Positions 1 to 64,000 of a stretch of DNA of 64,000 nucleotides are shown here, one piece after another. Every line of letters begins with the position of its first letter. Position 1 is the first letter of the stretch. The notes beneath the pieces are model-generated. The model ran no database searches and was not told where the DNA came from. It saw nothing but the letters and a program-made list of their open reading frames with translations. The DNA comes from an uncultured Acidobacteriota bacterium (GTDB lineage Bacteria; Acidobacteriota; Thermoanaerobaculia; Thermoanaerobaculales; Sulfomarinibacteraceae): NCBI GenBank assembly GCA_963823445.1, contig CAWGLT010000014.1, forward strand, positions 199,472 through 263,471. Reading direction: 5' to 3'. The position numbers and the translations under genes are program-made.

Positions 1-112
1 AATTCTCAATTTTCAATTCTTAATTACATCGCAACAACGATCCGGGGGACCCAGGTCGCGGTCGGGAACGGTGCGATGGAAATTCAAAATTAAGAATTCA
101 AAATTAAGAATT
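1..112. repeat. AT-rich heptad-armed palindromic intergenic element, copy A (left arm cut by window edge)
   Basis: Arms 1-33 (AATTCTC AATTTTC AATTCTT AATTACATCGCA) and 72-112 (TGCGATGG AAATTCAAAATTAAGAATTCAAAATTAAGAATT) are imperfect reverse complements around a 38-nt GC-rich core. Same architecture as 14041-14133 and 47735-47872. A perfect 10-bp hairpin GTCTGAAAAC/GTTTTCAGAC follows at 115-138. Confidence 0.7.
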
Positions 113-250
113 CGGTCTGAAAACGGCAGTTTTCAGACTGCGGCCCTTTGTCAAAGCTCTTTGAAGGTGTGACGTAGACCCTTGACCCTTGACGGGAAGG
201 CTCGCATGCTGGAGATGATGCAGTGTGTCGATGAGGCGCGGGGAGGATGC

Positions 251-856
251 ATGAAGCGACGACGAGACGGCCGTCAGGCGGGTTACACCCTGGTGGAAGC
301 CCTGATCGTGGTAGCGATCATCGGCCTCATCACGGCGGCCACCATTCCAACCATGCGGCGGGCTCGGATGCGGGCGAGCATGCTCGAGGTGGTGCGGACC
401 TTCCAGCAGGCCGTGGCGGTTTCCCGGATCAACGCCATCAAGCGCGGCAACAATGTCTGCCTGAGGATCCTCCCCGACGGCACCCGCCGGCACCTCACCG
501 AGTTCCGGGCGTGGATCGACGCCAATGCGAACGAGATCGAGGATGCGGGTGACGAAGTCGTCGGCAACTGGCGGATCCAAAACGTCGACGAGTGGAGCTT
601 CGAGGAGTCCGGAGACGCGAATAAACAGATGTACGTGCTCAACGCCAGCGGCGGTGGAACCGCCCGGGGGTACGTCTTTCTGCCCAACGGAATGGCCCAG
701 GTCGAGGCGGCGACCCAGGTCGGGATCGGCGAGGGCGCTTTCGAGTACTTCATCTGGCAGGACGCCAGGAAGTGGAACACCTTCGAGATCTCGGTCTTCG
801 GCGGCGCCGGCACGGTGCGGACTCTTGATGTGGAACCCGGGCGCGAGCGCCTTTGA
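251..856 (+). CDS. Type IV pilus minor pilin, GspH/FimT-like (prepilin-type N-terminal cleavage/methylation domain)
   Basis: N-terminus MKRRRDGRQAGYTLVEALIVVAIIGLI matches the prepilin leader plus G|(F/Y)TL(I/V)E hydrophobic helix. GGGAGGA RBS lies upstream of ATG 251. First gene of a minor-pilin run. Confidence 0.75.
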   Translation: MKRRRDGRQAGYTLVEALIVVAIIGLITAATIPTMRRARMRASMLEVVRTFQQAVAVSRINAIKRGNNVCLRILPDGTRRHLTEFRAWIDANANEIEDAGDEVVGNWRIQNVDEWSFEESGDANKQMYVLNASGGGTARGYVFLPNGMAQVEAATQVGIGEGAFEYFIWQDARKWNTFEISVFGGAGTVRTLDVEPGRERL

Positions 857-886
857 CTCGAACTTCGCCCATTGGGAGTACTACTG

Positions 887-1348
887 ATGCTGATGAACCG
901 CACCCCACGATCCGACGACGGCTTCACCCTGATCGAGGTGCTGATGGCGCTCCTCATCCTCGCCATCGTCTCCCTCGGCGTTGCCGGGATGTTCTCGCAC
1001 GCCATGGTGGTCAACGCCTCGGGTTATGACTACGCCCGGCTCGCGTCGGAGGCGCGGTTCGTCCTCGAGGAGCTCCGCGCCCGCCCGTTCGACGATCCGA
1101 CCCTGGTGGCGACGGCGGGCACGACCTGGGTCCCGCAGAACGCCACGTACTCCAACTCGGGTTTCACCGCCACCTACGCCATCACCGATTTCGCCATCGA
1201 CGACTGGGCCGATCTCGGGGTCTGGACGCTGCCGGCGGCGGGCAACCCGGGCAACGTCAAGCGGATCACCGTCAGGCTGCGCTCGACCGCGCAGACCCTC
1301 CAGGGGCGGCGCGAGCTCGTCGTCAGCGCGTTGAAGACTGCGGGGTGA
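887..1348 (+). CDS. Type IV pilus minor pilin, PilV-like
   Basis: Leader ...RSDDG|FTLIEVLMALLILAIVSLGV is a prepilin methylation motif. The start is ambiguous (TTG 872, ATG 887 or ATG 893). The PilV label comes from size and position in the operon. Confidence 0.7.
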   Translation: MLMNRTPRSDDGFTLIEVLMALLILAIVSLGVAGMFSHAMVVNASGYDYARLASEARFVLEELRARPFDDPTLVATAGTTWVPQNATYSNSGFTATYAITDFAIDDWADLGVWTLPAAGNPGNVKRITVRLRSTAQTLQGRRELVVSALKTAG

Positions 1349-2499
1349 TGATGGAACTCAAAGCCCGTCGCCCCGCTCATTCAGGCTTCACCCTCATCGA
1401 GATGTTGGTCGCCATCGCGATCTTCGTCATCTTGATGATCGGTCTTTTGAACCTGCTCGACAATTCGACCAAGGTCTCGAAGCTCGAGGCGGCCCTCGCC
1501 GACACCCAGGAGAACGTCCGCTACGCCACCTACCATCTCATGCGCACCGCCCGGATGATGGGCGGGACGGTCATGCCCTTCGCGCGCAGCGCCGGCGGCA
1601 ACGCCTGGGTGGCGGGCGAGGTCCACGACAACGCCGCCGGCAACTTCTCGATCTTCGGCGCGACCCTCGACAACATGCCCGGCAGCGATGTTCTCGTGCT
1701 GCGCGGTTTTTTTGACGTGGCGCCGTTTTTTATCAATGTCGGCGACGTCGACACCCTCGGGAGCACCGTCACGATCCGAGAGACCGCCGACCCCGGTCTC
1801 TCCACCGAACGAACGATCAACGATCTCAGCGCCTTCGCGAGCATTCCCAACATTTTCCTCGACCGCGGCCTCATCATCTCGACCGGCGACGGACCGGTCC
1901 AGGTCGGTCCGGGTCTCTGGATCAGCGGCCAGTACGTCGTCGGCAAGATCACCGCGAGCACCGGCGTCGCCGGGTCGGCGCCCAACCGGCAGCTTCAGCT
2001 GACCTATGCCGCGGACGCGGCCTGGGACGGGCTCAGTTTCGATGGCAATCCGGTCGCCGCGGGCGAGCCCGCCTGGAGGAACATCTCCCGCGCCGGGATC
2101 CTCGAGGCCTACGCCTATTATGTCGACAACAACATGGTGCTGCGGCGGGTCGCACAGAGAAACGCCGCCATCAACCCCGACGGCGAACCGGTCGCGGTCA
2201 ACATCGGCAGCCTCCAGGTCGAGCTCGGGATCGACGTCGACGGCGACACCTTTCTCGATCCGGACGCCGAGTGGGACGCCTCGCCGACCCTCGCCGAGGC
2301 CCTCCAGGGCGGCGGCGTCGTGGCCATGCGGTTGACGGTGCTCGGCCGGACCCCGTTCGAACTGCCGGACTGGACCGAACCGACCCGGACCTTCACCGGC
2401 GCCGGCAACATGGCGGTGCCGGCCGCGGGCGCCTCCGGTCCGCGCCACGCCAAGTGGCGCCGGATGGAGGTCGCGGTGGCGCTCAGGAACTTCTTGTGA
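1345..2499 (+). CDS. Type IV pilus minor pilin, PilW-like
   Basis: N-terminus ...RRPAHSG|FTLIEMLVAIAIFVILMIGLL. ATGA overlap with the upstream gene. The ~380 aa size is typical of PilW. The family label is inferred from gene order. Confidence 0.7.
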   Translation: MMMELKARRPAHSGFTLIEMLVAIAIFVILMIGLLNLLDNSTKVSKLEAALADTQENVRYATYHLMRTARMMGGTVMPFARSAGGNAWVAGEVHDNAAGNFSIFGATLDNMPGSDVLVLRGFFDVAPFFINVGDVDTLGSTVTIRETADPGLSTERTINDLSAFASIPNIFLDRGLIISTGDGPVQVGPGLWISGQYVVGKITASTGVAGSAPNRQLQLTYAADAAWDGLSFDGNPVAAGEPAWRNISRAGILEAYAYYVDNNMVLRRVAQRNAAINPDGEPVAVNIGSLQVELGIDVDGDTFLDPDAEWDASPTLAEALQGGGVVAMRLTVLGRTPFELPDWTEPTRTFTGAGNMAVPAAGASGPRHAKWRRMEVAVALRNFL

Positions 2500-2511
2500 T
2501 GAGGATGACAT

Positions 2512-3045
2512 ATGGAACACGAAGTCAACCCCTTCGCCCGTCCCTCCGGGTCCGACCGCGAGCGCGGGGCGGCGATCATCATCGCCATCATGGTCGCTCT
2601 CATCCTCGCGTTTCTCGGTCTCGGGCTGCTGCTCCAGACCTCGCTCGGGATGCAGGCGGCGGGGACCGACCGGTGGGTCGTGCGGGCGCTCTATGCCGCC
2701 GACGCCGGCGCGCAGGCGGAGATCGCCACCCTGAGAAACGGTGCGGTGGGGATGGGCAGCTTCGTCCTCGCCGACGACACCGCTCTGCCCGGGATGCTGA
2801 ATGGTCAGTACAACGTCACGGTCTCGGATGTCTGCGAGCTCCAGACGGCGACGGACGCCTTCAATCCCGAGGACGGCAGTTTCTACGAGGTCGGCAAATG
2901 GAAGGCCCGGTACGTCCACTTCCGCAGCACCGCGACCCGGGATGTCGGCCTCCTGGTCGGTCTCACCCAGGCGACCATCGTCCAGGATGTGATGGTCCAA
3001 CCGGTCGATGTTGAAACCTATGTTCCGGCGCCGAATTGTTACTGA
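2512..3045 (+). CDS. PilX-like minor pilin / pilus assembly protein
   Basis: N-terminal hydrophobic segment ERGAAIIIAIMVALILAFLGLGLL without the classical G|F site, as in PilX-N family proteins. Sits between the PilW-like and PilY1-like genes. Confidence 0.6.
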   Translation: MEHEVNPFARPSGSDRERGAAIIIAIMVALILAFLGLGLLLQTSLGMQAAGTDRWVVRALYAADAGAQAEIATLRNGAVGMGSFVLADDTALPGMLNGQYNVTVSDVCELQTATDAFNPEDGSFYEVGKWKARYVHFRSTATRDVGLLVGLTQATIVQDVMVQPVDVETYVPAPNCY

Positions 3046-3055
3046 GGGGGCAGCG

Positions 3056-5708
3056 ATGAAGACTCAACCGACCAGAAGCTGGATGATCGCGGCCGTCATG
3101 GTGGCGCTCGTCGCGGCGACCGCCGCCGCCGACGACCGCGACTTCCTCCGCGAACGCGCGGCCAAACCCAACATCCTCATCCTCCTCGACACCTCGACAT
3201 CCATGATGGGAACCTCCGAGATCGCCCCGGAGTTCTCGAGGTGGCAGGGCCCGGCCATCGTGAACTCGGGCATGCTGCCGGGCGCCGGCGACGACCCGCG
3301 ATCGCGCATGGGCATCGCCAAGGCGGTGCTGCGGAGCTTCCTCCAGAGCGTCACCGATGCCAACTTCGCCCTCGCGGGCTATCAGTACGAGCTGCCCAAG
3401 GATGCGAGCAGCAACATCGTCAACCCCTACCCGGCGGAGCACTGGACCTACCAGGCGCTCAGCGCCGATCGCTTCGGGTTCCTCGAGGAGAACTATGTCT
3501 ACCGCGTCGGTTGGGCGGAAAAGACCTACAACGGCGCGACGGCGGCGCTGCCCATGACCAACCCGGCGGACTACTCGCGGAGCATGCTCTTCGGCTACAA
3601 CCCCTACTTCGACCCCGACCCCGCCGGCACCGGCTACGTCCCCCCGTTCGAGCGCTACGGCCCGATCCTGGCGCCGGATTTTCACCCCTGGAATCCCTAC
3701 GCCCTCCTGCCCATCTATCTCATGCGCAACTGCGAGACCGATGACCTCGACGGCCTCGGCAAGGACTGCGGCCTCAGGGTCTTCCCCTACTACACCTCCC
3801 TCGACAGCCTGGGCGCCACGGTCTCCCATTCCTGGACATCGAGCTTTGTCAACTGCGACCCCCTGACCGCCCCCGACGCCGGCGGCACCGACAACGGCTG
3901 CCGCTCGAGCTGGAGCGTCCTCGATGTCCCCGCGAGGCAGGTCACCCAGTGGGTCCGGCGGGCCCATCTCGAGGTCCCGACTACCGTTTCGGGTGCGGCC
4001 AACCACCCCATCGGCGAGGACACCGCGGGCAGCATGTCGGGCAACTGGACGATCGCCGATCCCAACCCCGGGGCCGAGAACTACGATCTCGGAGCGACCG
4101 CCGACGACGCCGACTACGACGGCGATGAGAGCCTCGACTGGCTCATGCGGGTCAACATGGTGGAGGAGCGGAAATCGCGCCTCTGCGCGCTGCCGGCGAC
4201 CCCCACCCCGACCTTCACGCCGACCGACACCCCGACCTTCACCCCGACCTTCACGCCGACCTATACCCCGACGCCGATTCCACCGCAGTGTTCAGACATC
4301 TTCGTCGACGATCTCTACTACCTCGACGAGTACCGGGTGCGGATCGACATGGTCCGCAACGACAACGCGATCCACCAGGCGGTGCACCGGCAGACCAACG
4401 TCGTCTGGGAGGACCTGTACGACCCGGGCCAGTACCTCAACTTCATGAACTTCAACAGCTTCCCCGGCAACTACTACGACATCGACGACTACGACCCCGA
4501 CACCCTCGCCGTCGTCGACGTGCCCTTCGACCCGGGCGTCGGGACCATGCTCACCGTCCGGTGGGACGGCATCCCCGGCGGTGCGTACATCGCCGGCACC
4601 ACCACCGTCACCCTCACCTTCGAGTATCCGGCATACGGCCTGACCTGCCCCCCAATCACGAAAACCGTCAACCGGGCCGCGCCGACGCCGACATCGACCC
4701 CGACGGCGACCGCGACGCCGACATCGACCCCGACCCCGGTTCCGGCGGACTGCACTGACATCGAGTTCGGTCCGACGCTCCGGGTTCAAAACTCCGATCA
4801 ACTCATCGACGAGCTCCGCAACAACTCGGTCTTCCCGGCATATGTCACCAATACCGTATTCGCCTGGCAGCCCACGAAGCCGCCCACGCAGCTCAACACC
4901 CCGATGGTCGACTTCATCAGGCTGGACGGACAAACAGCCTACTACGGTGGGAACGCCACGACATCGCCAGTCGTTCGCAACGATGGTTACCCGGGTGCGA
5001 ATCTCGTCCGGCGTACGATTCCCGCGACCAGCACCCGGATCTGGCGGGCGGATCTCGACTACGTCTGGGCGCCTCCTCGGGGGCTCCACCGGGTCGACCT
5101 CACCGTCTTCCTCCCCGGTGCCGGCGCCGGCGGAGCAGATCTGACCTGCCTGGTTTCCGCCGACTATGACCTGTCAACACCCCGACGCCGACCAACACAC
5201 CGACGATCACCAACACCCCGACCAACACCTTCACGCCGTCGAACACGCCGACGCCGACGAACACCTTCACGCCGTCGAACACCCCGACGAGAACCTTCAC
5301 GCCGACGATCACCAACACGCCGACGGTCACCAACACGCCGACGCGGACCAACACCCCGACGAACACCTTCACGCCGTCGAACACGCCGACGCGGACGAAC
5401 ACCTTCACGCCGTCGAACACGCCGACGCGGACGAACACCTTCACGCCGTCGAACACGCCGACGCGGACGAACACCTTCACGCCGTCGAACACGCCGACGC
5501 ACACGCCGACGAACACGGCGACGTTCACGCCGACGCACACGCCGACGTTCACCCGGACCTTCACGCCGTCGAACACGCCGACGTTCACGCCGACGTTCAC
5601 GCCGACGCATACGCCGACGTTCACGCCGACCTTCACGCCGACCTTTACGCCGACGCATACGCCGACCAACACCCCCACGCCGACTCCGACGAATACGCCT
5701 GACCTCTA
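3056..5708 (+). CDS. Large secreted vWA/PilY1-N-like protein with Thr/Pro linkers and a 176-aa TP-rich C-terminal tail (needs a 1-nt frame correction at 5180-5183)
   Basis: Signal peptide [25 protein letters not shown] and MIDAS-like [14 protein letters not shown]. Two Cys-bracketed modules are each preceded by TPTPTFTPT-type linkers read in frame 2. From 5179 the same nucleotide motif only gives TPT in frame 1, which ends at TAG 5706-5708. Uncorrected frame 2 gives an RRRT-rich tail ending at 5731. Confidence 0.6.
5179..5705 (+). repeat. Coding tandem repeat (Thr/Pro-rich; 36-bp unit ACGAACACCTTCACGCCGTCGAACACGCCGACGCGG)
   Basis: Three perfect 36-bp copies at 5359-5466, plus a fourth (5467-5502) differing only at its last two bases, within a longer degenerate ACNCCGACN periodic tract. 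Encodes [12 protein letters not shown] repeats. Five of the six frames are open here. Confidence 0.85.
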
Positions 5709-5727
5709 GGGTGAGGGGAGAGACAGC

Positions 5728-9989
<4,262 letters not shown>

Positions 9990-9992
9990 CCC

Positions 9993-10817
9993 ATGCGACA
10001 GCTCTTGATGACCCTTGTCCTGATCATGGCGGTCGGTCCGTGCTCGGCGGTCGAGATTCCCTTCCGGGACGGCTCGGTGCTCGAGGCCGTCAGCTACACC
10101 GTCACCGGTTCGTATGTCATGCTCGAGATCGAGGGCGGCGGCAAGGTCGCCTACGATGTCGCCGACATCGATCTGGCCTCGCTGCGGCGCGCGGAATCCG
10201 CCGCCGCGGGTGATCCGGCCGCCCCGGCGGAGCCGGTCAAGGCGACGATCGGGAACTCCGGTGCGCTCCAGGGTCCGGGCGAAGACCCGGCGGATTCGGG
10301 CGGGCGGCTCGTCATCACCGACCAGAACGTCAAACACGTCAAGGGCAGCGGCATCGCCGGACCCGAAGACGAGCCGGCGCCGGCCGAGGACGACGGCGGC
10401 GTGCCCGAGGGCTTCGAGCAGGGCGGCAACGTGCTGCTCAACAACGTCAGGGTCACCCCCCTCGAAGGGGGGCAGTGGGAGGTCAAGGGCGAGGTCATCA
10501 ACCGGATGCCGGAAGCGGTGCTCGATGTCCGCGCCAATCTCGAGGCCGCCGTTCCCGATCAGGATCCGTGGACGGCTTCGGTGGGCGTCAGCGGCGTGCT
10601 CGGCCCGGATGAGAAGGCGGACTTCTCGCACATCTTCTCGACGCCGGAATCGGCGGGGGAGGGCTGGGCGCCGCAGATCCAGGTCAACGTCGTGTGGATG
10701 AAGAGCGAGACCCGGATCGAACCGCAGTACAACCGGACCGCGCCCCATCCCAGCGCCCTGCCCCTGGATCGCGGCGGGGTCGGTGGGGTCGAGACCCGTG
10801 AGGAGATCGATCTTTGA
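9993..10817 (+). CDS. Hypothetical secreted protein
   Basis: The ATG is 4 nt after the PilY1 stop. Signal-like N-terminus MRQLLMTLVLIMAVGPCSAVE. No family recognised. Confidence 0.55.
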   Translation: MRQLLMTLVLIMAVGPCSAVEIPFRDGSVLEAVSYTVTGSYVMLEIEGGGKVAYDVADIDLASLRRAESAAAGDPAAPAEPVKATIGNSGALQGPGEDPADSGGRLVITDQNVKHVKGSGIAGPEDEPAPAEDDGGVPEGFEQGGNVLLNNVRVTPLEGGQWEVKGEVINRMPEAVLDVRANLEAAVPDQDPWTASVGVSGVLGPDEKADFSHIFSTPESAGEGWAPQIQVNVVWMKSETRIEPQYNRTAPHPSALPLDRGGVGGVETREEIDL

Positions 10818-10847
10818 TCGCAAGGACCCGGGCCTCGAAAACCGGCC

Positions 10848-11321
10848 ATGCGTGACCTCCGTGCTCCGTTGATCGTCCTCGCGGTCGTCGTCGTCCTCGC
10901 GGCCGTGGTCTGGATGGTGAGCCGGCCGGAGCACGAGCCGTCGCGGTTGGTTCCCGTTGAAGACGAGCCCGTCCGCTTCGACTTCGCGGACCTCGCGATC
11001 ACGTCTCCCGATCTCGCGGTCGCGGCGCCGGTGGTCCGCGGTTCCATCCGCTCGGACTACGCGTCGTGGGTCGTCGTGCTGCGCTGCGCCGAGCCCGAGG
11101 GTTGCGCCGGCGAGTTCTCCGTCGAGGTCTCGTATCTCACCGGCGGGGAGCGGAGATCTCTCACCATGGTGTCCCGCTGCGACGCGCCTGATGGCGGCGA
11201 GCTTCGCTTCGAAGGGCTTCAGGATCCGCCGACGCCCATCGACGGGATCGAGGGACTCGAGCTCACGGTCATCGAGCGGAGTACTCCCGGTCAGGAACCG
11301 GACGAGTCCATCGAGTTCTAG
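10848..11321 (+). CDS. Hypothetical membrane-anchored protein
   Basis: N-terminal TM helix LIVLAVVVVLAAVVWMV with Cys-containing ectodomain. No family recognised. Confidence 0.5.
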   Translation: MRDLRAPLIVLAVVVVLAAVVWMVSRPEHEPSRLVPVEDEPVRFDFADLAITSPDLAVAAPVVRGSIRSDYASWVVVLRCAEPEGCAGEFSVEVSYLTGGERRSLTMVSRCDAPDGGELRFEGLQDPPTPIDGIEGLELTVIERSTPGQEPDESIEF

Positions 11322-11429
11322 CCCGCACTTCTCACCGGGTTTCGTTGCGAGGTCGGCGGGCGCGGCTCCCCGTTCGGGAATCTGGAATGGCGCAGAGGCG
11401 GTGACGGTTCCAGGATCTGACGGGGGAGT

Positions 11430-14042
11430 ATGCACGATTTCACGCTTGCGGACAGATTCGAAAACATCAGCGAGTGGCGGCACCGCGGCAACGGACTGAC
11501 GGTCCTGACGGTTCCGACTCCGGTCGCCCCGGTCGTCGGCTTCGCGGTGGTCTATCGGGTCGGATCCCGTCACGAGGTGGCGGGCCACACCGGTGCGACC
11601 CACATGCTCGAGCACCTCATGTTCAAGGGGTCGGAGAATTTCAACGCCGCGCGCGGGACCGAGATCGCCCGCACCCTGCACCGGGTGGGGGCGTCCTTCA
11701 ACGCCACCACGTGGCTCGACCGCACGACCTACTACGAGGTCTTGCCGGTGGAGCGCCTGCCGGTCGCGGTGGCGATCGAATCGGATCGGATGCGGCGGGC
11801 GCTCATCCGACCGGAGGATCTCGAGAGCGAGCGAACGGTGGTGCTCAACGAGCTCGACACGGGCGAGAACGAGCCCGTCGACCTGCTCATGAAATCGTCC
11901 TTCGCGCACGCCTTCATCGAGCACCCGTACCACCACCCGACCATCGGTTGGCGAGGCGATGTCGAACGGATGTCCGCCGCAGTGCTGCGCCGGTTCTACG
12001 ACACCTATTACCACCCGGACAACGCGACCGTCATCGTCGTGGGCGATATCGACGAGGAGTCGGCTCTCGTCGAAGTCGAGCGTGGATTCGGAGGGATTGT
12101 ACCCGCACCGGCCCCGATCCCGGATCTCGCGATCCGGGAAGGGCGACAGCGGGGCGAGCGACGCTTCATCGTCGAGCGGACCGGCGAGCTCGGCAGCCTC
12201 GCCCTGACCTGGCACATCCCCGAAGGGCTGCACCCGGATCTGCCGGCCCTCAACGTGCTCACCCAGGCGCTCAGCGACGGCGTGACATCGCGGCTCTATC
12301 AGCGGCTGGTGGAGACCAACCGCTGTCTCGGCGTCCACGCCTTCACCTTCGAGCTCCATGACCCCGGCGTGCTCCAGGTCTTCGCCACCCTCGCCCCCGG
12401 GGTCGACCACGACTCCGTCGAAGCCGAAATCCGCGACGAAATCGCGTCCCTGGCCGAAGCGCCGCTGTCCGGAGACGAGCTCGCGCGGGCACTCATCCAG
12501 ACCCGGACCGATCTCGCCTTCCACTGGGAGTCGCCGGCGCAGATCGTGAGCGCCCTGACCGAGGCGGTGGCCATGGGTGACTGGCGGCGGTTCCCGGGCG
12601 AGCTCGAAGCCGTGTCCGCGGTCCGGGCCGAGGATGTGACCCGGGTCGCCGGGGAGTATCTCGGCCCCACCAACCTCACCGCCGGGTGGTTTGTTCCCCA
12701 GGGGGGAAACGGCGCCGCGTCGGGTCGGGCCCCCGCCCCCCGTCCCTGTTATCTCCATCGTCCCTTCGCCGACCGGGTCGACGTCCGCACGCTCACGGGC
12801 GGCGCCCGTCTGGCGGTGCTGTCCAACCGCCACGCGCCGACGGTCACCATCGCCGGAACCATCGGCGCCGGTCTCGTTGCCGCCACCGACGGCCGATTCA
12901 CCGTTCCGAGCATGACCGCAGCCATGCTCGACCGGGGAACGCAAAGCCGCGACCGTCTCGCCCTCGCCACCGAGCTCGAGGACCACGGTCTCCAGCTCGG
13001 GGTTCGGGCCATGGGCAACTCGCCGACCGTGGTCTCGTTCTCGGCCCAGGGTCTGGCGGAGGAGCTCGATCGTCTGGCGGTCTTGCTCGTCGACATTCTG
13101 CGATTTCCGGTCTTCCCCGCCGACGAACTCGATCGTCTTCGTCAGCGGATCCTCGGTTCCCTGCGCAGGGAACGCGAGAGCACCTCGGCGATGGCCTATT
13201 CCGCGCTCACCCGGAGCCTGTATCCCATGGGGCATCCCCTGCACAAGCGGCCGGTGGAGGACCGGGAGTCCGAGCTCGAGACGCTCACCCGAGAGGATCT
13301 CGAGGCTTTTCACGCCCGTGCCTACGGGCCCGGGTCCATGGTGATCGCGGTAGTCGGAGATGTCGATGCCGGTGCGGTTGCCGCGGCTCTGTCCCGCCCG
13401 TTGACGGGCTGGCGGGGCGTGTCGAATCCGCGCTTCGATGCGCCGGCGGGCGGCTCGGGAGCAACGGCGTCGACGTACATCGAGATCCCGGACCGTCCGA
13501 ACCTCGACTTCTTTCTCGGCCACGCCGGGCGGCTCCTGCGGGGCGACGCCGATTTCGCGGCCGCCGGTCTCGCCAACTCCTGTCTCGGCCAGTCCGCCCT
13601 GACCTCGCGGCTCGGCGCCGCGGTCCGCGACGGCGCGGGTCTGTCCTACAGCGTCTACAGCCGGCTTTTCGGTACCTTGGGGATCTCGGGCCCCTGGGCC
13701 GTGAGCTGCAGCGTCGCGGCCGCCAATCTCGATCGCGCGGTCGATCTCTGCCGCGAGGTCGTGACCGCCTATGTCGCCGACGGACCCACCGACGCCGAGC
13801 TCGAAGACGAGCGCCTGGCGCAGGCCGGCGCCTACCAGGTCGGTCTCGCGACCAACGCCGGGATCGCGAGAGAGCTCGTCACGGCGCTCACCGCCGGCGA
13901 GGAGGTCTCCCGTCTCGACGAGCTTCCGGGCCGTTTCCTCGGGACGACCCGCGACGAGGTGGTGGAGGCCACTCGAAAGCACATCCGACCCGACGAGCTC
14001 ACCCTCGCCGTCGCGGGCACCCTCAACGAGCCGAGCTCGTAA
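11430..14042 (+). CDS. M16 (pitrilysin/insulinase) family zinc peptidase, two fused M16 units
   Basis: Inverted zinc motif HxxEH in GATHMLEHLMFKGSENF. Second half is M16-like without the motif. 870 aa. Confidence 0.85.
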   Translation: MHDFTLADRFENISEWRHRGNGLTVLTVPTPVAPVVGFAVVYRVGSRHEVAGHTGATHMLEHLMFKGSENFNAARGTEIARTLHRVGASFNATTWLDRTTYYEVLPVERLPVAVAIESDRMRRALIRPEDLESERTVVLNELDTGENEPVDLLMKSSFAHAFIEHPYHHPTIGWRGDVERMSAAVLRRFYDTYYHPDNATVIVVGDIDEESALVEVERGFGGIVPAPAPIPDLAIREGRQRGERRFIVERTGELGSLALTWHIPEGLHPDLPALNVLTQALSDGVTSRLYQRLVETNRCLGVHAFTFELHDPGVLQVFATLAPGVDHDSVEAEIRDEIASLAEAPLSGDELARALIQTRTDLAFHWESPAQIVSALTEAVAMGDWRRFPGELEAVSAVRAEDVTRVAGEYLGPTNLTAGWFVPQGGNGAASGRAPAPRPCYLHRPFADRVDVRTLTGGARLAVLSNRHAPTVTIAGTIGAGLVAATDGRFTVPSMTAAMLDRGTQSRDRLALATELEDHGLQLGVRAMGNSPTVVSFSAQGLAEELDRLAVLLVDILRFPVFPADELDRLRQRILGSLRRERESTSAMAYSALTRSLYPMGHPLHKRPVEDRESELETLTREDLEAFHARAYGPGSMVIAVVGDVDAGAVAAALSRPLTGWRGVSNPRFDAPAGGSGATASTYIEIPDRPNLDFFLGHAGRLLRGDADFAAAGLANSCLGQSALTSRLGAAVRDGAGLSYSVYSRLFGTLGISGPWAVSCSVAAANLDRAVDLCREVVTAYVADGPTDAELEDERLAQAGAYQVGLATNAGIARELVTALTAGEEVSRLDELPGRFLGTTRDEVVEATRKHIRPDELTLAVAGTLNEPSS

Positions 14043-14133
14043 ATTCTTAATTTTGAATTCTCAATTCTTAATTTCCATCGCACATTCGTCACAGACCCAT
14101 GCGATGGTAATTAAGAATTGAGAATTGAGAATT
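14041..14133. repeat. AT-rich heptad-armed palindromic intergenic element, copy B
   Basis: Left arm 14041-14082 is AATTCTT AATTTTG AATTCTC AATTCTT AATTTCC ATCGCA. Loop is 17 nt. Right arm 14100-14133 is TGCGATGG TAATTAAGAATTGAGAATTGAGAATT. The inner 26-27 nt pair almost perfectly. Lies between convergent genes and starts inside the TAA stop of the M16 gene. Confidence 0.85.
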
Positions 14134-14139
14134 GAACGT

Positions 14140-14991
14140 TCATTCCCACTCGACGTTGAGGTGGTGCAGCTCTCCCGAAAAGTGCGGCCGCACCTCGCTG
14201 TCGAGAATCTCCTCGACCTCGCCGAGCCGGTGCCGTCGGGAGGCGTGCAGGAGCACGAGGTGCCGGCACGCGAAACGTTCGAGATGGGGTTGGAGATCGG
14301 CGAGGTGGGTGTGGCCGTAGCGGGTGGCCCGGTCCCGGTCGGCGGGTTTGAAGAAGGAGCACTCCACGGCCACGATCTCGGCGTTGAAGAGCTCGGGTCG
14401 GGTCTCGAGAAGACCCGGGCCCGAGTCGGCGCAGTAGGTCAGGATCTCCCTGCTCACCTCCTCGACGACCTCCTCGCCGGCGAGCCGTCGGCGGGCGATC
14501 TCGGGCTCGGGCAGGTGCGCGAAGTCGGAGCGGAGCCGCCGCTTGCGCCAGATGATCCGGGTGCCGAGGGTGGGGACCCAGTGGTCGGTGGAGAAAAAAA
14601 CCAGATCCAGATCGCGGCGGAGCTCATGGCGGGCGCCGTCGGTGGCGGGAATCACGCTGACCTGATAGGGCTCACCGCCCTCGAGGCGGGCGAAGTTGGC
14701 GAGGAGCGAGCGGATCTCCTCCGCGATGGCTTCGGGAGCGATCACCACCGCCGGCGGCATGGAGCTGAGATAGCGCTGAGAGGCCCAGTATCCGAGCCCT
14801 CCGAGATGATCGAGATGACCGTGACTGACGACGATGGTTCGCATCGGGGGCAGGGCGCGGTGGGCCCTTCCCGGATCGAGTGCGAGGTGGAGTTGCGGCA
14901 GGACAACGAGGGTGCTTTCGCCGGCGCGGGATCCACCGACCAGACGCAGATCACCCCACGAGGTCGCGAGCTGGAGCTGCTTCATCGCCAA
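14140..14991 (-). CDS. Metallo-beta-lactamase fold hydrolase (RNase Z-like)
   Basis: HxHxDH motif in VVSHGHLDHLGGL. 283 aa. Start is 4 nt downstream of the kinase stop on the same strand. Confidence 0.75.
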   Translation of the reverse strand: MAMKQLQLATSWGDLRLVGGSRAGESTLVVLPQLHLALDPGRAHRALPPMRTIVVSHGHLDHLGGLGYWASQRYLSSMPPAVVIAPEAIAEEIRSLLANFARLEGGEPYQVSVIPATDGARHELRRDLDLVFFSTDHWVPTLGTRIIWRKRRLRSDFAHLPEPEIARRRLAGEEVVEEVSREILTYCADSGPGLLETRPELFNAEIVAVECSFFKPADRDRATRYGHTHLADLQPHLERFACRHLVLLHASRRHRLGEVEEILDSEVRPHFSGELHHLNVEWE

Positions 14992-14994
14992 GGA

Positions 14995-16908
14995 TCACCG
15001 GCTGGTTCGAATGAGGGAGAACGACGCTTCGCCGGTGCTCTTCGGCTGCTCGATCTTGAGCGTCCACTCCGAGTCTTTCGGCAGGGTCTCGCTGAAGGTC
15101 TTCGTTGCGATCACTCCCCGTTTCTGGTCGGTGACGGTCACCCCGAGCGTTCGCGCTCCCGACGGCGCGAGCAGCACCCTCTTGACGATTCCGCTGCCCT
15201 CGGTCTTGAGGCCGAGAAAGCCCTTTTTCGTGTGGTCGAAGGGGATGTCGGAGAGGGTCTCGCCATCGACCGCGACGGTCACCGATCCGGCGTTGATGGG
15301 GCAGTTGAAGTAGACCGTGATTCTCGCGTTGCCGGGTGCCTGGCTCGCGACCGGGGGGGCGGCCGGGGAGAGAATCAAATCCGGTGACGAGGAACGAGCG
15401 GGAGCGGAGGTGGAACGCTGTCGGCGAGTCTGCCCCGCCCGATCCTCGGCGAGCCCGAGATAGTCTGCGGCGAGCTCGCTGAGCGGGTCGAGCTCGAGGG
15501 CCTCCTTGAAGCGACCCACGGCGGTGGCGTAGTTGCCGGCGCGGTAGGCCTGCCGTCCCTCCGCCACCAGTTCCGCCACCCGCGCCTGGGTGTTCGAGCT
15601 CGTTCTTTGAAGCTCGATTGCCGAGTCGATCTCCCGAACGAGGGCCCGCGCGGCGGGTGAGGCCGGAGCCTGGTCCAGGGCCGAATGAACCGCCCTGCGG
15701 GCGCCTTCGAGATCGCCGGCCTTTTTGGCGTCGGCGGCGGACCACAGCAGGTGCGCGGTGCGGTTGAGATTGCGGGTCGCGCCGGCCGACGGCGCGGCAA
15801 ATGGCCCTTCCGGTTTCAGCGTCGTCAGCACGCCGATGGCCGCGATCCAGATCAGGGACCACGCCGCGATGATCGTCCAGGTCCAGGTCCGCGTGACCTC
15901 CCAGGTCAACGGCTCCGGCAGCTCGAACCTCTCGCCAAGACGGGACCAGGCATCAAGCAGCGATCGCCACCCTCCCGGCCGAGCCTCCGGCATCCGCACT
16001 CGCGGGAGCCCGTCGCCCGACCGGGTGTCGAGATCCGGTGAGTGAACCGCGGTGCCGAGATCGTCCCCGGGTTCTCGGCGGACGAGGGAGCGGGCAAGGG
16101 CGGCGAGGACCGCGGCCAGCTCGGCCCCGGTCTGGAAGCGTCGGTCGGGGTCTTTGTCGAGACACTTGACGACGATGGGGTTGAAGGCCGCGGGAACGCT
16201 GTCGTCGACGAGGGAGGGGATCGGCGCCGGCGCCTCGACGATCTTGCGGGTGACGTGGTGCATGGTCTCACCCGAAAACGGTCGTTGGCCGGTCAGCAGG
16301 GTGTAGAGCACGACGCCGAGAGAAAAGAGATCCGACCTTCCGTCGATGGGCTGGGCGGTGATCTGTTCCGGCGACATGAAGCTCGGGGTGCCGATGAACT
16401 GACCATCCGTGGTCAGGTTCGACGACTCCATCCGTGCGATCCCGAAATCGGCGATCCGCGCGCTGCCGTTGCGGGTGAGGATCAGATTCCCCGGTTTGAC
16501 GTCGCGGTGGATCACTCCCATCCGGTGGGCATAGTCGAGGGCAAGGGCGACGTCAGCGACGATGCGGGCGGCTTCCGATGGGCGGAAACGGTGGCCGGAT
16601 GCCATGATCTGTTTGAGATCCCGGCCTTCGATGTACTCCATGGCGATATAGAGAACGCCGGTCGAGCGGTCCTCTCCGACATCGTGAATGGTGACGATGC
16701 CGGGGTGGTTGAGGCGACCGGCGGCCTGCGCCTCGCGGAGAAACCGTTCGCGGAACTCGTCCGCGACATCGACATCGACATCGAGCCGAAGGGTCTTGAG
16801 GGCCACCTTGCGGTTGATGAGGGGATCGCGGGCGAGGTAGACGATCCCCATGGCGCCCCGGCCGAGCGTCCTCTCAACCTCGTAGCGGCCGACGTGGGTG
16901 ACGGGCAT
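14995..16908 (-). CDS. Ser/Thr protein kinase with TM segment and TPR-like periplasmic region
   Basis: Hanks kinase motifs: GRGAMGIVYLA, VALK, HRDVKPGNLIL, DFGIA, SPEQ. Start moved to MPVTHVGRYEV, because the upstream 52 codons of the tracked ORF look non-coding. Confidence 0.85.
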   Translation of the reverse strand: MPVTHVGRYEVERTLGRGAMGIVYLARDPLINRKVALKTLRLDVDVDVADEFRERFLREAQAAGRLNHPGIVTIHDVGEDRSTGVLYIAMEYIEGRDLKQIMASGHRFRPSEAARIVADVALALDYAHRMGVIHRDVKPGNLILTRNGSARIADFGIARMESSNLTTDGQFIGTPSFMSPEQITAQPIDGRSDLFSLGVVLYTLLTGQRPFSGETMHHVTRKIVEAPAPIPSLVDDSVPAAFNPIVVKCLDKDPDRRFQTGAELAAVLAALARSLVRREPGDDLGTAVHSPDLDTRSGDGLPRVRMPEARPGGWRSLLDAWSRLGERFELPEPLTWEVTRTWTWTIIAAWSLIWIAAIGVLTTLKPEGPFAAPSAGATRNLNRTAHLLWSAADAKKAGDLEGARRAVHSALDQAPASPAARALVREIDSAIELQRTSSNTQARVAELVAEGRQAYRAGNYATAVGRFKEALELDPLSELAADYLGLAEDRAGQTRRQRSTSAPARSSSPDLILSPAAPPVASQAPGNARITVYFNCPINAGSVTVAVDGETLSDIPFDHTKKGFLGLKTEGSGIVKRVLLAPSGARTLGVTVTDQKRGVIATKTFSETLPKDSEWTLKIEQPKSTGEASFSLIRTSR

Positions 16909-17062
16909 CGATTCAATTCTATTATTGTTTTTCCTCTCGGTGACATGCCGATCTGGCGCTCCATCGGCCGAAACGACGCCCGGCGGCGGATGAAAACAAG
17001 GCCGCCGAGTGGCATGGTCCTTGCCTATTGCTCCTCGAGGCCTGCTGGCCTGCGGGGGGAAC

Positions 17063-18042
17063 ATGGAAAATCAAGAGCTCGTCAACCAGGTGGATCGTGC
17101 GGCCGCGCGCCTCGGCGAGGTGCAACGCGCCGTCTCGGAAGTGATCGTCGGCCAGGACCGTTTGGTGGAGTCGCTGCTCGCGGCGCTGATGTGCCGGGGA
17201 CACGTGCTTCTCGAAGGCGTGCCGGGTCTGGCCAAGACCCTGACGGTGCGGACCTTGGCGACGGTGGTCGGAGGGAGCTTCCAGCGGCTCCAGTTCACCC
17301 CGGATCTCCTGCCCGCCGATGTCACCGGGACCCAGGTCTTCGATCCGCGGACCTCGGAGTTCGTGCCCCACAGGGGTCCGATCTTCGCCAATCTGGTCCT
17401 CGCCGACGAGATCAACCGGGCGCCCGCCAAGGTCCAGTCCGCCCTCCTCGAGGCCATGGAGGAGCGGCAGGTCACCATCGGCGAAACCACCGATCCGCTG
17501 CCCGAGCCCTTTGTGGTCCTGGCGACGCAGAACCCCATCGAGCAGGAAGGGACCTATCCCCTGCCCGAGGCCCAGCTCGATCGCTTTCTCTTCAAGGTGG
17601 TGGTCGACTACCCATCGGCCGAGGAGGAGCGTCGGGTTCTCGAGTACCACCTCGCCGAGTCTTTTCCGAAACCCAGGCGGGTGACCGATCTCGACACCTT
17701 GATGGAGCTCGAGGCGATCGTCCGTCAGGTCTATCTCGACGAACGGATTCGCAGCTATATCGTCAATCTCGTCGCCGCCACCCGCAAACCTGCCGAGGTC
17801 GGTCTCGGCGACCTCGTGCCCCTCATCGGTTTCGGCGCCTCGCCCCGCGCCTCCATCGCCCTCGCCCTCGGCACGCGTGCCTTCGCCCTGGTGCGCGGCC
17901 GCTCCTACGTGACCCCGGAAGACGTCAAGGAGCTCGCCCCCATGGTGCTTCGTCACCGCATCGTCCTCACCTACGAGGCCGAGGCCGAGGGGGTGACGGT
18001 GGAAGAGGTGGTGGACCGGATGCTGCTGGCGGTGGAGGTCCC

Positions 18043-18046
<4 letters not shown>
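17063..18046 (+). CDS. MoxR-family AAA+ ATPase
   Basis: Walker A-like LLEGVPGLAKT, Walker B LADEINRA, and the typical MoxR C-terminus GASPRASIAL. Start taken at MENQELVNQV. Confidence 0.9.
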
Positions 18047-18916
<870 letters not shown>

Positions 18917-18927
<11 letters not shown>

Positions 18928-19864
18928 TCGCATTTTCCGTTTCCTGCTCGTCGGGCTGGTCGCCTTCTCGGCCCTGGCTGCGGCGGCCGAGGACCCGTCC
19001 CTGGAGCTCGAGGTCTCGCAGCCGTCGGTTCGGGTGGGCGACCGGGTCGAGGTTCTCGCCTCCGCCCGCGGCGGCGACGGTTGGCTGTGGGGCGAGTTGA
19101 CCGTGGCCCTGGTTCCGGAGGGCGACTGGGCCCTCATCGACGGACCGACCCCCGTCGCCGGCGCCCGGCCTCCGGCGTGGCGGCTCATCCTGGCGCCCCT
19201 CGCCCTCGGCGAGCAGACCCTGCCGTCCATCACGGTGTCGGTGCGGTCGGCCGATGACGACACCGTCGAGGTCGAGTGCGGCGATCCGCCGGCGGTCTCG
19301 GTGGTCTCGGTACTCGGCGCCGAGGAGGAGGAACCTGCGCCGGCGCCGCTGCGCGACCCCATCGGGGTGCGCGGCTTCCCCTGGGAGTGGGTGCTGCCCA
19401 TCGTGGGCGGATTGCTGCCGCTGGTTGCCGGCGCCGCCTGGTTGGTGCGGCGGCGCGGGCGTTCTGCGCCGGCCGGGCGACCGCTGCTCCCACCCCTGGC
19501 CGAGCTCGAGACCCTGGCCCACGAGCTCGAAACCCGGGTCGGGCGGGAGCCGGCGGATGGCATCTGTGACCGACTCGCCAGCGGTCTTCGGCACTATCTC
19601 GAACGACGTACCGGCGAGCCCGCCGGCGAGATGACCTCGTTCGAGCTGCGGTTGCTCGCCCGCGATCGGGGATGGCCGGAGAATTCCCGTCGTCTCGTCC
19701 AGAGGGTGATGGGGGTGGCGGACGCCATCCGATTCGGCCGGCGCCCGTCCACCGACGAGGAGCTTCACGGTGCGATCGCCCATGCCCTCGAAGCCGCCGG
19801 GTCGATCGAGGCGCACCTCGATGAGGCGAACCGGGCGCCGGCCGCTGCGGAGGCCGGCTCATGA
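18917..19864 (+). CDS. DUF4381-like membrane protein of the Bat-type operon
   Basis: N-terminal signal and central TM (WEWVLPIVGGLLPLVAGAAWLVRRR) followed by a helical tail. Position between the DUF58 and BatA genes is typical. Family call is from architecture only. Confidence 0.55.
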
Positions 19865-20859
19865 TGCGGATTGCTTCGCCCTGGTGGCTCGGACTCATCG
19901 CCGTCGCGGTCGTGCTCGTGGCGCTGTGGCTGCTGCGCCGGCGCTGGCAGCGGTTTCCGTTCCCCGATGTCGCCGTCGCCCTCGGACGCAGCGGTCGGAT
20001 TCCGGAGCGGACCGTGATGGCCGGAGTGCTCGCGGCGCTCGCGTTGGCGCCGCTTGCGGTGGCCCTCGCGCGGCCCCAGGAGGTGCTGTCGCGGCGGCTC
20101 GAGCGCGCCGAGGGCGTGGATCTCGTGGTCGCACTGGATGTCTCCGGATCCATGTCCGCCCTCGATTTCGAACCCACCGATCGCCTCGGGGTCGCCAAGG
20201 AGGTCATCGGACAGTTTCTCGACGGCAGGGCCAACGACCGATTCGCCCTCGTCGTCTTTGCCGGCGCCGCAGTGACCCTGGTTCCCCTGACCCTCGATCA
20301 CGAGGTCGCCCGGCACCTGCTCGACGAAGTGCGGATGGGAAGCCTGCCCGATGGAACCGCCATCGGGCTCGGGCTCGGGACGGCGGTGGCGCGTCTCAGG
20401 CACTCGGAGGCCGATTCCAAGGTGGTGATCCTCGTCACCGACGGGTCCAACAACACCGGCCAGCTCGATCCCGTCAACGCCGCGGAGATGGCTGCGGAGC
20501 TCGGCATCACGGTCCACACCGTGCTGGTCGGTCGCAACGGGATGGTCCCGGTTCCGGTTCCGGTTCGCGATCCGCGAACCGGCAGGGTGAGCCAACAGGT
20601 GCGGCAGATGGAGATGGAGATCAACCCGGAGCTCCTGGCCGAGCTCGCCCGGATCACCGGTGGAAGCTCCTTCCGAGCTCGTGATTCAAAGGCCCTCGAA
20701 GAGGTTTTCGAGGCCATCGACGGGCTCGAGAAGACCGAGTTCACCTCGACCAAACTGGTGCGGTATCGCGAGCGCTTCGAACCGTGGGCGATGGCCGCCC
20801 TGGTGATGCTCCTCCTCGGGACCTCCCTCGAGGCCCTGACCGGGAAGACCCCATGGTGA
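19861..20859 (+). CDS. vWA domain membrane protein, BatA-like
   Basis: Two N-terminal TM helices, MIDAS DLVVALDVSGSMSALDF, and VVILVTDGSNNTG. Confidence 0.85.
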   Translation: MMRIASPWWLGLIAVAVVLVALWLLRRRWQRFPFPDVAVALGRSGRIPERTVMAGVLAALALAPLAVALARPQEVLSRRLERAEGVDLVVALDVSGSMSALDFEPTDRLGVAKEVIGQFLDGRANDRFALVVFAGAAVTLVPLTLDHEVARHLLDEVRMGSLPDGTAIGLGLGTAVARLRHSEADSKVVILVTDGSNNTGQLDPVNAAEMAAELGITVHTVLVGRNGMVPVPVPVRDPRTGRVSQQVRQMEMEINPELLAELARITGGSSFRARDSKALEEVFEAIDGLEKTEFTSTKLVRYRERFEPWAMAALVMLLLGTSLEALTGKTPW

Positions 20860-22625
20860 GCTTTGGCGAGTTCCGGATGCTCGGGCTGCTGGTGCTGCCG
20901 GCGGTGGTCGGCGCGGCGGTCATCGGCCGCCACCTGACCCGGGTGCGGCTGCAACGCGGTCTCGCCTCGCCGGCGGTGTGGGACCGGGTCATGGGCGGAT
21001 TGCCGGCCACCGGCTTGCTGCGGATGCTGCTGTGGTGCGGCGCCGCAGCCATGATCGTCATCGCCCTGGCGCGGCCCCAGTGGGGCGAGCTTCCGGCGGA
21101 CGAGAGCGTCCGCACCCGTGATCTCGTCCTCGCCCTCGATGTGTCGGCCTCGATGCTGGCGACCGATGTGCCGCCGTCGCGGATGGCGCGGAGCATCGAA
21201 GCCGCGCAGAGACTGCTGCCGCTGCTCGAGGGCAACAGAGTCGGGGTCGTGGTTTTCTCCGGCGAGGCGTATCCGCTCGTCCCCCTGACCACCGATCTCG
21301 ACGCGGTCGCGGTATTCCTCTCGGGCATCTATCCCGGCATGGTGTCGAGACCGGGTTCCGACATCGAGCGGGCGGTGGCGGCCGCGCTCGAGCTGCTGCC
21401 TCCCGAAGGGGAGGGCAGGGTGGTGGTCCTGGTGACCGATGGCGAAAACCTGCAGGGCAATGTCGACGCCGCCGTGACGGCGATCAAGCAGTCGGGGGTC
21501 GGCGCTCTCACCGTGGTGGCCGGCACCGAGCGGGGCGGCCCGATCCCGGTCGAGGGTCCCGACGGCGCCATCCACCACAAACGCGACCAGAACGGTCAAC
21601 CGGTGATCACCCGCGCCCACCCTGAGGTGCTCGCCGCCATCGCCGGCGCGGTCGACGGCGCTTCCGTCGAGCTCGCCGATCGCGATGTCGTCGGTCAATT
21701 GGCCCGGATCGTCGACACGCTCCGCACCCGGGAGGCGGAGGCCAACCGAACCGTGCAGAGGGTCGAGCAGTTCCCGCTCTTTCTCATGCTCTCTGCCGGG
21801 TTCCTGGTGGGCGGCTTCCTGCTCTCGCCGTGGCGGCGGCTCGCGGCTCCGACGGCCATGATCGGTCTGCTGTTCGCCGCTCCCGCCGGGGCGCAGCAGG
21901 GTCCCCAGACCGCTTCGGTTCCGCAGCCCCAGGCGCCCCCCGTGACTGCTCCGCCCGCGACCGCGGCGGACGAGCCCGCGCCGGTCGTCGAACCGCCGTC
22001 CTGGCAGAGGGTCGTCCCCGGCGGCTCTCGGCGAATGGCTCGCCAAGGGGTCGCGCGCTGGCTCGATGGGGAGGTCGAAGACGCAGCCGTGTCCTTCGCC
22101 GGTGCGGCGATCCTCGATCCCGAGAATCCCGAGAGGCTCTATGACCTGGGCACCGCGCTCGGCGCCGGCGGCCAGCTCGAAGCGGCGATTCCGATCCTCG
22201 AGCAGGCTCACGCCGGCGGGGTTCCGAACGCCGCCTACAACTCGGGCACGTCGTCGTTGCAGTACCAGCAGGCCGAGGCCGCGGTGAAGTGGCTGCGGGA
22301 GGCGGTGCTTCTCGATCCCGACGATCTCGAGGCCAAGCGCAACTACGAGCTCGCCCTCGCCATGCTCGAAGAGCAGCAACAGCAGGAGCAGGAAGACCAG
22401 AACCAGGAGCAGGAGAACGAGGACGAGGAAGAAGAAAAGGAGCAGGAGCAGGAGCAAGAGCAGGAGCCAGAGCAGGAGCAGCAGAACCAGGAGCAGCCGG
22501 CCCCGACACCGACTCCCTCCGACAGTGAGGCCCTCTTCCAGGCCCTCGAGCGTGCCGAAGCCGAGGCCCGCGAGGCCATGCAATCTCCGACTCCGCAGGC
22601 GACGACCGTGGAGAAGGACTGGTGA
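20853..22625 (+). CDS. vWA plus TPR protein, BatB/BatC-like fusion with an acidic Glu/Gln-rich tail
   Basis: MIDAS DLVLALDVSASM and VVVLVTDGENLQG. TPR-like AAYNSGTSSLQYQQAEAAVKWLREAVLLDPDD. Low-complexity EEQQQQEQEDQNQEQENEDEEEEKEQEQEQEQEPEQEQQNQEQ is encoded at ~22370-22500. ATGGTGA overlap with the BatA-like gene. Confidence 0.8.
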   Translation: MVSFGEFRMLGLLVLPAVVGAAVIGRHLTRVRLQRGLASPAVWDRVMGGLPATGLLRMLLWCGAAAMIVIALARPQWGELPADESVRTRDLVLALDVSASMLATDVPPSRMARSIEAAQRLLPLLEGNRVGVVVFSGEAYPLVPLTTDLDAVAVFLSGIYPGMVSRPGSDIERAVAAALELLPPEGEGRVVVLVTDGENLQGNVDAAVTAIKQSGVGALTVVAGTERGGPIPVEGPDGAIHHKRDQNGQPVITRAHPEVLAAIAGAVDGASVELADRDVVGQLARIVDTLRTREAEANRTVQRVEQFPLFLMLSAGFLVGGFLLSPWRRLAAPTAMIGLLFAAPAGAQQGPQTASVPQPQAPPVTAPPATAADEPAPVVEPPSWQRVVPGGSRRMARQGVARWLDGEVEDAAVSFAGAAILDPENPERLYDLGTALGAGGQLEAAIPILEQAHAGGVPNAAYNSGTSSLQYQQAEAAVKWLREAVLLDPDDLEAKRNYELALAMLEEQQQQEQEDQNQEQENEDEEEEKEQEQEQEQEPEQEQQNQEQPAPTPTPSDSEALFQALERAEAEAREAMQSPTPQATTVEKDW

Positions 22626-24289
22626 CGAGTCGCTTTCGGTTGGTCCTCGGCCTCGTGGCGGCGGGGGTTCTGGCGATCGCGGCGGCGCCCGCGGCTGCCT
22701 CCGAACCCGGACTCGAGGTCCATCTCCAACCCACGAGGTTCGGCGTCGATGATCTCGCGCAGCTGACGATTCGAGTCACCGAGCCGCCGCAGGACCTCCA
22801 GGTCCCACAGCTCGGCGAGCTCGACAATCTCGAGGTCGTCGGCGGCCCATCCACCGGATCCGAGTTCAGTTTCGTCAACGGCGTGGCGTCGCGTTCCCAG
22901 ACCTTCACCTTCGTCCTGCGCGCCCGCCAGCCGGGGCGGGCCTCGGTGGGACCCGTGACCGTGCGTGCCGGAAACAAGGAGTTGCGGGCGAATCCGGTCA
23001 CCGCCGAGGTCGTCGAGGGAAGCGTCGCCCCGGCTCCGAGCCGCGGCAGGAGATCACCCTTCACGAATGATCCTTTTGCCGACCTCATCCCGCGTCGGGC
23101 GCCGCCGCGGATCGAAGTCGCGCTCCGCCACGACCTCAGTGCGCTGAACGTGGCCGTCGGTCAACCGCTCGTCGCCACGGTCTTTCTCGACTCGACGGTG
23201 AGTTCGGTCTATGACTTCAACTGGCGAACGGCGCCGTCCTACCCGGGCTTCTGGGCCCAGCGTCTCGACAACCCCGAACAGGTCACCCCCGAGGTCGTCG
23301 AGATCGACGGGACGAGGTTCTATCGCTACCGGGTGCTGCAGTCGGTGCTGGTCCCCCTCAAGAGCGGGTCGGCCGAGATCCCGGCGGTGGAGGCGGCGAT
23401 CGGGGTGCGGTCATCGGGGTTCTTTGATTCCGGCCAGATCATCGAACGCTCGACGCCGGTACGCACCATCGAGGTGGCGGCGCGACCGCCGGCGCCGGAT
23501 GGATACTCCGGCGCGGTCGGTGATCTTCGCTACAGCGCGAGCCTCGAGCCGGCCGAGATCGAGTACGGCCAGTCGGCCGTCATGACCGTCAGACTCGAGG
23601 GTCGCGGCAATCTCCCGCTCGTGGAAGCGCCGGCCCGATTCCCCAGCAACAGCGATTGCGAGATCTATCCGCCGGAAGAGGGTTCTCGATTCAAGGTCGA
23701 CGGCAGCGGCATCCACGGCTCGAGAACCTGGCAGATGACGGTGGTGCCGCGGGGTTTCGGTACCATCGAACTTGCAGGTGTCGATCTGTCGGTCTTCGAC
23801 CCCGCGACGAGCCGCTACGCCACCCAGACCATCGGCCCCTTGACCCTCACGGTCGGAGCGCCGCCGCCGACGCCGACCCCCGTCGTCACTCCGGTTCCGG
23901 TGGACGACCGCAGGGACGGATCCGGCGTGCCTGAAGGACCGGATGCGGTTGCGGGATGGCCATCGTGGTTGTGGATCGTCGGTGCGCTCGTTCTCGGTGT
24001 CGGGGCGGGGGCGTTGGCGACCTGGGCGATGACTCGACGGGCGCGGATCGCGCTGCCCCCGCGGCGGTCGGACCAGACCCCGGCCGACCGGGCGCGCGAA
24101 CTCCAGATCGCCCTCGAACGCTGGTGGCTCGATGTCAGATCGACCAGCGGCGGCGAGGCGATGGTCGATGAGATGCAGGAGCTTCGCCGCGACCTCGAAA
24201 CCGTTCGTTTTGCTCCGGGCCGAGCGGACCATTCGCACACCGTCGAGGATCTCGAGTCGCGACTCAAGCGCCTCATGCGAAAGGCCTGA
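22622..24289 (+). CDS. BatD-like (oxygen-tolerance family) protein
   Basis: Signal peptide, long beta-rich ectodomain and C-terminal TM (WLWIVGALVLGVGAGALATWAM). GTG start overlaps the upstream stop. The label comes from position and architecture. Confidence 0.6.
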   Translation: MTSRFRLVLGLVAAGVLAIAAAPAAASEPGLEVHLQPTRFGVDDLAQLTIRVTEPPQDLQVPQLGELDNLEVVGGPSTGSEFSFVNGVASRSQTFTFVLRARQPGRASVGPVTVRAGNKELRANPVTAEVVEGSVAPAPSRGRRSPFTNDPFADLIPRRAPPRIEVALRHDLSALNVAVGQPLVATVFLDSTVSSVYDFNWRTAPSYPGFWAQRLDNPEQVTPEVVEIDGTRFYRYRVLQSVLVPLKSGSAEIPAVEAAIGVRSSGFFDSGQIIERSTPVRTIEVAARPPAPDGYSGAVGDLRYSASLEPAEIEYGQSAVMTVRLEGRGNLPLVEAPARFPSNSDCEIYPPEEGSRFKVDGSGIHGSRTWQMTVVPRGFGTIELAGVDLSVFDPATSRYATQTIGPLTLTVGAPPPTPTPVVTPVPVDDRRDGSGVPEGPDAVAGWPSWLWIVGALVLGVGAGALATWAMTRRARIALPPRRSDQTPADRARELQIALERWWLDVRSTSGGEAMVDEMQELRRDLETVRFAPGRADHSHTVEDLESRLKRLMRKA

Positions 24290-24343
24290 CGCCGAGTCGG
24301 GTCAACGGTGAGAATATGTCGGTTCTGGTGATACACTTGGAGG

Positions 24344-25456
24344 ATGCAGTCTCCGCGGGTCTATAGTCTTCCAATAGAAGATCTTGAGCCGTTTCTCGAT
24401 CGCCGCAGGTACTCGGCCTTCGCGGTGTCGCAGTTGGCCGTGACGTCATTTCTCGGCGAGATCCTCTCCAAGGCCAACGATTTCGTGCCGTCGAGTTCGG
24501 GATCGATCCTCATGGACCGGCCGTTCGAGCGGGGCTCGACCCCGGCGGATACCTCGCTTTACTTCGTCGCAACCTTCGGTTCTTCGGCGCAGGCCATCCT
24601 CGGCCGGAACCTCAGGGCCGACCGGGGTGTCGCGGGTTATGTCTATCGCACCGGCGAACCCTATGTCATGAACGATCCGAAGAACGACCCCACCTTCTAC
24701 TCCAAGTTCGACGAAGGCACCGATTTCACGACGTCGTGCGCGATCGCTGTTCCGGTGAGAATCGAGCGAACGGTGTGCGGTGTGCTCGAGCTGGTCAACC
24801 GGGTCGGCGAGGGGGGCTACTCCGAGCGCGATCTGCAGATGCTCGAGATCTTCGCTCGTTACACCTCGGTGTCCATCGAAAACCTGCTCGACGCGCAGCG
24901 GGCCAACGAGATGGCGCGCCGCGACGATCTGACGGGTCTGTACAACGACCGGTTCTTCCACCACCGCTTGACCGAAGAGCTCGTCCGCTCGGATGTCACC
25001 GGTAAAACGGTCGCCCTGCTTTTTCTCGATCTCGACAACTTCAAGGCGGTCAACGACAATCACGGCCATCTCGCGGGATCGCAGGTGCTCAAGGAGTTCG
25101 GCTATCTCCTCAAACAGACGATCGACGCCGAGCGCGCGACCCTCGCCCGGTATGGCGGAGACGAGTTCGTCGTGATTCTGCCCGAGCTCGATCTCGAGCA
25201 GGCAAAGGCGGTCGCCGCCGATGTCCAGACCGCGTTGGTGACGACCCAGTTCCTTCAGGGGAGCTTCTCGTGGTCCGACGGCCCGGTGTACTGGCGGGAG
25301 CCTTTGACCTGTTCCATCGGGGTTGCGGTCTATCCCGTCCACCTGCCCCGCCAGGGAACCACGGACATGAAAAAGAACCTCCTGCTGCGGGCCGCCGATC
25401 TTGCCATGTACGACGCCAAGGCGGCCGGCAAGGACCAGATCCACATCGCCGAATAG
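24344..25456 (+). CDS. GAF domain diguanylate cyclase (GGDEF)
   Basis: GAF-like GVAGYVYRTGEPYVMND. GGDEF domain with DDLTGLYNDRFF and active-site RYGGDEFVVILP. Confidence 0.85.
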   Translation: MQSPRVYSLPIEDLEPFLDRRRYSAFAVSQLAVTSFLGEILSKANDFVPSSSGSILMDRPFERGSTPADTSLYFVATFGSSAQAILGRNLRADRGVAGYVYRTGEPYVMNDPKNDPTFYSKFDEGTDFTTSCAIAVPVRIERTVCGVLELVNRVGEGGYSERDLQMLEIFARYTSVSIENLLDAQRANEMARRDDLTGLYNDRFFHHRLTEELVRSDVTGKTVALLFLDLDNFKAVNDNHGHLAGSQVLKEFGYLLKQTIDAERATLARYGGDEFVVILPELDLEQAKAVAADVQTALVTTQFLQGSFSWSDGPVYWREPLTCSIGVAVYPVHLPRQGTTDMKKNLLLRAADLAMYDAKAAGKDQIHIAE

Positions 25457-25580
25457 TCGTTCGTGCCGATTTGGCAGATCGCGCCCCGGGTACAAACGGG
25501 AACTTTGGCACGGTGATTGCTGTTACCAGGGACAAGACCGCCTCGCCTTCGACGGCGGTCCGAAAATTCCGGGAGGAACT

Positions 25581-27074
25581 ATGGAACGCGAAAAACAGAA
25601 ATACTACTCGCTGGCGGCCATCGTGGTCGCGGCGGTGCTCTTTGGAATGGTCATCGCCGGCGGTCTCGATCTGACCCCACCGGCCGTCGCCGATCGTCAC
25701 ACCCAGGTTCAGCCGGTGACCCAATCCACCGCTGCACCCGACTTCGCCACCCTCGCCGATCGCGTCGTTCCGTCGGTGGTTTCAGTGACCATCAAGGATG
25801 TGCAGGACCCATCGGAAAGCGGCAGACGGATGCCGAGAGACCCGTTTCACGAGTTCTTCCGCGGACCCCAGGCTCCTTCGGATGAACCATCGGTGCGGCG
25901 TTCCGCGGGTTCGGGGTTCTTTATCTCGGCCGATGGCGAGATCGTTACCAACTACCACGTGATCGAGGACGCCGACGCCATTCTCATCGAGCTTGTCGAT
26001 GGCACTCAGTTCGAGTGCGAGGTCGTCGGTCGCGATGAGGCGACCGATCTGGCCCTCATTCGCGTCCAGAAGCCCGATCGGGATTTCGCCTATCTCGCCC
26101 TCGGTGACTCCGAGGCGGTGCGGGTCGGCGAGTGGGTCATGGCGGTGGGCAACCCGCTGGATATGGATCATACGGTGACCGTTGGGGTGGTCTCGGCCAA
26201 GGGTCGTGTTCTCGGGCTTTCCCGGGAAGGGACGTCCTTCGAGAACTACATCCAGACCGATGCCGCGATCAACCTCGGCAACTCGGGCGGTCCGCTGGTC
26301 AACCTCCGCTCGGAGGTGGTGGCGATCAACACCGCCATCAACGCGCGTGGCCAGAACCTCGGTTTCGCGGTCCCGGTCGACACCCTGCGCCAGATTCTGC
26401 CGCAGCTGCGTGAGAACGGCATGGTCGTCCGAGGTTTCCTCGGGATCACCATCAACAATCTCGATCAGGACAGCGCCGAGGCATTCGGACTCGGCAGTCG
26501 CAACGGCGCGCTGGTTGTGGAGGTCGCACCCGACCGTGCGGCCGACAAGGGTGGGGTTCGCCACGGCGATATCGTGATCGCCATCGACGGCAAGCCCATC
26601 GTGGACACGAGAGAGCTCATCGACACGATTTCCGCCATGCCGCCGGGGACCGAGGTCGAGCTCACCGTCATCCGCGACGGCAAACAGAGCAAGCTCGACG
26701 TCACGCTCGAGGCCCGTGACGCCGTCGACGACGACGGTTCCCCCGATGTCGAACCGACCCGGGAGGACGACACCGCCGAACGCCTCGGGATCAGTGTCAG
26801 CGAACTGAGCTCGCAGATCCGTCGGATCTACGGTCTCGAGGACGAGGCTGTGGGGGTTGTGATCACCCGGGTGATGCCGGTTTCGCCGGCCGCCGATGAG
26901 GGTCTCATTCGCGGCGATCTCATCCTCGAAGCCAACGGAGTGGCCATCGAGACCGTCGACCGACTGCGGGAGATCGTCGCCGAAGTGCCCAGCGGCGGAT
27001 ATTTGCGGCTTTATGTCCAGCGGCCCCAGGCCCAGGGAAGGTCCTTCTTCGCCATTCTCAAGCTCAACGACTGA
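25581..27074 (+). CDS. htrA: HtrA/DegP family serine protease with two PDZ domains
   Basis: Triad context TNYHVIED, DLALIRV, GNSGGPLVN. Start taken at MEREKQKYYSLAAIVVAAVLFG (TM/signal). Confidence 0.9.
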   Translation: MEREKQKYYSLAAIVVAAVLFGMVIAGGLDLTPPAVADRHTQVQPVTQSTAAPDFATLADRVVPSVVSVTIKDVQDPSESGRRMPRDPFHEFFRGPQAPSDEPSVRRSAGSGFFISADGEIVTNYHVIEDADAILIELVDGTQFECEVVGRDEATDLALIRVQKPDRDFAYLALGDSEAVRVGEWVMAVGNPLDMDHTVTVGVVSAKGRVLGLSREGTSFENYIQTDAAINLGNSGGPLVNLRSEVVAINTAINARGQNLGFAVPVDTLRQILPQLRENGMVVRGFLGITINNLDQDSAEAFGLGSRNGALVVEVAPDRAADKGGVRHGDIVIAIDGKPIVDTRELIDTISAMPPGTEVELTVIRDGKQSKLDVTLEARDAVDDDGSPDVEPTREDDTAERLGISVSELSSQIRRIYGLEDEAVGVVITRVMPVSPAADEGLIRGDLILEANGVAIETVDRLREIVAEVPSGGYLRLYVQRPQAQGRSFFAILKLND

Positions 27075-27097
27075 CGGTCATCGGGCCACGAAACCAT

Positions 27098-27121
27098 GGG
27101 GGCGCACCATCCGGTGCGCCC
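27098..27121. terminator. GC-rich hairpin between convergent htrA and the DUF3467 gene
   Basis: GGGGCGCACC-ATCC-GGTGCGCCCC is a perfect 10-bp stem. No clear U-tract on the + strand, so terminator function is inferred. Confidence 0.45.
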
Positions 27122-27123
27122 CT

Positions 27124-27432
27124 TCAGTTCGCCCCGCTCCCAGGCGGTTCCTGCGCGGTGACCGGCGGCTCGTTGATGGGGCCGAAGTTCTGTTCGTAGA
27201 GCGTGAGATTGTGGTTGAGGGCGCGCATGAGCTGTTTGGCGTGGAACGGATTCATGATGATTCGAGCGACCACCGGAATGTCCTGGCGCCCCGGCATGGT
27301 TCGGCCGAAGTCGAGCAGAACCTCGGAGAAGTTGTGGGCGATGCTGACGAAGTTGGCATATTCACCGAGGGCGAGTTCCTTGTCGACGGTGAGGCGGGGC
27401 GCATTGGCCGGAGTTTTGGGGTTGTCGCTCAT
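27124..27432 (-). CDS. DUF3467 family protein
   Basis: EYANFVSIAHNFSEVLLDFGRTMPG...VVARIIMNPFHAKQLMRALNHNLTLYEQNFGPI matches my recollection of the DUF3467 consensus. Confidence 0.7.
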   Translation of the reverse strand: MSDNPKTPANAPRLTVDKELALGEYANFVSIAHNFSEVLLDFGRTMPGRQDIPVVARIIMNPFHAKQLMRALNHNLTLYEQNFGPINEPPVTAQEPPGSGAN

Positions 27433-27469
27433 GAGGCCTCCTCAGGCCGCCATTGTACCCTTCAGTGAG

Positions 27470-28246
27470 ATGGGCTCCTCGGACACCCCCTTCGATCGTG
27501 CCGCCGACGATCGCCGCCATGGCGCCGGCGAGATCGAGAGCAGGCTCATCGCCGGTCTGCTCGAACCGCCACGCGATTTCACGGCAGCCGATCTTGTTTC
27601 CGGAGCTCAGAAGCTGCTCAACGGTCAGCCCACCATGGCCAACCTCCGGAATCTTGCCCGTGAGCTCGTTCGGGGCGATGTCGCGAGCGCCACCGCTTGG
27701 CTGCAGCGGCGTTGGCTTCTGCTCTCGGAGCTCGACGAGCGTTTCGCAGCCGCGGCCTGGCCCGTCGTCGAGGGGGCCGGGCGGGTGCTCACCATTTCGC
27801 GCTCATCGGCGGTGGCATCGGTCCTCGATGGGGCCTGGCGCCGGGGCTGGCGAGGCGAGACGGTGGTCTTCGACGGCCGCGCCGCGGGTGGCGGGGCCTC
27901 TCAGGCGGCCGCGCTCGCCGAAAGAATGGACCGTGTCCGCTCGCAGCCCGATTCGGCCATCGCGGGGTGGTTGACCGGTCCTCCCTCCCTGGTGCTGATT
28001 GGTGCGGACGCCGTCAGCTCCGAGAGGCTCGTCAATGTCGGCGGAACCCTGAATCTCCTCGAGCTCGCGGCGGTTCGGGCGATTCCGGTCATCGTCGTCG
28101 CCGATTCGGGGAAGGATCTCCCGGATGACGAGATCGACGAAGTGCTCGCCGCGAGCCCCGAGATGATCGAAGAGGGCACGTGGCGCCGGCGGCCGATCTT
28201 CGAGTCGGCGCCCCTCGATCTCGTCACGACCAGGATTCGTGAGTAG
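27470..28246 (+). CDS. eIF-2B alpha/beta/delta-like family protein (IF-2B fold)
   Basis: C-terminal LIGADAVSSERLVNVGGTLNLLELAAVRAIPVIVVADSGK resembles the IF-2B/MtnA family. Start taken at MGSSDTPFDR. Confidence 0.55.
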   Translation: MGSSDTPFDRAADDRRHGAGEIESRLIAGLLEPPRDFTAADLVSGAQKLLNGQPTMANLRNLARELVRGDVASATAWLQRRWLLLSELDERFAAAAWPVVEGAGRVLTISRSSAVASVLDGAWRRGWRGETVVFDGRAAGGGASQAAALAERMDRVRSQPDSAIAGWLTGPPSLVLIGADAVSSERLVNVGGTLNLLELAAVRAIPVIVVADSGKDLPDDEIDEVLAASPEMIEEGTWRRRPIFESAPLDLVTTRIRE

Positions 28247-28254
28247 AATCGGCC

Positions 28255-29418
28255 ATGCTCCCTTTCACCGTCACCCACAACGATGGCGAATCAGCGGCCC
28301 GCGCCGCCGAGTTGGTGACGCCGCACGGCACCGTGCACACTCCGGCGTTCATGCCCGTCGGCACCGCGGGGACGGTCAAGGGGATGGCGGGATGGGAGCT
28401 CGAGCGACTCGCACCCGAGATGGTGCTGGCCAACACCTACCACCTCCTCCTCCGGCCCGGGGTCGAACGGATCGAACAGATGGGTGGGATCCACCGCTTG
28501 ATGGCGTGGCCCGGTCCGATTCTCACCGACTCCGGCGGTTACCAGGTCTTCTCGCTCACGGCCCGCCGCCGATTGGACGACGACGGGGTGACCTTCCACT
28601 CGCACCTCGACGGCTCGGCCCACCGGCTGACCCCGGAAAACGTCGTCGAGACCCAGTCGAGGTACGGCGTCGATGTCGCCATGGTCCTCGACGAGTGTCT
28701 GCCGTATCCGGTCGATCTCGGGGCGGCGGCTGAGTCGGTCGCGCGCAGCGTCGACTGGGCCCGCCGTGGACTCGAGCGCGCCTTTCGCCTGCGGGAGGAG
28801 TCGGACGCCTGGCGGGGCGGTCTCTTCGCCATCCAACAGGGCACCCTCGATGAAGGACTCCGCCTGAGATGCACCGAAGAGCTCATCGGCCATGACTTTG
28901 ACGGATTCGCCATCGGCGGGTTGGCGGTGGGCGAGCCGTCGGCCGCGCTCCACGAGGCCGTCGCCATGGCGGCGCCCATGCTGCCCGCATCGAGACCCCG
29001 CTATCTCATGGGTGTCGGTTACCCGGAGGATCTGGTCCATGCCGTCGCCTGCGGCGTCGACCTCTTTGACTGTGTCCTGCCGACGCGCTCGGCGCGGACC
29101 GGGAAGGTCTTCACATCGACGGGTGAGATCAACATCAAGAACGCCTGTTTCGCCGATGATCTCGGGCCGCTGGACGACGCCTGTGACTGCCCGACGTGTT
29201 CGCGCTACTCACGTGCCGCTCTTCGACATCTTTACGTCGCAAAAGAGGTCACATCGGTCGTTTTGTTGACCGTTCACAACCTCAGTTTCTTTCTAGGCTT
29301 GATGCGAGGGGCGCGGGAAGCTATCATGGCGGGCCGCTACGGGCGGTTTCGGCAGCGGATCGACGGTATCCGCAATCAACTGCCCCGGAGCCAGGGGTCC
29401 GTAACGACAGCGAGGTGA
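28255..29418 (+). CDS. tgt: tRNA-guanine transglycosylase (queuine tRNA-ribosyltransferase)
   Basis: TPAFMPVGTAGTVKG, LANTYHL, DSGGYQVFS, and zinc site CDCPTCSRYSRAALRHL. Confidence 0.95.
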   Translation: MLPFTVTHNDGESAARAAELVTPHGTVHTPAFMPVGTAGTVKGMAGWELERLAPEMVLANTYHLLLRPGVERIEQMGGIHRLMAWPGPILTDSGGYQVFSLTARRRLDDDGVTFHSHLDGSAHRLTPENVVETQSRYGVDVAMVLDECLPYPVDLGAAAESVARSVDWARRGLERAFRLREESDAWRGGLFAIQQGTLDEGLRLRCTEELIGHDFDGFAIGGLAVGEPSAALHEAVAMAAPMLPASRPRYLMGVGYPEDLVHAVACGVDLFDCVLPTRSARTGKVFTSTGEINIKNACFADDLGPLDDACDCPTCSRYSRAALRHLYVAKEVTSVVLLTVHNLSFFLGLMRGAREAIMAGRYGRFRQRIDGIRNQLPRSQGSVTTAR

Positions 29419-29422
29419 TACG

Positions 29423-29722
29423 ATGGAAGGTGCAGCTGGGGGGAATCCCCTGTCGATGTTGTTGCCGTTCGTGTTGATCTTTGCCGTGTTTTACTTCATT
29501 GTGATCATGCCGGCAAAGAAACAGCAGAAAAAGAAGGACGCGATGCTCGCGGCACTCAAGAAGGGCGACAGGATCGTGACCAACGGGGGAATCCACGGGA
29601 CCGTGGCGACGGTCGAGGACAACACCCTGCTTGTCAAAGTGGCCGAGAATACAAAAATTCGAATCAGCACATCGGCGGTGGCCGGCCTCGTGGGCAGCGA
29701 CGGAACCGCGAGCGAGAGCTGA
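29423..29722 (+). CDS. yajC: Preprotein translocase subunit YajC
   Basis: FAVFYFIVIMPAKKQQKKKDAMLAALKKGDRIVTNGGIHGTV. Position upstream of secDF. Confidence 0.9.
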   Translation: MEGAAGGNPLSMLLPFVLIFAVFYFIVIMPAKKQQKKKDAMLAALKKGDRIVTNGGIHGTVATVEDNTLLVKVAENTKIRISTSAVAGLVGSDGTASES

Positions 29723-29737
29723 CCGGCGGAGGCGAGA

Positions 29738-31303
29738 GTGGAAAAAAAGGTAGTGTGGCGAGTCATCGTGATCGTGGCTGTTGTAGCGGCTGGCCTTTGG
29801 TCGCTCTGGCCGCCCGAGGAGAAGATCCGCTGGGGGCTCGACCTCGAAGGCGGCGTTCATCTGGTGCTTCAGGTCCAGACCGACGACGCCATCAAGGCCG
29901 AGTTGGATGACGCTGCTCAGCGACTGGTGAGTTTTGCGGGAGACCAGGGCGTGGCCCTCGGCGCCACCTCGGTGGATGCCGAGGAGTTCCGTTTCTCGGT
30001 GGAGGTTCCCGCGGGTACCGACCGCGAGGCCCTGGATGACGTGATCGGAAGAAACTTCCCCGACTACGACGTCACCAGGAGCGGCACGAGTTGGACCGTG
30101 GCCTTCAAACCGAATATCGAGCGTTTCATCCGCGATCAGGCGGTGCGCAAGGGTTTGGAGACCATCAACAACCGCATCGACCAGTTCGGTGTCGCTGAGC
30201 CCGTGATCCAGAGGCAGGGCATCGATGGCGACCGGATTCTCATCCAGCTGCCCGGCGTCGATGACCCCGAGCGGGTCAAGAAGATCATCAAATCCACGGC
30301 TTTCCTCGAGTTCAAAGAGGTGATGCAGGGACCGGCGCCGGATCGGCCGAGCCTCCTTGCGGGTTTTGCCGGTCTGCCGCCCGCCGATGGCGAAGTGATG
30401 AGCGGTCCTCGAACCGGGATTGCGGGTGAGGCCCTCGGCCGGAGCTACTATCTCGTCAAGAAGAGTTCCATCATCACCGGCCGGGATCTGCGCAGCGCCC
30501 GCCGGAGCCAGGACGAGTACGGCATGCCCAACGTCCAGTTCGACCTGGTTCCCTCGGCGGCCGAGAAGTTCGGCGAGTACACGAGCTCGCACATCGGCAC
30601 CCCGATGGCGATCGTTCTCGACAATAACGTCATGTCGGCGCCGACCATTCGGGCGAAGATCACCGACTCGGGTGTCATCGAGGGCAACTACTCGGTCGAA
30701 GAGGCGGAAGATCTCGCGTTGATCCTGAGGGCAGGCGCGCTGCCGGCAACCATGGTCTATCTCGAGGAGCGGACCGTCGGGCCTTCGCTCGGTCACGACT
30801 CGGTGGTCCGCGGCGTCCGAGCGGCCGTCGCCGGTCTCATCGCGGTGATGCTCTTCATGTTGATCTACTACAAGCTCTCCGGGCTCAACGCCGATCTTGC
30901 TCTCATGATCAACATCGTCCTCCTCATGGGGGCCATGGCCTACTTCGGCGCCACCCTCACCCTGCCCGGAATCGCGGGCGTGATTCTCACCATCGGTATG
31001 GCGGTCGACGCCAACGTGCTCATCTTCGAGCGAATCCGCGAGGAGCTGGCGGTCGGCAAGACCGTGAAATCGGCCATCGACACCGGGTTCTCCCGGGCCT
31101 TCGGCACGATCTTGGATGCGAATCTGACGACGCTCATCGCCGCGCTCTTCCTCTTCCAGTTCGGAACCGGACCGGTCAAGGGCTTCGCGGTGACGCTCTC
31201 CATCGGGATTTTCGCGAGCGTCTTCACTGCGGTCTTTGTTTCTCGAACCATCTACATGATCACGCTCGCCGGCCGCGACCGGGTGCAAACGCTGAGTATC
31301 TGA
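29738..31303 (+). CDS. secD: Protein translocase subunit SecD
   Basis: GLDLEGGVHLVLQV, INNRIDQFGVAEPVIQRQG, and C-terminal 6-TM SecD/F domain. Confidence 0.95.
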   Translation: MEKKVVWRVIVIVAVVAAGLWSLWPPEEKIRWGLDLEGGVHLVLQVQTDDAIKAELDDAAQRLVSFAGDQGVALGATSVDAEEFRFSVEVPAGTDREALDDVIGRNFPDYDVTRSGTSWTVAFKPNIERFIRDQAVRKGLETINNRIDQFGVAEPVIQRQGIDGDRILIQLPGVDDPERVKKIIKSTAFLEFKEVMQGPAPDRPSLLAGFAGLPPADGEVMSGPRTGIAGEALGRSYYLVKKSSIITGRDLRSARRSQDEYGMPNVQFDLVPSAAEKFGEYTSSHIGTPMAIVLDNNVMSAPTIRAKITDSGVIEGNYSVEEAEDLALILRAGALPATMVYLEERTVGPSLGHDSVVRGVRAAVAGLIAVMLFMLIYYKLSGLNADLALMINIVLLMGAMAYFGATLTLPGIAGVILTIGMAVDANVLIFERIREELAVGKTVKSAIDTGFSRAFGTILDANLTTLIAALFLFQFGTGPVKGFAVTLSIGIFASVFTAVFVSRTIYMITLAGRDRVQTLSI

Positions 31304-31312
31304 GGTTCTCGA

Positions 31313-32491
31313 ATGCGAATCATCGGCGACACCAACATTCCGTTTCTGAGCTATCGCAAGATCGCGCTCAGCCTATCCACGCTCGTCATCATCGGCGGTT
31401 TGGCCTATCAGTTTCTCGGACCCGGCCTCAACCTCGGGATCGACTTTGTCGGCGGCACCCAGGTCACGGTGAAGTTCCGCAGCCAACCCGATCTCGGCCA
31501 GCTCCGTGACACCATGATGGATCTCAACGCCGGGACACCGGCGCTGCAGCGATTCGATGAACCCGAGAAGCATGAGATCCTGATCAGGGTCGAAAACCCC
31601 GCGGGGGAAGAGGGCGACTTCACCGGACCCATCATCGAGCTGCTCGATCGGGACCTCAATAGCGGTCTCGGCGACGGCTTTGATCTCAACACAAAAGGGG
31701 CACAGGCCCTGACCGATGTCCTGACCACCGCGGATCCCGACAACACCGGACTCGACCGGGAGGGTGGCGAGGAGCACTACGGCCCCATGGCCGAAGCGGT
31801 GCTTTCGTTCCGCAAGGAGAACGGCATCTTCGCTTCCCTGGATGAGCTCGACACCATCGACGAGCTTTCCGACAACGCCCGCGCGTTGGTCAAGGATCGC
31901 GCCGTGCTCGGTGAGTTCGCCCTCCTCGGCGCCGAGAGCGTCGGCCCGGCGGTGGGCGCGGATCTCCAGAACAAGGCCCGGGCGGCGATCGGTTTCTCGC
32001 TGCTCGGCATGCTCATCTACATCTGGCTTCGATTCCAGTTGCCGTTCGGCATCGGTGCCGTGGCGGCAACGTTCCACGACGTCTTGATCACCCTGACGGC
32101 GTTGGCGGTCACCGGGCGTGAGATCAACCTGTCGACGGTGGCTGCGATCCTGGCCCTGGTCGGGTACTCGGTCAACGACACGGTGGTCGTCTTCGATCGG
32201 GTGAGGGAGAATCTCAAGCTGCATCGGGGTGACGACCTCGAGGTGCTCATGGACGCCTCGATGAACCAGACTCTCTCCCGCACCTTCATCACCTCCGGCA
32301 CGACGTTGTTGGTGGTGCTGTCCCTCTATTTCTTCGGTGGGGACGTCATCAATACCTTCGCCTTTGTACTCCTCGTCGGCATCATCGTCGGGACGTACTC
32401 GTCGCTCTTCGTCGCCTCGCCGGTGGCGCTCTGGGTCCACAAACTGGTCGCCGCCCGGCGCGAAAACAAGCGGAAGAAGGGGCGGCGGTAG
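31313..32491 (+). CDS. secF: Protein translocase subunit SecF
   Basis: LGIDFVGGTQV, HDVLITL, GYSVNDTVVVFDRVREN. Confidence 0.95.
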   Translation: MRIIGDTNIPFLSYRKIALSLSTLVIIGGLAYQFLGPGLNLGIDFVGGTQVTVKFRSQPDLGQLRDTMMDLNAGTPALQRFDEPEKHEILIRVENPAGEEGDFTGPIIELLDRDLNSGLGDGFDLNTKGAQALTDVLTTADPDNTGLDREGGEEHYGPMAEAVLSFRKENGIFASLDELDTIDELSDNARALVKDRAVLGEFALLGAESVGPAVGADLQNKARAAIGFSLLGMLIYIWLRFQLPFGIGAVAATFHDVLITLTALAVTGREINLSTVAAILALVGYSVNDTVVVFDRVRENLKLHRGDDLEVLMDASMNQTLSRTFITSGTTLLVVLSLYFFGGDVINTFAFVLLVGIIVGTYSSLFVASPVALWVHKLVAARRENKRKKGRR

Positions 32492-32546
32492 GGACGAAGG
32501 TGTGAGCCCCATCGCAGGGGCTGCAGAAAATAGGTTCGAAATCCAA

Positions 32547-32571
32547 CCCCGCGGCTTGCCGCGGGGTTTTT
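32547..32571 (+). terminator. Rho-independent terminator after secF
   Basis: CCCCGCGG-CTTG-CCGCGGGG followed by TTTTT. Confidence 0.8.
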
Positions 32572-32588
32572 CAGTTTCGTTTTTTGTA

Positions 32589-32625
32589 TTTTTTCGGCTC
32601 CGCGCATCGCGCGGGGCCGAAAAAA
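32589..32625. terminator. Second, bidirectional-type hairpin (T6 stem A6)
   Basis: TTTTTTCGGCTCCGCGC-ATC-GCGCGGGGCCGAAAAAA has 17-nt arms with one G-U pair and A/T runs on both sides. Confidence 0.6.
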
Positions 32626-32661
32626 TAGGAGGGGCTTGACCCCGAAACGTACAATGATGGG

Positions 32662-34851
<2,190 letters not shown>

Positions 34852-34946
34852 TCCCGAGGCGATGAGACGGGCCTTTGATCCACCACGAAGGCGACGCCGA
34901 AAAGGCGGCCGATAGCCGCCCTTCTGAGTTCTGTCTGCGGGGGTGG

Positions 34947-35144
34947 TTAGAGCCTGGGGGCCTTCGTGACCTTCCCCGAACGAATACAACGAGTGCACGC
35001 GCGCACCTGTTTCGGCTGACCGTCGACGACGGCCCTGACTCGTTGCAAATTGGGGTTCCAGCGTCGTTTGGTGACGTTGTGTGCGTGGGAAATATTGCTC
35101 CCGGTCATCGGCCCCTTGCCGCAGATTTCACATCGCTGCGCCAT
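34947..35144 (-). CDS. rpmB: 50S ribosomal protein L28
   Basis: MAQRCEICGKGPMTGSNISHAHNVTKRRWNPNLQRVR. GGAGG RBS upstream. Start trimmed from the tracked ORF. Confidence 0.95.
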   Translation of the reverse strand: MAQRCEICGKGPMTGSNISHAHNVTKRRWNPNLQRVRAVVDGQPKQVRACTRCIRSGKVTKAPRL

Positions 35145-35429
35145 TTCTGTGATCCTCCTCGAGGTCCCCAAGAGAAAGGGGACGCTTTTAATAGCACAAA
35201 CACCGGCAAATGACAAGGTCACGTATTACCGAATGGCCGCTTTTTTGGTCTTTACGTACAAAAATCCGTGTCTGAATGTGAGGTACACAACACTGAATTT
35301 GTTCGAGAATTCGACTGAAAACGGAGAAAGTGATTTGCCTTTCTGCTTCGCACGAATGCTCAGATCGTGGTTCAAATCGCAACAGAAAGTGACAACCGTT
35401 CCATAACACTTTTTTGGTTTCACTTATTC

Positions 35430-35458
35430 TTGACACTCTATAGGCCTTTTGATAGTCT
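35430..35458 (+). promoter_or_regulatory. Candidate sigma-70 promoter of the pilM operon
   Basis: TTGACA (35430-35435), 17-nt spacer, then TG-A-TAGTCT extended -10 (35453-35458). Lies about 60 nt upstream of the pilM GTG inside a ~40% GC intergenic region. Confidence 0.4.
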
Positions 35459-35517
35459 GGCTCATAGAGGTGTGGTGTTTAAGAACGTTCGAACTCCTGA
35501 GATATAAGGTGTGAGAC

Positions 35518-36567
35518 GTGTTTGGAAAGCGAAAAAAACAAGTTGTCGGCTGTGACGTTGGCTCCTCGGCGATTAAGATCGTTGAATTGAAGCCACTCAA
35601 AAACGACGAATTTCAACTGGTCCATGCCGCTGTGGCGGAGTTGTCACCTGAGGCAATTGTCGATGGTGCAATCATGGATTCGTCTTTGGTGGTCGAAGCT
35701 CTCACCAGATTGATCTCCGAGAATGGGATCAAGAATTCGAAATTCGGTGGCTCATTGTCGGGCCATTCCGTGATCATCAAGAAAATCCAACTTCCGTCCA
35801 TGACCGAAGCCGAGCTTGCAGAGTCGATTCAATGGGAAGCCGAACAGTACATTCCGTTCGATATCAATGATGTGAACCTCGACTACGTTGTTTTGGAAAC
35901 CGGCGCCTCGGACACGATGGATGTCCTGCTGGTTGCGGTGAAAAGGGATCGGATCAACGACTACACTTCGGTGATCGTCCAGGCCGGAAAAGAACCGGTG
36001 CTGGTCGACGTCGATGTTTTCGCAGTACAAAACGCCTTCGAATCGAACTACTCGTCGCGCGGCGAGACCGTCGCGTTGGTGAATGTCGGCGCCTCGGTGA
36101 TGAACATCAATGTCCTGCACGATGGAAATTCGGTGTTCTGGCGCGATGTGGCCTTCGGCGGGAATCTCTACACCGAGGCCATCCAGCGCGAGTTCAACCT
36201 GCCGCGAGAGGACGCGGAGAAACTCAAGCTCGGCCACGAGGTCGGCCAGGTTTCGAAAACCCAGGTCGAGAGCGTCTTGAGTTCGGCGTCAGAGGATCTC
36301 GCCGCCGAGCTCCAGAAGACCATCGACTTCTTCGTGGCAACCTCGTCGGTGGACCGGCTCGACCGGGTCATGCTCTCCGGCGGAGGCGCTTTGGTGGCGA
36401 ACCTCGAGGCGGTTCTCCAGGAACGGTTCCAGGTCAACGTCGAGTTGCTCAACCCGTTCAGAAACATCCGCTACAACGAGTCGGATTTCGATCCGGACTG
36501 GATCAACCGCAACGCCCCGGCGATGGCTGTGGCGGTAGGCTTGGCAATACGGACCGTCGGAGATTGA
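35518..36567 (+). CDS. pilM: Type IV pilus assembly protein PilM
   Basis: Actin-like ATPase fold N-terminus VGCDVGSSAIKIVEL, EQYIPFDINDVNLDYVVL, and LSGGGALVANLEAVLQERF. GTG start. Confidence 0.9.
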   Translation: MFGKRKKQVVGCDVGSSAIKIVELKPLKNDEFQLVHAAVAELSPEAIVDGAIMDSSLVVEALTRLISENGIKNSKFGGSLSGHSVIIKKIQLPSMTEAELAESIQWEAEQYIPFDINDVNLDYVVLETGASDTMDVLLVAVKRDRINDYTSVIVQAGKEPVLVDVDVFAVQNAFESNYSSRGETVALVNVGASVMNINVLHDGNSVFWRDVAFGGNLYTEAIQREFNLPREDAEKLKLGHEVGQVSKTQVESVLSSASEDLAAELQKTIDFFVATSSVDRLDRVMLSGGGALVANLEAVLQERFQVNVELLNPFRNIRYNESDFDPDWINRNAPAMAVAVGLAIRTVGD

Positions 36568-36571
36568 GCCG

Positions 36572-37171
36572 ATGATCAAAATCAATCTTGTTTCGGAGGC
36601 GCCGACAGCAGCGGTCAGCAAGCGAAAACGGCCGGAGTTTTCTCTGGGCGCGAAACAGGGCGACATCATACTTGTCACCGTCCTCGCCATCGCAGTCGCT
36701 GTTTCGGGGACATGGTGGTTTTTGTTGAAGTCCAAGCGAGCCGACCTCAAGGCGGTCGAACGCCAGCGGACGGTGGAGCGCAACGAACTCAAGCCGTTCA
36801 TCGAAAAGGTCGAGGAACTCGAGGCGAAGCGGGCGCTGCTCAAGTCCAAGGTCGATGTCATCAACGATCTCAAGAACAAGCAGCGCGGTCCCGTTCGCAT
36901 CATGGACGAGGTGTCGCGCGCCCTGCCGGAGCTGGTCTGGCTGACCAAGCTCGGGCTCGCCGGCAACGCCATCGAGCTCGTCGGTGAAGCCATGGACGAG
37001 AACGCGGTGGCCAACTTCTACTCGAATCTGGATGCATCGCCGTTTTTTGAAGAGCCGGTCGTGAAAAACCTCGCTCGCAAGGGGGAGGACTTCATCTTCA
37101 CCCTGACGGCCGTCTTCACCTATGAACCGCCGGAGATTGAAAAGGCGAGCTCTCCGGCGAATGGAACCTGA
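36572..37171 (+). CDS. pilN: Type IV pilus assembly protein PilN
   Basis: MIKINLV start, single TM, coiled coil. Position after pilM. Confidence 0.85.
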   Translation: MIKINLVSEAPTAAVSKRKRPEFSLGAKQGDIILVTVLAIAVAVSGTWWFLLKSKRADLKAVERQRTVERNELKPFIEKVEELEAKRALLKSKVDVINDLKNKQRGPVRIMDEVSRALPELVWLTKLGLAGNAIELVGEAMDENAVANFYSNLDASPFFEEPVVKNLARKGEDFIFTLTAVFTYEPPEIEKASSPANGT

Positions 37172-37191
37172 CGATGTGGAGGTCATGAGCC

Positions 37192-37752
37192 ATGGCTATT
37201 GATCTCAACGAAAAGCCCTGGTGGGTCGCCCTTCTGGTCGGGCTCGTGCTCGGCGTCGCGCTTTTCGTGGTGCTCCAGATGTATGTGTTCAAGCCCATCG
37301 AAGAGGAATGCCAGAAGACGCAGGTCAAGATCGATGAACTCGAACGCGAGATCGAGAAGGGGAGAGCGGCCAAGGCCGATCTGCCCCGCCTCGAAGAGGA
37401 CATCCGCAACTACGAGCTCGATCTGGACCGTCTTCGCCGCATCCTGCCGACCAAGCGTGAGACCGATGATCTCATCAAACGCCTCAAGCACCTCACCGAG
37501 CGCGGCAGTTTCCGTCTCACCCGGTTTATGCCGGGCAAGGAAATCGATCGGGGTTTCTATCACGAAATCCCGATCACGGTCGGTCTCGACGGGACGTACC
37601 ACGAGCTCGGCCTGTTCTTCGATCGTCTGAGTGGATTCTCGCGGATCATCAACGTCGATGATCTCGTCATTTCACCGGTCAAAGGCCAGGGATCCCAGGG
37701 CTATTCGATTCAAGCAACCTTCACCCAGCGAACCTTTATTTACAAGGAATGA
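37192..37752 (+). CDS. pilO: Type IV pilus assembly protein PilO
   Basis: TM plus coiled coil plus C-terminal ferredoxin-like region (ITVGLDGTYHELGLFFDRLS..RIINV). Confidence 0.85.
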   Translation: MAIDLNEKPWWVALLVGLVLGVALFVVLQMYVFKPIEEECQKTQVKIDELEREIEKGRAAKADLPRLEEDIRNYELDLDRLRRILPTKRETDDLIKRLKHLTERGSFRLTRFMPGKEIDRGFYHEIPITVGLDGTYHELGLFFDRLSGFSRIINVDDLVISPVKGQGSQGYSIQATFTQRTFIYKE

Positions 37753-37765
37753 GCGGGGCCGAGAG

Positions 37766-38296
37766 ATGAAGATCACCAAACTCTTGATGTGCGTCGTGGC
37801 GGTTGCGGCCGCGAGCGTCGTCGCGATGCCGGCCCAGGCGCAGGAGAACACGCCTGATACCCCGGCCGTCGCCGCCGACAGCCTCGGCGAGGAAGAGGTC
37901 GACACGTCGGCCATCGAGCAGATTCTGCGCGGTGAAAGGGAGATGCTCCAGGGTGGCACCTTCTCCTATGATCCGGCCGGCCGCCGTGATCCTTTCCGAT
38001 CGCTCAACGCGGGGTTCGAGCAGGACCTGGACGCCGAGTCGGAACCCCGCCCCCCCGGTCTGCCGGGGATGAGCGTGGACGAAATCAGACTCTCGGGGAT
38101 CATCGACACGCCCAACGGGATCCTCGCGTTCTGTCAGGGGCGAGACAGTATTTCGTATATTCTCCGGCCGGGCACCAAGCTCTGGGACGGAGAGGTCAAG
38201 GATATCCAGTTCGACCGCGTGGTCTTCAGAAAGCAGTCGAACGACCCGAAACAGCTCAAACCGTACGAGGACATCGTACGTGAGATCACGGATTAG
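37766..38296 (+). CDS. pilP: PilP-like pilus assembly protein
   Basis: Signal peptide, GRRDPFRS motif, C-terminal IRLSGIIDTPNGILAFCQG...WDGEVKDIQFDRVVF beta domain. Confidence 0.75.
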   Translation: MKITKLLMCVVAVAAASVVAMPAQAQENTPDTPAVAADSLGEEEVDTSAIEQILRGEREMLQGGTFSYDPAGRRDPFRSLNAGFEQDLDAESEPRPPGLPGMSVDEIRLSGIIDTPNGILAFCQGRDSISYILRPGTKLWDGEVKDIQFDRVVFRKQSNDPKQLKPYEDIVREITD

Positions 38297-38327
38297 CCGT
38301 TCGAGTGATATCGAATTGGGGGATGGC

Positions 38328-40766
38328 ATGATGAACATCAACGTCCGCGTCCTGGTAGTGGCGGCGATCTGCGTGTCGTTGGGATGGATGTGTCCCGGCA
38401 ACGCGGCAGCTTCCCTGCCGACGCTCCACGGGCTGACGGCGGAAGCAGGGTCGTCCGGGCCCGTGATCCACCTGCGGACCGACGACGCTCTCGAGACGGT
38501 CCACTATTCTCCCCAGCCGGGCGTGTGGGTGATTGAAATGCCCGAGGCTGAGTGGGAGCAGAGCTCCGGGACTCTCATCGATCCCTCGCTCGGGATCGAG
38601 CGAGCCGAGCTCTCCGCGGTTGACGAGTTCGGCAAGAGGGTCACCCGTCTGACGGTGTGGCTCGTCGAACCGTCACAGCTGCGGCTGGACACGGCTTCGG
38701 GGGGGTTGGACCTGGTTTTTGCCTCTTTCTCGTCGGGCGCCGGTGGGGTGACGAAGCAGGAGCCGAGCCGGGAGCCGACCGTGGCGGTCGTCGCGCCGGT
38801 CGCCCCCGCGCCGCCGTTGAACGAGGCGACGAACCTCCTCGATGTCATTCCGGTGGGATCGAGTCAGGGAGTCGTGATCGAGCTCAAGGGTGACGGCGCC
38901 CTCTCCGGGACCGCCTTCACGCTTCCCGATCCCGATCGCCTCGTGATCGATCTTCAAGGCGTCATCAAACGGTTCAATCGCAGCATCTACCCGGTCGGAA
39001 CCGGCCCGGTGCGGCAGGTCCGGGTGGCGCAGAATCGAACCGTGCCCGAACCCGTGACCCGAATCGTCGTCGATCTCGACGGCGAGGCCCGTTATGATTT
39101 CGAGGAGACCCCCAACGGCGCCGTGATCCGCGTGACCGGGCCCGGCGGCTCCTTCCCCGAGCCGGCGCCGGTGGTGATCGCCGACAACGAGATCGTCACC
39201 GAGACCGAGTACGTGGTTGCCCGAAACGACATCGAGCCGGTCGCGCAGCCGAAGGTCGAACCGCCGGTGGCGCCGGAGCCGATGGTGGAAGAGACGGTCG
39301 TGGCACCGACCCGCTTCGAGGCTTCCGACACCGCCGAGAGCGAAACCGCCGACGAGTGGGGCCGGCCGATTCCGGTGGAATCCGACTGGCCGGCCGCGGT
39401 TGAAGCCAGAACCGAACCGGTGGCCGAGCGCAGCCCCTTCGTGGCCGACCCGTCGCAGATGATCGAGCACGCGCCGGCCGCGCAGGTTCTCGACGCTCCG
39501 ACCACCAGGGCCGACACCTATGAGACCACCGAGGTGGACTCGCAAGAGCAGCAGTTCACCGGCGAGCCCATCAGCCTCAGCCTCAAGGACGCCGATGTCC
39601 GCGACGTGCTCAAGACCTTCTCGGCGCTGACCCAGCTCAACATCATCGTCGACCCCGGGGTCGGCGGCTCGGTGACCGTCGAGCTGAGGGATGTTCCGTG
39701 GGACCAGGCTCTCGATCTCATCCTGCGGATCAACGGACTCGACTACGTCCTCGAAAACAACGTGCTGAGAGTTGCGACGAATGCGAAGCTCGCCGCCGAG
39801 AAGACGGCCAAGGCGAACCTCGACAAACAGCGTGAGGCCGCCAAACCGCTGCGGACCGTTCTCAAGCCGCTGTCCTACGCCAAGGCGAGCTATGTCGCCG
39901 GGCTTCTTTCCAACGACAGCTATCTGCTCTCCGATCGCGGCACGGTGACCACCGACGAGCGCACCAACACCCTCATCATCCGCGACGTCGTGGATCGGGT
40001 CGAGGGCGTCCTGCGGCTCATCGAGAGCCTCGATCAGCCGACGCCGCAGGTGGTCATCGAAGGCCGCATCGTTGAAACCACCCGCGACTTCTCCCGTGAG
40101 CTCGGCGTGAGCTGGGGATTCGACGGGGTGATGAACGCGGCGCACGGCAACGACACCGGTCTCGACTTTCCCAACTCGGTCGAGGTCTCCGGTGATGTCG
40201 AGCTCGCGCGCGGCAACCAGGGATTCCTGGCCTTCAGCTTCGGCGACATCCTCAACACCTTCAACCTCGACTTTCTGCTCTCCGCAGCGGAGACCGACGG
40301 TCTCCTGCGGATCGTCTCGACGCCGCGGGTGACGACCCAGAACCTCATGCAGGCTTCCATCCGTTCGGGTCTCCAGATCCCGGTCCAGACCATCGCCAAC
40401 AACACGGTCACCGTGCAGTATGTCGACGCCACCCTGCGGCTCCAGGTGACGCCGCAGATCACCGCCGAAGGAACCGTCAACCTCGAGATCGACATCAAGA
40501 AACAGGAAGCGGTCCTCGCCGCCGCCGTCGTCGGCGGCAACAACGTCCCGATCTTTACTCGTGACGCGCAGACCCAGCTCCTGGTGCGGGATGGCGGAAC
40601 GACCGTCATTGCCGGCATCTATCAAATCAACGATCAGGAAAACGAAAACAGGATCCCCGGTCTGTACAAGATTCCGATCTTCGGAAGTCTGTTCAAGAAC
40701 AAGGGAACCTTCAAACGGCACGACGAGCTCCTGATCTTCATCACACCGCGCATCGTCAAGTACTGA
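38328..40766 (+). CDS. pilQ: Type IV pilus secretin PilQ with AMIN domains
   Basis: Two AMIN-like repeats (…VTRLTVWL…, …VTRIVVDL…). Secretin N domains and C-terminal secretin core: VSTPRVTTQNLMQASI, IPGLYKIPIFGSLFKN, ELLIFITPRIV. Confidence 0.9.
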   Translation: MMNINVRVLVVAAICVSLGWMCPGNAAASLPTLHGLTAEAGSSGPVIHLRTDDALETVHYSPQPGVWVIEMPEAEWEQSSGTLIDPSLGIERAELSAVDEFGKRVTRLTVWLVEPSQLRLDTASGGLDLVFASFSSGAGGVTKQEPSREPTVAVVAPVAPAPPLNEATNLLDVIPVGSSQGVVIELKGDGALSGTAFTLPDPDRLVIDLQGVIKRFNRSIYPVGTGPVRQVRVAQNRTVPEPVTRIVVDLDGEARYDFEETPNGAVIRVTGPGGSFPEPAPVVIADNEIVTETEYVVARNDIEPVAQPKVEPPVAPEPMVEETVVAPTRFEASDTAESETADEWGRPIPVESDWPAAVEARTEPVAERSPFVADPSQMIEHAPAAQVLDAPTTRADTYETTEVDSQEQQFTGEPISLSLKDADVRDVLKTFSALTQLNIIVDPGVGGSVTVELRDVPWDQALDLILRINGLDYVLENNVLRVATNAKLAAEKTAKANLDKQREAAKPLRTVLKPLSYAKASYVAGLLSNDSYLLSDRGTVTTDERTNTLIIRDVVDRVEGVLRLIESLDQPTPQVVIEGRIVETTRDFSRELGVSWGFDGVMNAAHGNDTGLDFPNSVEVSGDVELARGNQGFLAFSFGDILNTFNLDFLLSAAETDGLLRIVSTPRVTTQNLMQASIRSGLQIPVQTIANNTVTVQYVDATLRLQVTPQITAEGTVNLEIDIKKQEAVLAAAVVGGNNVPIFTRDAQTQLLVRDGGTTVIAGIYQINDQENENRIPGLYKIPIFGSLFKNKGTFKRHDELLIFITPRIVKY

Positions 40767-40777
40767 GGGAGGGTCGG

Positions 40778-41347
40778 ATGAAACGCATCACGAGTGTCGG
40801 GGTTGTTCTCGCGGCAACGCTGCTGCTGGGTTCCTGCGGCGGGAACAGCACCCTCGACGACACCGAGGCGGCGGTCTTCATTTCCGTCGACATTGACGAG
40901 TACAACCCCGATATCGATATCTGCAACTTCATTGCCTTCGGGGTGGATATCGACATCGAAAAAATGAACGTGGTGTCGAACCCAAAGGCGCCGGGTGTGA
41001 CCCTGAGCGCCGCGCAGGACGTGCGGATTCTCCGCTGGGTCATCACCCCCGAGCGCAATGACGGCGGCACGACGGCATCGCCCCAGGCGGTTTTCGATCA
41101 GGGCGTCATCGTCCCCGCGGGGGGGACCACCAATCTTGAAAACTGGCGGGTCTATCCGGTCGAGTATCTCAACGAGATCCCGCTCGCGTATCTGCTGCCG
41201 GAGAACGGCGGAGTCGATCCCGAGACCGCGAACCGGAACATCCGCCAACGACTCGTGCTGCAGCTCTTCGGTGAGACCATGTCCGGCAAGAGCGTCGCCT
41301 CGGTGCCGGTTCCGATTCAATACAACTTCTTCTGCGGTAGCCCGTGA
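40778..41347 (+). CDS. Hypothetical lipoprotein
   Basis: Lipobox LLLGSCGG. No family recognised. Immediately downstream of pilQ. Confidence 0.55.
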   Translation: MKRITSVGVVLAATLLLGSCGGNSTLDDTEAAVFISVDIDEYNPDIDICNFIAFGVDIDIEKMNVVSNPKAPGVTLSAAQDVRILRWVITPERNDGGTTASPQAVFDQGVIVPAGGTTNLENWRVYPVEYLNEIPLAYLLPENGGVDPETANRNIRQRLVLQLFGETMSGKSVASVPVPIQYNFFCGSP

Positions 41348-41367
41348 CGGGTAGGGGGTCCGGAGCC

Positions 41368-43988
41368 ATGAAGCGCTTCTTCAATTGTCTCATTCTGTTT
41401 GGTCTCGTGGTCTCGGTGGGGTGTTCGGGCGGCAGCCCGAAGCCGCCGACGGTGACGCCGCCGCCGGGTGGCGATGTCTGGCTCATCACCGCGCTCCAGG
41501 CCAGCAACAGCAACCCCATCGTCAACACCGTCGTCGCGGTGACAGCCGCCGTTACCCTCAACGGCGCGCCGGCGCCCGACGGAACCCAGGTCGAGTTCTC
41601 GGCCAACGGGGGTGTGTTCACGTCCAACGGCCAGACCCTCGCGACGGTTCTGACCACGGGCGGCGAAGCTTCCATCATCTTCGGCGCGACCGATGACGGT
41701 GTCTATACCGTCCAGGCGCGGGTCAGGACGGTCACCCGGCAGGTCCAGGTTTCCTACCGCAACCCGGACAACACCGGTGGGCTCCAGATGTGGAGCGTCA
41801 ACCCGCGCGAAGGATCCTATGTCGGCGGCGAGCAGGTCGTGCTCGCCGGCAAGGGAATCGTGAACCCGGTCGAGGTCTATTTCACCGTCCAGGGCACCCA
41901 GTACCAGGCCATCGTCGACTCGGTGGTCCAGAGTGTTCCCGCCGACAGCGAGGGGACCATCACCATCAGAACTCCGTATCCGAGCGCGGCCAACACCAAC
42001 ATCACGTCGCCGGCCGACATCAGGGTGATCGTCAGGGTCGGAACCCCCGACGAAGAGAGTCAGACCTATCCCCAGGTCTTCACCTTCATCTCCGACAGCG
42101 TGACCGTCGGTGTTCCGGTGATCTACGGCGTCGAGCCCTACTCCGGTCGTTCGGCGGGCGGCGAGAGCGTGACCATCCTCGGTCTCAACTTCGCCGTCGA
42201 CGAGGCCAAGGCGCTGGTCAAGAACTTCGACGAGGTCTACTTCACCTTCAACGGCCAGGACCTCCTCGCCCAGGTCGAGCGCTGGTCGGCCAACCAGATC
42301 GAGGTCGTCACGCCCCGCTTCAGCCTGCTGCCGCTGACTTCGAACCAGAATGCCGGCGTCAAGCTGACCCGCGTCGGCGACGACAACGTCGTCAAGAACG
42401 ATGTCTTCATCGTCAAATCCGACATCGCCGAGCCCGAGATCACCGGCATTTCGCCGACCGCCGGCCCCATGGACGGCGGCACCCTCGTGACCATCACCGG
42501 CCACGGCTTCGAGATCCCCATCCAGGTCCTCTTCGGCACCTGGGAGGCGACCGGTTGCCAGGTCATCGACGACCAGTCGCTCGCCGACAACGACATCATC
42601 ACCTGCCTCACCCCGGACATCAGCCAGCAGGGTCAGATCCCGCCGTTTGCGGTGACGGTCCAGGTGACCAACCTCCAGACCGGCAACACGACGACCTCGG
42701 CCCAGACCTTCACCTTCGGCGAGACCCTCTATGTCAGCCAGGCCAACCCCACCGAGGGACAGATCGGCGATCTGCTGACGCTCTTCGGCGCCGGCTTCGA
42801 GGATCCGCTCACGGTCTGGTTCTCAGGCAACATCGAGTTCGACGTCATCGCCGTGACCGGCACCGAGCTCACCCTGCGCTCGCCGACGAGCCTGGCGCCG
42901 ACCTGCGGCGACCGCTCGGGCGGCTTCCGCGTCGTGCTCAACGAGTCGAACCGCGAGGCCTCGGGCGGCAACTACACCCTACTCGGGTCCAACCCCACCG
43001 TGACCAGCGTCGATCCGATCTTTGTCGAGGAGACCGATTTCGGCAACGGCGTGGTGCCCGGCGAGATCGACATCTATGGAGTTCGGTTCGCCGACAATCT
43101 CCTGGTGCGGATCAACAACTACACCATCGCCCCGGCCGACACCGAGGTCGATCTCGCCGGAGCACATCCACATCCTCCAGATTCCCGCGCCCAACGATTT
43201 CGGGCTCTGTCTTCAACACCGGATCCTGCACCACCGACACCGGTCTGGCGGGGATCAGGAACGAGCCGACCCCGGTCAACGTGACCGTGCGCAACCTGCC
43301 TCTGGGTTGCGAGAGCACCCTCGCGCAGGGGCTGGTCTACATTCCGGAAGACCAGACCTGCGTCGCCGCGCCGCAGATCACAGTCGATGACCTCACGTTC
43401 CCGCCGACGGAGTCCCCGGGCCTGTCAGCTCCGCAGACGGTCTTCGTCAACAACAGCGCGGGGGCCGGAGACCTCTGGTCTCCGGGCATCTTCCTCAGCG
43501 GAGACTTCTACTTCGACGGCGGCTGCTCGATCGCAGTCCGGGCCGGGATTCACCGTTCCGGCCTTCACGACCGGGTACATGCGGACCCAACGTCTACTTC
43601 TGCCCCGAGGACGACGACGGCGGACCTACTCCGGACAGTTGAGGATCATCAGCAACGACCCCAGCAGCCCGACGCAACGAATCTCTGGGCCCAGGAGGCT
43701 ATTCCCGATCCTCTCGGTCAGCGCCACCGCGCTGACCTTCCCGGGGCGGCTACCCTGACCAGCGACGTTCGACGTCATCAACCTCGGCACCGGTGATCTC
43801 ACCTTCATCGCTGCCGTCGCCGGGCAGTGGTTCTCGATCACCTCCGTCGAACGGGCATCGTGGCACCTGGAGTCCATGCAACGGTGACGTGCAGGCTGCA
43901 GCGGACCGGTACCGGGACAGTGACCGTGACTGCGACCAATCCCGATGCCCAGGGCTCGCCCCAGGTCGTCGACCTGACCGCACCCTGA
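41368..43988 (+). pseudogene. Ig-like/IPT-TIG repeat lipoprotein whose last ~850 nt carry 7 or more frame disruptions (pseudogene or local assembly error)
   Basis: Lipobox VVSVGCSGG. Repeated IPT-like modules (GPMDGGTLVTITGHGFEIPIQVLFG and others) are intact to ~43158. Sensible peptide then continues only by hopping frames (details in findings), ending at TGA 43986-43988 before a strong terminator. Confidence 0.55.
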
Positions 43989-44004
43989 CCGTAGGTCTCG
44001 ATTC

Positions 44005-44032
44005 GGCCGGGCCTTCGGGCCCGGCCGTTTTT
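44005..44032 (+). terminator. Rho-independent terminator
   Basis: GGCCGGGCC-TTCG-GGCCCGGCC followed by GTTTTT. Confidence 0.85.
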
Positions 44033-44042
44033 GAATACTCAG

Positions 44043-45527
44043 ATGGATTATCGCATCGAGCAACTCCGCTATCTGCTCCGGGAAGACCCTTCTTCCCGGA
44101 TCTTTTATCAGCTCGGTGAGCTTCTGCGCCGCGAGGGCGAGGCCGCCGAGGCGGTTGCGATCCTCCGCGCCGGGCTCGAGCGCCACCCCCGTTATGTCTC
44201 CGCATGGGTCTGTCTCGGCCGGTCGCAGCGCGATCTGAAAGCTTTCGAGGACGCCAGGCGGTCCTTCCAGACGGCCCTCGACCTCGATCGTGAGAACCCG
44301 GTTGCGGCCCGCCTGCTCGGCGAAACCGCGATCGAGCAGAAGGACTGGCTCGGCGCCGTCAAGGCCCTCAAGCTCTCGCGTGCGCTGAGCGGCGCGGACG
44401 AAGGGCTCGACGCCGAGATCGCCATGGTCGAAAGCCATCTCGATGACGACGGCCGGCTCGATCGGCCGGTTGGGCGGCCGCGGCCGGTCAAAACTCCGGT
44501 GCGCTGCCTCGATGTCGTGAACCTCTCGGCGGACGACCCCTTCTCGGCCTCGGCGGACGAGGCCGAGGTCAGGACCGAGGTCGACGACGTCTTTGCCGCC
44601 GCCGCGATCCCGGACGACGCGGCCGTCGATGAGGGCGCCCTCGTCGATGACATCGCCGGCGCCGGCGAAGCGGCCGTCGAGGCCGAAGCCGCGGCGGGCG
44701 AGATCGGCGATTTTCGACCCGACGAGGTCGAGGAAGTCGAGCACGAGTTCGTTGCGGCCGGGGTCGAGACCGGAGCCGCCGACGACCCGGGCGCGGGTTT
44801 CGTCGATCTCGCCCCGATCGTCGACGAGAGCTCCGTCGGAGCGTGGTCGACCACGATGGCCGCCGCCGGCGTCTCCGGCGCCGAGGCGTGGACCGAGCCG
44901 TCGGGCGGGATCGTCGCCGACGGCGGGTTTTCGCCCGATGAGGCGTGGGCCGAGCCGGGCGCTGCCATCGCAGCGGTGGAAGCGGTCGCAGAAGAAGCGG
45001 TCGAAGCCGCCGAAGGACCCGTATCGGAGGAGGCCCCGGGCGCCTCCGAGGAGGCTGTCGACGATGACGCCCTGCCGGGCGAAGACCGCGGCGTCGGCGC
45101 CGTCGAGGTCACCCGACCGATCCCCGTTCCCGATTTTTCCGGCTGGGCTGAGGCGACACCCCGGCCGAGGAGTCTCGAGAGCCTGCCGCCGCCGGCCGGG
45201 GTCGGCGAAGACGACCTCGGTGGCGGCGAACCCGGGCTCACCGACAAACGACACGAGCTCGAGCACGGCGTGCCCCTGCCCACCATGACCCTCGCCAGGC
45301 TGGCCCTCGGGCAGGACGACCGACCGCTCGCCATGGCGACGTTGGAGAGCCTCATCGAACGCGACCCGGCCAACACCGAGGCCATCCAGATGCTCGACGA
45401 GCTCCGGGCCCGGGAAGAGGTCTTCGCCAACGAAAGGCTGCGGGCCGCGCGGGCGACGACCAAGATCGCAGCGTTGCAGGGCTGGCTCGACGCGGTTAGA
45501 CTGGCCGCGGAGAGGCGGGTGCAGTGA
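44043..45527 (+). CDS. TPR repeat protein with acidic low-complexity centre
   Basis: N-terminal TPRs (AVAILRAGLERHPRYVSAWVCLGRSQRDLKAFEDARRSFQTALDLDRENP), D/E/A-rich middle, and C-terminal TPR-like LESLIERDPANTEAIQMLDEL. ATG 44043 preferred over TTG 44031, which lies in the terminator. Confidence 0.7.
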   Translation: MDYRIEQLRYLLREDPSSRIFYQLGELLRREGEAAEAVAILRAGLERHPRYVSAWVCLGRSQRDLKAFEDARRSFQTALDLDRENPVAARLLGETAIEQKDWLGAVKALKLSRALSGADEGLDAEIAMVESHLDDDGRLDRPVGRPRPVKTPVRCLDVVNLSADDPFSASADEAEVRTEVDDVFAAAAIPDDAAVDEGALVDDIAGAGEAAVEAEAAAGEIGDFRPDEVEEVEHEFVAAGVETGAADDPGAGFVDLAPIVDESSVGAWSTTMAAAGVSGAEAWTEPSGGIVADGGFSPDEAWAEPGAAIAAVEAVAEEAVEAAEGPVSEEAPGASEEAVDDDALPGEDRGVGAVEVTRPIPVPDFSGWAEATPRPRSLESLPPPAGVGEDDLGGGEPGLTDKRHELEHGVPLPTMTLARLALGQDDRPLAMATLESLIERDPANTEAIQMLDELRAREEVFANERLRAARATTKIAALQGWLDAVRLAAERRVQ

Positions 45528-45877
45528 ATTTCGACGAGGTGGTGGCGGATCTGCTCGATCGGTGTCCGGGCGCCGGTGGGGCTGCGGTTTTCGACTCCGA
45601 CGGAATTCCCGTTGTCGCGTCTCCGAAGGACGGCAATCTCGAGGGTTTGAGCGCCGAGTTCGCCGCGATCGTCAAGCGGCTCGAACAGGCCGGACGCGAG
45701 TTCCAACATGGCCAGCTGCAGCAGCTGTCGGTTTTTGCCGAGAACACCGTCGTGATCCTGACCTCCATCGCAGCGGGTTACTTCCTGATGCTCATCGTGG
45801 ATCGTCACGGACTCGTCGGCAAAGCCCGGCTCCTCTCCCGCCTGACCAGCGAGCGGCTCTACACTGAATTCGTCTGA
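45524..45877 (+). CDS. Roadblock/LC7 (MglB-like) domain protein
   Basis: 117 aa. Pattern ...GAAVFDSDGIPVVAS...AAIVKRLEQAG...LQQLSVFAENTVVILTSI fits the Roadblock/LC7 fold as I recall it. GTGA overlap with the TPR gene. Confidence 0.6.
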   Translation: MNFDEVVADLLDRCPGAGGAAVFDSDGIPVVASPKDGNLEGLSAEFAAIVKRLEQAGREFQHGQLQQLSVFAENTVVILTSIAAGYFLMLIVDRHGLVGKARLLSRLTSERLYTEFV

Positions 45878-45889
45878 GGTACCACATTG

Positions 45890-46375
45890 ATGTTCAAGTT
45901 CGATGAGCTCTGTGAACTGATTCGTCTCGTCGGCTCGACCGACGTGGCGATGGTCGAGATCGAGCACGCCGGCGGACGGTTGCGCATCGACGGCAAGGCG
46001 CCGGCGCCGGTGCTGAGCCACGTTGCTCCGCTGACCCAGGCGCCGGCGGCGGTGACCGTCGAGTCGGCCCCGGCGGCGGTCGGAGCGCCGGCCGCGGCGT
46101 CCGCAACCGGGGAAGCGCCCGTCGTCGAGGACGATCTTCACTATGTCGTTTCACCCATCGTCGGGACGTTCTACCGGGCGCCGAACCCGGATGCGGATCC
46201 CTACGTCAAGGTCGGCGACACGGTCGACGGCGGCAAGACGCTCTGCATCATCGAGGCGATGAAGCTCATGAACGAGATCGAGAGCGACCTCTCCGGCACC
46301 ATCGTCAAGGTCTTTCCCGAGAACGCCCAGCCCGTGGAGTTTGGCGAACGTCTCTTCGCCATCCGGCCGTCGTAA
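45890..46375 (+). CDS. accB: Acetyl-CoA carboxylase biotin carboxyl carrier protein
   Basis: Biotinylation motif [13 protein letters not shown] and Ala/Pro-rich linker. Confidence 0.95.
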
Positions 46376-46392
46376 CGGCCTCCGGTCGGATC

Positions 46393-47736
46393 ATGTTCTC
46401 GAAGATCCTGATTGCCAACCGCGGCGAGATCGCCGTGCGGATCATCGCCGCATGTCGTGAGCTCGGGATCGCCACCGTCGCGGTTCATTCCGAGGTCGAT
46501 CGCGAGTGCCTCCACGTCAAGCTCGCGGACGAGTCGGTCTGCATCGGCCCCGCGCCATCGACGGATTCCTATCTCAACGTGACCAATGTCATCTCGGCGG
46601 CCGAGATCACCGGGGCGGAGGCGATCCACCCCGGCTACGGCTTCCTCGCCGAGAACGCGAGGTTCGCCGAGATCGCCCAGGAGTGCGGTCTGACCTTTAT
46701 CGGCCCATCGGCCGAGGCGATCCGGCTCATGGGCAACAAGGCGGCCGCCCGGAAGGCGGCGGCCGAGGCCGGGTGCCCCGTCCTGCCGGGTTCCGAGGGC
46801 GCCTTGACCAGCGTCGCACAGGCTCTCGTTCTCGCCGGGGAGATCGGCTACCCGGTGATTCTCAAGGCGTCGGCCGGAGGCGGCGGGCGGGGCATGCGGC
46901 TCGCCTGGAATGACAATGAGTTGAAAAACGCCTACGCGATGGCCTGGAACGAGGCCGAAAAGGCCTTTGGCGATCCCACCCTCTATCTCGAGAAGTTCGT
47001 CCAGAACCCGCGCCACATCGAGTTCCAGATCCTTGCCGATGGACAGGGCCGGGTGGTCCACCTCGGCGAACGCGAGTGCTCGATCCAGCGCCGGCACCAG
47101 AAGATCCTCGAAGAGGCGCCCTCGGTGGTCCTCGACGACGAGCTTCGAGCCGAGATGGGCCGGGCCGCGGTGGCGGTCGCCCGGGCGGCGAAATACGTCA
47201 ACGCCGGGACCGTCGAGTTTCTGCTCTCCGCCGACAGGACCTTCACCTTCATGGAGATGAACACCAGGATTCAGGTGGAGCATCCGGTGACCGAGCTCGT
47301 CACCAGCGTCGATCTCGTGTGTGAGCAGTTGCGGATCGCCGCCGGGAAACCCATGTCGATCCCCAAGCGCCGGCAGATTCAGCCGAAGGGGCACGCCATC
47401 GAGTTTCGCATCAACGCCGAGGATCCGGACACTCTGCGACCGTCACCGGGCCTCATCACCCACCTCGCCCTGCCCGGCGGGCCGGGAGTCCGGGTCGACA
47501 CGCACATCTACTCCGGATACACGGTTCCGCCCACCTACGACAGCCTCATCGCCAAGCTCCTGGTGCACGGCAGGAACCGGAAAGAGGCCATCATCCGCGG
47601 CCGCCGCGCGCTCCAGATGTTTCAGATCGAGGGCATCAAGACCTCGATTCCGCTCCACCTCCGGATCCTCGACGATCCGGACTTCCAGGCCGGCGATTTC
47701 TCGACGGCATTCATGGAGCGGTACGTCTCGAAGTAA
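46393..47736 (+). CDS. accC: Acetyl-CoA carboxylase biotin carboxylase subunit
   Basis: [20 protein letters not shown]-type start, [32 protein letters not shown]. Confidence 0.97.
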
Positions 47737-47872
47737 TTCTCAATTCTCAATTCTCAATTCTTAATTCTTAGTTTTGAATTTTGAATTTGAATGACATCGC
47801 AGCGAGTGAGACGGCGCCGACGGCGGCCGGATGCGATGCAATTAAAAATTCATAATTCAAAATTCATAATTT
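47735..47872. repeat. AT-rich heptad-armed palindromic intergenic element, copy C
   Basis: Left arm is (AATTCTC)x3 AATTCTT AATTCTT AGTTTTG AATTTTG AATTTGA ATGACATCGCA. Core is 30 nt and GC-rich. Right arm is TGCGATGC AATTAAAAATTCATAATTCAAAATTCATAATT. Starts inside the TAA stop of accC. Confidence 0.8.
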
Positions 47873-47894
47873 CCCCGAGTGGTACCATTGATCG

Positions 47895-48413
47895 GTGTCC
47901 AATGTCTATTTCGTCGGTTTCATGGGCGCCGGGAAAACCGCGACCGGCAGGGTCGTCGCTCGCCGGATGGGCCGGGGGTTCGTCGACCTCGATGATGCGG
48001 TTGAAGCCCGGCTGGAATCGTCCATCCGGGAGATCTTCGAAGCCCAAGGTGAGGACGCGTTCCGAGCGGCCGAGACCGCCGAACTCAAGGCGACCTTCCT
48101 GAGGACCGATCTCGTCGTCGCCACCGGGGGCGGGGCGTATTCCAACCGCGAAAACCGGGACCTCATCCGAGATGCCGAGGGGATTTCGATCTTTCTCGAT
48201 CCACCGTGGGAGGCGATCCGCTCGCGTCTCGACGAGAAGGACCGGAGGCGGCCCAACTGGGTCGACGACCGCAAGGCGCGGGCGCTCTTTGTCAAACGAC
48301 GGCCCGATTACCTGCTCGCCGAGATCCACCTCGAGCTCAGCGGGACCGAGTCGCCGGTCGATGTCGCCGATCTCGCGTGCAGCGCGCTTCGAGAGATCCA
48401 GTGCGCTACCTGA
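47895..48413 (+). CDS. aroK: Shikimate kinase
   Basis: VYFVGFMGAGKTATGRVVARRMG P-loop. 172 aa. GTG start. Confidence 0.9.
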   Translation: MSNVYFVGFMGAGKTATGRVVARRMGRGFVDLDDAVEARLESSIREIFEAQGEDAFRAAETAELKATFLRTDLVVATGGGAYSNRENRDLIRDAEGISIFLDPPWEAIRSRLDEKDRRRPNWVDDRKARALFVKRRPDYLLAEIHLELSGTESPVDVADLACSALREIQCAT

Positions 48414-49156
48414 TCCTCTCCGATATTCACTCGAACTGGGATGCGCTGCAGGCTGTCCTGCGCCACGTCCGGCGCAAGAAATACGATCGCGTCGCCTTTC
48501 TCGGTGATGCGGTCGGCTACGGCGCATCCCCCAACGCCGTCCTGAGCTGGCTCCACGGTCTCGGCGAGAGCGCCCACATCGTTCGGGGAAACCACGACCG
48601 CGTGTGTTCGGGCCTCGACAACGGCGAGTACTTCAACCGGTATGCGCGAGAGGCCTCGGAGTGGACCCTCGACCGGCTCGAGGAAAAGAACCTCGAGTTC
48701 CTCCGGTCCTTCCCCGAGGGCCCCGGCGAGCTCGGTCCGGAGATGGCGATCTGTCACGGTTCGAGTTTTGACGAGGACGCCTACATCTTTTCGGTCTACG
48801 ATGCCCAGCAGGCGTTCAGGTCTCTGCCCCATCCGACCATCTTCTTCGGCCATACCCACGTCCCGACCCTCTTTTCCCTCCAGGTCGAGCACGGGACGAC
48901 CAATCTCCGCGCCCGGCTTCTCAGCGGCAGCCGGACGGTCATCGATCTCGAGCCCGGGACCCGCTATCTCATCAACCCCGGGTCGGTGGGTCAGCCGAGG
49001 GACCGCGACCCACGTGCGGCCTACGCGATCTTCGACCAGGACATCCGCCGCGTCTATCTCTACCGAGTCCCCTATCCGAGCGCCGCCGCCCGCCGGCGGA
49101 TCATCCAGGCGGGCCTTCCCCCCGTCCTCGGCGATCGACTTCTCCACGGGGCATAG
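48401..49156 (+). CDS. Metallophosphoesterase (calcineurin-like)
   Basis: LILSDIHSNWDAL, FLGDAVGYG, GNHD, GHTH motifs. GTG start overlaps the aroK end. Confidence 0.8.
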   Translation: MRYLILSDIHSNWDALQAVLRHVRRKKYDRVAFLGDAVGYGASPNAVLSWLHGLGESAHIVRGNHDRVCSGLDNGEYFNRYAREASEWTLDRLEEKNLEFLRSFPEGPGELGPEMAICHGSSFDEDAYIFSVYDAQQAFRSLPHPTIFFGHTHVPTLFSLQVEHGTTNLRARLLSGSRTVIDLEPGTRYLINPGSVGQPRDRDPRAAYAIFDQDIRRVYLYRVPYPSAAARRRIIQAGLPPVLGDRLLHGA

Positions 49157-49158
49157 GA

Positions 49159-51567
49159 GTGACGGTGCGAAAAATCATCCCGATCGTGTTGCTGTTCGTA
49201 TCGGTCCTGGCGATCGCCGATTCGGCGCCGGCCCAGGACCCGGAGAGTTTCGAGGCGCGGGCCGAGTACCTCCTTCGCCGGATGGACTCCGGTCTGCTCC
49301 CGACACCCATGTTGGTCTCCATGCTGAAAGACCCGTATTCGGAGACCCGGATCCTGGCCGTCCGAGTGGTCGCCTCGAGCGGCGACCCGAGTCAGAGCGC
49401 GCTGCTGCCGGAGTACTTTCGCGATCGGGATTTCCGAGTCCGGTACGAAGTCATGGTGGCGGCCGGACGATTGGGCGCCGACGGGCGGGAGCTCGCGCTG
49501 GCCGGTCTCCGCGACGAGGTCCCGATGGTTCGTCAGGCGGCGGCCTGGGCCGCGTGCCACGGCGGGGTGGAGGCCCTCGGCCCCCTGATGGCCGTCATGG
49601 AGCAGGAGCCCGATCTCGGAGTTCGAACCACCGCCGTCGCCAATCTGTGGCGGTTCGGCGAGGCCGATTGGGAGACCCACGCGGCCTCGGCGGCGCGAAG
49701 CGGCGATGCCCAGCTTCGCCGGGCGGCGGCGTATTCGCTGGCGCGGAGTGGAAGCACGCGAGCGCGCGCGGCTCTCAGAAGCCTCGCCGCCGATGCCGAG
49801 CCCGTGATCCGGGCCACCGCCATCGCGGGTCTTCGTCGCGCGGCCCTTGCGAAGGACGACCTCGCGATCGTCATGACCGCCCTCAACGACGGCGACGCGC
49901 GGGTCCGGACCGCCGCCTGCTGGGTTCTCGCGGAACAGCCCGAGCCGGCTCTCCCCGAGGCTTCGGCGGCCGCCGTTGCAGCGATGTGGGCGCCGACCGA
50001 GCCGCAGCTCGCAGCGATGGCGCTCCGGGCCGCGGCGGCGCGCAGGGAGATCGGCAGCGACGCCGGCCTGCTCGAGATCGTCGGATCCGATGAGCCGTGG
50101 TTGCGGGCCGAGGCCTTCTCGGCCCTCGCCCGAAGAGCCGGTGACGGTCTCGGTGAGGTGGCGAAAGAGTGGTTTTCGAGCGAGGAACCGTGGCGGCGCC
50201 GGGCGGTGGCGGCGGCGGCGCCGATGCTCGGCGAAGCATGGGAGAAGAGGGTTGCCGCGGCTGACGAGGCCGCCGTCCGGCTCGCCTGGCTCGAGAGCCT
50301 CGGCCCCGATGCCGTCGCCGCGCGAGTCGAGGTTCTTCGACGACTCGTCGCCGGCGATCCGGACCCGATCGTGCGAACGGTGGCGCTCAATCATCTCGGC
50401 GATGCCGGCGCCGGCGGGAGCTTCGATTCGCTGCTCGAGCTCGCCCGATCATGGGTCTCGGACGAGATGCCCGATGCCCGGGCCGCCGCTCTGACCGCGG
50501 CTCTGGCGGCCGCCGAGAGCGAGGACGAGCGGATTCTGGTGATGCGGCGAGCCGTCGACGACCGCAACCCGGCGGTGACGATCCTCGTCATCAACGCGGC
50601 GCGGAGCGCCGGGCTGCCCGCCCGGTCGGCCGAACGAGAGCTCCGTCACGACCAACCGTGGTACCTCGAGCTCGTGGAGTGGATGCGCGAGGACCACTGG
50701 CTCGATGTCGCCACCGATCGGGGCACCTTCCGGATCCGTCTCGAGACCACGGACGCGCCGATCACCGCACGTGAGATCTTCGATCTCGCGGAGGCTGGAT
50801 TCTACGACGGTCTGACCTTCCACCGGGTGGCTCCGAACTTCGTGGTTCAAGGCGGCGATCCGCGGGGCGACGGTTGGGGCGGCCCGGGATTCATCGTCCC
50901 CGACGAACCCGCCTTCCGTCCCTTTGACTCGTGGCGGGTCGGCGTCGCGACGTCGGGACCCAATACCGGCGGCAGCCAGTTCTTCGTCACCCTGATGCCG
51001 GCCGACCACCTCGTCGGCCACTACACCAATCTCGGCGATGTGACCGCCGGGCGCGAGGTCTTGCCGCGTTTGAGGGTCGGTGACCGGATCCGTGGGATCG
51101 AGGGTTTCAGCGGCGACGAACCACCGCTGCCGGAGCCGTTTCTCCTCGGCCCCGTCGACTGGGACGAGCTCGCCCAGCTCTCGGGCTGGCAGGAGGAGTA
51201 CGACGCCGGCGAGCCCGATCCGGCGGCGCTCGAGCGGCTCGGTTCGGCGACCGGGAGCTATCGGATCGTGAGCGTTCTCGGGTCGTGGTGCCACGATTCC
51301 CGACGCGAGATTCCGCGCCTGGTCAAGGTCCTGGACCAGCTCTCGACGCCGGTCTTTTCCCACGAGATGATCGGCGTCGATCGCACCCGGAGGATCGATG
51401 ATCCCGAGGTGGCGTCGTTCGCCGGGATCGAGCGAACCGTCGATCTCGTGGCGACGATTGCAGTCTTCGACGACGCCGGCGTCGAGCTCGGCCGGGTGGT
51501 CGAGACCGCGGAGAAGCCCATCGAGGAGCTCCTGATCGAGTTCATCGCCCCCGTCGAGGGCTGGTAA
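49159..51567 (+). CDS. HEAT-repeat / cyclophilin-type PPIase / thioredoxin-like fusion protein
   Basis: Signal-like N-terminus. HEAT-like repeats (…DEVPMVRQAAAWAACHGG…). Cyclophilin core FHRVAPNFVVQGGDPRGDGWGGPGF...GGSQFFVTL. C-terminal thioredoxin-like VLGSWCHDSRREIPRLVKVL (CxxS). Confidence 0.8.
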   Translation: MTVRKIIPIVLLFVSVLAIADSAPAQDPESFEARAEYLLRRMDSGLLPTPMLVSMLKDPYSETRILAVRVVASSGDPSQSALLPEYFRDRDFRVRYEVMVAAGRLGADGRELALAGLRDEVPMVRQAAAWAACHGGVEALGPLMAVMEQEPDLGVRTTAVANLWRFGEADWETHAASAARSGDAQLRRAAAYSLARSGSTRARAALRSLAADAEPVIRATAIAGLRRAALAKDDLAIVMTALNDGDARVRTAACWVLAEQPEPALPEASAAAVAAMWAPTEPQLAAMALRAAAARREIGSDAGLLEIVGSDEPWLRAEAFSALARRAGDGLGEVAKEWFSSEEPWRRRAVAAAAPMLGEAWEKRVAAADEAAVRLAWLESLGPDAVAARVEVLRRLVAGDPDPIVRTVALNHLGDAGAGGSFDSLLELARSWVSDEMPDARAAALTAALAAAESEDERILVMRRAVDDRNPAVTILVINAARSAGLPARSAERELRHDQPWYLELVEWMREDHWLDVATDRGTFRIRLETTDAPITAREIFDLAEAGFYDGLTFHRVAPNFVVQGGDPRGDGWGGPGFIVPDEPAFRPFDSWRVGVATSGPNTGGSQFFVTLMPADHLVGHYTNLGDVTAGREVLPRLRVGDRIRGIEGFSGDEPPLPEPFLLGPVDWDELAQLSGWQEEYDAGEPDPAALERLGSATGSYRIVSVLGSWCHDSRREIPRLVKVLDQLSTPVFSHEMIGVDRTRRIDDPEVASFAGIERTVDLVATIAVFDDAGVELGRVVETAEKPIEELLIEFIAPVEGW

Positions 51568-51586
51568 AACCCCACCGGGTCGGTTT

Positions 51587-52810
51587 TGTAGCGCCGACGT
51601 CCCGTCGGCGATGGTGGTAAGCCGTCGCGGGTTGGTCACATCGCCCACGAGACGTGGGCGGTACAAGGCGCGGTCGAGATGTTGTAGCGCCGACGTCCCG
51701 TCGGCGATGGTGGTAGAGCCGTGGCGGGTTGGTCACATCGCCCACGAGACGTGGGCGGTACAAGGCGCGGTCGAGATGTTGTAGCGCCGACGTCCCGTCG
51801 GCGATGGTAAGCCGGCGGGTTGGTCACATCGCCCACGAGACGGGGCGGTCAAGGCGCGGTCGAGATGTTGTAGCGCCGACGTCCCGTCGGCGATGGTGGA
51901 GAGCCGTGGCGGGTTGGTCACATCGCCCACGAGACGCGGGCGGTACAAGGCGCGGTCGAGATGTTGTAGCGCCGACGTCCCGTCGGCGATGGTGGAAAGC
52001 CGTGGCGGGTTGGTCACATCGCCCACGAGACGTGGGCGGTACAAGGCGCGGTCGAGATGTTGTAGCGCCGACGTCCCGTCGGCGATGGTGGAAGCCGTGG
52101 CGGGTTGGTCACATCGCCCACGAGACGTGGGCGGTACAAGGCGCGGTCGAGATGTTGTAGCGCCGACGTCCCGTCGGCGATGGTGGTAAGCCGTGGCGGG
52201 TTGGTCACATCGCCCACGAGACGCGGGCGGTACAAGGCGCGGTCGAGATGTTGTAGCGCCGACGTCCCGTCGGCGATGGTGGAGAGCCGCCGCGGGTTGG
52301 TCACATCGCCCACGAGACGTGGGCGGTACAAGGCGCGGTCGAGATGTTGTAGCGCCGACGTCCCGTCGGCGATGGTGGTAAGCCGTGGCGGGTTGGTCAC
52401 ATCGCCCACGAGACGCGGGCGGTACAAGGCGCGGTCGAGATGTTGTAGCGCCGACGTCCCGTCGGCGATGGTGGTAAGCCGTGGCGGGTTGGTCACATCG
52501 CCCACGAGACGCGGGCGGTACAAGGCGCGGTCGAGATGTTGTAGCGCCGACGTCCCGTCGGCGATGGTGGAGAGCCGTCGCGGGTTGGTCACATCGCCCA
52601 CGAGACGCGGGCGGTACAAGGCGCGGTCGAGATGTTGTAGCGCCGACGTCCCGTCGGCGATGGTGGTAAGCCGTGGCGGGTTGGTCACATCGCCCACGAG
52701 ACGTGGGCGGTACAAGGCGCGGTCGAGATGTTGTAGCGCCGACGTCCCGTCGGCGATGGTGGTAAGCCGTGGCGGGTTGGTCACATCGCCCACGAGACGC
52801 GGGCGCTACA
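51587..52810. repeat. Tandem array: 13 copies of a 96-bp unit made of two inverted REP-like hairpin motifs (BIME/REPIN-like)
   Basis: The landmark GTTGGTCACA recurs at 51631, 51728, 51819, 51913, 52009, 52104, 52200, 52296, 52392, 52488, 52584, 52680 and 52776. Unit = CATCGCCCACGAGACGYGGGCGGTACA + 17-nt linker + TGTAGCGCCGACGTCCCGTCGGCGATG + ~25-nt linker. Confidence 0.9.
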
Positions 52811-52863
52811 ATCGGCAGGGTCGTCGACGGTTGCGATCAACGGAGAAACTGGAGAGGCCAAAG

Positions 52864-53841
52864 ATGCCGGAAGTAGCCATCACCGCCGAGTTGCCGGGAC
52901 GAGCCATCGAGTGGATCGAAAAGGAGTGTCTCATCCGGCTCAACAGCGGGGTCCAGATCACCGATGAGGCCAGGCTCATCGATTTCATCGGATCGGCCGA
53001 CGCGGTGCTCACCCTTCTCGCGAATCCGGTGACCGACCGCGTCCTCGGGGCCTGCCGCGGTCTTCGGGTCGTCGGCAACTGCGCGGTGGGCTTCGACAAC
53101 ATCGACCTCGAGGCCGCCCGCCGCCGGGGCGTCTGGGTCACCAATACGCCCGATGTCCTCACCGAGGCCACCGCCGATCTCACCTGGGGTCTCATCCTCG
53201 CGGTCACCCGGCGACTGGGTGAGGCCGAGCGGCTCCTCCGCGCCGGGCGCTTCCACGGCTGGGCCCTCGACATGCTCCTCGGATCGGGGCTCCAGGGGCG
53301 GCAGCTCGGCGTGATCGGCTACGGCCGCATCGGCAGAGCGGTTGCGCGGCGGGCCGCGGGTTTCGGCATGTCGGTGGCCTACACCGCCAGGGAAGAGCAC
53401 GTCGACCCTGATCCGCCGGCGATCTTCATGCCCCTCGAGGAACTGCTCTCGACGAGCCACGTGGTGTCCCTCCATACGCCGATGAGCCGGGCCAACCGCC
53501 ATCTCCTCAACGAGGAGCGGCTGCGCCGGATGCCGGTGGGCGCTTTTCTCATCAATACCGCCCGCGGCCCGCTGGTGGACGAAGCAGCGTTGGTCCGGGT
53601 GCTCGAGGACGGCCACCTCGGGGGCGCCGGGCTCGATGTCTTCGAGGAAGAGCCGGCGGTCCACCCGGGCCTCCTCGAGCGTGAGAACGTGGTTCTGCTG
53701 CCGCACATCGGTTCGGCGACGGAAGAGACCAGGGCCGCCATGGCCGAGCTCGCGGCGAGGAACATTCTCGCGGTCTTAGCCGGCGAGGAACCCCCCACCC
53801 CGGTCGTCCGACCCGCGGACCGGGGCCGGCAGGGTACTTAA
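52864..53841 (+). CDS. D-isomer-specific 2-hydroxyacid dehydrogenase (glyoxylate/hydroxypyruvate reductase-like)
   Basis: NAD-binding LGVIGYGRIGRAV, INTARGPLVDEAAL, LLPHIGSAT. Start taken at MPEVAITAEL, because the tracked ORF runs into the repeat array. Confidence 0.85.
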   Translation: MPEVAITAELPGRAIEWIEKECLIRLNSGVQITDEARLIDFIGSADAVLTLLANPVTDRVLGACRGLRVVGNCAVGFDNIDLEAARRRGVWVTNTPDVLTEATADLTWGLILAVTRRLGEAERLLRAGRFHGWALDMLLGSGLQGRQLGVIGYGRIGRAVARRAAGFGMSVAYTAREEHVDPDPPAIFMPLEELLSTSHVVSLHTPMSRANRHLLNEERLRRMPVGAFLINTARGPLVDEAALVRVLEDGHLGGAGLDVFEEEPAVHPGLLERENVVLLPHIGSATEETRAAMAELAARNILAVLAGEEPPTPVVRPADRGRQGT

Positions 53842-53850
53842 GAGACGCAG

Positions 53851-54010
53851 GGCCACCACGCGGAGAAACCGCAGATCACGCAGATGGACGCAGATTCCAT
53901 CGCACCATCGCAAGGTTGAACCGCAATGAGCGCGAAGACCATCCATCGCAAAGATGCGCAAAGCCATCGCAATAGTGAGTGGGTCGCGCGTAGCTTGGGG
54001 GTCGTCTGAC
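53851..54010. repeat. Intergenic CGCAGAT / CCATCGCA repeat cluster
   Basis: CGCAGATCA CGCAGATGGA CGCAGATT is followed by CCATCGCACCATCGCA...CCATCGCA...CCATCGCA. Shares the CCATCGCACCATCGCAA block with 61375-61392. Confidence 0.65.
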
Positions 54011-54121
54011 TTCGTGGTGGTGCCGTCGCGACAGGAACGACTCTGAAGGGCAGGCTGGAAGCCCGCCCCCACCATCATCGCAGCGGGTTGACAATCCGCG
54101 GATCGGGATGTGCGGCGGCGC

Positions 54122-54176
54122 GTGCCTGGCTCTCTTTTCGTCCGACGAAAAGGTGCCTGGCACCGCTCCCATCGCG
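54122..54176. repeat. DR-palindrome-DR element (GTGCCTGGC ... TTCGTC C GACGAA ... GTGCCTGGCAC CGCTCCCATCGCG), copy 1
   Basis: Same architecture and orientation as 59370-59432. Confidence 0.6.
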
Positions 54177-54198
54177 TTCATCGGGGCGCGGACCGCGC

Positions 54199-54999
54199 TC
54201 ACCTCTTGAACAGGTCGACGATCATCTTCGCCACGGCTTCCGGGGCTTCGAGAGGGAGCAGGTGACCGCAGTCCGGGACCACATCGAGGGTCGCCCCCGG
54301 GATCTTGCCGGCGGCTTCCTCGGCGTACGCCTTGAAACCGGGCATCTCCTTCTCACCCACCATCACCTTGGTCGGCGCCGCGATCTCGGCGAGCCGGTCG
54401 GGCACAAGCCAATCGCGCTCGATCCGATCGCGTTCGGTGGCGAGGAACTCGGCGCCCGGGAAGTCCTTGACGATGGCGGCGACGGCCTCACGGACGCCCG
54501 ATTTGCTGAACGAGTGGGCAAAGAGCGGGTTCGATGCCCACGGTCCGGCCATGGCCTCGGCGACGCCCCGGCTGCGGATGATGCGGGCGACCTCGCGCAG
54601 GCTGTCCATGAACGCCGGCTCGAAAGGACGGTCCGGCATGGTCGTCGCCACGAGCCCGAGGGCGGCAGCGCGCCCGGGAGAGGTCAGAGCCGTCTCCAGC
54701 GCGACGCCGCCGCCAAAGCTGAAACCGACCACCGCGGCGCGGTCGACACCGATGAAGTCGAGGAGTCCGACGACATCGGCCGAGTGGTGGCAGACGTGAT
54801 AGCCGGATTCGGGACGGGTGCTTCGCCCGTGGCCGCGCAGATCCGGTCGGATGACCCGCAGCCCGGCATCGCGCAGCTGCGGCATGAGCGAATCCCAGAC
54901 CCGCCGATCCAGGGTGTGGCCGTGGAGCAGGACAACCGGGTCCCCCGATCCCTCATCGGAGAACGAAATCGTGACCTCGTCGCGGGTGAACTCCGGCAT
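54199..54999 (-). CDS. Alpha/beta hydrolase fold protein
   Basis: HG oxyanion motif VVLLHGHT, nucleophile elbow VVGFSFGGGVA, C-terminal CGHLLPLE. Confidence 0.8.
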   Translation of the reverse strand: MPEFTRDEVTISFSDEGSGDPVVLLHGHTLDRRVWDSLMPQLRDAGLRVIRPDLRGHGRSTRPESGYHVCHHSADVVGLLDFIGVDRAAVVGFSFGGGVALETALTSPGRAAALGLVATTMPDRPFEPAFMDSLREVARIIRSRGVAEAMAGPWASNPLFAHSFSKSGVREAVAAIVKDFPGAEFLATERDRIERDWLVPDRLAEIAAPTKVMVGEKEMPGFKAYAEEAAGKIPGATLDVVPDCGHLLPLEAPEAVAKMIVDLFKR

Positions 55000-55141
55000 G
55001 GTCGACACCTCCAATCCCAATCGGCGTTGATTGTACCCGTCCGGATGATGAGTTCGCCGATTTCCAACCTCGGTTCGGGGAATGGGTTAGACTCACGTGC
55101 CGTTTTTCTCATCGGAGAGGCGCGACGCAAAGGGAGAAGCA

Positions 55142-56203
55142 ATGACCTTGACCAATCAGACCGTCCTCGAGACCCTCAACGAGATCGCCGCCCCGGGCAC
55201 CACCCAGAGCCTGGTCCAGGCCGGGACCATCCGCGACCTCGAGATCGACGGTTCCCTGGTCCGCCTCGCCCTCGCCGTCCAGGTCGTCCAGCCCTCGGAT
55301 GTCGAGAACCTCCGCGCCCGGGTCGAGACCGCGCTCCAGGCCATGGACGAGGTTGCAACGGTGGAGATCAAGATTCAGCCTTTGATGCCCATGGCGCCGC
55401 CTCCGGCTCGGCCCGAACCCGAACCCACGACCTGGGCCGACAAGATCCCGGGAATCAAGCGGGTGGTGGCGGTGGCCTCGGGCAAGGGCGGTGTCGGCAA
55501 GTCCACGGTTGCGGCCAACCTCGCGCACGCTCTCGCGATCAACGGACTCCAGGTGGGTCTGCTCGATGGCGACATCTACGGCCCGTCGCAGCAGCTCATG
55601 ATGGGCGCCGAGGGTGAGCCCATGGGCGACGAGAACGGGAAGATCTTCCCCGCGCAGACGCCCGGCGGCGTCAAGGTCCTGTCCTTCGGTTTCTTCGTCG
55701 ACGCCGACCAGCCGGTGATCTGGCGCGGCCCCATGCTGCAGAAGGCGCTCGAGCAGTTCTTCGGGGATGTCCACTGGGGCGAGCTCGACTATCTCATCGT
55801 CGATCTGCCCCCGGGCACCGGCGACGTGTCGCTGACCCTCTGCCAGAACGTGCCGTTGGCCGGGACCGTGATCGTGACGACGCCGCAGGACGTCGCCCTC
55901 ATCGATGCCCGGAAGAGCCTCCACATGTTCACCAAGCTCGAAACCCGGGTGCTCGGGATTGTCGAGAACATGAGTGGTTTCGAGTGCCCCGAGTGCGGAC
56001 ACCTCGAGCACATCTTCGGCGCCGGCGGCGGGGCGAAGACCGCCGAGGAGCTCGGTCTGCCCCTTCTCGGCTCGGTCCCCCTGGACCCCGCCATCGTCAT
56101 CGGCGGCGACACCGGCGCCCCGGTCGTTCTCAAGCGTCCGGACTCGCCCGCGGCAAAAGCCTTCATGGAGATCGCCAAGAAGGTGGCGGAAGCCACCGCG
56201 TAG
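55142..56203 (+). CDS. mrp: Mrp/NBP35/ApbC family Fe-S cluster carrier ATPase with N-terminal DUF59-like domain
   Basis: VVAVASGKGGVGKSTVAANLA deviant Walker A. CPECGH cluster-binding motif. Confidence 0.9.
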   Translation: MTLTNQTVLETLNEIAAPGTTQSLVQAGTIRDLEIDGSLVRLALAVQVVQPSDVENLRARVETALQAMDEVATVEIKIQPLMPMAPPPARPEPEPTTWADKIPGIKRVVAVASGKGGVGKSTVAANLAHALAINGLQVGLLDGDIYGPSQQLMMGAEGEPMGDENGKIFPAQTPGGVKVLSFGFFVDADQPVIWRGPMLQKALEQFFGDVHWGELDYLIVDLPPGTGDVSLTLCQNVPLAGTVIVTTPQDVALIDARKSLHMFTKLETRVLGIVENMSGFECPECGHLEHIFGAGGGAKTAEELGLPLLGSVPLDPAIVIGGDTGAPVVLKRPDSPAAKAFMEIAKKVAEATA

Positions 56204-56229
56204 AGCGAACCGCCCGGTCCCGGCGAGGA

Positions 56230-56982
56230 CTATTTCTTCGCGCTGTAGGTCACGTTGGCGGTGGTCTGGCCGTCGTCGCGACCGATCATGACGATGACGG
56301 TTCGATTCTCGGCCTCGAGGACGCTGTTGATCATGGCGCCCTCGGTGTCGCCGCCCGAGTAGGTGTTGACCGAGACCTCGAAACCGATCTCCTTGAGCCG
56401 GTCGCGGTAGAACCCGAGGACGTCGGCGACGGCGTCGTCGGTGCTCAACGTGAAGTTGCCGTTGACCGAGTCGTTGGTCGTCATGGTGCCGCGGTTCGCG
56501 GGCTCGCTTCCCGGGTAGACGGGAACCCACTCCGGGATCTCGTCGCTGACCGCGGCGCCGGTGGTGATGGCGAAACCGTCGCCATCGCCACTCTCGATCT
56601 TGACCGTGCCGTCCCCGGCGTCGCTGACATCGACGGTCATCTCCTGGCCATCGGCGGTCCAGCTGAACCGACCCTCCTGGATGTCGTCGAAGTTCACGGT
56701 GATGAGCTCGCCGGTCTTGCGGTTGCGGATGGTCATGGTCCCGGCGTCCTCGTCGACCTCGACCTCCTCGAGTTCGGGGGAGGCCTTGACGATGAATCTG
56801 GCGGCGGCGAGTCCCGGGTTGTCCTCGAAGTCCTCGGCGACGTTTTTGACCGTTCGAGCCAGGAAAAAGCCGCCGACCATCACGACCACGATGGCGATGA
56901 CCATCAGCGCGCCGCACCCGATCCCGACCCAAGCCAGTGGATGCAGCCCGGTCCGTTCGGGCGCTTGTGCTCCGTTGCTCAT
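56230..56982 (-). CDS. Hypothetical membrane-anchored protein
   Basis: Single TM LAWVGIGCGALMVIAIVVVMVGGFFL and acidic ectodomain. No family recognised. Confidence 0.5.
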   Translation of the reverse strand: MSNGAQAPERTGLHPLAWVGIGCGALMVIAIVVVMVGGFFLARTVKNVAEDFEDNPGLAAARFIVKASPELEEVEVDEDAGTMTIRNRKTGELITVNFDDIQEGRFSWTADGQEMTVDVSDAGDGTVKIESGDGDGFAITTGAAVSDEIPEWVPVYPGSEPANRGTMTTNDSVNGNFTLSTDDAVADVLGFYRDRLKEIGFEVSVNTYSGGDTEGAMINSVLEAENRTVIVMIGRDDGQTTANVTYSAKK

Positions 56983-57082
56983 CTCGACCTCCCTGACCTC
57001 TGTAGTCTCCGCGGCGAAGCATAGCACGCCGTCATCATGCTAGGATCAAACGAGATGGACGAAGATCGTAGACCGAGGCGCC

Positions 57083-58315
57083 GTGACTGCTGATCTCGTT
57101 TGGGTGGCTCTCTGCCTCGTGGGCTCCGGTTTCTTCTCCGCCTCGGAGACGGCTTTGTCGTCGCTGCCGATCACGCGGCTGGAGGCCCTGCGCCACACGA
57201 GCGGACGGCTGACCCGCGCCGGGCTCGACCGCTGGGCGAACGAGCCGCAGGAGCTGCTCATCACCATCCTCGTCGGCAACAACCTCGTCAACGTCCTCGC
57301 TTCGGCTCTCGCCACCCGGATCGCCTATCGCCTCACGAATGAGGGCGGACTCGCCATTGTCGTCGGCATCATGACCCTGGTCATTCTGGTTTTCGGCGAG
57401 ATCACCCCCAAGACCCTGGCCCAGCGGAACGCGGTCTGGATCTCGGCGCGGGTGGCCCCGGTGCTGTATCTCCTCGACGTCGTGCTGAAGCCGGTGAACT
57501 GGGTGCTGGGCCTCTTGACCCGGCTGTTGTCGAGCGAGGGCAAAGCGGCTCTCCCGGTGACCGAGGAGGATCTTCTCTTCATGCTGAAGCTGGCCCACCG
57601 CCACGCCGAACTGGGGCGCGAGGCGCGGATGATGATGGAGTCGGTCCTGCGTTTCCACCGCGCCGTCGCGCGCGAGGTGATGATCCCGCGGACGATGGTG
57701 GTGACCGTGCCGGTGAAGTGGAGCCTCGATGAGCTCAAGTCATTTGTCGCCACCACTCCGCACAGCCGATTTCCGGTGGTGGCCGATTCGCCCGACGACA
57801 TCGTCGGTGTCCTGCACGCGAAACACCTCCTGGATCTCGATTCGGCCGCGTCCTGGCGCAACCTCGTCGTGCCGCCGCTCTATGTCCCCGAGGGCCGGCT
57901 GCTGCCCGATCTGCTGCAGGATTTCCGCCGAACCGGCCAACATCTGGCGGTGGTCCTCGACGAGTACGGCGGGCTTTCCGGGATCGTCACCCTCGAGGAC
58001 GCCCTCGAGCTCGTCGTCGGCGAGATCGAGGATGAGTTCGACCGGAATCTCGAGACCGCGGTCGTCGAAGACGCCGAGGGTTGGCTCGTGCCCGGGTTTC
58101 TTTCGCTCAAGCGGCTCGAGGGTCTCGTGGGACGAGTCATCGCGGAGCCCGAGGACATCGAGTCCGTGGGTGGGCTCATCGCCGATCTCGTCGAGGGCGA
58201 GGTGACGCCGGGGACCAGGGCGCTGTGGGACCGGATCGAGCTGCGGGTCGAGCAGGTCGAGGACGGGCGAGCCACCCGGGTCCGGGTCGTGCGACCGCCC
58301 AAGCGCAAGCGATAG
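57083..58315 (+). CDS. CNNM/CorC/TlyC-type transporter (DUF21-CBS pair-CorC_HlyC)
   Basis: DUF21 N-terminus FFSASETALSSL, GEITPKTLA, CBS pair (REVMIPR...), and C-terminal CorC_HlyC-like domain. Confidence 0.85.
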   Translation: MTADLVWVALCLVGSGFFSASETALSSLPITRLEALRHTSGRLTRAGLDRWANEPQELLITILVGNNLVNVLASALATRIAYRLTNEGGLAIVVGIMTLVILVFGEITPKTLAQRNAVWISARVAPVLYLLDVVLKPVNWVLGLLTRLLSSEGKAALPVTEEDLLFMLKLAHRHAELGREARMMMESVLRFHRAVAREVMIPRTMVVTVPVKWSLDELKSFVATTPHSRFPVVADSPDDIVGVLHAKHLLDLDSAASWRNLVVPPLYVPEGRLLPDLLQDFRRTGQHLAVVLDEYGGLSGIVTLEDALELVVGEIEDEFDRNLETAVVEDAEGWLVPGFLSLKRLEGLVGRVIAEPEDIESVGGLIADLVEGEVTPGTRALWDRIELRVEQVEDGRATRVRVVRPPKRKR

Positions 58316-58340
58316 ATTCGAACCCTGATGGGCGGCTCTT

Positions 58341-58507
58341 GCAGCCCCGGCGTCCCGCCGGCGATGGCGGTGAACCGATGCGGGCAGGCAGCACACCTTC
58401 GAGACGCGGGCGCTCCAGGTTTGATTCCTTGGAGCGCCGGCGTCCCGCCGGCGATGGTCGCGAACCGATGCGGGCAGGCAGCACACCTTCGAGACGCGGG
58501 CGCTCCA
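58341..58507. repeat. Two ~77-nt REPIN-like doublets (period 90 nt), a variant of the array motif
   Basis: GGAGCGCCGGCGTCCCGCCGGCGATGGTCGCGAACCGATGCGGGCAGGCAGCACACCTTCGAGACGCGGGCGCTCCA occurs at 58431-58507. A near copy lies at 58341-58417. Confidence 0.8.
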
Positions 58508-58527
58508 AGGCGGCGATCGGACACGGA

Positions 58528-58977
58528 TCAGCCCGGAAGATGCTCGAGGTCGTCGAGGTCTTTGTAGCGACCGGCGGCGGTCTTGTTCAACCGAAGATCC
58601 TCCAGAGAGATCACGTTGACCGGGACGCCGTCGATGGTGTCGATGATCTTTCTCTGGAAGCACTCGCTAAAGGTGACGCCGGAAGCGTGGGTCATGACTT
58701 CGATTTTCATCGGAGGCACGCCGATTCTGACGACGCCGTCGTCGGCGCGAAAGAGCTGCGGTGAGATCTCTCCCGTGAAGCCGAACGCCCTCATGACACG
58801 GATCATCCTCTCGGCATTCTCGGGGGTGTTGGCGATCCAGACGTCCATGTCGAGCGTCGTTCGTGGATAGCCGTGATAGGCAACGGCGTAGCCACCGAGG
58901 AGGAGATACTCAACGTCGTGGTCGTTCAACGACCTCAAGAAGTCTTTGAAGTCTTGCGGAAGTTGCATCGAGCCCAT
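58528..58977 (-). CDS. Pol-beta superfamily nucleotidyltransferase-fold protein (toxin-antitoxin-like cassette member)
   Basis: NTase signature LLLGGYAVAYHGYPRTTLDMDVWI (GG...D.D). ~145 aa. Lower GC than neighbours. The true start may be ATG 58968. Confidence 0.6.
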   Translation of the reverse strand: MGSMQLPQDFKDFLRSLNDHDVEYLLLGGYAVAYHGYPRTTLDMDVWIANTPENAERMIRVMRAFGFTGEISPQLFRADDGVVRIGVPPMKIEVMTHASGVTFSECFQRKIIDTIDGVPVNVISLEDLRLNKTAAGRYKDLDDLEHLPG

Positions 58978-59158
58978 AGTTGAGCCTCCTCAGCATCTCG
59001 ACGGCTGCGATCCGTTCCTGGGGTGTTCTCGAGTGCCAGAAAGCGTCGTCGGAGCGGTCCGAATGCGACGTCAGCGTCAGCTCGTTCCGATTCAACCTCG
59101 GGAAAAGGCTCTCGTCGGCATTCGAATCATCGGTGGGTCGTGTGTCTGATTCGGACAT
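58910..59158 (-). CDS. Small hypothetical protein upstream of the NTase gene, overlapping it by 68 nt
   Basis: 82-aa ORF with acidic N-terminus and helical C-terminus (TPQERIAAVEMLRRLNYG...). Partner role is inferred from position only. Confidence 0.4.
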   Translation of the reverse strand: MSESDTRPTDDSNADESLFPRLNRNELTLTSHSDRSDDAFWHSRTPQERIAAVEMLRRLNYGLDATSARLQRLLEVVERPRR

Positions 59159-59260
59159 TGCGGGCTCCGATCGCGGTGTGGCGGCACGGGTTCCGTCGAG
59201 TCGATTCTACCGGAGATGCTGGTGGAACGCGGGTATTGCGGCCGGCGATGCAGACTTGTG

Positions 59261-59300
59261 GCGCCGGCGTCCCGCCGGCGATGGTCGCGAGCCGCTGCGG
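59261..59300. repeat. REP-like motif copy, direct repeat of 58434-58473
   Basis: GCGCCGGCGTCCCGCCGGCGATGGTCGCGAGCCGCTGCGG matches the copy at 58434-58473 at 38 of 40 positions. Confidence 0.8.
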
Positions 59301-59369
59301 TTTGGTTTCATCGCTCGCGGGGACGCGATCGCACCGGCCGCCCAAGTCGATCCGGGGAACTCGGAACGG

Positions 59370-59432
59370 GTGCCTGGCATCCGACGATTCGTCCGACGAA
59401 TCGTTGCGTGCCTGGCATCCCCTCCCATGGCG
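59370..59432. repeat. DR-palindrome-DR element, copy 2
   Basis: GTGCCTGGCAT CC GACGATTCGTC C GACGAATCGT TGC GTGCCTGGCAT CCCCTCCCATGGCG. Confidence 0.6.
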
Positions 59433-59743
59433 CTCCGGAAAGCTCGGAACCCAACCCCGGCCTTCTGGGCCGCCTCCGGCGACCCAGCGTCGCACGAGCA
59501 GCGTGGTCGCTCAGGTGGTCGATTGAAGGGTCTGCGACCACGCTGTTCGTGCGCCGGAGGCCTCCCCCTGAGCTTGGACATTAGATTTCGAGGCGCCGCC
59601 CGGGGGAGCCCGGCATCGGCATTGTGCGAGTCGGGTTGCGGCGCCGGGAGGTCGTTCCAGCACAATGCCGTGCCCGGCACGCCCGGTGAAGCGCGATCAC
59701 CTCGTGTCCCGGATCGGTTTCGGCCAACGGACACGGATCCGGG

Positions 59744-61228
59744 TCAGTGGAGGCGCGTGAAGGCCGGCGCGGGCCTCTGGAGATCCCGGCAACGCAGGAC
59801 GCGCAGGGTCCGGACGTGCTGCCCGTGGCGGTGGATCTCGATGGGCGGCTGCACCTCGACCTCGGCGAAGACCTCGGCGAGCTTTTCGTGCATGTCGCCG
59901 CGGCGGTCGTTGGCGATGAAGAGGAAATTCCGGCCGATGAGATCGTCCGGTTCGTGCCAGTAGAGCGAGGCCAGCCCGTGGAGGCCGTTGTTGATGTTGG
60001 CGAGGCGGGTTTCGAGCTCGCCGCCGGAGAGGAAGCCGACCAGGTGGACGTTGGTGTAGCTCGACGAAGCCACGAGCTCGCCGGGCTCGAGCCGCGCGGC
60101 GACCTCGCGGGCAATCTCTGAGTTGCCGATGATGGCGGCGGCCGATGAGGTGCTGACCCGACCCGGCCGGCCGGAGTAGGTCCACTGGATCTCGAGGAGC
60201 TTCTCCGGGAAGGCGACGATGGCGAGCGCCGTTGCCGACAGGGCCAACCCGAAAATCACGCCGCCGATGACGAGCCCGCGTCTGGAGCGGAAGTCGAGCA
60301 TCACCAGCATGGCGGTGGCGACGACGAGCCCCGGCGCGCCCCAGTGCGGCGACATCCGCGAGCGCAGGGCGAGCAGCCCGAAGAAGGCGAGGGGGGTGAT
60401 GGCGGCGACCACCGCCACCCGCCACGCGGGGTCGGTGCGTTTTCTCCCGATCCACCAGGCTGCGCCGAGGGCGACGGCGAGGGTGGGCGAGAGCAGGACG
60501 AGATTGGCGCCGAGGTACTCCCCGAGGTACTTCAGCGTGAATCCCGCCGAGGAGTGGCGGCCCTCGAGTTGGAAGAGGATGTTGTCCCAGTGGTTCTGTG
60601 CGGCCCAGATCCACACCGGTGCGGTGCAGGCGAAAGCGAGGAGGGCCGCGAGGTAGGGAGTGGCGCGCGTGAGGTGGCGTTTGCCCTCGCCCCAGATCAC
60701 CGCCGCCGCAATCGCCGCCAGGGCGAGGACCATGGGGAACTTGGCGAGGAAGCCGAGGCCGATGGCGAGCCCGAAGCCCCACCAGCCGCGTTTGTCGCCA
60801 TCCGCCACCGCCATGGCGGCCCAGGTCGCCGAGGTGTACGCCGCGATCATGGCGATGTCGGTGGAGGCGTAGGACGAGCCGAGGAGGACCAGCGGCGTCG
60901 CGTGGAGCAGGAGGTAGGCGAGACCGGCCTCCCGGTAGTCGCCGCCGAGACGCCGCACCACCGGCAGCAGAGTCAGCGCGATGAGCAGGCTCGCCAGAAT
61001 CGCGGGCGCGCGGACGGCGAGGCTGGTCTCGCCGAGGATTGCGCGGAACGGGATCATGGCCCAGATCACCAGCGGCGGCTGGTCGAAGTAGCTCCAGTCG
61101 AGGTGGCGCGAGCAATCCCAGTAATAGGCCTCATCGCCCGACACCGGGGCCGCCACCGCGATGACCACATGGAGCACAGTCGTTGCGAAGATAACGAGCA
61201 GAAAAAATCTTTTGTCGATGAGTTTCAT
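59744..61228 (-). CDS. Glycosyltransferase family 39 (ArnT/PMT-like, dolichyl/undecaprenyl-phosphate sugar dependent)
   Basis: N-terminal SGDEAYYWDCSRHLDWSYFDQPPLVIW (DE motif in first loop). About 11 TM helices. 494 aa. Confidence 0.8.
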   Translation of the reverse strand: MKLIDKRFFLLVIFATTVLHVVIAVAAPVSGDEAYYWDCSRHLDWSYFDQPPLVIWAMIPFRAILGETSLAVRAPAILASLLIALTLLPVVRRLGGDYREAGLAYLLLHATPLVLLGSSYASTDIAMIAAYTSATWAAMAVADGDKRGWWGFGLAIGLGFLAKFPMVLALAAIAAAVIWGEGKRHLTRATPYLAALLAFACTAPVWIWAAQNHWDNILFQLEGRHSSAGFTLKYLGEYLGANLVLLSPTLAVALGAAWWIGRKRTDPAWRVAVVAAITPLAFFGLLALRSRMSPHWGAPGLVVATAMLVMLDFRSRRGLVIGGVIFGLALSATALAIVAFPEKLLEIQWTYSGRPGRVSTSSAAAIIGNSEIAREVAARLEPGELVASSSYTNVHLVGFLSGGELETRLANINNGLHGLASLYWHEPDDLIGRNFLFIANDRRGDMHEKLAEVFAEVEVQPPIEIHRHGQHVRTLRVLRCRDLQRPAPAFTRLH

Positions 61229-61261
61229 CAGGGGTATTCAATCACGGCGGAAAGCCATCTC

Positions 61262-61529
61262 CAAGAGCTTCTCATCGCATGATTGAACCGCCAAGGCGCG
61301 GCCGAGACATCGCAGTTTTACCGCAAAGGACGCCAAGAACGCGAAGAACATCGCAAAGGACATCGCCTGATTGACCCATCGCACCATCGCAATCCCCACC
61401 AACCGGGCGCGACTACCAACACCCTAGTCAAACAACGTCTACGCGATGTGCGCGCCGCGATGGTTCTGCGTCTCTGCATCTCTGCGCCTCTGCGTTGAAC
61501 TGCGATGGCTGCGACGATCTCGCGCTGAA
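61262..61529. repeat. Intergenic repeat cluster: CATCGCA-rich left part, TCTCTGCG-rich right part ending in a 50-nt block
   Basis: CATCGCA-type motifs at 61262, 61298, 61350 and 61377-61392. The block CTCTGCGCCTCTGCGTTGAACTGCGATGGCTGCGACGATCTCGCGCTGAA lies at 61480-61529. Confidence 0.7.
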
Positions 61530-61609
61530 ACGGCGTACCTGGCCGAAGCCGAAAGAGGATCCTTCAGGACCCGCGGCCTCGGCTCGTGTTGCTCCTCCCA
61601 CTCGTTCTT

Positions 61610-63424
61610 TCAGTCCGAGCGCTCCACGAGGTAGGCGGTGGCCTCGGCTTTCTTGGACGGCAGGTTGAAACGCAGGGTCCACCGGGAGTCGACCTTGAAG
61701 CTCCGGTCGAATGAGAACCTCCCGGCCGAGCGGTTGCCGAAACGAAGCTCGGCCTCGAAGGTGTGGTCGCCCGCCTCGATCTCGAAGGTGTGGAAGACCT
61801 TCGTATCGCCGCGAACGGTGAACTCGTACGGCGGCAGCCGCTCTCCGTCGAGCCAGAGGTCGACGACGCCCTTGCCGGACACCGAGTAGAAGTAGATGGT
61901 GATCTCGGCCGTCGTCGATTCGATTGCGTCGGTGATCTCGACATCCGTCGCCTTGAACCCGCCCGTGCGTTGGGTCTCGTCGCCCAGGCGAATCCGCTCG
62001 GTGGCGAGCTCGAGATAGTCGCGGGCGACCTCGTCATCGGGATACGCCCGGACGATTTGGGAGAGGATCTCCGCCGCTACCGAGTAGTTGCCGCCGCGGT
62101 AGAAGGTCTTGGCCCGCTCCCTGAGGTCTTCGAGATCGATATCCGGTTCGGTGGTCTCGGTGGTCTCGGTGGACTCCACGTCGTCGCCGACCGCCGGTTC
62201 GGCGGCGGCTCGCCCGGGCTGCTGCGGGGTCGGCAGGACAACCCCCTCGTCAACTGCCTGTGAAGCTGCCTGCTTGCGGGCGTAGTCGCCGAGGGTCATC
62301 TCGTTGTCGATGACCATGGTCGGCGCCTTGCCATCGGGTCTCGCAGCCGCCTTCTGGTCCTGTCTTCGGATCCGATAGCGGTGGTCGGCAACCGGACGTC
62401 CGCGCTCGTCTTCGAGATAGACGTGAACGAAGTAGTGGTCGGCGGTGCTGCCGTCGGTCGTCGGAGGAAACTCGAGCGCCGCCTTCCAGCCTCCCTCGGT
62501 ATTGATCAGATCGAACTCGCGAGCTGCCGCACCCGCGCCCTGGACCACGGCGCGGCCGCCGGTCGCAGCGTCCAACAACGCTCCCCCCGACACCTTGAGC
62601 AACACCGGTCGCCGATCGGTGGAGACATAGCCGGGGACGAATCTGGCCCTGATCTTTTGTTCCTGGAGAAAGCCCCAGACCCGCTCAGGGGTGATGGCGA
62701 AACCGATCTGGGCGACGCCGAACTTGGCGTAGACGACACCGACGAGTCTGCCGTCGGCGGTGATCATGGGGCCGCCGGAGTTTCCCGGGTTGATAGCGGC
62801 GTCGGTCTGCAGAGCCACCACGTTCCCATGATCGTCGCGGCGAAGCGAGGTGACCCTGCCGGAGTTGATGCTGACCTCGGGGAATCCGCCGCTGCGTGAG
62901 ACCCATCCCCGATCATCGAGGACGAGGGCGTCGCCAAAGGGGAAGCCGAGGACAAAGACCTCTTCGAGCAGACCGGCCGTGGTGTCCGGCTCGAGCTCGA
63001 GAAAGTCTGGGTTGGCCTGGCTGGCCTTGAGCAGGGCGAGGTCGCGATCCCGGTCAATCGCGACGACCTTGGCCAGCAGGACTTTCTCGCGGGGAGTCCT
63101 CGGTCTGACCACCGCCTTGATGGTGATCACGTTGACCTCGACGGCGACCCATTCGTCGCGAACCGGGACCTCGATCCAGTCCGAGACCACATGGCTGTTG
63201 GTCAGGATGTGGCCCGCGGCGGTGATGAAGAAGCCGGTGCCGGAGGTTGTGAATTTCTCGCCGTGGAAGGAGCGCTCGACTTCGATGAAGACCGTGGCGT
63301 CGAGCCCGGTCTGGATGGCATCGACCGAGAGCCCTCCCGCCGCGGCGATAGCCTCGGGTGCGGGGGCCGCCATGAGGAGACTCAGCGCGACGACGATGAC
63401 GGCCAAGCGATGGCGTGGGTTCAT
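61610..63424 (-). CDS. Secreted trypsin-like (S1/S1C) serine protease with C-terminal TPR-like and beta domains
   Basis: Signal peptide. Triad context TNSHVV, DLALLKA, GNSGGPMI. Start taken at MNPRHRLAVIVVAL. Confidence 0.8.
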   Translation of the reverse strand: MNPRHRLAVIVVALSLLMAAPAPEAIAAAGGLSVDAIQTGLDATVFIEVERSFHGEKFTTSGTGFFITAAGHILTNSHVVSDWIEVPVRDEWVAVEVNVITIKAVVRPRTPREKVLLAKVVAIDRDRDLALLKASQANPDFLELEPDTTAGLLEEVFVLGFPFGDALVLDDRGWVSRSGGFPEVSINSGRVTSLRRDDHGNVVALQTDAAINPGNSGGPMITADGRLVGVVYAKFGVAQIGFAITPERVWGFLQEQKIRARFVPGYVSTDRRPVLLKVSGGALLDAATGGRAVVQGAGAAAREFDLINTEGGWKAALEFPPTTDGSTADHYFVHVYLEDERGRPVADHRYRIRRQDQKAAARPDGKAPTMVIDNEMTLGDYARKQAASQAVDEGVVLPTPQQPGRAAAEPAVGDDVESTETTETTEPDIDLEDLRERAKTFYRGGNYSVAAEILSQIVRAYPDDEVARDYLELATERIRLGDETQRTGGFKATDVEITDAIESTTAEITIYFYSVSGKGVVDLWLDGERLPPYEFTVRGDTKVFHTFEIEAGDHTFEAELRFGNRSAGRFSFDRSFKVDSRWTLRFNLPSKKAEATAYLVERSD

Positions 63425-63516
63425 GGACTCCTTCCAAATCACTCCTGGTCTGCCGTGGTCTCAGAATATTGTACAACTTTGGAAGACGCCGGTCGGGCAA
63501 ATCACCTTTGCGGTGG

Positions 63517-63582
63517 CTCTGCGCCTCTGCACCTCTGCGTCTCTGCGTTGAATTGCGATGGCTGTGATGATCTCGCGCTGAA
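63517..63582. repeat. TCTCTGCG repeat plus the 50-nt block, second copy
   Basis: 63533-63582 is CTCTGCGTCTCTGCGTTGAATTGCGATGGCTGTGATGATCTCGCGCTGAA. It matches 61480-61529 at 46 of 50 positions, in the same orientation. Confidence 0.8.
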
Positions 63583-63590
63583 GCGAGTGC

Positions 63591-64000
63591 CTACCCGAGT
63601 TCCCGCTTCACCGCGTCGGCGAGGCGGTGGGCGAGTTCGTCGATCTCGGCCGCATCCTCGCCCTCGACCATCACCCGGGCCAGCTTCTCGGTCCCCGAGT
63701 AGCGCAGCAGCACCCGGCCCCGGCCGACGAGACGGTTCTCGACCTCGGCGAGGTCGGCGGTGATCCCGGGAAGCTCGTCGAAGGGCCGCTGCTCGGCCAC
63801 CGGGACGTTGATCAGGAGCTGGGGCATTCGGACGAGGTCCGAGAGCTCGGAGGTCCGCAACAAATCGGCAACCGCGCCGGCGAGGAGGTGGCTGCCGGTC
63901 AGAAGGCCGTCTCCGGAAACCGAGTAGTGCGAGCAGATGATGTGTCCCGACTGTTCGCCGCCGAGGACGATCCCGTCTTCGGCCATGGCGAGCCAGACGG
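63591..64000 (-). CDS. glmM: Phosphoglucosamine mutase, C-terminal part (gene continues beyond the window)
   Basis: GGEQSGHIICSHY and RVLLRYSGTEKLARVMVEGED are GlmM hallmarks. Stop at 63591-63593. Confidence 0.9.
   Translation of the reverse strand, partial: VWLAMAEDGIVLGGEQSGHIICSHYSVSGDGLLTGSHLLAGAVADLLRTSELSDLVRMPQLLINVPVAEQRPFDELPGITADLAEVENRLVGRGRVLLRYSGTEKLARVMVEGEDAAEIDELAHRLADAVKRELG

Follow-up and report, generated by a model that had tools for sequence, protein, structure and literature searches.

The locus studied here raises the question of what kind of element fills a gap between two genes with 13 nearly identical copies of a palindromic unit: a cluster of mobile hairpin DNA, a minisatellite, a set of structured RNAs, or a coding repeat. 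The array occupies positions 51587-52810 (plus strand) of the window, by which we mean the whole 64-kb stretch of DNA from an uncultured Acidobacteriota bacterium that was analyzed. As originally predicted, it lies between the stop codon at 51567 of a gene encoding HEAT repeats and a cyclophilin domain (49159-51567, plus strand), which ends 19 nt before the array, and the start of a D-2-hydroxyacid dehydrogenase gene (52864-53841, plus strand), whose ATG is 53 nt past the array. The 325-amino-acid dehydrogenase product starting at 52864 has an exact match on record in an independent assembly, and an exact look-up of the HEAT/cyclophilin product returned no record.

The regularity of the array was established in several ways. 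Tandem Repeats Finder reported a repeat at 51586-52811 with a period of 96 nt, 12.8 copies, 96% matches, 1% indels, and a score of 2261. Moreover, TGTAGCGCCGACGTCCCGTCGGCGATG has 13 exact occurrences in the window compared to 0 expected from 100 shuffles, and CATCGCCCACGAGACGYGGGCGGTACA has 11 exact ones plus one with a single mismatch, where the thirteenth copy (unit 3) bears indels. These counts confirm the 13 near-identical 96-nt units at 51587-52810 that had been reported from reading the sequence, and the spacings of the landmark GTTGGTCACA (97, 91, 94, 96, and 95 nt, followed by 96 nt seven times) agree exactly with the earlier values. In the TGTAG register, the head-to-tail units measure 96, 97, 89, 96, 96, and 95 nt, followed by six units of 96 nt and a truncated last unit of 79 nt. 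Units 1 (51587-51682), 4 (51869-51964), 5 (51965-52060), 7 (52156-52251), 8 (52252-52347), 10 (52444-52539), 11 (52540-52635), and 12 (52636-52731) are each 96 nt long. Unit 2 (51683-51779, 97 nt) has one additional nucleotide in linker 2, unit 3 (51780-51868, 89 nt) has deletions in linker 2 and in the inverted hairpin, and unit 6 (52061-52155, 95 nt) lacks one nucleotide in linker 2; all units are on the plus strand. Hence, of the indels originally placed in units 2, 3, and 5, the first two are found as described, and the third falls in unit 6 rather than unit 5 in this register. Identity among units of the array is 96.8%, and variation is concentrated in linker 2 and in compensating stem positions. 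Variant strings showed no clear higher-order, multi-unit periodicity by eye, and Tandem Repeats Finder gave the period of 96 only.

Each unit consists of two 27-nt GC-rich hairpins in opposite orientation, separated by linkers of 25 nt (linker 2, tail-to-tail) and 17 nt (linker 1, head-to-head), so that hairpin starts alternate at 51 and 45 nt throughout, with the orientation string AbAb. Unit 9 illustrates this arrangement. Its forward A-type hairpin (52348-52374, plus strand) has a T-GTAG head, the stem halves CGCCGACG and CGTCGGCG around a TCC loop, and an ATG tail; linker 2 (52375-52399), the most variable part of the unit, is followed by the inverted B-type hairpin (52400-52426), whose minus strand reads TGTACCGCCCGCGTCTCGTGGGCGATG, and by linker 1, AGGCGCGGTCGAGATGT (52427-52443), which is invariant in the array. 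The forward hairpins of the array read GTAG, and the inverted hairpins read the array-private GTAC except for the last one, which reads GTAG. Correspondingly, GCGGTAC is present in 12 units and the edge unit retains GCGCTAC: truncated unit 13 (52732-52810, plus strand) is without linker 1, and its inverted hairpin ends in the family-typical GCGCTACA instead of the array-private GCGGTACA.

Under DNA energy parameters, each 27-mer folds into a stem-loop of -10.4 to -10.7 kcal/mol (z about -5). The earlier claim that both motifs form stem-loops was borne out, with an 8-bp stem and 3-nt loop replacing the proposed 7-bp stem and 5-nt loop; the C variant of motif 1, one of the two 27-mers, folds more weakly (-6.4 kcal/mol). 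The minimum free-energy structure of a whole unit is a single long imperfect hairpin in which motif 2 pairs with motif 1 around the 25-nt linker (-25.2 kcal/mol as DNA, -45.2 and -42.9 kcal/mol as RNA; z -2.0 to -3.4). Types A and B are distinguished by stem position 9/19 and loop position 15. Their systematic differences leave 4-5 mismatches per 27 positions in the long hairpin and fall exactly where the local stems stay intact but the long hairpin gains mismatches. In an alignment of the wider family, the GTAG head is conserved in the proportions G 120/128, T 90/128, A 109/128, and G 119/128 among distinct sequences. Over 487 family copies, 96% of stem cells are Watson-Crick, and two stem positions show compensatory changes, with pair 9-19 being G-C in 282 copies and C-G in 197, and pair 10-18 being G-C in 245 and A-T in 188. 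Hairpin DNA of this selfish or semi-domesticated kind, termed REPs, has long been described in E. coli and Pseudomonas, and the 27-mers have REP anatomy: an imperfect palindromic stem-loop within the 20-40 nt range, with a 5' GTAG-like head at the foot of the hairpin, a GC stem of 7-8 bp, and an ATG tail. The array is accordingly composed of 13 tandem heterodimers (26 REPs), each pairing a forward A-type REP with an inverted B-type REP.

Dispersal of these hairpins is extensive and almost entirely intergenic, as in high-copy extragenic REP families. Outside the array, the window contains three further units at two intergenic sites, namely two diverged units with a period of 90 between convergent genes (58338-58511, plus strand) and a single diverged unit (59257-59330, plus strand). 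In the genome collection, where motif counts are lower bounds, the motif was found in more than 100 blocks of 8 kb, nearly all from Acidobacteriota MAGs. Recurrence of the 27-mer elsewhere, on which the original prediction had laid weight, was thereby observed in the window and hundreds of times in Acidobacteriota relatives, with the same 45/51-nt spacing. At least 130 clusters are present among the matches listed, including 44 singlets and 37 doublets, with the longest array reaching 25 REPs, and arrayed REPs in relatives almost always show the 45/51-nt alternation among these matches. Isolated doublets are of both kinds, head-to-head at 45 nt and tail-to-tail at 51 nt, and periods of 59, 78, 89-90, 97, and 100-101 nt also occur in the family. 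In 61 blocks of 8 kb sampled from a single related Acidobacteriota genome (about 0.5 Mb), there are at least 340 REPs in 80 clusters, and at least 18 of the clusters comprise six hairpins or more. The REP clusters favor the 3' ends of genes: by crude gene calls based on GC3 selection of ORFs, the genes on either side of the 86 assessable clusters are co-directional in 43 cases, convergent in 28, and divergent in 11, and 4 clusters overlap a predicted CDS. We conclude that this REP family is dispersed through the intergenic space of an uncultured Acidobacteriota clade.

A second repeat was noted alongside the family. This undescribed structured repeat of ~330 nt is supported by covariation, is present in more than 100 copies, and is physically coupled to the arrays in relatives; one copy of the module is located in the window (59455-59730). 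Mosaics of REPs plus module, 1.3-2 kb long, were found in relatives and are absent at window positions 32492-32661. No clean target-site duplication was seen at the mosaic in the secF-relA gap of relatives.

Relatives also encode a transposase linked to the family. The 203-aa product of a RAYT gene at locus L012 (4304-4912, minus strand) scored 34 bits with Pfam Y1_Tnp and, against a cut-off of 80, 87.1 bits with NCBIfam NF047646; its sole PDB match was 4ER8, E. coli TnpA-REP (E 3.9e-10). REP units flank this gene on both sides, and its stop codon lies within a GTAG head. A second RAYT (L103, 85% identical) directly follows REPs that are syntenic with window positions 59257-59330, and a third (61% identical) comes after another, ~101-nt array of ~8.5 units. 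In the two relatives with L012 and L103, the RAYT flanked by the array's units is ~6 kb from the orthologous array site, and in a relative, the gap orthologous to 58338-58511, which follows the conserved upstream gene, is occupied by a RAYT with REP arrays flanking it. The position in the window that is syntenic with a relative's RAYT carries a different repeat, and no RAYT or remnant of one was detected in the 64-kb window by motif regular expressions, tblastn, or a 120-sequence profile HMM run over six frames. The array-richest relative likewise yielded no RAYT when its 61 sampled blocks were searched with the profile HMM. The suggestion that a RAYT flanked by these motifs might exist was thus realized in L012 and L103 and not within the window. 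Most of the RAYT homologues found sit on ~1-kb contigs, and homologue P0020 was not on record in an exact look-up. The cognate RAYT of relatives is itself flanked by arrays of the family's units.

We interpret the array as a BIME-type cluster of REPs whose family is linked in relatives to a RAYT, a Y1 HUH enzyme, and we assign this reading a probability of roughly 0.85. The GTAG heads, covarying stems, alternating types, dispersed family, and RAYT in relatives all support the BIME/REPIN-like interpretation first put forward for this locus. BIME-2 arrays of E. coli are tandem and locus-homogeneous, vary in number between strains, and flank the RAYT gene (PMC3333891). The array resembles BIME-2 (y/z2 REP pairs) and the REPtron in having two alternating REP types, a GTAG head, imperfect palindromes, and homogeneous tandem copies whose number varies between genomes, with the array-flanked RAYT occurring here in relatives; this is a likeness of sequence and arrangement. 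It differs from BIME-2 in its phylum (Acidobacteriota), its unrelated REP sequence, its shorter stem (7-8 bp) and loop of 3-5 nt, its 26 REPs in one array, alongside a relative in which ~0.5 Mb of sampled sequence contains at least 18 arrays with six REPs or more, its linkers that are as conserved as the REPs, and the lack of a RAYT in the 64-kb window. REPINs of P. fluorescens SBW25 are overrepresented inverted doublets that form tandem clusters with flanks beside RAYT genes and show long-term REP conservation (PMC3116915). Like them, the units here are two inverted REPs with a short spacer predicted to fold as one hairpin, arranged in ordered clusters of near-identical doublets. In contrast to SBW25, where the largest clusters comprise four REPINs or 12 REPs (PMC3116915), arrays here reach 13 doublets, and isolated 45-nt and 51-nt doublets both occur. 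The portion of the survey of GTAG-tagged REPs by Di Nocera, De Gregorio and Rocco (2013) that we draw on describes tandem-reiterated dimers, a bias toward gene 3' ends, and tyrosine transposases (PMC3733652). Within that portion, the superfamily shares with the array's family a terminal GTAG, a short opposite tail, large clusters of tandem dimers, and a tendency to lie between genes that are co-directional or convergent; the families it describes do not include this one or its array habit, and for Acidobacteria it gives only TIR-flanked tyrosine transposases and no REP families (PMC3733652).

Comparison of the orthologous intergenic region in relatives, which had been proposed as a check, showed the unit subtype of the array there with differing copy numbers. 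The site holds 13, 11, ~2.5, and ~1 units in four species, at least three of which retain the site-specific subtype at this single, presumably intra-operon position. The sequences show that a REP seed was present at the site before the four sampled species split, and that the array afterwards grew and shrank in place as whole units were duplicated in tandem or deleted. Private substitutions common to all units of an array were also found (L057, L087, and L076), which implies that arrays grow by local duplication, and the units of one relative are 96.4% identical within arrays compared to 92.8% between arrays. Duplication could proceed by unequal recombination, replication slippage, or strand transfer by the RAYT. 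E. coli TnpA-REP reportedly carries out strand transfer in vitro. Units of the window are 93.6% identical to those of L075 and 91.6% identical to those of L041. By contrast, the adjacent gene has identities of 63% (window-L075) and 76% (window-L041) at third codon positions, and its first and second codon positions are 91-95% identical in the same species pairs. The 92-94% identity of units compared to 63-76% at third codon positions shows constraint on the sequence of the 96-nt unit. The linkers are as conserved as the REPs, and such linker conservation is not predicted by a purely selfish model.

Local growth with array-wide private variants and variable copy number at one orthologous site would also be expected of a plain minisatellite (VNTR), in which slippage or unequal crossing-over multiplied a palindromic unit of 96 nt without a transposase and any likeness to REPs is incidental. 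The absence of a RAYT from the window and from the 61 blocks of the array-rich relative fits this explanation as well. However, at least 44 singlets and at least 37 doublets of the same hairpins occur at unrelated intergenic sites, so that slippage alone is insufficient. In addition, the hairpins bear the GTAG head, and REP-type arrays directly adjoin three RAYT genes of relatives, in two cases with units of the array's own family. We therefore regard a minisatellite origin as improbable. MIRU-VNTR loci resemble the array's family in being dispersed 40-100 bp intergenic tandem repeats with lineage-variable copy number; unlike this family, MIRUs are not palindromic doublets, have no Y1 transposase, and often contain small overlapping ORFs.

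The constraint on the units bears on another proposal, that they are repeated structured RNA genes or a cis-regulatory RNA held by host selection rather than by transposase-driven spread. Conservation of units between species equals that of first and second codon positions, the unit has a predicted RNA fold of -43 to -45 kcal/mol, REP clusters favor the 3' ends of genes, and the genes on both sides of the array point the same way, without a promoter-like site in the array or its short flanks and with only a weak terminator-like site just upstream. Yet a search of the window and 18 related loci with Rfam 15 at gathering thresholds gave no match, permissive settings returned only generic hairpins, far-sub-threshold matches to plant miRNA-precursor models, and a tRNA/tmRNA scan of the window was negative. 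Pattern scans found no sigma-70 promoter in the array and its short flanks and no intrinsic terminator in its units, the one weak terminator-like site being located just before the array; no unit has a promoter or terminator within it. Stem wobble mismatches in 487 family copies show no strand asymmetry (39 G-T, or G-U in RNA, compared to 36 A-C), such that neither strand stands out as the active one, and units occur in both orientations relative to neighboring genes. As a separate explanation, this proposal is very improbable, and an RNA role is in any case compatible with a REP/BIME element, such that the two are not truly alternatives.

Within the BIME-type reading, the array may be transcribed as part of a two-gene message. 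By analogy with intra-operon REPs and BIMEs of E. coli, its hairpins would block 3' exonucleases on the upstream mRNA, thereby shielding it, and may reduce the transcription that continues into the dehydrogenase gene, to a degree that depends on the number of copies; we offer this model tentatively and at less than even odds. It is doubtful, though conceivable, that the arrays are functional elements at the level of the host and not mere by-products of the transposase. On that view, maintenance of the subtype while copy number ranges from 1 to 13 implies that copy number could tune something, such as local DNA topology or how strongly the two flanking genes are expressed relative to each other, and the array and ~330-nt module could jointly make up a new composite system of Acidobacteriota, REP-linked and either RNA-based or mobile.

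Misassembly of a repeat, from which the copy number or the array itself would have arisen, was also weighed. The copy number of 13 comes from a single assembly of the exact locus, and the units with one-base indels could reflect long-read errors. Against this, the same period and architecture recur at dozens of loci in three independent MAGs from other samples, one of which is the 11-unit orthologous array. Furthermore, an independent short-read contig (Logan SRR16938648) matches 52784-53898 at 99.7% identity, which supports the right-hand junction, and it stops inside the last hairpin, as expected of a real long repeat in a short-read assembly. An artefact is therefore a remote prospect. A protein of 32-residue repeats, either free-standing or extending the dehydrogenase at its N terminus, is of negligible likelihood and we reject it. 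In its favor, three of six unit frames are stop-free, and ORFs can be drawn mechanically on the minus strand (259 aa) and on the plus strand (578 aa), the latter in the reading frame of the dehydrogenase. Against it, each frame is interrupted by one or more stops in the course of the array, the indels (+1, -7, and -1 nt) are not in threes and shift the frame such that no single peptide repeat spans the array, variation falls in one linker and compensating stem positions instead of third codon positions, family periods include 59, 78, 89-90, 97, and 100-101 nt, and the 325-aa dehydrogenase from 52864 is the product recorded independently. A CRISPR array was likewise rejected, because the repeats alternate in orientation and both "spacers" recur almost unchanged in every unit.

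To our knowledge, work on REP/BIME/REPIN-RAYT systems has been confined almost entirely to Proteobacteria. The array and its relatives extend the full REP syndrome, comprising GTAG hairpins, alternating heterodimers, tandem amplification, and an array-flanked RAYT, to uncultured soil Acidobacteriota, and 26 hairpins in an array with many arrays per genome exceed the textbook cases. Such arrays break short-read assemblies and so would have been overlooked, becoming visible only with long-read MAGs. They are consequently a source of assembly gaps and, at the same time, natural VNTR markers for strain typing. Finally, with units far better conserved than neighboring synonymous sites, the arrays provide a test case for selection on REP clusters.

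The 13 near-identical 96-bp units of the original prediction are real. Tandem Repeats Finder returned a single array at 51586-52811 (period 96, 12.8 copies, 96% matches, score 2261), and the 27-mer TGTAGCGCCGACGTCCCGTCGGCGATG occurs 13 times without mismatch in a motif count and is absent from shuffles. Its near reverse complement, CATCGCCCACGAGACGYGGGCGGTACA, was found 12 times at ≤1 mismatch, and a 13th copy, damaged by indels, lies in unit 3. The predicted landmark spacings matched exactly on recount, with unit lengths of, in order, 96, 97, 89, 96, 96 and 95 nt, six times 96 nt, and 79 nt for a last unit that lacks the second linker. The array occupies the whole gap between a HEAT-repeat/cyclophilin gene (plus strand, stop at 51567, 19 nt before the array start) and a D-2-hydroxyacid dehydrogenase gene (plus strand, ATG at 52864, 53 nt past the array end). 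Independent support comes from a short-read contig (Logan SRR16938648), 99.7% identical to 52784-53898, that starts within the last hairpin; it confirms the right-hand junction and shows that the repeat defeats short-read assembly.

Read with GTAG at its 5' end, each 27-mer opens with T-GTAG and closes with ATG, and between them a GC-rich stem of 7-8 bp encloses a loop of 3-5 nt; folding as single-stranded DNA gave a predicted ~-10.5 kcal/mol (z ~-5). Two types of repetitive extragenic palindrome (REP) alternate along the array, type A (stem CGCCGAC/GTCGGCG) forward and type B (stem CGCCCRC/GYGGGCG) inverted. The 17-nt head-to-head linker is invariant within the window array, and the 25-nt tail-to-tail linker is the most variable part of the unit. 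MFE prediction folds the whole unit into one long, imperfect hairpin whose loop is the 25-nt linker. The differences between types A and B are systematic and fall at positions where each local stem stays paired but the long hairpin gains mismatches, which argues that the local hairpins are the conserved structures and that a perfect long palindrome is avoided. Across the REP family, the 5' GTAG head is conserved, 96% of stem cells are Watson-Crick, and compensatory pairing is seen at two stem positions (G-C 282 versus C-G 197, and G-C 245 versus A-T 188).

As predicted, the 27-mer family recurs elsewhere, with three further, diverged units detected by a unit profile in the window (58343-58511 and 59259-59327, both sites intergenic) and hundreds of copies in relatives. 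A 24-nt core motif was scanned against one genome per species, and all counts are among the matches listed, nearly all of which fall in long-read MAGs of uncultured Acidobacteriota. The 8-kb blocks among these matches, together with the window, hold at least 487 REPs in at least 130 clusters, and almost all arrayed REPs in them keep a 45/51-nt alternation (sum 96). Among the matches listed, 44 clusters are singlets, 37 are doublets, and arrays reach 25 detected REPs. MFD03804.bin.1.249 contributes at least 340 REPs, grouped in 80 clusters, and its 61 blocks include 18 arrays with ≥6 REPs and 10 with ≥10. The window array is the largest among the matches listed, followed by arrays of 22, 20 and 18 REPs, and is not an outlier in size. 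By a crude gene caller, the 86 assessable clusters lie between co-directional (43), convergent (28) or divergent genes (11) or overlap predicted CDS (4); a 3'-end bias of REPs, as in these contexts, is reported in PMC3733652. The exact 24-nt core also occurs at L022, L029 (an Alphaproteobacteria MAG), L011, L044 and L068, in MAGs labelled Alphaproteobacteria, Acetobacteraceae, Jatrophihabitans and Marmoricola; in one of them four copies form an array of 59-nt period. These occurrences may reflect binning error, convergent sequence or transfer.

The predicted link to a REP-associated tyrosine transposase (RAYT) holds in relatives and not within the 64-kb window, where neither a motif search nor tblastn nor a profile HMM from 120 homologues found a RAYT. 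MFD09964.bin.2.45 encodes a 203-aa RAYT (locus L012, 4304-4912, minus strand) that scores 34 bits against Pfam Y1_Tnp and 87.1 bits against NCBIfam NF047646, 'REP-associated tyrosine transposase' (cut-off 80), contains HVH and Y-x3-NP motifs, and has E. coli TnpA-REP (4ER8) as its sole PDB match. Three REPs of the window-array family precede it, five 97-nt units follow it, and its TAG stop falls inside a GTAG head. The same arrangement, a RAYT flanked by REP arrays, was described as a 'REPtron' for E. coli (PMC3333891). This RAYT sits downstream of the ortholog of window gene 57083-58315, ~6 kb from the array, in a gap that keeps just two REP units in the window. A second RAYT, 85% identical, is on a JGI contig (L103) with an 84% alignment to window 58344-59214, and directly follows REPs corresponding to 59257-59330; a third, 61% identical, follows ~8.5 units of a different array (period ~101 nt) in MFD09779.bin.2.172. 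Metagenomes yielded 526 RAYT homologues at E ≤1e-10, most on ~1 kb contigs and several bearing the JGI name RayT. The window neighbourhood 58316-59743 is a 'REPtron' in relatives (L012 3700-5100, L103 1-2047) with the RAYT missing in the window; there the two REP patches are separated by a gene for a DUF6036 nucleotidyltransferase (58528-58977, minus strand), and a structured module fills the position held by the RAYT in L103. MFD09779.bin.2.172 also encodes a 340-aa protein (L053, 57-1076, plus strand) with a Y1 transposase domain, of a different Y1 family from RAYT, and a weak match, below the Pfam cut-off, to the DnaA C-terminal helix-turn-helix.

The orthologous intergenic site in three related species carries units of the same site-specific subtype (with stem GAC/GTC and linker AGGCGCGGTCGAGAT), as 11 units in MFD09964.bin.2.45, five REPs in MFD03804.bin.1.249, and a single doublet with an internal deletion in MFD09779.bin.2.172. 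This common subtype at differing copy number implies that the REP seed is older than these species and that unit number changed in place. Private substitutions are common to every unit of an array (e.g., at L057, L087 and L076). The inverted REP end reads GCGGTAC in twelve units of the window array and GCGCTAC in the edge unit, the latter being family-typical and also present in the orthologous array. Unit identity in one genome is 96.4% within arrays and 92.8% between them. The array-wide substitutions, family-typical edge unit and higher within-array identity argue for growth by local tandem duplication with homogenisation, edge units escaping, rather than by repeated insertion from a master copy. 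Duplication may have occurred by unequal recombination, slippage or RAYT strand transfer, by which tandem E. coli BIMEs were assembled in vitro (PMC3333891).

We conclude that the array is a REP array of the bacterial interspersed mosaic element (BIME) type, of a RAYT-associated family and enlarged in place; the REP anatomy, dispersed family and RAYT-flanking arrays in relatives support the BIME/REPIN-like interpretation. A plain minisatellite would leave both the dispersed singlets and doublets and the RAYT-flanking arrays unexplained. The exact copy number of 13 rests on one assembly, but an assembly artefact is unlikely, because three other assemblies show this architecture at dozens of loci and the right-hand junction is independently confirmed. 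Three of the six unit frames are open, as a protein-coding repeat would have it, but indels of +1, -7 and -1 nt leave no frame intact across the array, the periods in the family (59, 78, 89-90, 97 and 100-101 nt) are not multiples of three, and the 325-aa dehydrogenase starting at 52864 is the product on record elsewhere; we therefore reject this reading. A CRISPR was rejected because successive repeats switch orientation and the 'spacers' do not vary. For a known RNA family, Rfam gave no match in the window at gathering thresholds, and permissive settings brought only far-sub-threshold hits to plant miRNA-precursor hairpin models.

Between the window and MFD09964.bin.2.45 (L075), array units are 93.6% identical, and dehydrogenase codon positions 1, 2 and 3 are 90.8%, 91.4% and 63.4% identical; the corresponding values for MFD03804.bin.1.249 (L041) are 91.6% and 95.1%, 95.4% and 75.8%. 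Homogenisation cuts variation within an array yet cannot slow divergence between species, which implies that the unit sequence, including its linkers, is under purifying selection, barring unseen exchange between species. Its source could be transposase recognition, a protein-binding role or an RNA role.

The module is a ~330-nt structured repeat found in the window at 59455-59730 (plus strand, 73% identity) and also at L040 798-1197 and L098 873-1230. At least 127 copies of ≥150 nt occur in related-locus blocks, mostly of two related MAGs, usually directly 3' of an A-type REP or REP array, and also in tandem arrays of their own (periods ~342 and 426-459 nt). When 36 copies are aligned, 8 helices are supported: 98% of cells are paired, and 11 pairs show compensatory double changes versus 5.1 in shuffles (observed value reached by 0/500). 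G-U pairs conserved on the given strand give a hint of an RNA; Rfam gave no match. The secF-relA gap (32492-32661, 170 nt) contains two hairpins, the first (CCCCGCGG...CCGCGGGGTTTT) common to the window and relatives and the second (a 19-nt inverted repeat, 32587-32627) absent from relatives. Two relatives have a 1.3-2 kb REP and module mosaic in this gap (L039 1031-2386, L028 4694-6755), so that the gap differs by presence or absence of the mosaic, with no obvious target-site duplication.

Other repeats also populate the window. The octamer CCATCGCA, which resembles the REP tail CCATCGCC, occurs 16 times versus 3.35 expected (0/100 shuffles reach 16), mostly clustered in intergenic gaps (72-79, 14075-14107, 32509, 53897-53971, 61376-61391, 61501 and 63554). 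AT-rich short repeats (AATTCAAAATTAAG, AATTCTC and AATTAAAAATTCAT) lie in intergenic gaps of this 66% GC sequence (81-113, 14049-14133, 47735-47768 and 47840-47871) and include a 34-nt inverted repeat with inner ends CCATCGCA/TGCGATGG. A small palindromic element (54120-54165 and 59363-59425) has GTGCCTGGCA-like boxes around a CGACGA/TCGTCG-type hairpin; GTGCCTGGCA at ≤1 mismatch occurs 8 times versus 3.3 expected. The GC-rich imperfect palindrome GGGCAGGCTGGAAGCCCGCCC (54040-54075), different from the array REPs and resembling sequences beside modules in related loci, may represent a second REP-like family. Dense 12-, 18-, 24- and 36-nt repeats (CACGCCGACG-type) over ~1.4 kb at 4197-5667 and a (GGC)24 run at 9656-9728, inside a 1352-aa ORF (5728-9786), look like low-complexity coding repeats near pilin-like genes.

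Scanning the array region turned up no promoter-like site and a single terminator-like site, which is weak and lies just before the array; the two flanking genes are ~130 nt apart in a relative with a minimal site. Together with the 19-nt and 53-nt flanks, this arrangement makes it probable that one message covers both genes and the array between them. REP/BIME hairpins inside E. coli operons shield upstream mRNA from 3' exonucleases and attenuate downstream transcription. By analogy, the array hairpins would shield the HEAT/cyclophilin mRNA from 3' exonucleases and attenuate transcription into the dehydrogenase gene, and we give about a one in three chance that these are the main effect of the array. 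Alternatively, the array may act at the DNA level, such as by binding gyrase or a nucleoid protein, or may have no host role.

The array family shares all defining structural and population features of E. coli BIME-2, namely alternating orientation, two REP types, two fixed linkers, tandem copies that are homogeneous within a locus and variable in number between genomes at one locus, and, in relatives, arrays flanking a RAYT. The doublets fit the description of REPINs as inverted pairs forming one predicted hairpin, and isolated doublets of both 45-nt and 51-nt kinds exist. The arrays described here are longer than the published maxima for P. fluorescens SBW25, in which an ordered cluster has four REPINs and a REP cluster has 12 REPs (PMC3116915). 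The literature searched contained no description of this REP family or of REP arrays in Acidobacteria. The element is a large REP array of BIME-like kind, from an acidobacterial lineage in which arrays like it are plentiful. Noteworthy are the scale of the arrays, the strong conservation of their units across species, and the associated structured module.
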